From NCBI GenBank assembly GCA_008080745.1, contig SHMX01000003.1, forward strand, positions 120,001-152,000: 32,000 nucleotides of DNA, in the 5' to 3' direction. Positions 1-32,000 of the stretch are shown piece after piece. Source of the stretch: Candidatus Thorarchaeota archaeon. Lineage in GTDB: Archaea > Asgardarchaeota > Thorarchaeia > Thorarchaeales > Thorarchaeaceae. Numbering within the stretch: position 1 is the first letter of the stretch; the number at the start of each line of letters is the position of its first letter. Under the pieces are notes generated by a model, which saw only the letters and a program-made list of their open reading frames with translations, searched no databases and was not told the origin of the DNA. A program made the position numbers and the translations under genes.

Positions 1-109
1 CCGTGGCTAGTCCTGAGGATTGAGATTGAACCTCACCTTCATTAACATCAATTCCAATGTTCTCTTGGCACTTTTTACAGTAAGCAAATACAGTTCTTTT
101 TTCTGTCAC
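1..109 (-). CDS. Small CxxC (putative zinc-binding) protein, runs off the left edge
   Basis: Not in the ORF track. GTG at 109 with GAGGTG SD at 121-116 (overlapping the upstream stop). Open frame MTEKRTVFAYCKKCQENIGIDVNEGEVQSQSSGLAT to the window edge. Confidence 0.7.
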   Translation of the reverse strand, partial: MTEKRTVFAYCKKCQENIGIDVNEGEVQSQSSGLAT

Positions 110-119
110 TAATACCACC

Positions 120-785
120 TCATTCACGAAGAATACCATATGTCATAGTCAAAAGTCCAACCATGCTGACAAGTGGTACAATAACAGCCAAGTGCGCAAT
201 TGAATCAATCATCTCAGCAGTAATGAAAATAGTATATCCCACAAGAAGTATCAGAGTTCGGGTTCGGAAGGTAGGATCCTTTTCACGAAGGACTACAAGT
301 AAAAGAATGCCGATATTAACAAACGACTCAAATATAATTACACCAAGTATTGCCATTGGCATTCTAAAATTCGAAGCACCATCAACGACACCTGTGAATT
401 CGATTTCCAATGTCCCCAAAATAAATGCAGCATAGCCAGCCAAGAGCCACATTGCCGCCATAACCACCAGAATAATTTTCTGCTTAGTGGTTTCTCGGTA
501 TTGAACACTCAGAGGATAGAGTAAGAAGCTACTGAAGAGCGCTGTAACTATCAAACCTAGACTCAGTCCAGCCTTCGATAGCAAAGCATCTTCGATACCT
601 GCAGGTTCAAAAAAGCCTTTTGAGAAGTTTAGTAGCATGGAAACTGCAAATAGAAGAATAAAAATAACAAAGACTAGAGTTAAGGGATTTCTATTGGAAG
701 CATATTTTTTTCCCACTGCAGCAGTGGCTATGAAAAGAGCTACAGCAGAAATGAGAGATATATAATGTATAAGTGCAAATGCCAT
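120..785 (-). CDS. Multi-pass membrane protein (6-7 TM), function unknown
   Basis: 221 aa with alternating hydrophobic segments; apparently co-transcribed with the CxxC gene downstream. Confidence 0.8.
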   Translation of the reverse strand: MAFALIHYISLISAVALFIATAAVGKKYASNRNPLTLVFVIFILLFAVSMLLNFSKGFFEPAGIEDALLSKAGLSLGLIVTALFSSFLLYPLSVQYRETTKQKIILVVMAAMWLLAGYAAFILGTLEIEFTGVVDGASNFRMPMAILGVIIFESFVNIGILLLVVLREKDPTFRTRTLILLVGYTIFITAEMIDSIAHLAVIVPLVSMVGLLTMTYGILRE

Positions 786-960
786 ATTTATGACCCAACA
801 TAAATATCATTCAACCAAACTATTAACCATTATGTGTCTGTTCTCCTTTTGATACCTTGAAGTCCTTCGTGAGATATTTTAAAAGTACTCGCGACACAGA
901 AAACGTAGGTTGACCCTAGTATTCAACAGGGTCGTTGAACCAAGTCAGGAGACATAACAG

Positions 961-1521
961 ATGGGCAAAGTCAAAGACCCAATCGCTAAGCGCATTCGGA
1001 AGAAAGCTGCTAAAGATATCAAAGGTGGCTTCTTTGGGAAGATTACACACTATATCCCCGGATGGCACGGATATCAAGAGAAAGAAGAACGCCGAGCCGC
1101 TGATAAAGTACTTCGAGAGTTTATTGCAGATCAGCTTAGACTGGTCAAGCAGGATCTTGAGAAGCTTCAGATGATGGCTGTGGATTATGACCTAAGCAAG
1201 ACTTGGGAAACGTTCGATAGGATGCTAAATCTGTGCGATAAGATGGAATCATCAATTAGATATGCAGATTACGGCTATGCCGCTTGGGGAAGCAAAGAGA
1301 AAGTCAATGAAGGCGAGCTTGACAATATGTACGAGTTCGATGCTACACTGATTGAGGACATCGGTGCAATCAATGATGTTGCAGAAGAGTTCCTGGATCA
1401 GATGAACCAAGGGCAGTTCGACCAAGCTTGGAACTACACCTACCGAATGTGGCAGATCATGCAGCGTCTCGAAGAGAAATGGAATCAGAGAGAAGGCTAC
1501 ATGAAAGGTTATCAGGATTAA
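961..1521 (+). CDS. Conserved all-alpha hypothetical protein (IPGxxGYxEKExRRxxDKxLR family)
   Basis: 186 aa, ATG with GGAG SD at 948-951, amphipathic helical pattern, followed by a hairpin/U-tract. Confidence 0.85.
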   Translation: MGKVKDPIAKRIRKKAAKDIKGGFFGKITHYIPGWHGYQEKEERRAADKVLREFIADQLRLVKQDLEKLQMMAVDYDLSKTWETFDRMLNLCDKMESSIRYADYGYAAWGSKEKVNEGELDNMYEFDATLIEDIGAINDVAEEFLDQMNQGQFDQAWNYTYRMWQIMQRLEEKWNQREGYMKGYQD

Positions 1522-1525
1522 AGCT

Positions 1526-1566
1526 CTGGGGGTTTTCCCCCAGTTCTTTATCTTATTTTTATTTTC
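1526..1566 (+). terminator. Hairpin plus T-rich tract, putative terminator
   Basis: CTGGGGG-TTTT-CCCCCAG (1526-1543), 4 nt after the stop codon, then TTCTTTATCTTATTTTTATTTTC. Confidence 0.65.
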
Positions 1567-1674
1567 TAATAACTAAACTATTCATACTAAATGGATATTG
1601 AAATCAAATCAACACAGCGTATCGATTTATTGTCACAAATAAATTCTTAATTTGAATTCCAAATTCGTTATCAC

Positions 1675-1986
1675 ATGAGCAATCCCATTGATGCCATCAA
1701 AACCACATGCATTGAGCTAATAGAAGCTCTAGAACAAGACTCCTGTCCGGATTTGAATAAATTCGCAATATCATTCTCAAAAGCTGTTGATCGAGCAATG
1801 GAGGCGTATAATGCAGGACAAATCTCGGTGGATATGTCAACTCTTCCAAGAGTTATGCATCAGTTTGCTACAGAGGAATTACCGAAGCTCTGTGCTGGAA
1901 ATTCAGATGATAGGAGAATAGCTAGAAAGCAATGTAAATTATTTCTAGTCACTATGGAAGAGTTAGTTCAGCCTGAAACAAAGTGA
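1675..1986 (+). CDS. Small helical hypothetical protein, paralog of 3810-4196
   Basis: 103 aa ATG ORF; aligns without gaps to the C-terminal 64 aa of the 3810-4196 protein. Confidence 0.75.
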   Translation: MSNPIDAIKTTCIELIEALEQDSCPDLNKFAISFSKAVDRAMEAYNAGQISVDMSTLPRVMHQFATEELPKLCAGNSDDRRIARKQCKLFLVTMEELVQPETK

Positions 1987-2788
1987 ATTAACTTCTTTTA
2001 CACAGATAGCACCAAGTCCCATCACAATAACAACAATAGCACCAATTGTAATCATCAATGAGATGGGAGGAATTGGGTTTGTGGTATTTTTAGAAGTTGT
2101 TGTGGTTGTTTCTGTAGAAGTATAGGATGGCGATTGCTGTACACCCCTATCTCTAGTTTGTTGCGCCAATAAATCGCCCTCCAATGCAACTCCGTTGTAT
2201 TCTGAATAGTGCATTGGTACATAGTCACTATAGGGAGATGCTCCTGATACCACAATGACATTACTATTTGTAGATCCAGCAGACAACTCTATGGTCATAG
2301 CAACAAAATCACCAGTACTTTCATCATCATGCGCTATAGGAGGAACCGTATCCCGGTCATTGATTGTTGCGTAAGCACTATACTGAACAATGGGGAATAC
2401 ATTAGAGACATTGGTTGTTCGTATATCAACAACGCCCGACTCAGGTGAACCTTCGCCAGATCCATAGAGACATGTTGGTACGTGGAAAATTGTAGCGGTT
2501 ACCTCAAAAACCAATGATGCCAATGTCGGATTAGTTGTGTAGTTGTTAGCTACGACCCCATAACCCCCCCGGCAATTTAACTCGAAATCGTTTATTGATG
2601 TTGGTTCAGGTTACATGAAACCCAATAGATTCGAGAATTTTGGTCATATCGAAAACAATAGTTCCCTCGGAAACAGCTTGAACATGAACAGGCATAGAAA
2701 AAGGAAGGACAATGGGTTGCGAACGTAGAAGCAACATGATAGATAAAATTGCAACGAGAAATTTTTTTGGAATCAACCTAACTCCCAT
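1963..2788 (-). pseudogene. Frameshifted secreted/surface protein with signal peptide, Thr-rich linker and C-terminal TM anchor
   Basis: The 60-aa ORF (2788-2606) has a signal-like N-terminus and stops at TGA. The next frame is open from 2610 (PEPTSINDFELNCRGGYGVVANN...) into the 186-aa ORF, which ends TSTETTTTT plus a hydrophobic helix. One indel at about 2608-2613 joins them. Confidence 0.7.
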
Positions 2789-2864
2789 CTTTATAATCCC
2801 CCTAATGATGTATTGTTTAAACTATTATATATAATAACTTAATAATCTATCAAATTTGTTAAAT

Positions 2865-2878
2865 CGAAAGTTTATAAT
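2865..2878 (+). promoter_or_regulatory. Candidate BRE-TATA promoter for the alpha/beta hydrolase
   Basis: CGAAAG directly followed by TTTATAAT in an AT-rich divergent intergenic region, about 90 nt before the ATG at 2970. Confidence 0.35.
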
Positions 2879-2969
2879 ATTAATACTCGAAAATTTCCTT
2901 CTTAGAATATTGAACACAATATAACCAATTTCAGTAACTTTATCCAATACAAATTCCTATTCATATCGC

Positions 2970-3758
2970 ATGAACGACGTGTTGATAGTTCCAACAGAGT
3001 TTGAATCCGAGGGAGAGATGATACGAGGGAACTTTGTCGTGCCTTCAAAGGGTTGTATTAGTAAAGGAATCTGTAAATTTCATGGACTACCAGGAAGCCC
3101 TGATCAAGTTAGAGGAATAGCCTCAGATTTGGCAAGACTTGGCTTTACTGTCCTTACTTTCGATTTTAGGGGGTTTAGAAAAAGTGAGGGTATATTCAGT
3201 CTACGAGGAGAAATTGAGGATGCGCGAAATGCAATAACACACCTTTTAGATTCCAAGTACACCACAGAGTCAAGAGTTCTAGTATATGGTGCTAGTTTTG
3301 GAGGAGCTATTGCAGTTTGTTCAGCAGCAAGAGATGAACGCATATTTGGAGTCTGTTTGAGAGCGCCTCTTTTTGATATGGAACAGTATATCCAAAATCC
3401 AGACCTTATCCCTGCAATATTCAGATATATGGAACATGAAGAGTATGGTGTCATACATGGAATTCATGATGAAAGAATTCGTGATAAAATGATTCAAGAA
3501 TTGATGTCAGATGCGCCAAAATTCAATCCGATGAAAGACATAAAGCGAATAGCTCCACGTCCACTTCTCATTACGACGGGGACAGACGATCAACTCATCG
3601 ACATTGAAGGAGTCAGAAATTTGTATAGGAATGCGGGAGAACCAAAAGAATTGAGAATTATAGAGGGTGGTGACCACGTACTCTCAACTCAAAAAGCAAA
3701 AAACGAGACTCGTGACATCGTGACAAAGTGGTTTTCGCAGTTTAGATTAATGGAATAG
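2970..3758 (+). CDS. Alpha/beta-fold serine hydrolase
   Basis: HGLPG oxyanion loop, FDFRG, GASFGG nucleophile elbow, GTDD acid, GGDH catalytic His. Confidence 0.9.
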   Translation: MNDVLIVPTEFESEGEMIRGNFVVPSKGCISKGICKFHGLPGSPDQVRGIASDLARLGFTVLTFDFRGFRKSEGIFSLRGEIEDARNAITHLLDSKYTTESRVLVYGASFGGAIAVCSAARDERIFGVCLRAPLFDMEQYIQNPDLIPAIFRYMEHEEYGVIHGIHDERIRDKMIQELMSDAPKFNPMKDIKRIAPRPLLITTGTDDQLIDIEGVRNLYRNAGEPKELRIIEGGDHVLSTQKAKNETRDIVTKWFSQFRLME

Positions 3759-3809
3759 CCAAATGCCAAGAAAACGTTGGGAATATATAGTGGTTTGGAA
3801 AACTATAGA

Positions 3810-4196
3810 ATGGTGGATTGTGTGATTCTTGGCTCTCCATATGAAGATGATAAAAAGATTCTAGCTGATGAAGACTATTTTTCACAGCTAATGAGTCAAC
3901 TCTCGGAGATGTCAAGCATTCTTTCCGAGTGCGAATGTAGGGACTCGATAAGAAGTAGTTTACTGGAAAAACAGAAGGATTTGAAATCCACCTTGGATAA
4001 TATCTGGACCAATGTTGAGAGTGGGACGTACAAAGTAGATTCTGTTGCAATGTTGCGTACTATATGTACAATCACATGCAAAGAATTGGAAAAGAAAATT
4101 GAAGATGACACAGTCCCAACATCAAGAGTAGCTCGCGAGGTTAACTTGATGGCTAATACAATGAAGTTTGTAGTAAAACCCAGGCCATCCGAATAA
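3810..4196 (+). CDS. Small helical hypothetical protein, paralog of 1675-1986
   Basis: ORF track starts at TTG 3777; first ATG is at 3810. Helical, charged, similar to the 1675 protein. Confidence 0.7.
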   Translation: MVDCVILGSPYEDDKKILADEDYFSQLMSQLSEMSSILSECECRDSIRSSLLEKQKDLKSTLDNIWTNVESGTYKVDSVAMLRTICTITCKELEKKIEDDTVPTSRVAREVNLMANTMKFVVKPRPSE

Positions 4197-4252
4197 TTCA
4201 TTTTCAGTCGTAATACTGATTAGAGAGTTCTTTTCATCAATGTTTGATGTTG

Positions 4253-5011
4253 ATGCGAGTTACTATGTTAGGAACTGGTACATCGATGCCAGACCCAGAG
4301 AGAGTCCAATCTGGGATAATGATTCAGACAGAGAAACACACCTTTCTGATGGATTTAGGATCAGGAGTCCTTCAGAGATTGGTGAGTTCTGGCGTGGATA
4401 TCACAAGGATAGAGAATGTCTTTCTCAGTCACTTTCATGTTGACCATTGTTCTGATTTCCCTTCATTTTGTCAAAGTATGTGGCTGGCAGGTTTTGATAA
4501 GACACTACATCTCCATGCCCCCCCACAAGTGGACGAGTGGTCAAGGGGCGTTAGGGAGATTGGTTATCCTTATCTTCTAGAAAAATTGGATGTGAAAATA
4601 CATCATCTCACCGAAGAAAGTGTAGTCCATATTGGGAGATGTAAAATAACCAACATCCCCACAAAGCATGGCTCAATGGATGCACGTGCATTCAAAATGG
4701 AATGCAATACAGAATCTATTGTGTACAGCTCAGATACTGCACCCTTTGAGGAATTCATAGAGTTCGCCAAAGGTGCCGACCTGCTTATTCACGAATGTAA
4801 TTGGCTTGATGGTGAATACCCCAAAGAGGTTCATACCAGTCCCTCTGAATTGCATGCAATAGTAAAAGCTGTCAAACCAAAGAAAGTGGTTGTTACCCAT
4901 GTTTCACCACAAGTGGCCAATGATTGGGACCAAGTACATGCAATTATCTCAGATGGAATTGATGCAGAAGTCATCCTGGGAGAGGATTTGTTGGCACTAG
5001 AAGTATTATAA
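4253..5011 (+). CDS. Metallo-beta-lactamase-fold hydrolase, RNase Z/BN-like
   Basis: LGTGTSMP start, DLGSG, SHFHVDH (HxHxDH), YSSDT, LLIHEC, HTSP, VTHVSP. ORF track start is 4244 (TTG). Confidence 0.9.
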   Translation: MRVTMLGTGTSMPDPERVQSGIMIQTEKHTFLMDLGSGVLQRLVSSGVDITRIENVFLSHFHVDHCSDFPSFCQSMWLAGFDKTLHLHAPPQVDEWSRGVREIGYPYLLEKLDVKIHHLTEESVVHIGRCKITNIPTKHGSMDARAFKMECNTESIVYSSDTAPFEEFIEFAKGADLLIHECNWLDGEYPKEVHTSPSELHAIVKAVKPKKVVVTHVSPQVANDWDQVHAIISDGIDAEVILGEDLLALEVL

Positions 5012-5059
5012 TGCATAAATAACAAGCTAATAATACAACGTAGTTTTGTACCTAACATG

Positions 5060-5216
5060 AGGATTTATTAGGGAATAATCCTTGTAACACATGCGGCGAG
5101 TTTGTAATTAAGACTACATAACAAACTAAGGCGAGGAGCTAACTTAGTTTTTCGTTACATGCCCTCAATTACGAAACTCCCCCCTCCTACCACGAATGTC
5201 GGCTCCTCGTCACCTT
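5060..5216. other. Structured intergenic element (candidate ncRNA or mobile-element remnant)
   Basis: Inverted repeats 5060-5069/5074-5082, 5123-5130/5143-5150, 5131-5139/5202-5210 and 5151-5155/5171-5175, between convergent genes. Confidence 0.35.
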
Positions 5217-5379
5217 ATTATTAATTAGCCACCTAACAAAGAGCTAGTTGGACGATTGTTCCACGCAACAATACACAGATTGTCAATATACGTTCTGAGT
5301 ATTAGTCACCGTATTCTTATTGATAAGATACCCATAGTTTTGAGTATGGATGAAATATCCATTAGATGATTATTTCTGA

Positions 5380-5856
5380 TCAGATAAAATCAGTATAACG
5401 AATTTTCTCAGACTCATTATTGGGTTCATACATTTCGCGTACGTTGAGAGTTCCAAAAACGCTCATTAAAATCCAAAGAGGGGATAATTCAGTCATAGTT
5501 GGGAGCTGAGGTATTAGCAAGGGAAGAGAATATTGGGAGAACCAATAGGCATTGATGGCAAGAAACCCGAACCAGAAGATAGCATGAATTGCATTGAAAT
5601 ACGTGGCTTTTCTGGGAAAGCTACTATTGAGATTTTCAAGAATATCCTTGGTATTGTATCCGTGCCATACTAACAGAAATACCATGAACATAGTTAGAAG
5701 AGGATACCCACCGAGCCACAATAGCCCATATGATACTGCAAGTGCACCACATAATAGAATCCATGTTACCATGGGATTGAAATCTTTACGTACGTCTTGT
5801 GGCTTTTCATCCTCAGATGAGGGATTGGATTCGGTGGATTCACGTTCTTCAGTCAA
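5380..5856 (-). CDS. Membrane protein (about 4 TM) with acidic N-tail, tandem paralog A
   Basis: 158 aa, TTG start; shares FNP, GYP, FN, LAIN.Y, PQ and PL motifs with 5957-6409. Confidence 0.8.
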   Translation of the reverse strand: MTEERESTESNPSSEDEKPQDVRKDFNPMVTWILLCGALAVSYGLLWLGGYPLLTMFMVFLLVWHGYNTKDILENLNSSFPRKATYFNAIHAIFWFGFLAINAYWFSQYSLPLLIPQLPTMTELSPLWILMSVFGTLNVREMYEPNNESEKIRYTDFI

Positions 5857-5956
5857 TTGGGAAGCACTGAGGTCAGTAGGTGGTTGTACTTATAATACAG
5901 AAGGTAGTTGCAAAAAATACTAATGTATTTAGTTCGTAAAGGTAGTCCCAAGCTGG

Positions 5957-6409
5957 TTATTTATCGGGTCTGAACATTCTGATGATATTAGCATTACCAA
6001 ATATTGCTACCATTACGAAAAGAGGACAGACAAGAGTGAGATTCTCTATCTGTGGAAGTATGAGAATCTGACCATATTGCTGAATGAAATAACCATTGAT
6101 AGCAAGTATGAGGAATGCAGCTAAGGATTGAATCATATTGAAAATTGCACCCCTACGAGCAAGAGGGTAGCTGTATCGCTGAAGGATATAGTGTGTTTCC
6201 CTACCTAGGTTGATCAAGAAAATGAGAACGACAGTAATCAACGCAGGATATCCAAGGATATAGAAAGATCCATACCCTACAAAAATCATCATTATCATCT
6301 TCAGATAGGTAACCAATGGGTTGAAGTACCGTTTTTCAGAGGGCTCTAAATCATCCAGGGATTTTCGAAGTTCCTCCTCACGATCTTCGTTTCGTTCATC
6401 GTCCATCAA
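5957..6409 (-). CDS. Membrane protein (about 4 TM) with acidic N-tail, tandem paralog B
   Basis: 150 aa (ATG at 6406), collinear similarity to 5380-5856. Confidence 0.8.
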   Translation of the reverse strand: MMDDERNEDREEELRKSLDDLEPSEKRYFNPLVTYLKMIMMIFVGYGSFYILGYPALITVVLIFLINLGRETHYILQRYSYPLARRGAIFNMIQSLAAFLILAINGYFIQQYGQILILPQIENLTLVCPLFVMVAIFGNANIIRMFRPDK

Positions 6410-6561
6410 AGAAGTTCACAGGAAGTAGAGTGGTTTTTTCTTAATAATATAGTCCATAACAGCAAGAGAACGAATTTTTATTCGCGGACTATGCCATGTG
6501 AATGTTTAAAACGTATCAGATTATGATAAGGCCCAGTACTCGATTTACGGGTGTAATTAGC

Positions 6562-7440
6562 ATGGCAGATGCAATTGAGTGGACCAACGCTGGCCCAGAC
6601 CAAATAGTTTGGCGATATCCCGACAATAGAATTGACTGGGGAAGCCAACTAATTGTTCTAGAAAATCAGGCAGCAATATTTTACCGAGATGGAAAAGCAC
6701 TAGATACTTTCCTAGCTGGTCGTCACAAGTTGACTACTAGCAGCATGCCTAGTTTGGTCGGCTGGTTACAGAAGAAGATAAAGGGCGACGTCTTTCAGGC
6801 CACATGTATATTCCTGTCCAGAGGACAGTTCCAGGGCAAATTTGGTGGAAGAGGACAAACTAGTGACCTCGCACCACTGATGTTCCACGGGAATTTCTGG
6901 TTCAGGGTAAAGGAGCCCAAGATCTTTACGAATGAAGTAGTAGGCAATCAAAATGCATTTTCAACCAAGAAAATCAATGATTTCCTCCGTGCGTTCATGA
7001 ATGAAAGAATCATTGATGAATTTGCACACTACGATTTACAAGCAGTCTTTACTCGACTCGATGAAACCTCACTTAAGGTCAAGACCAAAGTGAGAATGAA
7101 CTTTGAGAGAATTGGACTCGAACTTGTTGATCTCAAATTCGAGGGTATCGATACGACTGAGAAATACAGAGAGCGACTTTTCTGGCTCCGAACTGGTGGT
7201 GTTGGTGGAAGCCAACTAGCTGGAATGGAAACCATGAAAGGTGCAGCAGAGTCTCTTGGTAAGAGTCCTGGTGCAGGCTTTGGTGCAGGAGCAGCCATGA
7301 TGGGCGCAATGGGCGGCATGATGGGTGGTCAGCAACAGGGCGGAGGAGGAGCCCCAGCGGGTTCTAAATTCTGTCCTAACTGTGGTACTCAGCTAAATGG
7401 TGCCAAGTTCTGTCCAAACTGCGGAACAAAGATCGGATAA
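6562..7440 (+). CDS. SPFH/Band-7 domain protein (YdjI-like) with Gly-rich linker and C-terminal double zinc ribbon
   Basis: IVWRYP, GSQLIVLENQAAIFYRDGK, LAGRHKLTT pattern; GM/GA-rich linker; FCPNCG...FCPNCG. Likely ATG at 6562 (ORF track 6502). Confidence 0.9.
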   Translation: MADAIEWTNAGPDQIVWRYPDNRIDWGSQLIVLENQAAIFYRDGKALDTFLAGRHKLTTSSMPSLVGWLQKKIKGDVFQATCIFLSRGQFQGKFGGRGQTSDLAPLMFHGNFWFRVKEPKIFTNEVVGNQNAFSTKKINDFLRAFMNERIIDEFAHYDLQAVFTRLDETSLKVKTKVRMNFERIGLELVDLKFEGIDTTEKYRERLFWLRTGGVGGSQLAGMETMKGAAESLGKSPGAGFGAGAAMMGAMGGMMGGQQQGGGGAPAGSKFCPNCGTQLNGAKFCPNCGTKIG

Positions 7441-7448
7441 TCAGCTAA

Positions 7449-7486
7449 GGAGGACTTATGTCCTCCCAAGGTTTTCTTTTTTCTTT
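7449..7486 (+). terminator. Hairpin plus T tract, putative terminator
   Basis: GGAGGAC-TTAT-GTCCTCC (7449-7466), then TTTTCTTTTTTCTTT, just after the SPFH stop. Confidence 0.65.
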
Positions 7487-7527
7487 CATCAACTCTCTTC
7501 AGAGAGTGAAAGTTATGATAGTTTTGA

Positions 7528-10023
7528 ATGTTTGAACCGAAAGGAAGATTAGCATCCACTTATTCTTCTCGATTAATGTCTGAATCTAGTAGCAACAACA
7601 TGAGAGAATATCTTAAAGCTCAAACAAAAGAATTTGAGATTGATGTAGGCTCTGAAAAAATTCAGATTAATTATGATACTAAAACAAGGACGATCATCAT
7701 TGAACATTATTTAGGGGAAATAGAAGATATTTTTAGAAATCTAAGAGGTCGCTATCTATTCGATTATGCTATCTTCTTAGATGAGACCACAAAAATAATT
7801 CAAAATTTTGGAAGATGCCATGTCATCCAATTTGATAGTCCCGATGAAATTGAATCATTGCAACATATAGAACAATTGTTTAAGAGAGAGCTCTTGGACA
7901 AAGATATAGTAAAACAACTGTGGGACATCTTAGATAGTTATTCTAAGGAAAGCAATAACATTACCAATAACGACTTGATCAAATTAGCAAAGACACTTTT
8001 TCATTTCCTGCTGAAACATTTTCTAATCGAACAGTTCAAACAAACTCCAGATTGGATTGATTTGATAGATGTTGAGCTAGACCAAAGATATATTCAAGTT
8101 TTGAAGAAATTACGAAAAAATATTCCCACTGATTTCGAATTTGCACAATTGTTACAACCGTCTTATCCACCGAGATATCTAGAACTCCTCTATGAAATGG
8201 TTATTATCCCACTGATTGCTCTGAATAAGGGAGATTCTCATCATAGCGATAAAATCGATTTACGGATATTGAGAAAAGGAACAGGATCATTTTATACTCC
8301 ACAAGAGATTGCACATAGAATTACCTCTCGAACGCTTTCATCTTGGCTGAAAGACCAAACGAATCTTGACGTGTATGATATCTCAAAAGTACAAGATATC
8401 TCCGAATCAGTTCGAGAAGAGGCTATTAGAAAATTAAAAGAGATCAGAATTATTGATCCAGCAGTTGGAGCGGGAGCATTTCTCTTGGCAGCTGCAGAAT
8501 GGCTCTTCATTGCAAGGCGGGTCTTAGGAGATACGACGCCTAAAGAGAGAATTCGTGCGGAAATAGTGACGAATAACCTACATGGAGTCGATATACAAGT
8601 TGATTCTCGTGATACAACTAGTAAACTGCTTTTGCTCTGGAGTGGAGTACATCATAACATTCAATCAAGTATTTTTCAGAGTACTATAAAATGCGGGAAT
8701 AGTCTGATAGGATCTGTTCGGAGGGAAACAGGGTTCAGTCATCATGGTTATCCTTTCGATTGGTGGAGAGAATTTCCTGCGGTGATGAAAAAGAATCAAG
8801 GTTTTGATGTGGTCCTGGGTAATCCACCCTATGGTAATATTATAGACCCGACTGAGAAGACACAAGTTTTGAACTATCAAATATGTGACGTTAGTTCTGG
8901 AAGAACCGGAAGTTGGAATGCTGCACCCTTATTCGTAGTTCGTTCTACAGATTTATTGAGAGATGGTGGCTTTCTAGGATTGCTACTACCCAATAGTATT
9001 CTGAGGGTTACACAATTTACAAAAGTTCGGAAATTTATTCTGGATAATCTAACACCCATAATAATTATTGATGAGGCTAGACCTCTAGCTGATGTTACTT
9101 TGGAGATGTTTAGTTTTATTGCGAAGAAAGCACAGAATGTTTCAACTGATGTGGATATCATTTCGAAACGCACTGATGTGAAATTTCATCACTCTGTTTC
9201 AGTTGAAAAATTACGAAAAACCGATATTATCGTAATGTATTATGACGATCTATTAGATGATTTACTTAGAAGGGGGAAGATAGGCCTCATGAAAGCATCA
9301 CGAGGTGCTGATATACCTAAGAAATTTGTAAGAACAAAGAAGATTGATGGATTTCATATCCCATATATCACATCAGGAAGAAGTGTAAAGAAATTTAGAA
9401 TCGATCAGAAGTATCTACGATATGCTAATGAATGGTATCACAATAAGCCCTCTCTACTTTATTCTTATGAGAATGAACTTCTCGTTGCTACTAAGAATTA
9501 TCCATTTCCGCGGTGCATGATAAAATCTCCTGGCATGATACATGGTGGGGGAATAGTAAGTATAGAGATGTCTGAGGAATATGATTCTCGAACGGTAGGG
9601 CTAATACTAAACTCACGACTAATCCAGTATATCTGCGTCAGATACTTTACCAACTACTCACAGCTTACAACGTGTCTAAATACAGGTATCATGGAGAATA
9701 TTCCAATTATCTATCCTGACGAACCAAAACTTTTCAAACTTATTTTTAATGAACTTGAAACAATCTATAAGAAAGGAGATAAATTTTCTCAAAAGAGGAG
9801 GATTCTAGAGGAGATAGCTAATGCCTTAGTTTATGAACTGTATCTATTTGAGGATACAAGTTTATCAGAACGGCTTTCTGATCGTATGCAGTATTATGTA
9901 ATTGGGGATGCGCTAGAAAGAGGGGAAATACTATCACACATCTTAGATGACCCTAGGATAAAGGAGATTTTTAGAAATCACATTGTAAAAAGGATTGAAA
10001 CAGCTCCAAGAATGAATCATTGA
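7528..10023 (+). CDS. N6-adenine DNA methyltransferase, Eco57I/TaqI-like (gamma order), with C-terminal target-recognition region
   Basis: GSFYTP (8284), DPAVGAGAF motif I (8455), FDW..EFP..GFDVVLGNPPY motif IV (NPPY at 8821), LLLPNS. The start may be ATG 7576. Confidence 0.9.
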   Translation: MFEPKGRLASTYSSRLMSESSSNNMREYLKAQTKEFEIDVGSEKIQINYDTKTRTIIIEHYLGEIEDIFRNLRGRYLFDYAIFLDETTKIIQNFGRCHVIQFDSPDEIESLQHIEQLFKRELLDKDIVKQLWDILDSYSKESNNITNNDLIKLAKTLFHFLLKHFLIEQFKQTPDWIDLIDVELDQRYIQVLKKLRKNIPTDFEFAQLLQPSYPPRYLELLYEMVIIPLIALNKGDSHHSDKIDLRILRKGTGSFYTPQEIAHRITSRTLSSWLKDQTNLDVYDISKVQDISESVREEAIRKLKEIRIIDPAVGAGAFLLAAAEWLFIARRVLGDTTPKERIRAEIVTNNLHGVDIQVDSRDTTSKLLLLWSGVHHNIQSSIFQSTIKCGNSLIGSVRRETGFSHHGYPFDWWREFPAVMKKNQGFDVVLGNPPYGNIIDPTEKTQVLNYQICDVSSGRTGSWNAAPLFVVRSTDLLRDGGFLGLLLPNSILRVTQFTKVRKFILDNLTPIIIIDEARPLADVTLEMFSFIAKKAQNVSTDVDIISKRTDVKFHHSVSVEKLRKTDIIVMYYDDLLDDLLRRGKIGLMKASRGADIPKKFVRTKKIDGFHIPYITSGRSVKKFRIDQKYLRYANEWYHNKPSLLYSYENELLVATKNYPFPRCMIKSPGMIHGGGIVSIEMSEEYDSRTVGLILNSRLIQYICVRYFTNYSQLTTCLNTGIMENIPIIYPDEPKLFKLIFNELETIYKKGDKFSQKRRILEEIANALVYELYLFEDTSLSERLSDRMQYYVIGDALERGEILSHILDDPRIKEIFRNHIVKRIETAPRMNH

Positions 10024-10073
10024 TATTTCGTTGATGCTGAGGCTTATATAGTCCTTAGCTTTGGTCTTCATGA

Positions 10074-10682
10074 TTGATAATGGAAGAACATGATGATAGT
10101 AAGACTGATGATTCAGAAGATATGGCATCAGATATTGTTGATTCGGTTCTTGACGATTCTGAAGCTGATGATGACGGTCTCAGCAGCAGAGAAAGAAGTG
10201 TCGAAGAACTGAAAGAAGCTGACCGTATAGCAAAGGCCAAACAGTTACGTAAGCAGTTGAGACTCCGAGAACTTGGTATTTTACGATATAGATGGCCCTC
10301 TGCAATCCTCATTATTGCAGGGATTATATCAATATGGACAGAATTTCTTCCAGTACTCAATCAGCCTGATGCAATATATCAATTCAACACCTTCTATGAA
10401 GCATTCCTATTAGACCCGAATGTTTTCTGGATATTTCCAATAATAGCTGGTGTGATCTATATAGTACTTGGAATATTCGCTTATTTTGATTCACGAGCAC
10501 CGTGGTTGGCAGTATTCCCAGCTATGATGATTGTCATGGCAGGTGCCTTTGTTTACATGATTGTGTCAATTGCATACTATGCAGATCCAACAACAACCGT
10601 ATCAGCTACTCAGACACCAATTTCGATGATAATCATGGGACTGGTTGGCTTAGCGGCCATATTCATGAGGGAAAAGGAATAG
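10074..10682 (+). CDS. Membrane protein (about 4 TM) with long acidic N-terminal tail
   Basis: 202 aa: D/E/S-rich first 45 aa, a basic helix, then four hydrophobic segments. Confidence 0.8.
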   Translation: MIMEEHDDSKTDDSEDMASDIVDSVLDDSEADDDGLSSRERSVEELKEADRIAKAKQLRKQLRLRELGILRYRWPSAILIIAGIISIWTEFLPVLNQPDAIYQFNTFYEAFLLDPNVFWIFPIIAGVIYIVLGIFAYFDSRAPWLAVFPAMMIVMAGAFVYMIVSIAYYADPTTTVSATQTPISMIIMGLVGLAAIFMREKE

Positions 10683-10701
10683 GAGTAACAAACTCCTTCT
10701 A

Positions 10702-11268
10702 CTATTTCAGGAATTCGTCCAGTTTTCCAGCTTCCTCAAGTTCCTCCATCCAGTCTATTCGAATAGGGTCTACATCAGCCTCAATAATAGAGAGAATCTC
10801 TTCAACGGTTTCGGGAGCTTTCATATCAGTAGTATCTATTTCGAAAACAATATCAGGATCAAAAACCTCAAGTGCATCCATCTGACAGACCCCAATAACC
10901 TCTGCCTCAACATTCTCTTGAATTTTGCTCTCAGGATAATCTCTCGTAGATAATCGATCTCTGAGTTCTCCTGGGTATACTCGAAGAATTATGACCAATT
11001 CAACTGAAGAACTGGGAACTAAATCAATATAATGGCCCTCGACAATAATTCGGCCTTTTTTATCTTCAACTAAATCAATAAGAGCTTCAACCAGACAGTC
11101 CTCATCTATGATTCCAGTCTGACGAAATTTGTCTTCAGCTGAAATACACCCTGATTCGTCAGCAAATTCTCCCATGGAGATAACTTCACATCCCAGACGT
11201 GACCCAAGAATTTTTGCAACAGCTGTCTTACCAGTACCCGGAGTTCCACCAATGAGAATTACAGTCAT
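10702..11268 (-). CDS. Adenylate kinase, AK6/Fap7 (hCINAP) family
   Basis: GGTPGTGKT P-loop, IIVEGH motif, RLSTRDYPESKIQENVEAE. Likely ATG at 11268 (ORF track 11322). Confidence 0.92.
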   Translation of the reverse strand: MTVILIGGTPGTGKTAVAKILGSRLGCEVISMGEFADESGCISAEDKFRQTGIIDEDCLVEALIDLVEDKKGRIIVEGHYIDLVPSSSVELVIILRVYPGELRDRLSTRDYPESKIQENVEAEVIGVCQMDALEVFDPDIVFEIDTTDMKAPETVEEILSIIEADVDPIRIDWMEELEEAGKLDEFLK

Positions 11269-11385
11269 ATGGGGTGATTGATTAGACTGATAAATAAGGG
11301 AAGTGGAAGTGATAATTACCAATTCAGCTTATAAGACAAGATATCTACGTGGATATTGAAAAAAATAAATCTGGAGTTGTAAATA

Positions 11386-12114
11386 ATGGATAGCGGTGAA
11401 GGATACAGAGGAAACAGACTATTACCAATAATAGTAATAATTACTTCGCTAATCCTTGCATTTGTATTTTGGTGGACTAATGGTGTCCTGGCTATTTTAC
11501 TTCTGGTTATTGCCATGGCCAGTTGTATTATTTCTGCATGCCGCATTCCATTTGGCCCCTCGGAAGGAACCCCTATAGTGATTCGTACTTCACAATCTCA
11601 AAGACGAACAAGAAGAAGAGTACGAAGGGAAGACCCTTTTGAACCAGAGCCAATTGCAATTGATGAAATAATTAATTTTGAAGAGGCAGATACCTCCGAA
11701 GAGATTGGAGATATTGAACAAGATCTACCCATCGAGATAATCGATGGGATTGGGCAATCCTATGGTGCGCTGCTACGAGACATGAATATCGATGTCGTTA
11801 AGAAACTGACAGTAGTTGAACCCGAACTAATTCAGGATATATGTCAAATCGATAGAGAAACTGCTGAACATTGGATTGCTGATGCCCAGTGTATTATTGA
11901 GGGTGCTAGAATCTATAGTATCTTAGAGCTCGCTATGTCAGAGCCTTCTGAGGTTCTCTTTAAGATTGAAAGGGCTATTGAGAAGGGAAAGCTAAACCTT
12001 CCTGAATCATATGAAATTAAGGAATGGAAGATACGACAATGGATTGATACTGCAAACGACATCATGTCCACCATAAGCTCGGATGATATCAGAAGATGGA
12101 AAGGTGACCTATGA
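11386..12114 (+). CDS. Membrane-anchored helix-hairpin-helix protein (DUF4332/HHH_5-like)
   Basis: Two N-terminal hydrophobic helices, Arg-rich then acidic linker, then LPIEIIDGIGQSYGALLRDMNI (HhH GIG motif) and a second helical pair. Confidence 0.75.
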   Translation: MDSGEGYRGNRLLPIIVIITSLILAFVFWWTNGVLAILLLVIAMASCIISACRIPFGPSEGTPIVIRTSQSQRRTRRRVRREDPFEPEPIAIDEIINFEEADTSEEIGDIEQDLPIEIIDGIGQSYGALLRDMNIDVVKKLTVVEPELIQDICQIDRETAEHWIADAQCIIEGARIYSILELAMSEPSEVLFKIERAIEKGKLNLPESYEIKEWKIRQWIDTANDIMSTISSDDIRRWKGDL

Positions 12115-12211
12115 TAGCATTGGATATTTCGCTATCATGGACTATTCCACTACATAACGAATAAAAGAAGTAGGATTCCAATCAGAAAACACCAATGTCG
12201 AGGTTGATTGG

Positions 12212-12709
12212 ATGATCGAAGGGTGGTATATTAGACCATTTGAACGGAAGGATCTTCGTGAAGTAGTCAAAGTAAACAAATCATGTCTACCCGAGAACTA
12301 TCCAGACCAATTCTTTATGGGACTATATCACCACGCTCCAAAAGCATTCTTGGTTGGTATTGATGATGACACTGTTGCAGGATACATCATGTGTAGAATT
12401 GAGAGAGGGGTTTCATCATTTGGAAGATTGCCAGTTAAGAAAGGACATATCGTATCCATAGCGGTTAAACACACCCATCGCAGAAAAGGCATTGGTTATG
12501 CGCTCATCAAAAAGGGAATGGAAGCTATGACCGAATATGGTGTTAGCGAATATTTTCTTGAGGTCAGAAAATCAAATGAAGCGGCTATAGGAGTCTATGA
12601 GAAACTTGGATTCAGCATCAAACGAGTTCTCAAAGGATATTACCGCGATGGTGAAGATGCCTATTTGATGGCAAGAAAAGGAATTGACGAAGAACCTATT
12701 GAAGAGTGA
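12212..12709 (+). CDS. ard1: N-alpha-acetyltransferase, archaeal Ard1/RimI family
   Basis: CLPENY, GYIMCRIE, GHIVSIAV, RRKGIG motif A, LEVRKSN, YYRDGEDAY. Confidence 0.92.
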   Translation: MIEGWYIRPFERKDLREVVKVNKSCLPENYPDQFFMGLYHHAPKAFLVGIDDDTVAGYIMCRIERGVSSFGRLPVKKGHIVSIAVKHTHRRKGIGYALIKKGMEAMTEYGVSEYFLEVRKSNEAAIGVYEKLGFSIKRVLKGYYRDGEDAYLMARKGIDEEPIEE

Positions 12710-13632
12710 TTGAAGTGAGCCAAGAACCAATACGAGTACCACTAATCCCAACTTGTTCTGCATGTATCATAGACAGTCTTACAACACTTGTGCCGTTGCT
12801 TACAGATGATGCACACGAGCAATTCAGACTTTTCCAATTGGCATTCAAAAAATTAGCAGAAGGCTTTGAAAAACAGATTGAGCCTGCGCCCTTGTCAATT
12901 GAACTTTATCAGATGCTCTATACAGAAGCTAATGTTACAGATCCATATGAAGATATCAAACGAAGAAGCATTCAAGCTGCGGAACAGGTGCTTCCCGCAG
13001 TAGAGAAACATATTGAAAATTTGGAGGGTTATGAACGACTTCGAGCAGGTATTGCTGCCGCCATAACTGGAAATGTCATCGATTTCAATACGGCAGGACA
13101 CAGACCGGATTTTGACAAACTCGAAGATCAGTATCAGACAATTCTAGCAGAGGGTTTTGTTCTTGATGACAGTGAGGAGCTTTGGTGGGCCATCAAGTCT
13201 CAAAAGGGTACAGTTGTATTTCTTGGAGATAATGCAGGAGAGAATCTCTTTGATATTCCTTTGCTTAGAATCTTGAAAGACCATGGTTGGTACATCATCT
13301 ATGTAGTAAAAGGGAAAGCTATGATCAACGATGCTACAGAAGAGGATCTGAAGGGGACTGAAATTGAAAAACTAGCTGAAATCAAGAATTCGGGAGCATG
13401 GGCTCATGGAGTCCCAATGCAACTAGTAAGCAGAGAATTTCTTGAAACGATTGCTCAAGCAGACTTGGTGATATCAAAAGGACAAGCCAATATTGAAACA
13501 TTTCCAGAGATACAACGGGAACTCAAAGTTGAAACCTATTACATATCTCGTGCAAAATGTGTTCACATCTCGCAATCAATCGGTGCATCAAAAGGAGATA
13601 ATATTGTTCTCAGAAGACCTGCAACAGAGTAA
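12706..13632 (+). CDS. DUF89/ARMT1-like damage-control phosphatase
   Basis: N-terminal CxxC, DPYEDIK, GNVIDF, DNAGE, KGQAN.ET motifs. GTGA overlap with the ard1 stop. Confidence 0.9.
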   Translation: MIEVSQEPIRVPLIPTCSACIIDSLTTLVPLLTDDAHEQFRLFQLAFKKLAEGFEKQIEPAPLSIELYQMLYTEANVTDPYEDIKRRSIQAAEQVLPAVEKHIENLEGYERLRAGIAAAITGNVIDFNTAGHRPDFDKLEDQYQTILAEGFVLDDSEELWWAIKSQKGTVVFLGDNAGENLFDIPLLRILKDHGWYIIYVVKGKAMINDATEEDLKGTEIEKLAEIKNSGAWAHGVPMQLVSREFLETIAQADLVISKGQANIETFPEIQRELKVETYYISRAKCVHISQSIGASKGDNIVLRRPATE

Positions 13633-13805
13633 ATTTGCAGGTCTGAAAACTTTTTTATTCAGAATGAATTTGTCCCAGATACACGTTGATTAAGCAACGA
13701 CAGCCTTTTGACAAAATTTAAATGCAATTCTCACACGAAGTGCATGTACAGTTTTATCAGAACCTAGATATAAGATAATGCTAGGTTTATGGAGGAACTA
13801 GATTA

Positions 13806-15443
13806 ATGAGTCAACAAGTACCTGTTCTTGTGTTACGCGAGGACACTGAGAGAACCCGAGGCCGCGATGCTCAAAGGAATAACATTATGGCTGCTGTAGT
13901 TATTGCAGAAGCAGTCAAGAGTGCGCTAGGTCCTAAGGGTATGGATAAGATGTTAGTCGATTCTTTTGGCGACATAACAGTTTCCAATGATGGAGCCACA
14001 ATTTTGAAGGAGATGGACGTAGCACATCCAGCAGCAAAGATGATTATTGAGGTCGCAAAGACCGTTGATGCAGAGGTTGGGGATGGAACAACCACTTCTG
14101 CTATTCTAGCCGGAGATTTACTCAGGAAAGCAGAAGACCTTCTTGATCAGAAAATTCACCCAACTACAATAATCAGTGGATATAGAAAAGCTACCGAGAA
14201 GGCCCTAGCTATTGTAGATTCAGCAGCTGAGAAAGTAGACCCAGAGGAGAAGGGATACAAGAAGATCCTCATGGACGTTGCAAAGACTTCCATGTCTAGC
14301 AAGTTCGTTTCTAACTACCGAGAACACTTGGCTAAGATTGTTGTTGATGCAGTTCTAGCAATTGCAAAAGACAAAGCAGCCGGTGACGAAATCGACATTG
14401 GTGATATTCCCAGACAGAAGCAAGAGGGATTAGGTGTCGATATGACCATGATGGTAGAAGGACTTGTCTTGGACAAAGAGATTGTCCATCCAGGTATGCC
14501 AACTAAGGCAGAGGGTGCAAAGATTGCACTACTTGAATGTCCCCTTGAAGTCACAAAGACAGAATTCGATGCAAAGATTGCTATTTCTGATCCATCCTCA
14601 ATGCAAAGCTTCCTCGATCAAGAAGAGAGCATGCTAAAAGAGATGGTTGACCAGATAGTAGCAACAGGCGCTAATGTTGTCATTGCTCAGAAAGGAATTG
14701 ATGACGTTGTTCAGCATTATCTGGCAAAGAACGGCATCTTGGCAGTACGACGAATCAAGAAATCAGACATTGAGAGAATTCACAAGACTACTGGCGCTTC
14801 TATTGTTTCAAAGATTAAGAATCTCTCCAAGGATGACCTTGGAAAGGCAAAAATTGTTCAGCAGCGAAAAGTCGGAGAGGATAAGATGCTCTTTATTGAG
14901 GGTACACCAAAGTCCTCCAGTGTAACTCTTCTTGTTAGAGGAGGTACCGATCACATCGTTGATGAAGTTGATCGTGCACTAAATGATGCACTCTATGTAG
15001 TCAGAGATGTTGTTATGCACCCATACATCACTTACGGTGGTGGTGCATTAGCTAGCGAAATCTCTAAGCAACTTAGAGACTTTGCCTCAAGCCTTGAAGG
15101 CAGAGAACAATATGCAGTCAACGCTTATGCTGATGCTGTGGAATCACTACCTATCACACTAGCTGAGAATGCTGGATTGGACCCAATTGATATTATGGTA
15201 CAATTGCGCTCAGCTCATACTGAAGGTAAGGTCACCTACGGGCTTGACATCGACAAGGGTAAGGTAGGCGATATGAAAAAGGCCAGAGTCACTGAGTCTT
15301 CTCTCGTCAACCGACAGATCATCATGTCAGCGGCAGAAGCTGCTCAGATGATTCTAAAGATCGATGACGTAATATCGAGCAAAGGTGGCGGCATGGGCGG
15401 CGGTATGCCCGGCGGACCTGGCGGCGACATGGACGAAGAATAA
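13806..15443 (+). CDS. ths: Thermosome (group II chaperonin) subunit
   Basis: [29 protein letters not shown]-terminal GGM tail; GGAGG SD upstream. Confidence 0.98.
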
Positions 15444-15459
15444 TCATATTACAAACACA

Positions 15460-15508
15460 GGATTCAGTTCGTGGTCTAACCGCGAATGAATCCTTTCAAT
15501 TCTTTTTT
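15460..15508 (+). terminator. Long hairpin plus T tract, putative terminator
   Basis: GGATTCA-G-TTCGTGG-TCTAA-CCGCGAA-TGAATCC (15460-15493), then TTTCAATTCTTTTTT. Confidence 0.6.
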
Positions 15509-15543
15509 ACAATGTTCATAATAATGGATTGATAGAAGAAATA

Positions 15544-16356
15544 TTATTTGACGTGCTCCTTTCGGGTGCGATAAGCTTCTCTTAGTTTTTCATGTTCTTG
15601 AAACATTCCAGAATCCATGAGATATTTCACGATTCCCCGGTTTAGCTCTTTTGAAACATCTGAAATCCGCTCACGAAATGCATTAATTATATCAGAATCA
15701 TTTCGTAACCATTCCAAATGTTTGATGAGAAATACAACATCCAGTAGTCTTTCTTCTTCCCTTATCTCTTCCAGAATCTGGTTTTTTGAATATAATATCG
15801 CATGTTTAAACTCCGAATTATTGCGTAAGTAAGGTATCAATAAGATGAAGGTGCTAATATGCCAATCATTACGTATTGTCGCAAAAATGAGGTCTTTTCT
15901 AGACAATATAGCGTCCTTGATTACGGGTAAATCTGACAGACCAAAACCCGCTCGAACCAAATTGATTTGATAGATAATATCAGGACAAATAGAGAGATTG
16001 TAGGCAATTGCATCAAGTATCTGTGGTTTATTATGATAATCTGGAAGAAAGTAAAGAGCTTCAAGAAGTAACGAATTTTCACAGCGCTTCAGTGACTTCG
16101 CAAAGGAGTTGATCATATCCTGTGATTGCCACAATCCAGAAATTTCTTGAAAACGAACACAGAATAAAAAATTGACTTCGTTGTTTAGAAGTACTTCTTG
16201 GGTGAGTGAAACGATTTCTTCATCGCTAGAGTAGAGTTCAACGAAGCGATTTTGGTATGTTTTGAGAATTACTAGAGGTGATTCAGATTCAATTTCGGAT
16301 ACAGTAGAGAGAGTTTTGAGGGCATCTTTTATTCTTGTATCAATTAAACCTGACAT
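15544..16356 (-). CDS. Helical-repeat (alpha-solenoid-like) hypothetical protein
   Basis: About five 32-38 aa repeats of hxxLxxxxxIxxA(I/F). Likely ATG at 16356 (ORF track 16419). Confidence 0.7.
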   Translation of the reverse strand: MSGLIDTRIKDALKTLSTVSEIESESPLVILKTYQNRFVELYSSDEEIVSLTQEVLLNNEVNFLFCVRFQEISGLWQSQDMINSFAKSLKRCENSLLLEALYFLPDYHNKPQILDAIAYNLSICPDIIYQINLVRAGFGLSDLPVIKDAILSRKDLIFATIRNDWHISTFILLIPYLRNNSEFKHAILYSKNQILEEIREEERLLDVVFLIKHLEWLRNDSDIINAFRERISDVSKELNRGIVKYLMDSGMFQEHEKLREAYRTRKEHVK

Positions 16357-16455
16357 ATCGTAAATCAACAGAATACATCTCTCATTTATAGATTTTCTAC
16401 TTGTTATCCTTGAGCGCAATTCAATGAGTATGAAAGATTATTGGAGTGGTTTTAG

Positions 16456-16608
16456 TTATACAGCAACCATGTCAGACTTGATCTCTTCAAAAAGTGATTC
16501 ATATTCTTCACGCTGTTCGTCGCTAATGTATGAGAGGACCGCGAATTTTGGCAGTGTTTCTAAATAGAGAGGATTCTCATTCATTAACCGAGCTTCAAGA
16601 TTAATCAT
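16456..16608 (-). CDS. Small acidic protein (50 aa), below the ORF-track cutoff
   Basis: ATG 16608 to TAA 16456: MINLEARLMNENPLYLETLPKFAVLSYISDEQREEYESLFEEIKSDMVAV. Amphipathic, co-oriented with the downstream gene. Confidence 0.5.
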   Translation of the reverse strand: MINLEARLMNENPLYLETLPKFAVLSYISDEQREEYESLFEEIKSDMVAV

Positions 16609-16975
16609 CAAAAATCATCACTGCATGAAAGGATATAGAGACTTTCAGAATACCACAATACAGCTTTAAGAGAAGACTTTTATGGACACCCAAAAGCTTT
16701 TCTTTTCATAGTTTTGCAGGACATAGCTGGAGTACCGCAAGCTGGTTCTGTGGAGGAATCGGTTAATGAGTTGGTGTTTGAGCAAAATTTCACAACATGA
16801 AGAAGAAAAGATACAAATGAATATTGAATTCTGGATTCATGTTGCTCATGCCAAACTCATTATGAATCAAATGTTGATAGCTGAAAAGCCAATAGAACTA
16901 CTCAGTCCAAAGGATTTGGATAACGGCTTCAACGGATAGAAAGAGTCAAACGGGATAAGGAAAAGGGTGTAATTC

Positions 16976-17635
16976 ATGTCAAAAGGCTCAAAAAAGGATA
17001 AGAAAGAGAAAAAGGAGCTAACCGAGGAGCAACGAAAACGGCTTCTCACGTACGTCCCTGGAGTGGGACCCAAGACAGCTGAGAAGCTTACTGAGGCTGG
17101 TTATGGTGAACTAGATAATCTCAGCGCCGCTGACCCAGAAGCTCTTGCAGAAGCTGTCACGGGTCTAAGCGTGTCTAAGGCAGAAGGTGTGATATCGGAA
17201 GCTGTTGATCTCAAGAAGCTGGTTGATGAAGGAAAATTTGACCCAACATCTCCCAGACGAAGAAGACGTAGAGCTCCCGAGCCAGACCCCGATGTTCATG
17301 AACTTCCTCCAGCTCAGGAAGTTAAAGCTCCTGAAGAGATTACGTCCATTGAAACGGGCCTCGAGGTAGATAACAAGGAGATGGGAATACCCGCAGGGCC
17401 AAAGTGGTTGACCCGCTTTGAAAGAGCAAGAATCGTTGGAGCACGTGCCCTTCAGATATCAATGGGCGCACCAGTACTAGTTGATATGAATACTGCTCCC
17501 AAAGAGGTCTTTGCTTTAGCTGAGGCAGAATTGAAGAATGGAGTGCTTCCCATGACCGTTCGAAGATCGCTCCCTACTGGGGAAACCTTTGATATTCCAT
17601 TAAAAGTTCTATTAGAGAATACGAGGCTGGACTGA
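16976..17635 (+). CDS. rpo6: RNA polymerase subunit Rpo6 (RpoK/RPB6/omega family) with N-terminal helix-hairpin-helix domain
   Basis: C-terminal [25 protein letters not shown]...[18 protein letters not shown] is the Rpo6 signature. N-terminal [20 protein letters not shown] is an HhH motif. Confidence 0.93.
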
Positions 17636-17735
17636 TTCCGGTCTCTTTATCCCTCTATCCAAAGATAATATATCCGTAACAATACTGCTTAAATGTCAGC
17701 AATTACTGATATTTTGGTCCAGACGAAGTGATTGC

Positions 17736-19070
17736 ATGCAAATCTTGTTCCTCAGTCCCGATTTAGTGATTCGAATCATACTCGGTTTTGCAGTGGGTGC
17801 ACTAATCGGATTAGAACGGCAAAAGCGAATGAGAGATGACCACTCTCTGGGAGTACGGTCTTTCGGACTTCATAGCCTACTTGGTTGTCTTGCAGCTTAT
17901 TCATTCATTATCTCTGGAAATCCTTTGGTATTATTTTATGCCACTGCAGTTTCCTTGATAATTTTGGCAGCTCAGATTTCCTACAAGCTCTTCAGGACAA
18001 TGAGAAAGGGAATGACTACCTCCATTGTGTTTGCATTATCTTTTGTACTGGGGGCTTTGGTAGGATTAGATGCACCACCCACACCTCCAAATCTTATTGG
18101 ACCTCTGCAACTTCTAGCTATGACAATTTCATTCATGGTGTTTCTAGTATTGGGATTTAAAGAAGAACTCGCATCAGCAGTTGCAATGGTTGAGAGAGAC
18201 GAGTTAATCAGTGCAGCAGAGCTCGGAGTGATTATTCTCTTTCTTTGGCCTCTGATTCCTCAATCGATAATGATTGGTCCAATAGATTTCCCAGTTTTCC
18301 AGATTTACATTCTTGTTGTAATTCTCTTATCAATCAGTTTTGCAAACTACATTTTAGTTAAAAAGTACAAAGACAAGGGTACATATTTCTTCGGACTGTT
18401 TGGAGGATTTGCAAATAGTGAAGCAACAGTTACCAGTCTTACGGATTTTCATTGTAGAACTGGAAGGAAACATCCAGATAGAATAGCCGTTTCCGCGATG
18501 TTTGCAAATCTTGCAATGGTTATTAGAAATGCAGCTCTTATATTAATCATCGATCCAAGTGTTGCAATTCTCCGATTCTATGCAGTACCCGTTATTATTC
18601 TAATAAGTCTAGGATTCTTTAGGGGATTGCATGTACGGCGTAGCAACATTATAGATTCTGAGGAAGACGAGGAGATCGATACAACCAAAATATCGCCATT
18701 TGAGTTCACAGCAGCACTTAGATTCGCCATTGTCTTTACTGGTGTTTCACTTGTTTCTTTATTGTTACAAGAATTTCTCAGTGATGCAGGTATACTTCTT
18801 GCAGCTATTATTGGAGGATTTGCCTCAGCAGGAGCTGTTGTTGCAGTAGCTGCATTGGCTTATACAAATGGAACAGTCATTCTAGCCACTGCTGTTTTTG
18901 CAGTTATTATAGCCACAACTATGTCTGTTCTAAACAAAATCATCTATGTTTATGCGGCTGATAGAGACCATCTATTGGCAAAGAAAGTAGCCATGGATTC
19001 TCTGACCTTAGCAACAGGAGTTTTGGTTTATATTCTGCTCCTAGCTTCAGGATTAATCCAAATATTCTAA
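17736..19070 (+). CDS. MgtC/SapB-family membrane protein with DUF4010 domain
   Basis: GALIGLERQ and GVRSFGL MgtC motifs, GLFGGFANSEATV DUF4010-type motif, about 13 hydrophobic segments. Confidence 0.88.
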   Translation: MQILFLSPDLVIRIILGFAVGALIGLERQKRMRDDHSLGVRSFGLHSLLGCLAAYSFIISGNPLVLFYATAVSLIILAAQISYKLFRTMRKGMTTSIVFALSFVLGALVGLDAPPTPPNLIGPLQLLAMTISFMVFLVLGFKEELASAVAMVERDELISAAELGVIILFLWPLIPQSIMIGPIDFPVFQIYILVVILLSISFANYILVKKYKDKGTYFFGLFGGFANSEATVTSLTDFHCRTGRKHPDRIAVSAMFANLAMVIRNAALILIIDPSVAILRFYAVPVIILISLGFFRGLHVRRSNIIDSEEDEEIDTTKISPFEFTAALRFAIVFTGVSLVSLLLQEFLSDAGILLAAIIGGFASAGAVVAVAALAYTNGTVILATAVFAVIIATTMSVLNKIIYVYAADRDHLLAKKVAMDSLTLATGVLVYILLLASGLIQIF

Positions 19071-19164
19071 CCTACACAAAAGGACTACAACGAGGGAAAT
19101 ACTTTCGGAATCACCGTTAACTGCTTGTGTAAGTTCTAAAGAAATAGTTCATAAATAAACGATA

Positions 19165-19635
19165 ATGAAGGTATATCAGTTAATAGGTATAATATTGGAG
19201 CGAATATGGTTGACGGAGCAGCATTCAGATCTTATTAGATATGCCCGAGAGTCCATAGATTCAGACAAACATGAGGATGATATGCATCCTTTCTCATTGT
19301 ATGTATGTGAGGTGTGTTTGAAATATACACCCCTCGAAATAACACTCAGATTCAACACCGACCAAGTTTTGTTACCTCTGAATTCCTTCATTGGACATAT
19401 TCAAGGAAAATGCAGTTCATGTGGCAAGACCACTCTGCTTATGAGTAATAGTGATGAAGATGATACGACCAGTAGAATTTTTCCTGTTTGTTCTTGTGGA
19501 AGCAAGCAATTTATTGCAGGCATGTGTGAACGAATTCAGGGAGAGAAAGGTATCCCTGGATTATTCGAAAAGAGAGTAATCGTGGCTAAATGCGCTCGAT
19601 GCTCCAAAATACAGACAATTGCATTCACTGAGTGA
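19165..19635 (+). CDS. Cys-rich putative two-zinc-site protein
   Basis: CEVC, CSSC, CSC and CARC motifs; start uncertain. Confidence 0.65.
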   Translation: MKVYQLIGIILERIWLTEQHSDLIRYARESIDSDKHEDDMHPFSLYVCEVCLKYTPLEITLRFNTDQVLLPLNSFIGHIQGKCSSCGKTTLLMSNSDEDDTTSRIFPVCSCGSKQFIAGMCERIQGEKGIPGLFEKRVIVAKCARCSKIQTIAFTE

Positions 19636-19782
19636 TTTCGTAACATTTATAGTTAAAATGTGAGGGTGAAGTTTTGGTGACAATATGATAGCTGGTGGCT
19701 TAGTTCATCAATTGGAATAAACTGCTTAGTGTTAGTAAGGCTACCCGCACCTGTTACCGGAACGATTTCTGGAGACGATACA

Positions 19783-21093
19783 ATGAGTGAAATGAGAACA
19801 GTACGCGGTATGCGAGACCTGATGGGGTCTGAGATGCGTGTGAAAGATTACCTAGTTCAAACAGTAACAGACGTCTTCCAGCTATTCGGGTACGAATCGC
19901 TCGATTCACCGGTAATGGAATTGTGGGAAACCCTCTCTGCAAAGGGTGGAGAAGATGTGGAAGCAGAGGTTTTCAAGTTCACAGATAAAGGCGACCGTGA
20001 AGTTGGTATGCGTTTTGATTTGACTGTTCCTCTGGCAAGAATAGTATCATCTAATCCACATTTACCTAAACCATTCAAAAGATATGCAATAGGTAAGGCA
20101 TGGAGATATGATAGACCCCAAGCAGGAAGATATCGAGAGTTCATGCAAGCAGATGTAGATGTGATTGGATCTGATAGTCCCGTTGCGGATACTGAGGTTG
20201 TAATGGTAGCACTTGAGGCACTGCGCAGATTGTTGGGGAGTGACTACCAAGTTAGAATCAATAGTCGTAAAGTACTCAAAGGTCTAACTGAACGAGCAGG
20301 TGTTGCTGATGATTTAGCATTCGATTGCTTCAGGGCAATAGATAAGCTCGATAAAATTGGTAGAAATGGAGTATTAGATGAATTGGAAGAACGGGGTATC
20401 GATGATTCCGCGAGTGATTTTCTTCTGGATTCTATTACGCTTCGTGGAAGCGGTAGGACCATCCTTGAGGATTTTATGTCCGTAATGGAAGGTTCGAATG
20501 TTGGAGCACAGGGTGTTCAAGAGCTAATGGTAATGGCAGATATCTTTGATGAATGCGAGGTTGCGAATCAAATCAAATTCGACCTCTCATTAGCAAGAGG
20601 ATTAGATTACTATACAGGACCCGTCTTTGAAGTTGCATACTTGGGAGAACCAGAGGTTGGATCTATCGGTGGTGGAGGAAGATATGACCATCTAATTGGC
20701 AAATTTGGTGGACCCGACACCCCAGCAACAGGAATATCCCTTGGGATCGACCGTTTGCTTGATATATTGCTGGCAAAGAATATAGAAGAAAAGATGGACT
20801 CACCAATCAGTGTGTTCATAGCTCCAATCAAGCAACCAATGGTTAAACACGGAATGAAAATCATGAGGAGTCTTGTCGAGGTAGGAATTCCATGTGAGAT
20901 TGATCTGATGGATCGACCGTTAGGAAAACTTCTAAGTCTTTCAGACGATAGAGGTGCACAGTACACCATCATCGTTGGTAAAAGGGACCTTCAGAAGAAT
21001 GAGGTTTCACTTAGAGATATGACTACTAAGGAAACGGAACAGGTCGATATAGATAATATCGTAACTCGAATGAAGAGTCTTCTGGGCAAATAG
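19783..21093 (+). CDS. hisS: Histidine--tRNA ligase
   Basis: VRGMRD, MRFDLTVP, motif 2 WRYDRPQAGRYREFMQ, LARGLDYYTG, GGGRYD, C-terminal anticodon domain. ATG 19783 with GGAG SD (ORF track 19729). Confidence 0.97.
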   Translation: MSEMRTVRGMRDLMGSEMRVKDYLVQTVTDVFQLFGYESLDSPVMELWETLSAKGGEDVEAEVFKFTDKGDREVGMRFDLTVPLARIVSSNPHLPKPFKRYAIGKAWRYDRPQAGRYREFMQADVDVIGSDSPVADTEVVMVALEALRRLLGSDYQVRINSRKVLKGLTERAGVADDLAFDCFRAIDKLDKIGRNGVLDELEERGIDDSASDFLLDSITLRGSGRTILEDFMSVMEGSNVGAQGVQELMVMADIFDECEVANQIKFDLSLARGLDYYTGPVFEVAYLGEPEVGSIGGGGRYDHLIGKFGGPDTPATGISLGIDRLLDILLAKNIEEKMDSPISVFIAPIKQPMVKHGMKIMRSLVEVGIPCEIDLMDRPLGKLLSLSDDRGAQYTIIVGKRDLQKNEVSLRDMTTKETEQVDIDNIVTRMKSLLGK

Positions 21094-21100
21094 CAGAGAT

Positions 21101-21144
21101 GCGAGGGGTCATCGTACCTACTCGCATTTCCAAAGCCTTTTTTC
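21101..21144 (+). terminator. Bulged hairpin plus T tract after hisS
   Basis: GCGAG-GGGT-CATCGT-ACCT-A-CTCGC (21101-21125), with CCTTTTTTC about 10 nt downstream. Confidence 0.4.
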
Positions 21145-21167
21145 ATAGAGTGTATTATGTATTAAGC

Positions 21168-22004
21168 ATGACACGAATGCCGGTAGTAGCTGGAAGATTC
21201 TATGAAGGGACTGAAGAAACTCTAATGCCTAGATTGAAAGATAGTTTTCTGAAAGGAATGGGCCCCGGAGAGCTTCCTGATGGTCCCCCAGGAGAAAAGA
21301 ATGAAATCAAAGCGCTAATCGCACCTCATGCTGGTTATGTTTATTCTGGAATGACAGCAGCTCATGCTTACCTAGAACTATTCAAAGATAAAGTTCCAGA
21401 ACATTTGGTGATATTGGGTCCAAACCATACTGGCATTGGAAAGACTGTAGCGGTATGTGAAGAGGATTGGAAAACTCCCTTGGGATTAGTTTCATATGAT
21501 ACTGAACTCGGTCCAGCAATAATACAAGAAGACAAGTATGCACAATCTGATTGTATAGCACACAATTCTGAACATTCTATTGAGGTACAATTGCCATTCC
21601 TTCAGTACATATACGGAGGATTGAGCTTCGTGCCGATATGTATGGGTACACAGAAGTATGAGATATGTGAATCACTAGGAAAGACATTAGCAAAATTAAG
21701 CGAAGAAATGGAAATAACTATCATCGCGAGTTCTGATTTTACACATTTCGAATCTGCTGAAAGCGCTAAGAAGAAAGATAATCAAGCAATGGAATATCTT
21801 GAGTTTCTTGATGCAAAAGGATTCCTAGATTTTGTTACAAGTCATAAAGTTAGTATATGTGGTGCTGCACCCATCGCTACTGCCACGGTATTTGCAAAAG
21901 AGATGGGCGCTACACGATTCAATCTGCTCAAGTATACAAATTCAGGAGATGTAACCGGAAACAAGAATGACGTTGTGGCTTATGTAGCAGCAGAGTATAT
22001 CTAA
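21168..22004 (+). CDS. MEMO1-family protein (AmmeMemoRadiSam protein B)
   Basis: PVVAGRFY, PHAGYVYSG, GPNHTG, EHSIEVQLPFLQ, SSDFTH, ICG. ATG 21168 (ORF track 21099). Confidence 0.95.
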   Translation: MTRMPVVAGRFYEGTEETLMPRLKDSFLKGMGPGELPDGPPGEKNEIKALIAPHAGYVYSGMTAAHAYLELFKDKVPEHLVILGPNHTGIGKTVAVCEEDWKTPLGLVSYDTELGPAIIQEDKYAQSDCIAHNSEHSIEVQLPFLQYIYGGLSFVPICMGTQKYEICESLGKTLAKLSEEMEITIIASSDFTHFESAESAKKKDNQAMEYLEFLDAKGFLDFVTSHKVSICGAAPIATATVFAKEMGATRFNLLKYTNSGDVTGNKNDVVAYVAAEYI

Positions 22005-23299
22005 TCCGTAATAGACTCTTCTTCAGTTTCACACATACCCTCCAATTGAACATCTCGTGGTAAACCAATCCCACCTGCAAATGCACCAAAGAAGGAGACC
22101 ATGGCAGCTACACCTAAGGCAGATATTGAATCACCGGATGTATCAAACAAATATCCACCTAATAGAGGTCCAACCACATATGCACTATTACTAATAGCTC
22201 CAAATGCACCCATGACACTGCCATAGACACGCTCATCGCAGAGATCTCCAATGAGAGCTTGAATTGTAGGTCCGCGCATTGAAATTGCAAGACCAAGAAT
22301 CATACCTGCTATATAGAAGCCTGTGAGGTTGGAAGCAATCATGAATAGGTATAGAGACACTCCACCCATAGTAGCTCCAGCCACTATTAGCCATTTTCTT
22401 CCAATTCGATCAGATATCTTACCAAATCCAATGTTACCAATTATAGTAATGACTCCAATAACACCGAAGAAACCTCCAATCTCAATAGGCTCGATGCCAA
22501 ATCTCTGGACAGCATCAAGCATGAAAGCGACCTCAAGAATTCCAAAAGCGAACATATTAGCAAACATAGATACAGTCAATGCAAAGTACGCTTTTGGTTG
22601 AGTCTGGAAAACCTCCAATACAGATATTTCACTGGTTAATGATGGTGTTGCCATCCGCTTAACTGATTGGGGTGGTTCCTTAATGAGAATTTGAATGGCA
22701 ATGACAGTCAGTAGAGTACCAATGGCTGCAATTACGAATGGAAGTCTGATGCCGAGAAATTGAGCCAGTACCCCTCCAAGAGTAGGACCAATTACAAATC
22801 CAACCATGTTTCCCGTACTGAGATAACCCATGGCGGTTCCTCTATTCTCGGGTGTGGTCAAATCAGATACAAATGCATTTGCTGCAGGATAGAACCCTGC
22901 AGAGACCGCTCCTTCAAGAGCCCTGGCACCAATCATAACAAAAATGGTATCGGCCATTGCATAAATCAAATTTGCAATTGCAAATCCCACTAATGCACCA
23001 ATTAGAACAGGTTTTCTTCCTATCCTATCTGACATTCCACCCATTGGACCTGCAAGAAAAATTCTTGTTAGAGCGAAAGATGCTGCAAGCACACCCAACT
23101 CGAAAGCTCCAACCCCTAATGCATCAATGTAATATGGAAAGATTGGAGTGACTATGCCGAAACCAATCTGAAGTAAAGCTAGTGAAAAGGCTAGCATTAA
23201 GACCTGACGAATACCACTTGTAGAAAGTGGAATTTCCTCTGATTCAATAGGAGTTTCCGGTGCGAGTGCAGACTCTTCTATTGTATCATCTGGATCCAT
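22001..23299 (-). CDS. MFS transporter (DHA1/TetA-like)
   Basis: About 12 TM; motif A in both halves (GGMSDRIGRKP, GKISDRIGRKW); GFVIGPTLGG motif C. Confidence 0.93.
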   Translation of the reverse strand: MDPDDTIEESALAPETPIESEEIPLSTSGIRQVLMLAFSLALLQIGFGIVTPIFPYYIDALGVGAFELGVLAASFALTRIFLAGPMGGMSDRIGRKPVLIGALVGFAIANLIYAMADTIFVMIGARALEGAVSAGFYPAANAFVSDLTTPENRGTAMGYLSTGNMVGFVIGPTLGGVLAQFLGIRLPFVIAAIGTLLTVIAIQILIKEPPQSVKRMATPSLTSEISVLEVFQTQPKAYFALTVSMFANMFAFGILEVAFMLDAVQRFGIEPIEIGGFFGVIGVITIIGNIGFGKISDRIGRKWLIVAGATMGGVSLYLFMIASNLTGFYIAGMILGLAISMRGPTIQALIGDLCDERVYGSVMGAFGAISNSAYVVGPLLGGYLFDTSGDSISALGVAAMVSFFGAFAGGIGLPRDVQLEGMCETEEESITD

Positions 23300-23360
23300 A
23301 GGTAAAAACGCCTAAGCAATAGCACTACGATTGCTTTTTCAACCTTATCAAAGAGCTCCG

Positions 23361-23882
23361 TTATCGATTTATAATAACCCTGCTTACACCACTGATTTCT
23401 GTGAGATTTTCTATAATAGCGCCTTTCAAAGGTTCATCTGTAATGACCTTCAAACATGGTTCAGGATAGATCTCCATATCTTCAGCAATTACCTGACGTA
23501 TTGGAATACCATATCCTGCAATGGTTGATGTAACTTCGGAAACGATACCAGGATTTTCAGGAGATTTTACATAAATTGTGATAAAACCATGTCCAAGCAC
23601 TTCACTAACCTTTTCAAGTGATGGACCTGCAGGTTCTATTCGTGAGAAAAATTCGAACAGTTTTTTTGCTTCGCTTGTTCCCGAACAGATATCTTCAGTG
23701 GTAGCGCGAACTGTTCTCCTATCAATATCAAGGGCATCAGCAAGGGACTTCAAAGGGATTTTGACGGAACGGCATTGAATTCTTCCCTTACCTGTAATCT
23801 TGAATCCATGACGAATTATTGCCTGAGCCACTTGTAATCTTTGAGGTGAATCCTTGAAGAATTCCGATATCTCTTCCCACAT
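23361..23882 (-). CDS. HTH plus ACT-domain regulator (archaeal COG2150-like)
   Basis: LADALDIDRRTV HTH-like segment; PGIVSEVTSTIAGYGIPIRQ ACT motif. ATG 23882 with GGTGG SD (ORF track 23948). Confidence 0.85.
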   Translation of the reverse strand: MWEEISEFFKDSPQRLQVAQAIIRHGFKITGKGRIQCRSVKIPLKSLADALDIDRRTVRATTEDICSGTSEAKKLFEFFSRIEPAGPSLEKVSEVLGHGFITIYVKSPENPGIVSEVTSTIAGYGIPIRQVIAEDMEIYPEPCLKVITDEPLKGAIIENLTEISGVSRVIINR

Positions 23883-23971
23883 TATAAATACGCCACCTAA
23901 TTTGAGGATATTTCCATATAGTTGTTCTCCAATATCAACTTTCGGCAAAAAAGAAAATGTTTGAATTATAT

Positions 23972-24502
23972 CTAAACGAGTAGTTTCTCCATTAATACCT
24001 CGTCAATAAATCCGTGATCCATATTGAAATGATCCTTTCGAACCCCCACTGTCCGGTAACCTACAGATTCGTACAGTGCTCTTGCAACCTCATTGTCGTG
24101 AAATGTGCTCAGAATTATCTTGAAGTAACCAATTTGTTTTGCCGCAAATTCTGATGAAACCATAAGTCCGTGACCAACGCCAATATGTCTGAATTCCTTC
24201 ACTACGATTATTCCTAATTTTGCAACATGCTTTGATGCCATCCATTCTTCAGGTTGTAAGGTGAGATGACCTGCATATTCCCCATCCACCTCTGCAATCA
24301 TCAGTATATCTCGTGTACGATAGGTCCTTTGAATCCAGTTAACCCAATCAGCCACTGTTGCGTTAACATGAAATGTTGGAAGCCATTTACCTTCTTCAAC
24401 GACTGCACCAAAACCGTCATAGAGATTTTTTGCGTCCTCGGGTTTAGCATGGCGAACTAATACCGTCCGTCCATCCTTTAGCGAATGTTCCCAAGAACTC
24501 AA
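23972..24502 (-). CDS. GNAT-family N-acetyltransferase
   Basis: LKDGRTVLVRHAKPEDA, LGIIVVKEFRHIGVG motif A, NEVARALYESVGY. Likely TTG 24502 with GAGG SD (ORF track 24577). Confidence 0.88.
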   Translation of the reverse strand: MSSWEHSLKDGRTVLVRHAKPEDAKNLYDGFGAVVEEGKWLPTFHVNATVADWVNWIQRTYRTRDILMIAEVDGEYAGHLTLQPEEWMASKHVAKLGIIVVKEFRHIGVGHGLMVSSEFAAKQIGYFKIILSTFHDNEVARALYESVGYRTVGVRKDHFNMDHGFIDEVLMEKLLV

Positions 24503-24563
24503 TATCTTAACCTCAAAGTGTGAGTCAATGTTCCTAGAAAAAGCGTTGTGGTGTGTAACATTC

Positions 24564-25388
24564 TTATTTGGGGTCAATCAGAGGCAAATCTATTCTGAGT
24601 CCTGGTCGAGGCAGAGAACAGGTATACACTCGATCAAGCTCGACAAATCCCAACTTTGAGTCAATTTCTCGAAATGTTCCTTTGACTTGGAAAACGGCAG
24701 GCTCCAGAGTGACCAAAGAGATAGCTACCCGGAAACCATCTTGAATAATCAGACCTCTTTTTCTTTCTTGATTTCGTATAATTGTAAGGCGATTTTTTGA
24801 AGCAGGATACACACCAAATTCCGGAAATAAACGGGGGTATCCATCAGACCCTATATAGGATATGACCTTCACTGAGTCAACTCGAGTAAACCGTTCATAG
24901 ACATTTAATGGCATATTTCCTTCTTTACTCTTCTTTCGTGGAATTTTCCGTGCAGATAGTCTTGCTCTCAGGTAAGAGGTCAATACTGATAGTTTGGAGA
25001 TTCGATAATTTTCAGAAACTTCTGTTGGTATGGCTGTGCCAGCCATTCGTGCATTTGTATATTGGCTATACCTGAATAGAGGAGTCATGGCAATGAATTC
25101 GTATACTTCATCATTCTTGTGAAATTCGCTAAAATCTGCTTGAATCATCCAATTGTCCAAGTCAGTTGTCATAATAAGTAGCCCTAGTTCGTGATTACCA
25201 TCTTCCAGGTTTCGCTTTGTCTTTTGGGTAAGGAAGTCACCATAGACCAAACGCTTTTCATCATATCGTGTCCAAGTCGTCACAAATGCAACATTTGGTT
25301 CGTTATCATTGGACTTGGTAGCCATAAACTTGGGTGTTTCCAATATCCCTAATGTTTCATCTAGTTTTCGAGGGAATCTATCTACCAC
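24564..25388 (-). CDS. Tandem pyridoxamine-5'-phosphate-oxidase-like (flavin split-barrel) protein
   Basis: Two halves with family-like motifs: KFMATKSNDNEPNVAF...TQKTKRNLEDGN, and KVISYIGSDGYPRLF...FQVKGTF. Likely GTG 25388 with GAGGTG SD, overlapping the activase stop (ORF track 25427). Confidence 0.7.
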   Translation of the reverse strand: MVDRFPRKLDETLGILETPKFMATKSNDNEPNVAFVTTWTRYDEKRLVYGDFLTQKTKRNLEDGNHELGLLIMTTDLDNWMIQADFSEFHKNDEVYEFIAMTPLFRYSQYTNARMAGTAIPTEVSENYRISKLSVLTSYLRARLSARKIPRKKSKEGNMPLNVYERFTRVDSVKVISYIGSDGYPRLFPEFGVYPASKNRLTIIRNQERKRGLIIQDGFRVAISLVTLEPAVFQVKGTFREIDSKLGFVELDRVYTCSLPRPGLRIDLPLIDPK

Positions 25389-26349
25389 AGGTTTCCACCT
25401 CAGTTCTAATTTTTTTAGGTGTATCATTTTGTGTCATTCCGGACCAGACCACATTCTGAAGGCCTACATCTTTTGCGATTGACACGAAACGCTCCATTTC
25501 TTGAGTAGTGATAAGATCGCCATCACTAAGGACAAAGTCAAGACCTAGGACATCATATTTTTCTATGCACATTCGATTGAACGCTAACAGATCAAATCGC
25601 TCAACATTGTTGAGATTATCAAGGATGAAAGAGGCAATTGACTCAATATTATCATCGGTATCGGTATAACCAGGAATAACCGGAGTGCGAATCCACATGG
25701 GAACATTTTCAGATGCAATCAGCCGAGCATTTTCCAGTATTCTTTCCAAATTTCCTCCAGTATATTCACGATGCTTTTCTTCATCCATCACTTTCAAATC
25801 AAATAGTACCAAATCAATATGAGGGAGGATTCGTTCTAACACATCAGAAGAATAATACCCACAAGTGTCTAATGCCACATGAATGCCACAATTCTGCAAC
25901 GAAGATGCCAGACTAATACTAAAATCGGCTTGAAAGAGTGCCTCACCTCCAGAAAGAGTAACTCCACCATTTGATGTTTCAAAGAATACTTGGTCTTTGC
26001 TAAGCTCTTTCACTAGATTCTGTACAGACCATCGTTCGCCAAAAAATCTCAATGCAGTCGTAGGGCAGATATCAACACAAGTTCCACAAATCTTACATTT
26101 CTCTTTTGATATCTCCATCCCATTTGGAGAGAGCGTGAGTGCCCGTTCTGGACACTTCTCGATACAGGCTTTATCACCAATACATTTCTGTTCATACCAC
26201 ACTAGTTGTATTTCTTTTGGGATGGTTTCTGGATTTTGGCACCAGATACAGCTTAGTGGACACCCCTTCAGAAATGCGGTGGTTCTAATCCCAGGACCAT
26301 CCTCTGTTGAAAATCTTTGGATATTAGTGACAATTCCTGTTAGTGTCAT
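25378..26349 (-). CDS. Glycyl-radical enzyme activating enzyme (radical SAM) with ferredoxin-like insert
   Basis: IQRFSTEDGPGIRTTAFLKGCPLSCIWCQNPE (CxxxCxxC), two ferredoxin-type motifs, GGVTLSGGE, DTCG, RTPVIPG. Confidence 0.96.
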   Translation of the reverse strand: MTLTGIVTNIQRFSTEDGPGIRTTAFLKGCPLSCIWCQNPETIPKEIQLVWYEQKCIGDKACIEKCPERALTLSPNGMEISKEKCKICGTCVDICPTTALRFFGERWSVQNLVKELSKDQVFFETSNGGVTLSGGEALFQADFSISLASSLQNCGIHVALDTCGYYSSDVLERILPHIDLVLFDLKVMDEEKHREYTGGNLERILENARLIASENVPMWIRTPVIPGYTDTDDNIESIASFILDNLNNVERFDLLAFNRMCIEKYDVLGLDFVLSDGDLITTQEMERFVSIAKDVGLQNVVWSGMTQNDTPKKIRTEVETCGR

Positions 26350-28745
26350 TATAGGTTATGCTCCGTCCTTGCAATAATTTCCTCTTGAAGCTCTCTACCA
26401 ATTTGTGTAAAGAATGCATTATATCCTGTGACTCGAACGAGTAGGTTTGAGTAATTGTCCGGATTTCTCTGAGCATCCCTAAGTGTTTCAGTATCAATGA
26501 CATTTACCTGTAACGCGGTTCCTCCAATTTCATTGTACGCACGGATTAAGGCTGCTAATTTCTCAATATGTTCAGGGCTTCGTACCATAGAAGGACTCAA
26601 TGTGATAGTATGAGATGCACCATTTGGAACAGTTTCCAATCCTAATTTTCCGACAGATTTTATTGATGCAGTAGGTCCCTCCGAGTCCATACCTTGAACT
26701 GCCCCCACACCACCTGACAAAAATTCACCTCTTCGTCTGCCGTCAGGCGTGGAAGCTGTAAGCGGAGCTAATGGAATATAATAATTCCAACTGAGATATC
26801 CAGCTCGGTAATGGCGACCCGTAAAGGGGTTCTCATGTTTAAAGACTTCTTTAGCCCAGTACATAGAAAGATCCCTTGCAATTGTATCTACATAGTCATC
26901 ATCATTACCAAATTTTGGAGTCTTGTTTTTGAGTAATTGACGAATTTCTTCATATCCAACGAAATCCGATCTAAGAGCCAGAAGTAGCTCATTCATGGTA
27001 ATTCGTTTTTCATCAAAGACCATTTTCTTTACTGCTGCTACAGAATCAGCGAGTGTAGCAATCCCCATTCCTTCCATCGTGTTGAAGTTATAATCAGTAC
27101 CGCCCTCATTGACATCTTTTCCTCTTTGGGCACACCCATCCATCAGAGCGCTTAGATATGGAGTTGGTTGATATTTTGCACGTAGAGTATCAGCCGCATT
27201 TCCAGCATCTACTAATAGTTCAACAAGTACCCTCAACTGTGTTTTGACAGCAGCAACAAATTCATCATAATTACGAAATTCTAGGGGGTTTCCCGTTTTC
27301 GCTCCAATTTGCTCCCCAGTCAGCATATCTTTACCATCATTGAGGGTAAATTCAATGGCTTTTACCAAATTAATATTCACATCTACTGTATCAGACCTAT
27401 CATTCCCCTGCATAGTATTTTCAAGACATCCTACAATACCATAATCCCAGGCATCTTCTCGAGGCACTCCCTGCCAAACCAAACCTTCTATGCTATGCTC
27501 ATCAAAATTTAGGAGAAATGGAGACCCCTGTGCTTGAGCTATCATCTCCGAAACTCGCAATAAGAAATCTTGAGGGGTGTTCCTGTGAATACGAATGTTA
27601 GGTTTTGGCTCTAAGAGGTTCATTTCTTCAATTACTTCAAGTGCTAACCACGTGAGTTCATTGGTTAAATCCTCTCCATCGGATCCACAACCACTTAAGG
27701 TAATCAATTGTCCAAAACTAGAATTAATTCCTTGATTGATTCCAATACTGCCTTGGAAATCATAGACGTAGTTATGTTTGATCCAATAACAATGAAGGAG
27801 CTCCTTAGCAAATTCTCGTGTAATTTCTCCAGACTCGATATCCTTCTTATAAAATGGATAGAGGTACTGATCCCAACGTCCAGGTGATAGTCCAGCACCA
27901 GGGTAGGATTCCTCAGCCATGACAAGCATATGAATCATCCAGAGAGCTTGAAGGGCTTCCCAAAATGTATCCGGAGGATTCCATGGGACATGCATACAGA
28001 TTTCTGCAATTTTCTCTAGTTCCAATCTTCTAGTGGAATCCTCTTCCTCTTTGGCAATTGATTTAGCTTTCTCAGCATAGCGTTTGCTTACAAGATTAGC
28101 AGTCTTAAGACTAATAATTAGAGATTCTATAAATTCGATATGGCTAGAATCGTGAGTCTGATTAAGTAGTGATTCATACTCCTCAACTATACCTTTCAGT
28201 CCAATTTGTAATACTTTAGCATAGTTTGGAATCAAATGACCAGGAACACAAGCAGCAGTTCCAACACCAGTTTCATTCAAATGGCTAGCCGCGTCAAACC
28301 ACTTCTTCATCTCTTTGTTACGACGTTTAGTTTCAGATTTTGTCAAACATCGAGAAAGTGCAGTATTAAAATTGAAACCAATAATTAATTCTCCTTCAAT
28401 TATTTCAACTGGCATATACTTGGTCATGACCTCTTGAAAGAAAATTGCACGGCGCAGCGGTAATGAATGCTTCCAGAAATCAGAGGGAAGGTGTACTCTA
28501 ACCGCCATACCTTTGAGAGTCTGATCGATAGAGGGGAGAAATTGGTATAAAGCTGGCTCGTTAGCCCAATCATGATAGGTGTAAACTTCATCCCAGGGAG
28601 TTCCGGTAGTAAAAGAATATGGTTCATTGGTAAGGTCTCGGTCATGAAACGAGTAGAAATGCTCTCGGAGCTTACTTACACGTTCAGATAGATCTTGTGA
28701 GGGCGACCAGATATCAACAGTGGGTTTTTCACGATCTATTGTCAT
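26349..28745 (-). CDS. Glycyl radical enzyme (PFL superfamily), substrate unassigned
   Basis: PGRWDQYLYPFY, Cys loop GIVGCLEN, KTPKFGNDDDYVD, ASTPDGRRRGE, C-terminal LLVRVTGYN glycyl motif. One-base overlap with the activase start. Confidence 0.95.
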   Translation of the reverse strand: MTIDREKPTVDIWSPSQDLSERVSKLREHFYSFHDRDLTNEPYSFTTGTPWDEVYTYHDWANEPALYQFLPSIDQTLKGMAVRVHLPSDFWKHSLPLRRAIFFQEVMTKYMPVEIIEGELIIGFNFNTALSRCLTKSETKRRNKEMKKWFDAASHLNETGVGTAACVPGHLIPNYAKVLQIGLKGIVEEYESLLNQTHDSSHIEFIESLIISLKTANLVSKRYAEKAKSIAKEEEDSTRRLELEKIAEICMHVPWNPPDTFWEALQALWMIHMLVMAEESYPGAGLSPGRWDQYLYPFYKKDIESGEITREFAKELLHCYWIKHNYVYDFQGSIGINQGINSSFGQLITLSGCGSDGEDLTNELTWLALEVIEEMNLLEPKPNIRIHRNTPQDFLLRVSEMIAQAQGSPFLLNFDEHSIEGLVWQGVPREDAWDYGIVGCLENTMQGNDRSDTVDVNINLVKAIEFTLNDGKDMLTGEQIGAKTGNPLEFRNYDEFVAAVKTQLRVLVELLVDAGNAADTLRAKYQPTPYLSALMDGCAQRGKDVNEGGTDYNFNTMEGMGIATLADSVAAVKKMVFDEKRITMNELLLALRSDFVGYEEIRQLLKNKTPKFGNDDDYVDTIARDLSMYWAKEVFKHENPFTGRHYRAGYLSWNYYIPLAPLTASTPDGRRRGEFLSGGVGAVQGMDSEGPTASIKSVGKLGLETVPNGASHTITLSPSMVRSPEHIEKLAALIRAYNEIGGTALQVNVIDTETLRDAQRNPDNYSNLLVRVTGYNAFFTQIGRELQEEIIARTEHNL

Positions 28746-28935
28746 TATCTTTAATCTCCGAGATATTAAGATGAGTATAGAAACTTGGTGAGATATAAGG
28801 AGCCCGAAATAGTATCATTGGGAAAACCTATATCCACAGGTACAAATTTTCATAGGGCGCTAGCTTTAAAAACTCGGTCGGCTCTCGGAGGCCATCCGCC
28901 CGAACACAGGATATTGGGCATCAGGAAGGCTTCAT

Positions 28936-30525
28936 ATGAAGAAACGAAATACTGTGATGATGCTCTTGCTCTTATCAATATTAGTCACAGGAGCAATTCA
29001 GGTCCAATCATTCGCAACAATAGGAAATACACAGGAAAGTGCAGTTGAAACTAGTATTCCAATAATAGTGCCAGCTGCTTACGATTCTGATAACATAACA
29101 ATCGATTTACAAAGTCCAGCAGAGAATTCGGTAGTATCTGGTTCGTTCAATCTTACTCTGAATGTAACTTCAGATAATGGTGACCTGAATTTTACGCTTA
29201 TAGTTGATGGGTCAATTCATCCTGATTTGAACAAGACCTCAATAACTACAGGCCTTCAGAATATCACAGTAGACACTACAGTTCTTAATGAAGGGCTTCT
29301 CAATTTCACGCTCCTCTTTGAAGAGAATCATACAGGAGTTCTTGAGAGAGAGTCACTCACTGCATTCTACGAAGTTGATAATCACGGTGCACCATTGGTG
29401 CAAATTCTTGCTCCAGATACTGAAGATCTGATTACCGGACTCACAGATTTAATGGTCAATATCACTACCGATTACGATGACATCAATGTCACTGTATTCG
29501 TAGATGGAGAGATTTTGGAAGAATACAACAACACGTTGGTTTCTGGTGGAACTGGAAATTATACGATAAATGGTACCGCCTATGAGAATGGTGACCATAA
29601 TGTAACAGTCAAAGCAGTGACTGCAGAAGGATTAACCGACAGCGCCTATCGTATATACACCTTCCTAGATCATGTAAGAATAACCTTCAGAAATCTCGCT
29701 AATTATGAAACCATATCTGGTGAGGCCGTCATCCCTGTGAAAGTATTCACACCATATTCTGATGTTACGGTTTCAGCTTATGTTGATGGTGATTTGATAC
29801 CAGATGTTAGCAACATAACATTACCAGAGGGGAACAGTGAGATTACCCTAGATACAACCCCATACTCAGAAGGAGAGCACAATATCACACTGAAGGCCTA
29901 TGATGGTTTTGGACATGGATGGGAAACCACATTGATTTTAGTTGTGGATAACCATGGTATTCCAAAAATAGAGTTATTATCGCCAGATCAGGATATTGTG
30001 GTTGGTTATGTTGCATTTACTGTGCATATTAATTCTACATGGGATTCAGTAAATCTCTCAGTTTACATCGATAATGAGGTCGTTGAAGGACTGGCAAATA
30101 TATCGATTGACCTTACTGAAAACGACGGGGATTATACATTCTATATCGATACGAGTCTCTATTCCAAATGGGAACATACACTGAAAATTGTAGTTGTAAC
30201 ACCTGAAGAGATTACATCTGAAGAAGAAGGTACCTTTGGGTTTGCAAATATTCGGATTGAAGAAGTTATCAGCTTGGTGGCGCTTCTAGCTATAGCTATT
30301 GCCATTCCCATGTCAAGGAAGAAGAGTGGTCAACCACTACAGCCAATTATTCTAGCAGACGTATTGTTTGTTGCTGTAGTTATGGGATTATTCTTGCTAC
30401 TTGGTGTGACTTCGATTCCAGTGGCAATATGGCACTTTAACCTGGCAAGTGTGTGGGCAGTTGGTTTAACTCTAATTGGCTTAAACTGGGTAATGCCCTT
30501 TATTTCAGGTGAAGTTGAAGAATAA
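28936..30525 (+). CDS. Cell-surface glycoprotein with four Ig-like repeats and a multi-TM C-terminal anchor
   Basis: Signal peptide; four beta-rich repeats ending DT(T/S)xxx(E/N)GxH-like; about 19 N-x-S/T sequons counted by eye; three hydrophobic segments at the C-terminus. Confidence 0.85.
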   Translation: MKKRNTVMMLLLLSILVTGAIQVQSFATIGNTQESAVETSIPIIVPAAYDSDNITIDLQSPAENSVVSGSFNLTLNVTSDNGDLNFTLIVDGSIHPDLNKTSITTGLQNITVDTTVLNEGLLNFTLLFEENHTGVLERESLTAFYEVDNHGAPLVQILAPDTEDLITGLTDLMVNITTDYDDINVTVFVDGEILEEYNNTLVSGGTGNYTINGTAYENGDHNVTVKAVTAEGLTDSAYRIYTFLDHVRITFRNLANYETISGEAVIPVKVFTPYSDVTVSAYVDGDLIPDVSNITLPEGNSEITLDTTPYSEGEHNITLKAYDGFGHGWETTLILVVDNHGIPKIELLSPDQDIVVGYVAFTVHINSTWDSVNLSVYIDNEVVEGLANISIDLTENDGDYTFYIDTSLYSKWEHTLKIVVVTPEEITSEEEGTFGFANIRIEEVISLVALLAIAIAIPMSRKKSGQPLQPIILADVLFVAVVMGLFLLLGVTSIPVAIWHFNLASVWAVGLTLIGLNWVMPFISGEVEE

Positions 30526-30530
30526 TAGAA

Positions 30531-31388
30531 TCAAACCAACCTAGTCACAGGAATATGTCTGTCAGTCTCCAAAGACCAATCAGCAACCTCCATAAATTTG
30601 GAGAGTTGATCTTTGGGGACTCGACTTTCCACTGTTTTACTTCTCCATTTCGATGCGTGTTTTCCAGTCTTAGCAATTACAACATCGACGTAAGCTTCTC
30701 CAGATTTCGTCACATCAACCACAAATTCAGAACCAGAGCCGTTCTTTGATATGATTGCACCATACCCTATACATTCATCTTCAACAGTGAATTCAAGAAT
30801 GTGTCCCTTTCGCCGTCCATCAATTATGTCTGCTGCAGTATCAACTAAGAGTCCAGGATGAGATAGATTCGAAAAACGCAGACTTCGAGGTATTGTGGAG
30901 GAACCATTTAGAATTCTACACTTCACAATTCGAGACCGCTTTGTTGGTATATTATCAGGATGAGTTTCTATCCGAACTAGTTCTCCACGCGAATAGTATT
31001 TTATCTTCATCCAAAAATTATAGGCCTCAGGCGGCGAATCCGCAATGACTCGTGTCACTCCCTTCTTTCTCAAGATTTCCTCAGCAGCTTGTGTAAGTGA
31101 TTTTCCAATTGATTGTTTTTGATAACGTATATCCACACTCATATCACGGATGAGCCCAAGCTTACCAGTTCTGGAGTTACGTTCAGTTCGGAAAATTATT
31201 TCCCCAACAACTCTACTATCTATCTCAGCAACCAGCCAACCCCATCTGGAAAAATGTGAGCCTCTGTGAAGATCTTTGACTTCCTCTACAGTAGAATATC
31301 CATCTTGCCAGTGAGTTCCCATGTAAACGGTGAGCAAGTCCACACAATCTTCTAATCTTCCATTTCTGATAGTGAGCATGACATACAT
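30531..31388 (-). CDS. GNAT-family acetyltransferase with a second, degenerate GNAT-like domain
   Basis: WLVAEIDSRVVGEI, MSVDIRYQKQSIGKSL motif A, AYNFW; the C-terminal half has a similar beta/alpha pattern. Confidence 0.8.
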   Translation of the reverse strand: MYVMLTIRNGRLEDCVDLLTVYMGTHWQDGYSTVEEVKDLHRGSHFSRWGWLVAEIDSRVVGEIIFRTERNSRTGKLGLIRDMSVDIRYQKQSIGKSLTQAAEEILRKKGVTRVIADSPPEAYNFWMKIKYYSRGELVRIETHPDNIPTKRSRIVKCRILNGSSTIPRSLRFSNLSHPGLLVDTAADIIDGRRKGHILEFTVEDECIGYGAIISKNGSGSEFVVDVTKSGEAYVDVVIAKTGKHASKWRSKTVESRVPKDQLSKFMEVADWSLETDRHIPVTRLV

Positions 31389-31450
31389 CTCTCATTCGTT
31401 CTGTTGAGAGAGTTGTATGAAGTATGCACTTAAGATTGAGTAACACACGG

Positions 31451-32000
31451 TCACTTTGAGATAATATCCGCCACTCTAAGAACATTTGTTACCAGTTTGA
31501 CACCTGAAGGGCCAAAAGCATAGAGTATAGGTTCAATCCCGATTCCACCAGGGACAGATATAGCAATTAATGATGAGTCCCCTGGTTCAATACGTTCTAT
31601 CTCAGCCAAAATCTCCGCGACATCACTACAAGCCATATCAAGTCGAAATGTGGCAAATCCAGATGATTCTGATGCTTTGATAATATCATCCTGCCCGCGT
31701 AATGATAGACAAGCCCTGGGAGTGTCCCATGCCCTTTTTGCGCCTAGTACAAGTTCAGCAGTATGACGTGATGCACCAAATTGGGGATGCATCAATACAC
31801 GTGCTCTGCCCTTAACTAGAGTGATTCTCCCCGGTACAGCAAGGACATCCTGAGGTGTTCTAGAGTTCTTTTCACAAACTACTAGGTTTGGTCTTACCTG
31901 CGGCATTAGATCGGGAAAAAGAGATGACTGTTCTAACATAACCAATGATTGCTTCATATCTTGTACTATTCTAGCACGACTTGTAAATACACTATTTGAA
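31451..32000 (-). CDS. ThiN-like (archaeal thiamine-phosphate synthase) domain protein, 5' end beyond the window
   Basis: LMPQVRPNLV, DVLAVPGRIT, PQFGASRH, GIGIEPILY. The frame stays open from 31957 to the right edge (SNSVFTSRARIVQD). Confidence 0.8.
   Translation of the reverse strand, partial: SNSVFTSRARIVQDMKQSLVMLEQSSLFPDLMPQVRPNLVVCEKNSRTPQDVLAVPGRITLVKGRARVLMHPQFGASRHTAELVLGAKRAWDTPRACLSLRGQDDIIKASESSGFATFRLDMACSDVAEILAEIERIEPGDSSLIAISVPGGIGIEPILYAFGPSGVKLVTNVLRVADIISK

What the first reader, a model, noticed from the sequence alone, without database searches (positions are those of the whole stretch)
16976..17635. RNA polymerase subunit Rpo6 fused to an N-terminal helix-hairpin-helix domain through an Arg-run/Pro-acidic linker
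Seen: the last ~80 aa are a clear Rpo6/RPB6 core. In front are a Lys-rich tip ([14 protein letters not shown]), a ~60-aa HhH domain (aa ~20-80, [12 protein letters not shown]...[11 protein letters not shown]), an SPRRRRRR run and a Pro/Glu linker, all in one frame. Known: typical archaeal Rpo6 is only the short core; eukaryotic RPB6 has a disordered acidic N-tail but no HhH; HHH_5-type domains occur in the RadA/Rad51 N-termini and NusA acidic repeats, and the bacterial RNAP alpha-CTD has a related fold. Inference: this polymerase may carry its own flexibly tethered DNA- or factor-binding module, an archaeal analogue of alpha-CTD. It could also be an intermediate toward the extended eukaryotic RPB6 N-terminus. 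I cannot confirm it is undescribed.
Basis: partly seen in the sequence, partly recalled or inferred. Interest (0 to 1): 0.82.

Follow-up and report, generated by a model that had tools for sequence, protein, structure and literature searches.

The report
Thorarchaeal Rpo6 with tethered HhH arm
The only RNA polymerase subunit Rpo6 of this Thorarchaeota (Asgard) genome really does carry an extra helix-hairpin-helix domain on a conserved charged linker; the whole family keeps it under strong selection, it was mentioned once in a 2026 paper, and its function (probably a built-in nucleic-acid or factor-binding arm) is untested.

Summary
Window 16976-17635(+) is one 219-aa ORF: a charged tip, an (HhH)2 domain (Pfam HHH_5, 47 bits), an Arg6 patch, a Pro/acidic motif and an Rpo6 core (NCBIfam RpoK, 98 bits; 1.3 A to Rpb6). 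It is the genome's only rpo6.

The fusion is not a misassembly. About 80 of 85 genomes of the window's GTDB family (Thorarchaeota) have it. Five others checked have no rpo6 assembled. It is absent from the sister family and from 31 other Asgard families.

The HhH domain (dN/dS 0.06) and the linker motif KSKRKK-APEPEPD-x-HELPP (0.03) are as constrained as the core (0.045). M1 and a GGTG ribosome-binding site are conserved. The internal Met is not.

The module is closest in sequence to accessory HhH modules on Topo VI-A and L32e of the same genome. In structure it is closest to the NusA acidic repeats.

The best reading is a tethered, weak, non-specific DNA-binding arm (about 0.45). The main rival is a protein-docking module (about 0.3). 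"Intermediate toward eukaryotic RPB6" is not supported.

The architecture was noted in one sentence in 2026 (PMC13257274). This scan has also found it on other genomes.

The parts
16976..17635 (+). rpo6 (rpoK) gene, 219 aa plus stop; the only rpo6 of the genome
16937..16975 (+). Conserved thermosome-rpo6 intergenic remnant (TAG-AAAGAGTCAAACG...GGGTG...), with an SD-like GGTG at 16966-16969, 6 nt before the ATG
   Evidence: the same spacer and GGTG occur in nearly all of 27 related loci; one search gives the sequence
16976..17023 (+). N-terminal charged tip, aa 1-16. Lys-rich here (net +4) and acidic in most relatives (median -4). Predicted disordered and fast-evolving.
   Evidence: pLDDT below 50; dN/dS 0.45
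17024..17230 (+). (HhH)2 domain, aa 17-85: five helices, a first hairpin P-G-V-G-P-K and a degenerate second hairpin G-L-S-x-x-K; net charge -6
   Evidence: fold; dN/dS 0.058; charge; nearest paralogues
17231..17272 (+). Basic patch, aa 86-99. The Arg6 run is at 17255-17272. It is KSKRKK in most relatives; net +6.
17273..17311 (+). Near-invariant Pro/acidic motif A-P-E-P-D/E-P-D-x-H-E-L-P-P, aa 100-112
   Evidence: invariant or near-invariant E102, P103, P105, H108, L110; dN/dS 0.027 for aa 86-112
17312..17380 (+). Pre-core segment, aa 113-135, with conserved L-x-T-G and helix 128-135. It corresponds to the N-terminal segment of the long crenarchaeal-type Rpo6.
   Evidence: dN/dS 0.067; 85-88 residues align to Sulfolobus Rpo6
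17381..17632 (+). Rpo6/Rpb6 core, aa 136-219
   Evidence: rmsd 1.3 A to Rpb6; dN/dS 0.045
13806..15443 (+). Thermosome (group II chaperonin). In relatives it lies about 38 nt upstream of rpo6 on the same strand, probably in one operon.
15444..16936 (.). Genus-specific insertion of about 1.5 kb between the thermosome and rpo6. It contains a 291-aa minus-strand ORF (15544-16419) with no Pfam hit.
17736..19070 (+). MgtC/DUF4010 membrane protein, the conserved downstream neighbour (followed by HisRS at 19729-21093)

Best explanation
This is the genuine, sole Rpo6 subunit of a Thorarchaeota RNA polymerase. Its C-terminal 84 residues form the ordinary Rpo6 core, which clamps the two halves of Rpo1 at the base of the clamp next to Rpo5 and the stalk. 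In front of the core, a pre-existing charged N-tail has acquired a folded (HhH)2 domain followed by an invariant +6 basic patch and a stiff Pro/acidic motif. I read HhH plus basic patch as a bipartite, low-affinity, sequence-independent duplex nucleic-acid grip held on a tether of about 40 residues. Such a grip could reach DNA at the entry or exit of the cleft and stabilise polymerase-DNA complexes during initiation and/or elongation. That would make it a built-in counterpart of Sulfolobales Rpo13 and of engineered polymerase-DNA-binding-domain chimeras. Shown here: the architecture, the fold, sole-copy status, family-wide conservation, purifying selection and the conserved start. Inferred: incorporation into RNAP, DNA as the ligand, and the effect on transcription.
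For: Architecture and fold. Sole rpo6 in a 98%-complete genome. The fusion is present in every genome of the family checked that has an rpo6 and in named Thorarchaeota MAGs. Selection: dN/dS is 0.058 for HhH, 0.027 for the basic/PEP motif and 0.045 for the core. M1 is invariant, a GGTG SD is conserved, and Met136 is not conserved. Nucleic-acid reading: the first hairpin is a canonical G-V-G-P-K, and K37 and K68 are invariant. The nearest sequence relatives of the domain are accessory HHH_5 modules on Topo VI-A and ribosomal protein L32e of the same genome (40 bits, against 18.5 for RadA). An invariant +6 patch abuts the domain. The unit HhH + basic patch + PEP motif is duplicated as a whole in P0003 and P0004. 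Other Asgard families attach Lys-rich, H1-like tails at the same Rpo6 N-terminus. Geometry and precedent from papers: the Rpb6 N-tail can reach the Pol II cleft (PMC9935396). Rpo13 binds downstream dsDNA non-specifically through a Lys-rich tail (PMC3479171). A DNA-binding domain tethered by about 30 residues changes the template selectivity and salt tolerance of T7 RNAP (PMC12630135).
Against: The HhH domain itself is acidic (median net -5, here -6), whereas the Top6A, L32e and S25e modules carry +3 to +6. Its second hairpin is degenerate (G-L-S). Its best structural matches are the NusA acidic repeats AR1/AR2 (Z 10.5-11.1, rmsd 1.3-1.7 A over 69 residues), which bind proteins rather than DNA. 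The extreme conservation of APEPEPD-x-HELPP is more than a spacer needs and suggests a specific protein contact. No binding data, no expression data and no structure of a Thorarchaeota RNAP exist. A single Topo V HhH unit on T7 RNAP did not improve salt tolerance.
Confidence: 0.45

Rival explanations
1. Protein-docking module. The acidic (HhH)2 domain, like NusA AR1/AR2 or the RAD51 N-lobe, recruits a basic partner to the polymerase. Candidates are a transcription factor such as TFE, TFB or Spt4/5, a histone tail, or a lineage-specific regulator. The PEPEPD-HELPP motif would be a second short linear docking motif.
For: The best structural matches are NusA AR1 (Z 11.1), E. coli NusA AR1 (Z 10.5) and NusA AR2 from its complex with RNAP alpha-CTD (Z 8.9). 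A RAD51 N-lobe bound to a histone H4 tail is among the Foldseek matches (8xbw). The domain has net charge -5 and a degenerate second hairpin. The linker motif has dN/dS 0.027. The eukaryotic RPB6 N-tail is a factor-docking site for the TFIIH p62 PH domain (PMC8754651). PMC13257274 proposes contacts with Rpo5 and Rpo1 and 'stimulation of transcription'.
Against: No partner has been identified. The closest sequence relatives of the module sit on nucleic-acid enzymes. The canonical first hairpin and the flanking +6 patch are typical of DNA binders. Fold similarity among (HhH)2 domains does not discriminate ligands.
Confidence: 0.3
2. Cleft-occupying or auto-regulatory tail. The alternating acidic and basic segments act as a DNA mimic or gate that occupies the DNA-binding cleft of idle polymerase, as the yeast Rpb6 N-tail does. 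The HhH domain would serve mainly as a bulky plug or spacer.
For: The charge pattern -4 / -5 / +6 / -4 / -2 in front of the core is conserved. The sister family has the same acidic-basic-acidic tail without the HhH. The yeast Rpb6 NTT has been seen in the active-centre cleft, where it is incompatible with nucleic acids (PMC9935396).
Against: In this genus the extreme tail has switched from acidic to Lys-rich (+4) without loss of the gene. A folded, strongly constrained HhH domain (dN/dS 0.058) is not needed for a charge mimic.
Confidence: 0.1
3. Structural or assembly role. The extension stabilises the Rpo1-Rpo5-Rpo6 corner of the enzyme or assists assembly, in line with the omega/Rpb6 role in folding the largest subunit and with the conserved thermosome-rpo6 operon.
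For: In relatives rpo6 follows the thermosome gene by about 38 nt. PMC13257274 interprets elongated Rpo6 forms as compensating for changes in Rpo1 and Rpo8. Rpo6 joins late, together with Rpo1 (PMC13556214). Both Rpo5 genes of this genome are also remodelled, with a long eukaryote-like N-domain.
Against: A mobile HhH domain on a 40-residue tether is an odd way to stabilise a subunit interface. All other Asgard families manage without it.
Confidence: 0.1
4. Annotation artefact: only the core is made, from an internal start, or the fusion is an assembly error.
For: An in-frame Met136 lies just before the core. No RNA or peptide data are available.
Against: The fusion occurs in about 80 independent genomes and in hundreds of metagenomic proteins. 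The N-part has dN/dS 0.03-0.06. M1 is invariant with a conserved SD, and position 136 is Met in only 28 of 51 sequences.
Confidence: 0.02

Closest known systems
Archaeal Rpo6/RpoK = eukaryotic Rpb6 (RPABC2) = bacterial omega
   Same: aa 136-219 is a bona fide member: it passes the Pfam and NCBIfam thresholds, superposes on Rpb6 at 1.3 A, shares about 40% identity with Sulfolobus Rpo6, and is the sole copy in the genome.
   Different: It carries 135 extra N-terminal residues that include a folded (HhH)2 domain. No solved or characterised Rpo6, Rpb6 or omega has a folded extra domain.
Long Rpo6 of Thorarchaeota noted by Shematorova and Shpakovski 2026 (PMC13257274)
   Same: It is the same protein family. 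They reported a long N-terminal sequence with a helix-hairpin-helix-type element (citing Shao and Grishin) and AF3 models with Rpo1, Rpo5 and Rpo8.
   Different: [quoted passage not shown]
NusA acidic repeats AR1/AR2 (bacterial transcription factor)
   Same: They are the best structural matches (Z 10.5-11.1, rmsd 1.3-1.7 A over 69 residues). They are acidic (HhH)2 domains that act on RNA polymerase at the end of a flexible tether.
   Different: Identity is only about 20%. They sit on a dissociable factor rather than a core subunit, and they bind proteins (lambda N, alpha-CTD). No homology beyond the common fold is shown.
RadA/Rad51 N-terminal (HhH)2 domain and Topo V HhH repeats
   Same: All belong to the HHH_5 family. 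Identity is 39-44% with rmsd 1.6-1.8 A to RadA N-domains, which are acidic with a G-x-S second hairpin. Topo V repeats are seen bound to DNA (8df7).
   Different: Within the window's own genome the RadA N-domain is the most distant HHH_5 paralogue (18.5 bits, against 40 for Top6A and L32e).
Sulfolobales Rpo13
   Same: It is a lineage-specific RNAP component with a Glu-rich and a Lys-rich segment. It binds downstream dsDNA non-specifically and sits beside Rpo5 (PMC3479171). This is a functional analogy.
   Different: It is an unrelated protein (a helix-turn-helix, molten-globule type) and a separate subunit, not an Rpo6 domain.
Bacterial RNAP alpha-CTD
   Same: The concept is the same: a small helical DNA- and activator-binding domain on a flexible linker of a core subunit.
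   Different: It is on a different subunit at the C-terminus. Alpha-CTD was not among the top fold matches here, so the resemblance is by analogy only.
Eukaryotic RPB6 N-terminal tail
   Same: It occupies the same position on the polymerase and is flexible and charged. It can enter the cleft (PMC9935396) and docks TFIIH p62 (PMC8754651).
   Different: The eukaryotic tail is disordered, acidic and has no HhH. The Thor fusion is not on the lineage leading to eukaryotes.

Membership tests
Rpo6/RpoK/Rpb6 (PF01192; NCBIfam NF002207) | Sequence profile score above the curated cut-off | tested here: met
   PF01192 scores 29.2 bits (cut-off 26); NF002207 scores 97.7 bits (cut-off 71)
Rpo6/RpoK/Rpb6 (PF01192; NCBIfam NF002207) | Rpb6 core fold | tested here: met
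   AF2 core pLDDT is above 90. Foldseek gives rmsd 1.3 A over 72-73 residues to Rpb6 in many Pol I, II and III structures, and 85-88 residues align to Sulfolobus Rpo6.
Rpo6/RpoK/Rpb6 (PF01192; NCBIfam NF002207) | It is the genome's functional orthologue (no second copy) | tested here: met
   There is one PF01192 hit in the 98%-complete genome.
Rpo6/RpoK/Rpb6 (PF01192; NCBIfam NF002207) | Physical incorporation into RNA polymerase at the Rpo1 clamp base | not testable with these tools
   This needs purification or a structure of Thorarchaeota RNAP.
(HhH)2 domain, Pfam HHH_5 (PF14520) | Profile score above the cut-off | tested here: met
   47.3 bits (cut-off 27), aa 22-76
(HhH)2 domain, Pfam HHH_5 (PF14520) | Five-helix fold with two helix-hairpin-helix motifs | tested here: met
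   AF2 helices are 17-25, 32-41, 46-50, 54-60 and 66-84 (pLDDT about 85). VIA gives Z 8-11 to NusA AR, Hef HhH and Pol X. Foldseek gives rmsd 1.6-1.8 A to the RadA N-domain.
(HhH)2 domain, Pfam HHH_5 (PF14520) | G-h-G hairpins that contact DNA phosphates | tested here: inconclusive
   The first hairpin G-V-G-P-K is invariant. The second is G-L-S-x-x-K, degenerate as in RadA.
(HhH)2 domain, Pfam HHH_5 (PF14520) | Non-sequence-specific DNA binding | not testable with these tools
   The complex tool takes no DNA. The net charge of -5 argues for caution.
NusA acidic-repeat type (protein-binding HhH2) | Close structural match and acidic surface | tested here: met
   Z 10.5-11.1, rmsd 1.3-1.7 A over 69 residues; net charge -5
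NusA acidic-repeat type (protein-binding HhH2) | Sequence-level homology to NusA AR, or a known protein ligand | tested here: not met
   Identity is only about 20%. No NusA family appears in the Pfam or NCBIfam hits. No partner is known.
Bacterial RNAP alpha-CTD | Fold match to alpha-CTD | tested here: inconclusive
   Alpha-CTD is not listed in the 50 best rows of Foldseek/PDB or of VIA-wide. The 2jzb hit is its NusA AR2 chain.
Eukaryotic-type RPB6 N-terminal tail | Disordered acidic tail shared with the lineage nearest to eukaryotes | tested here: not met
   The fusion is confined to one Thorarchaeota family. The Hodarchaeota Rpo6 examined is short.

The most novel reading that the evidence does not exclude
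Thorarchaeota RNA polymerase carries, as part of a core subunit, a general-factor-like arm whose acidic HhH domain and adjacent basic patch read chromatin or promoter-flanking DNA. It could grip histone tails or histone-wrapped DNA as the RAD51 N-lobe does, or act as an alpha-CTD-like UP-element and activator receptor. Together with this lineage's eukaryote-like Rpb5 jaw domain, it would show Asgard archaea experimenting with polymerase-borne DNA and chromatin handling before eukaryotes delegated this to TFIIF, TFIIH and elongation factors.
Probability: 0.12. Interest if true: 0.8.

Novelty: new variant of a known kind. Interest (0 to 1): 0.5.

Why it matters
Core subunits of cellular RNA polymerases are among the most conservative proteins known. 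A folded nucleic-acid-type domain permanently tethered to Rpo6 means that every polymerase of a whole Asgard family carries an extra arm that model archaea and eukaryotes lack.

If it binds DNA, it is a natural counterpart of the engineered polymerase-DNA-binding-domain chimeras and of Rpo13. It would show a third independent way of holding DNA at the cleft periphery, alongside the alpha-CTD in bacteria and the Rpb5 jaw and general factors in eukaryotes. If it binds a factor, it defines a new recruitment site on archaeal RNAP.

The hypothesis is cheap to test with recombinant protein. It does not bear directly on eukaryogenesis, because the fusion is a lineage-specific side branch.

Tried and rejected
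1. Complex prediction of the N-module (aa 1-135, alignment A2) with the two long Rpo5 paralogues gave no verdict (score 0.01, mark 0.32). It is not evidence either way.
2. Public RNA runs: none was listed for window 16500-17800, so there is no expression evidence and read laying was not used.
3. The first genome-contig scan with the single protein found no relative. The alignment-based scan worked.
4. The Asgard primase preprint (10.1101/2025.10.19.683342) was checked for HhH appendages. Its 'hhh' is only a hydrophobic-motif notation, so it is irrelevant.
5. Pfam Rpb8 (PF03870) found nothing in the genome, but it also rang in no control genome, so it is uninformative.
6. The sigma-70 promoter and terminator scan gave nothing above shuffles and does not apply to archaea.
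7. Rejected: RadA as donor of the HhH module. It is the most distant paralogue.
8. Rejected: a second core-only rpo6 in G327. That frame is cut by the contig end.
9. Rejected: stand-alone versions of the N-module. The short hits P0127, P0128, P0131, P0135 and P0137 are truncated or frameshifted fragments.
10. Alpha-CTD was not listed among the fold matches. The absence is not conclusive.
11. The NCBI labels 'Lokiarchaeota' (P0002) and 'Hodarchaeota' (P0016) on two fusion proteins were not taken as evidence of wider distribution. P0002 corresponds to G336, which has the same genus as the window and lies in the Thorarchaeota family.

Full report
OBSERVATION. Window 16976-17635 (+) is one uninterrupted 219-aa ORF, and the opposite strand is closed. 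Pfam places HHH_5 at aa 22-76 (E 3e-12, 47.3 bits against a cut-off of 27) and RNA_pol_Rpb6 at aa 143-192 (29.2 against 26). The NCBIfam RpoK equivalog NF002207 scores 97.7 bits against 71 over aa 133-218. PDB sequence search gives Sulfolobus Rpo6/K at E 2e-16 for aa 140-207. For the N-part it gives the Rad51/RadA N-domain, Topo V HhH repeats and the N-terminus of Haloarcula L32e.

STRUCTURE. AlphaFold2 with a 51-sequence alignment gives a disordered tip (aa 1-14), a five-helix domain (helices 17-25, 32-41, 46-50, 54-60, 66-84) and a coil from 85 to 127. The stretch aa 100-135 has moderate confidence (pLDDT 70-81), followed by a short helix at 128-135 and a core with pLDDT above 90. The core superposes on Rpb6 of Pol I, II and III at 1.3 A and on Sulfolobus Rpo6 over 85-88 residues, so helix 128-135 belongs to the long crenarchaeal-type Rpo6. 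The N-module folded alone matches RadA N-domains (rmsd 1.6-1.8 A, 39-44% identity), DNA-bound Topo V repeats, and NusA AR1/AR2. An aligner that does not depend on Foldseek ranks NusA AR1 first (1u9l Z 11.1, 5lm9 Z 10.5, rmsd 1.3-1.7 A over 69 residues). NusA AR2 follows (2jzb chain B, Z 8.9), then Hef HhH, Pol X, FAAP24 and Rad51. Alpha-CTD itself was not listed.

IS IT REAL AND WHERE DOES IT OCCUR. The genome (3.16 Mb, 98% complete) has a single PF01192 hit, which is this gene. The protein database holds hundreds of proteins of 216-262 aa with HHH_5 plus Rpb6. In 400 genomes of the phylum, full-length matches (query 1-219, 51-88% identity) occur in about 80 of 85 genomes of the window's own GTDB family and nowhere else. 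The one genome of the other family in the same order and all 31 further families match only aa 130-219. Five of the family genomes without a fusion were checked and have no rpo6 assembled at all. An apparent second, core-only copy in G327 is cut by a contig end. Named records with the fusion are Thorarchaeota, for example SMTZ1-45. Helarchaeota, Hodarchaeota, Odinarchaeota, Baldrarchaeum, Bathyarchaeia and Nitrososphaerota match the core only. G322 of the family is the MAG 'Candidatus Thorarchaeota archaeon CSMAG_407'. A search for Rpo6 cores inside proteins of at least 159 aa returned only this architecture among its 120 best hits.

THE N-PART IS TRANSLATED AND CONSTRAINED. In 51 orthologues M1 is invariant and S2 nearly so. 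Invariant positions include V30-G31-P32, K37, G63, S65, K68, G86, R97, P105 and G128. Nei-Gojobori dN/dS was computed over 20 non-independent pairs with dS of 0.05-1.5. It is 0.45 for the tip, 0.058 for the HhH domain, 0.027 for aa 86-112, 0.067 for aa 113-135 and 0.045 for the core. In relatives the ATG lies about 38 nt after the thermosome stop codon, behind a conserved spacer with GGTG 6-9 nt upstream. The window keeps this spacer at 16937-16975. The artefact and internal-start readings are therefore essentially excluded.

THE LINKER IS A MOTIF, NOT A SPACER. The consensus after the domain is G-x-x-D-L-x-x-K-x-KSKRKK-APEPEPD-x-HELPP. This genus has R6 in place of KSKRKK. The charge layout is conserved: tip -4 (here +4), HhH -5, basic patch +6, PEP motif -4, pre-core -2 and core +4. 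In P0003 and P0004 the whole unit of HhH, basic patch and PEP motif is tandemly duplicated. An exhaustive profile search with the N-module (1.84 billion representatives) found the extended unit only in front of Rpo6 cores (P0122, P0125, P0133). Everything else matched the HhH part alone, and the short 'stand-alone' hits are truncated or frameshifted at the A-rich Lys run.

ORIGIN. The sister-family protein (G311, 153 aa) has the same acidic - basic - acidic - L-x-T-G tail but no HhH. The domain therefore looks inserted into a pre-existing charged tail at the base of the family (inference). In the window's genome HHH_5 modules also sit on Topo VI-A (4 copies), ribosomal L32e (2 copies), S25e, two HEAT proteins and RadA. 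With the flanks removed, the Rpo6 domain is nearest to Top6A repeat 4 and L32e repeat 1 (40 bits; 58-59 bits with the family profile). RadA is farthest (18.5 and 30.8 bits). Other Asgard families carry Lys-rich, H1-like tails (G124, G125, G129, G128) or short Lys-rich tails (Hel, Odin) at the same Rpo6 N-terminus. Hod-, Baldr- and Loki-type proteins are short.

MECHANISM. Established knowledge places Rpo6/Rpb6 at the clamp base next to Rpo5 and the stalk (PMC13545438; PMC13257274). The yeast Rpb6 N-tail can reach into the active-centre cleft (PMC9935396). A 40-residue tether therefore lets the HhH domain reach DNA at either end of the cleft. I favour a bipartite, weak, non-specific duplex grip formed by the hairpins and the +6 patch. 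This is analogous to Rpo13 (PMC3479171) and to engineered tethered DNA-binding domains (PMC12630135). My confidence is about 0.45. The acidity of the domain, its degenerate second hairpin and the NusA-AR structural matches keep a factor-docking function alive at about 0.3. A cleft-mimic or auto-regulatory tail and a structural or assembly role each get about 0.1. The assembly idea draws some colour from the conserved thermosome-rpo6 operon.

WHAT COULD NOT BE SHOWN. No RNA run was listed. The single complex job, the N-module against the two long Rpo5 paralogues, returned no verdict. The tools cannot model DNA.

PRIOR KNOWLEDGE AND NOVELTY. Full-text searches found one paper that mentions the feature. 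[quoted passage not shown] They show AF3 models with extra Rpo6-Rpo5 and Rpo6-Rpo1 contacts. Okuda et al. still state that most archaeal RpoK lack an N-tail (PMC8754651). This scan has met the same architecture in at least five other genomes, and one follow-up reached the same reading. New here are the strict family-level distribution, sole-copy status, selection profile, the conserved linker motif and its duplication, the conserved start and operon, the paralogue-based origin, and the acidic, NusA-AR-like character of the domain. I classify the finding as a new variant of a known kind, already noted once in print, with an interest of 0.5.

Noticed in passing
window 15444-16936: A ~1.5-kb insertion lies between the thermosome and rpo6. 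It is seen only in this genome and its congener (L003); in other Thorarchaeota the two genes are about 38 nt apart. It carries a 291-aa minus-strand ORF (15544-16419) with no Pfam hit. The old intergenic spacer, including the former thermosome TAG, survives at 16937-16975, so rpo6 probably needs a new promoter here.
   Followed up: partly
window 13806-21093 and loci L043-L053: The gene order thermosome - HhH-rpo6 - MgtC/DUF4010 - HisRS, all on one strand, is conserved across Thorarchaeota. An earlier scan note reports rpoK directly behind a thermosome in another genome. A chaperonin next to the omega/Rpb6 homologue recalls (from my memory, not checked) the reported GroEL dependence of omega-less E. 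coli RNAP.
   Followed up: partly
window 19165-19635: A 156-aa Cys-rich ORF with several CxxC pairs and no Pfam hit sits between MgtC/DUF4010 and HisRS. In other Thorarchaeota loci that gap is only about 130-170 nt, so this looks like a second genus-specific insertion.
   Followed up: no
own genome outside the window: G000 C4:69412-71979(+), C12:15136-16188(-), C1:72325-73200(-), C1:140541-142151(+), C2:208526-209173(+): HHH_5 modules are fused to several housekeeping proteins: Topo VI subunit A (4 N-terminal copies, 855 aa), ribosomal L32e (2 copies), ribosomal S25e (a C-terminal copy) and two HEAT-repeat proteins. These copies are basic (+3 to +6) with Lys-rich spacers, unlike the acidic Rpo6 copy. 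The distribution of these fusions outside this genome was not examined.
   Followed up: partly
own genome outside the window: G000 C3:205385-206680 (locus L135 1483-2058 and 2122-2679, minus strand): Two tandem Rpo5/RpoH genes of 191 and 185 aa each have an N-terminal restriction-endonuclease-fold (Mrr_cat-like) domain plus Rpb5_C. Eukaryotic Rpb5 chains align about 60 residues into the N-domain. The scan has already flagged this (e1-5448250 in the same genome, and e1-5383607).
   Followed up: partly
proteins P0003 (325 aa) and P0004 (320 aa): These are Rpo6 variants in which the whole unit of HhH, basic patch and PEPxPD-x-ELPP is tandemly duplicated in front of the core.
   Followed up: partly
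proteins P0127 and P0131 (metagenomic fragments): Several database fragments of the fusion derail exactly at the A-rich codons of the KSKRKK patch. These are probably homopolymer sequencing or assembly errors. This genus encodes the patch as Arg6 instead.
   Followed up: no
loci L124-L127 (G124, G125, G129, G128) and L080, L102: Other Asgard families carry 60-90-aa Lys-rich, histone-H1-like low-complexity tails followed by an acidic stretch on the Rpo6 N-terminus. Helarchaeota and Odinarchaeota have shorter Lys-rich tails. The Rpo6 N-terminus seems to be a recurrent attachment point for polycationic appendages in Asgard archaea.
   Followed up: partly
protein P0133 (272 aa): This is a divergent HhH-Rpo6 with a ~70-aa poly-acidic N-tail and a variant linker (HFKRKK...EPEHITLPP). 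Its source lineage was not determined.
   Followed up: no

Follow-up and report, generated by a model that had tools for sequence, protein, structure and literature searches.

A glycyl radical enzyme of an orphan clade in a Thorarchaeota archaeon and its tandem split-barrel partner, a likely accessory subunit

Introduction

Glycerol dehydratase (GD; DhaB1, with its activase DhaB2) from Clostridium butyricum (1R8W/1R9D) and 1,2-propanediol dehydratase (PD; 5I2A) are the nearest described relatives of the glycyl radical enzyme (GRE) analysed here, which matches GD with 462 bits over residues 169-796. Both dehydratases resemble it in length class, in the Cys-x-Glu loop and in the RVxGY glycyl loop, and share with it an activase that carries a ferredoxin-like insert. 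To our knowledge, no third protein is associated with either GD or PD. The trans-4-hydroxy-L-proline dehydratase HypD (6VXC; model NF043068) has the same eliminase loop, and its counterpart in the present genome is probably served by the same activase.

Benzylsuccinate synthase, with its beta and gamma subunits, and 4-hydroxyphenylacetate decarboxylase, with its gamma subunit, provide a second parallel, as there too the GRE is always inherited with an extra protein that is not an activase; for the present pair, binding is predicted. The extra subunits of these two enzymes are small Fe-S proteins, whereas the partner described below, the split-barrel protein (SB, 274 aa), consists of two split barrels in tandem and has no Cys clusters, and their catalytic subunits are distant from the present GRE (203-215 bits).

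The two halves of SB superpose on HupZ (5ESC), Swol_0183 (3IN6), Ldb0262 (2HTD), the FMN-binding protein of D. vulgaris and the F420 reductase MSMEG_3380, with TM by target of 0.72-0.83, and the SB family profile matches HupZ at E 2e-11 and 3IN6 at 2e-8. PNPOx-like FMN-binding proteins of this kind are single barrels of 120-165 aa and act as homodimers. SB, in contrast, consists of two diverged barrels fused in one chain, and its family is strictly tied to a GRE.

Layout of the locus

The window, which is the whole 32,000-nucleotide stretch analysed (contig SHMX01000003.1, Candidatus Thorarchaeota archaeon), contains the following features.

26349..28745, minus strand: GRE, 798 aa, orphan clade (PF02901, PF01228, clade alignment)
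25378..26349, minus strand: activase (AE), a radical SAM GRE activase of 323 aa with a ferredoxin-like insert (TIGR02494, Cys motifs)
24564..25388, minus strand: SB, tandem split-barrel (PNPOx-like) protein, 274 aa from GTG 25388 (AlphaFold2 model, Foldseek, co-occurrence with GRE)
23972..24502, minus strand: GNAT acetyltransferase, 176 aa from TTG 24502 (PF00583); neighbour only
23361..23882, minus strand: TrpY-family-like regulator, 173 aa from ATG 23882 (NF053754); neighbour only
22001..23299, minus strand: MFS transporter, DHA1/Tet-like (PF07690 at 215 bits); neighbour only
25394..25400, minus strand: Shine-Dalgarno-like GAGGTGG, 5 nt upstream of the SB start, within the end of the AE gene
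28746..28935, no strand: divergent intergenic region between the GRE gene and an Ig-domain gene

The preliminary description of this DNA had reported six consecutive minus-strand genes at 22001-28745, and the list of open reading frames agrees. The GRE and AE genes overlap by 1 nt, as had been stated, in the sequence TAATG, and the overlap of AE and SB, reported as about 11 nt, is 11 nt with the SB start at GTG 25388, a start that gives the same length of 274 aa as the database gene call. The remaining gaps, given earlier as about 60-90 nt, are 61, 89 and 61 nt, because GNAT starts at TTG 24502 and the regulator at ATG 23882, both starts having been set by homologue coverage. The divergent intergenic region contains A/T-rich, TATA-like stretches and, ahead of the ATG of the GRE gene, a GGAG; it is presumed to be the promoter of the cassette.

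The GRE belongs to no characterised clade

The GRE, an enzyme sensitive to oxygen, matches PF02901 with 525 bits and PF01228 with 95 bits, yet it falls under every curated NCBIfam equivalog cut-off, including those of TIGR01774 (552 bits; cut-off 678) and of the HypD model, its second-best family model (517 bits; cut-off 1100). Members of its own clade score 887-1465 bits against the 462 bits of GD, its closest relative of solved structure, and the enzyme thus lies outside all characterised clades. The clade is marked by the signatures ESYPGxG, VGCLENT and LLVRVTGYNA. The enzyme has His170, the thiyl loop Cys440-Leu-Glu442 and the radical residue Gly774 in RVTGY, with the two loops encoded as follows.

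27420..27431, minus strand: codons G439-C440-L441-E442, the Cys loop (family signature VGCLENT; translation)
26421..26435, minus strand: codons R771-V-T-G774-Y775, the glycyl radical loop (translation, clade alignment)

Across the 45 sequences of the clade alignment C440 and E442 are invariant, and the Cys-loop motif is kept in eight distant clade members. The N-terminal ~165 aa have no match among Pfam or PDB GREs and are unrelated in sequence to GD and PD, yet this part is conserved among clade members from residue 8-12 onward.

Alignment with GD pairs its His164 with H170 and its Cys433/Glu435 with C440/E442. Because the enzyme keeps three residues of the dehydratase/lyase class, namely Cys440 for the thiyl radical, Glu442 as the base and His170, it most likely catalyses a radical 1,2-elimination or a ketyl-radical reaction of related kind, a class assignment based on these three conserved residues. 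Conversely, H281/S282, Y339, D447 and Y640 of GD are replaced by A284/G285, G345, V454 and L651, and the invariant ESYPG loop contains a two-residue 'YP' insertion relative to GD. Since Gly and Ala stand where GD has bulky pocket residues, the comparison points to a hydroxylated compound bigger than glycerol as the substrate. Acyl-CoA genes recur near some bacterial copies of the GRE, a surrounding compatible with more than one chemistry.

The activase is probably shared with a second GRE

AE scores 326 bits against TIGR02494 (cut-off 174) and carries the CxxxCxxC motif at C30/C34/C37 together with two ferredoxin-type Cys motifs. It would place the glycyl radical on the GRE. The 98%-complete genome encodes one GRE activase above cut-off and two GREs; the second, on another contig, scores 1204 bits against the HypD-model cut-off of 1100, is 39% identical to the window GRE over residues 148-794, and has no AE gene adjoining it. 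Given one activase for two GREs, with none beside the HypD-level gene, AE is probably common to both enzymes.

GRE, AE and SB recur as a trio

The trio is found again in Thorarchaeia, in Jordarchaeales and in many bacterial phyla, in unrelated surroundings. In a species-representative collection with one genome per species, the clade GRE is encoded in at least 578 stretches from many phyla. Where the contig continues for at least 2 kb beyond the GRE, SB lies downstream on the same strand in about nine-tenths of the loci. Where it is not adjacent, SB was found elsewhere in the same genome for five loci, in three of them after an AE. SB also follows GRE-AE in Jordarchaeales and other archaeal contigs, and distant relatives (24-31% identity) follow the pair in all four bacterial-looking contigs, amid unrelated flanks.

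Among 87 Thorarchaeia genomes, 48 have both GRE and SB and 34 have neither, the five discordant cases being contig ends or a fragment. AE is often kept alone where GRE and SB are absent, and the AE-only genomes also carry HypD-level genes. In the AE tree, the AE-only states of the syntenic locus fall within the AEs of trios, and parsimony gives four changes, at least two of which are forced by supported branches. Co-occurrence and the recurring trio thus bear out the earlier view of the split-barrel gene as a real, conserved partner of the GRE.

SB is predicted to dock onto the GRE

SB was first described as a double flavin barrel. The window protein has no Pfam match of its own, while 48 of the 63 family members match PF01243 (PNPOx_N). 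In its AlphaFold2 model (pLDDT 90.2) both halves resemble PNPOx-like split barrels (Foldseek probability 1.0, TM by target 0.75-0.83), and the halves are related to each other by hhalign (98.9%, E 3e-17), a relation that BLASTP between them does not detect. Tandem split barrels are therefore upheld, and the flavin part of the description is putative: SB may carry a flavin-type cofactor. Comparison of the half profiles shows a C-terminal barrel without the KTxxNL-type motif, which is conserved in less than 75% across the family.

For a model of its complex with SB, the GRE was truncated at residue 726 and so lacked its glycyl radical domain. The model reached an ipSAE, which is the model's confidence and no measurement, of 0.85 (median of three runs), against 0.00 for the best of three controls. 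Of 80 solved complexes, 58 reach the mark applied to this score, as do 2 of 110 mismatched pairs, counts that are only rough here given the use of our own alignments. The runs have at least 79% of contacts in common, with a partner pLDDT of at least 87. In this truncated model, SB docks onto loops next to the active site and onto the N-terminal segment of the GRE, where the core of the predicted interface lies.

28491..28625, minus strand: GRE residues 41-85, clade-specific N-terminal segment, core of the predicted SB interface (complex model)

GRE contacts at 281-282, 654-661 and 673 could reflect the domain missing from the model. Interface residues of SB are conserved above the rest of the protein (0.50 vs 0.39, p = 0.0015), and those of the GRE are not more conserved than its remainder (0.66 vs 0.69). 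The PDB holds no solved complex of this kind, the nearest relatives of SB there being the single-barrel HupZ and FMN-binding proteins. Most likely, SB is an accessory subunit specific to this GRE.

Alternative roles for SB

SB could instead be a soluble enzyme of the pathway, such as a reductase or isomerase that depends on FMN or F420, which would act on the substrate or product of the GRE and not bind the GRE stably. Strict co-inheritance would suit a two-enzyme pathway equally well, F420 and FMN reductases occur within the fold family, and the PNPOx_N matches of family members point the same way. Against it stands the contrast in complex scores noted above. In addition, FRYNAY and PPxPG, the motifs of SB with the highest conservation, sit at the predicted GRE interface and not where a cofactor or substrate site could be recognised. 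This alternative is considered unlikely.

Somewhat less probable again is that SB serves AE as its dedicated donor of low-potential electrons, a single-chain flavoprotein replacing flavodoxin in a self-sufficient cassette of enzyme, activator and reductant. The SB gene is translationally coupled to AE, with its own Shine-Dalgarno-like sequence and a start that overlaps the AE stop, the same coupling is seen in Jordarchaeales (1 nt) and in the Thorarchaeia genus g10 (4 nt), the AE-SB pair stands away from the GRE in three genomes, and FMN-binding proteins are among the structural relatives. Yet Thorarchaeia retain AE without SB wherever the orphan GRE has been lost, in genomes that still have other GREs, and AE therefore works without SB. 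Furthermore, the genome encodes stand-alone flavodoxin-domain proteins, and in the complex model it is the GRE that SB docks onto, with strong contacts through conserved motifs.

The distal genes form a separate module

The preliminary description had also proposed that all six genes might serve one new pathway for an amine or amino-acid substrate, with roles in transport (uptake or export), in acetylation, in sensing and in radical cleavage. A single strand, gaps of 61-89 nt and a gene order conserved in about 25 Thorarchaeia genomes are in keeping with one operon, but the order of hisS and Memo is equally conserved. GNAT, regulator and MFS adjoin hisS and Memo also in Thorarchaeia genomes without the GRE, staying in place where both GRE and SB are missing, and they are not beside the trio in Jordarchaeales, in genus g10, in a further Thorarchaeia genome (G074) or in the bacterial loci examined. 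Moreover, a T4CT6 tract and a TATA-like sequence lie between GNAT and the regulator, upstream of the latter. The single-pathway proposal, with its hint at the substrate, is thus largely refuted, and its own caveat, that the distal three might be no more than neighbours, was the correct reading; their conservation beside the GRE is real within one archaeal family, as inherited synteny only.

GNAT, regulator and MFS transporter are a separate, vertically inherited neighbour module, for which acetylation and efflux of amino-acid analogues is a plausible role. GNAT matches an ArsN1a-type model weakly (74 bits; cut-off 170). The regulator, initially called an ACT regulator, is of TrpY-like type (NF053754, 157 bits, below the cut-off of 180), with faint Pfam ACT and HTH matches (E 0.03-0.2); it occurs as a single copy in 73 of the 87 Thorarchaeia genomes, both with and without the GRE.

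An identity of the GRE as alkyl- or benzylsuccinate synthase, a label given to single-Cys, PFL2-type GREs of Asgard archaea (PMC8163825), is very improbable, and so is that of a pyruvate formate-lyase, as names including 'formate C-acetyltransferase' in several databases would have it. Genes for acyl-CoA dehydrogenase, enoyl-CoA hydratase and AMP-ligase that recur beside part of the bacterial copies might suggest such a role. However, benzylsuccinate synthase and MasD score 203 and 263 bits against 462 for GD, the eliminase Cys-x-Glu loop is invariant in the clade, and no small Fe-S subunit genes are among the window ORFs listed beside the GRE. The Cys-Cys pair of pyruvate formate-lyase is absent (G439-C440; TIGR01255 125 vs 994).

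Conclusion

The preferred reading, to which we give a probability of roughly 0.55, is that GRE, AE and SB, and not the six-gene block, constitute the functional unit, with SB as an accessory subunit of the GRE and the distal genes separate. GRE-AE-SB is a widespread but unstudied set.

Organization and host of the locus

The genes that enter the argument are as follows:

26349-28745, minus strand: glycyl radical enzyme (GRE), 798 aa
25378-26349, minus strand: activase of the GRE (AE)
24564-25388, minus strand: tandem split-barrel protein (SB), 274 aa
22001-24502, minus strand: GNAT, TrpY-family-like regulator and MFS transporter genes (the distal genes)
28936-30525, plus strand: divergent Ig-domain protein, 529 aa
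7528-10023, plus strand: 831-aa protein

The preliminary description had placed six consecutive minus-strand genes at 22001-28745, and the open reading frames together with homologue-supported starts confirm both this arrangement and its overlaps and gaps. The GRE stop and the AE start have one base in common (TAATG), and SB starts from a GTG at 25388, 11 nt ahead of the AE stop and with a GAGGTGG site upstream. The supported starts of GNAT (TTG, 24502) and of the regulator (ATG, 23882) leave remaining gaps of 61, 89 and 61 nt. The locus is real and intact.

The archaeal origin of the window shows in genes for a thermosome subunit and for a subunit K domain of RNA polymerase, and its proteins have their nearest relatives under the labels Thorarchaeota, Hermodarchaeota and Jordarchaeales. 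The host genome measures 3.16 Mb, is 98% complete and carries the window on contig C3; within the window there is no tRNA and no match to an Rfam family. The stretch occurs in just two DNA sequencing runs, both from a single marine-sediment study and possibly its source, and no RNA run is listed. The 831-aa protein matches BREX PglX-type and MADS MAD2-type DNA methyltransferases weakly (E 1e-11 to 2e-15, far under the cut-offs), and may be a defence-related methyltransferase. The position of the Ig-domain protein is conserved in Thorarchaeia (homologues in loci L034-L048); in genus g11, two or three overlapping matches to it occur in that region, which may be internal repeats or a diverged extra copy.

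An orphan glycyl radical enzyme of probable eliminase type

With 524.9 bits against PF02901 (cut-off 24.3) and 95.4 bits against PF01228 (cut-off 22.2), the GRE belongs to the glycyl radical superfamily, and its glycyl (RVTG774Y) and thiyl (GC440LE) loops are both invariant among 45 clade members. Placement by NCBIfam cut-offs and PDB scores leaves it below every curated NCBIfam cut-off, from the best equivalog, trans-4-hydroxy-L-proline dehydratase (HypD, 517 against 1100), through HpsG (482 against 1000), CutC (428 against 1050), HpfG (422 against 1000) and the PflD type (419 against 1109), to the broad PFL2/glycerol-dehydratase subfamily model TIGR01774 (552 against 678). The top match among solved structures is the B12-independent glycerol dehydratase (GD, 1R9D), at 462 bits in an alignment that begins at residue 169; the N-terminal 165 residues match no GRE outside the clade. 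Within it, identity amounts to 72-78% over the full length for Thorarchaeia orthologues, 60% for Jordarchaeales copies and 44-54% for bacterial copies, the last with the N-terminal 165 residues included. The signatures ESYPGxG, NQGIxSxFGQL, VGCLENT, YLSWNY and LLVRVTGYNA are invariant and clade-specific. Database names for the clade proteins conflict: 'formate C-acetyltransferase', 'pyruvate formate lyase family' and 'hypothetical' are all in use.

The C-x-E motif of the GRE 1,2-eliminases (GD, PD, CutC, HypD, IslA, HpsG) is present, C440-L-E442 aligning with C433-V-E435 of GD, and with H170 (GD H164) these residues preserve the eliminase-class catalytic triad. The GD substrate pocket, made up of H164, H281, S282, Y339, D447 and Y640, is not preserved: of the six residues only H164 is retained, and in the phmmer alignment the others are replaced in turn by A284, G285, G345, V454 and L651. 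Because the triad is kept while the pocket residues are replaced, the sequence suggests eliminase-type chemistry on a different hydroxylated substrate, probably one larger than that of GD.

Single-Cys PFL2-type GREs of Hermod- and Thorarchaeota have previously been read as alkyl/benzylsuccinate synthases, at 29-33% identity (PMC8163825). For the present clade this reading is disfavoured by the C-x-E loop, by the closer similarity to dehydratases (203 bits for BSS and 263 for MasD versus 462 for GD), and by the lack of small-subunit genes, as the neighbours are AE and SB and no small Fe-S subunit gene lies beside the GRE in the window; on this basis the X-succinate synthases (Bss/Ass/Mas) were judged improbable. 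Pyruvate formate-lyase was likewise judged improbable, as there is no adjacent Cys-Cys pair (G439-C440 only) and TIGR01255 scores 125 against a cut-off of 994.

A tandem split-barrel protein encoded with the enzyme

The SB copy in the window has no Pfam match, PF01243 included, a family that 48 of 63 SB family members match at E <= 0.01. In an AlphaFold2 model built with 26 homologues (pLDDT 90.2, pTM 0.88), both halves fit onto PNPOx-like FMN-binding split barrels, onto HupZ and onto an F420 reductase (Foldseek probability 1.0, TM by target 0.75-0.83). Profile comparison shows the halves to be homologous (hhalign 98.9%); BLASTP between them finds no similarity. The N-terminal barrel of this copy has a KTxxNL-like motif, whose conservation across the family is below 75%. 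PilZ-type proteins, the sole two-domain structural matches, were rejected as relatives at an rmsd of 14-19 Å. Of the 'double flavin barrel' proposed in the preliminary description, the double split barrel is thus borne out by the superposition of each half, the homology of the halves and PF01243 in the family, whereas the flavin remains presumptive.

Among 1.84 billion cluster representatives, a profile search returned 407 SB relatives, and in all four of those looked up SB directly follows a GRE-AE pair, with unrelated, bacterial-type flanks. Scanning one genome per prokaryote species with the GRE alignment matched at least 600 stretches, of which at least 578 of those listed encode a clade GRE; among the matches listed, the hosts are Chloroflexota, Actinomycetota, Desulfobacterota, Hydrogenedentota, Nitrospirota, Bacillota, Planctomycetota, Spirochaetota and archaea. 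SB lies downstream on the same strand in about nine tenths of the fetched loci with enough contig past the GRE. For five loci without an adjacent SB, it was found elsewhere in the same genome, behind an AE in three of them. Among the papers searched, none has 'glycyl radical enzyme' together with 'split barrel'.

Beyond the trio the neighbours vary, each extra family occurring in at most 15 of 88 loci; the commonest are a generic ABC ATPase (15), acyl-CoA dehydrogenase (10), AMP-ligase (7), TPP enzyme (6), B12-radical SAM (6), aldehyde:ferredoxin oxidoreductase (AOR, 4) and enoyl-CoA hydratase (4). Since these families are mostly limited to few lineages, they were judged too weak for assigning a substrate.

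Several individual contexts may be recorded. An acyl-CoA dehydrogenase gene lies between GRE and AE in two Dehalococcoidia loci (L092:10374-11681 and L100:3720-5027), and such genes lie directly up- or downstream of the trio in Geothermincolia-type Actinomycetota. In Jordarchaeales (L063-L065) a gene for a 679-aa type-B carboxylesterase comes after the trio, with HcyBio, SBF-family and TauE-family transporter genes and a PIN/RHH toxin-antitoxin pair nearby. In the Thorarchaeia genome G074 (locus L033, G074:C7:48500-61500), the trio lies away from the GNAT/regulator locus, flanked on one side by a divergent aldehyde:ferredoxin oxidoreductase gene and on the other by genes for a 662-aa membrane-like protein, an alpha/beta hydrolase and a glycerophosphodiester phosphodiesterase, possibly a lipid-headgroup or aldehyde context. 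The 662-aa gene is unrelated to the Jordarchaeales carboxylesterase, so that the two contexts have no extra gene in common.

A predicted complex between GRE and SB

GRE residues 1-726 (45-row alignment), cut for a 1000-residue limit, were modelled together with SB (63-row alignment). The model scored 0.85 and the best of three controls 0.00; 58 of 80 solved complexes attain this mark, as do 2 of 110 mismatched pairs, counts that are only a rough guide here, as our own alignments were supplied. Three runs had at least 79% of contacts in common, with a partner pLDDT of at least 87. No like complex was found among solved structures, so that recall of a known structure is an unlikely source of the score.

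In the contacts with the lowest error, GRE 41-44 and 63-85, within the clade-specific N-terminus, meet SB 160-166 and 256-262. The interface also takes in an invariant, clade-specific 'YP' insertion (281-282) and the GRE loops 330-336 and 654-661, which adjoin the substrate pocket by alignment to GD; with the glycyl radical domain absent from the model, contacts near the barrel interior are possibly distorted. The most conserved motifs of the SB family, FRYNAY and PPxPG, fall within the predicted interface. The model supports, and does not in itself show, the binding of SB to the GRE.

One activase, and probable repeated loss in Thorarchaeia

AE scores 326 bits against TIGR02494 (cut-off 174), carries CxxxCxxC at C30/C34/C37, and has a ferredoxin-like insert (C56...C66P and C85xxC88xxC91xxxC95P). 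It is the single GRE activase of the source genome, which encodes two GREs. The second (contig C2:525262-527613; locus L001:1495-3861) scores 1204 bits against the HypD model (cut-off 1100) and has no adjoining activase; it is flanked by a 304-aa ORF and by ribosomal protein L3. HypD-level genes occur in 48 of 87 Thorarchaeia genomes, AE-only genomes among them, and in G003, a genome 98% complete, no GRE was matched at the threshold applied and the locus also lacks AE. Together, these observations suggest that AE probably serves both GREs of the genome, and that SB is probably linked with the orphan GRE, not with AE. The alternative that SB is the electron donor of AE is weakened further by the stand-alone flavodoxin-domain genes that the source genome encodes.

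In Thorarchaeia the gene order is orf444-hisS-Memo-MFS-regulator-GNAT-SB-AE-GRE-Ig protein, and the syntenic locus exists in three states, with the trio, with AE only, or with none of the three genes. GRE and SB lie on either side of AE and are jointly present or absent in 82 of the 87 genomes, the five exceptions lying at contig ends or being a 49-aa remnant. The AE tree unites the syntenic Thorarchaeia AEs in a supported clade, in which the AE-only rows are nested among those with the trio; parsimony gives four changes of state, at least two of them forced by supported branches. Given this co-presence and this nesting, GRE and SB have most likely been lost together repeatedly while AE was kept.

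Genus g10 (L053-L055, from G023, G022 and G025; L072, L075, L080) has an AE-only native locus and a second trio elsewhere. With a GRE only 55% identical, and an AE that clusters among those of bacteria and Jordarchaeales, this second trio looks xenologous, as if the original had been lost and another later acquired by transfer. In G005, the sole split-barrel copy is a 49-aa remnant (C30:14753-14899), and a GRE paralogue is broken by two stop codons (C15:146540-148459); both look like decaying copies.

The distal genes are neighbours of the trio

The regulator scores 157.1 bits against the TrpY family model NF053754 (curated cut-off 180, E 3.8e-46), with faint Pfam ACT and HTH matches; by these scores it counts as a homologue that falls short of curated family membership. 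It is single-copy in 73 of the 87 Thorarchaeia genomes. The preliminary description had read the six genes as a candidate pathway for a possibly amine- or amino-acid-derived substrate, with the reservation that the distal genes may be mere neighbours. Conservation of the neighbourhood does hold in Thorarchaeia, where the distal genes are syntenic with the GRE, but the same synteny takes in housekeeping genes and is confined to a single taxonomic family, and therefore says little about function. Moreover, hisS-Memo-(MFS)-regulator-GNAT is still in place in fourteen genomes whose GRE is absent or elsewhere, and the trio stands in other surroundings, without the distal genes, in G074, genus g10 and Jordarchaeales. 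By gene content, then, GNAT, the regulator and MFS are neighbours of the trio, and the six-gene pathway is not supported.

Significance of the GRE-AE-SB trio

The trio is a variant of the GRE system not described before, whose partner protein is probably bound to the enzyme; a partner of the SB type is not known for any studied GRE. A more specific proposal, to which we give roughly one chance in five, is that the clade is a two-subunit GRE type in which a flavin-type SB would cover the loops of the active site and supply the radical chemistry with reducing equivalents or a cofactor. The substrate may then be a larger hydroxylated, lipid- or acid-derived compound, at which genes for aldehyde:ferredoxin oxidoreductase, acyl-CoA enzymes and lipid headgroups close to some copies hint. 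If true, the two-subunit reading would yield a GRE with a net redox reaction, and no characterised PFL2-type GRE is known to perform one.

Some of the most difficult anaerobic reactions are the work of GREs, and each newly assigned clade (CutC, HypD, IslA, HpsG) has revealed a new environmental or gut pathway. A partner that is constantly inherited with the clade GRE and predicted to bind it offers a concrete, testable handle. For Asgard metabolism, a weak support for 'alkane degradation' is removed, and two different radical enzymes probably share a single activase. The clade itself is found in hundreds of uncultured sediment and subsurface species, and also in the archaea nearest to eukaryotes.
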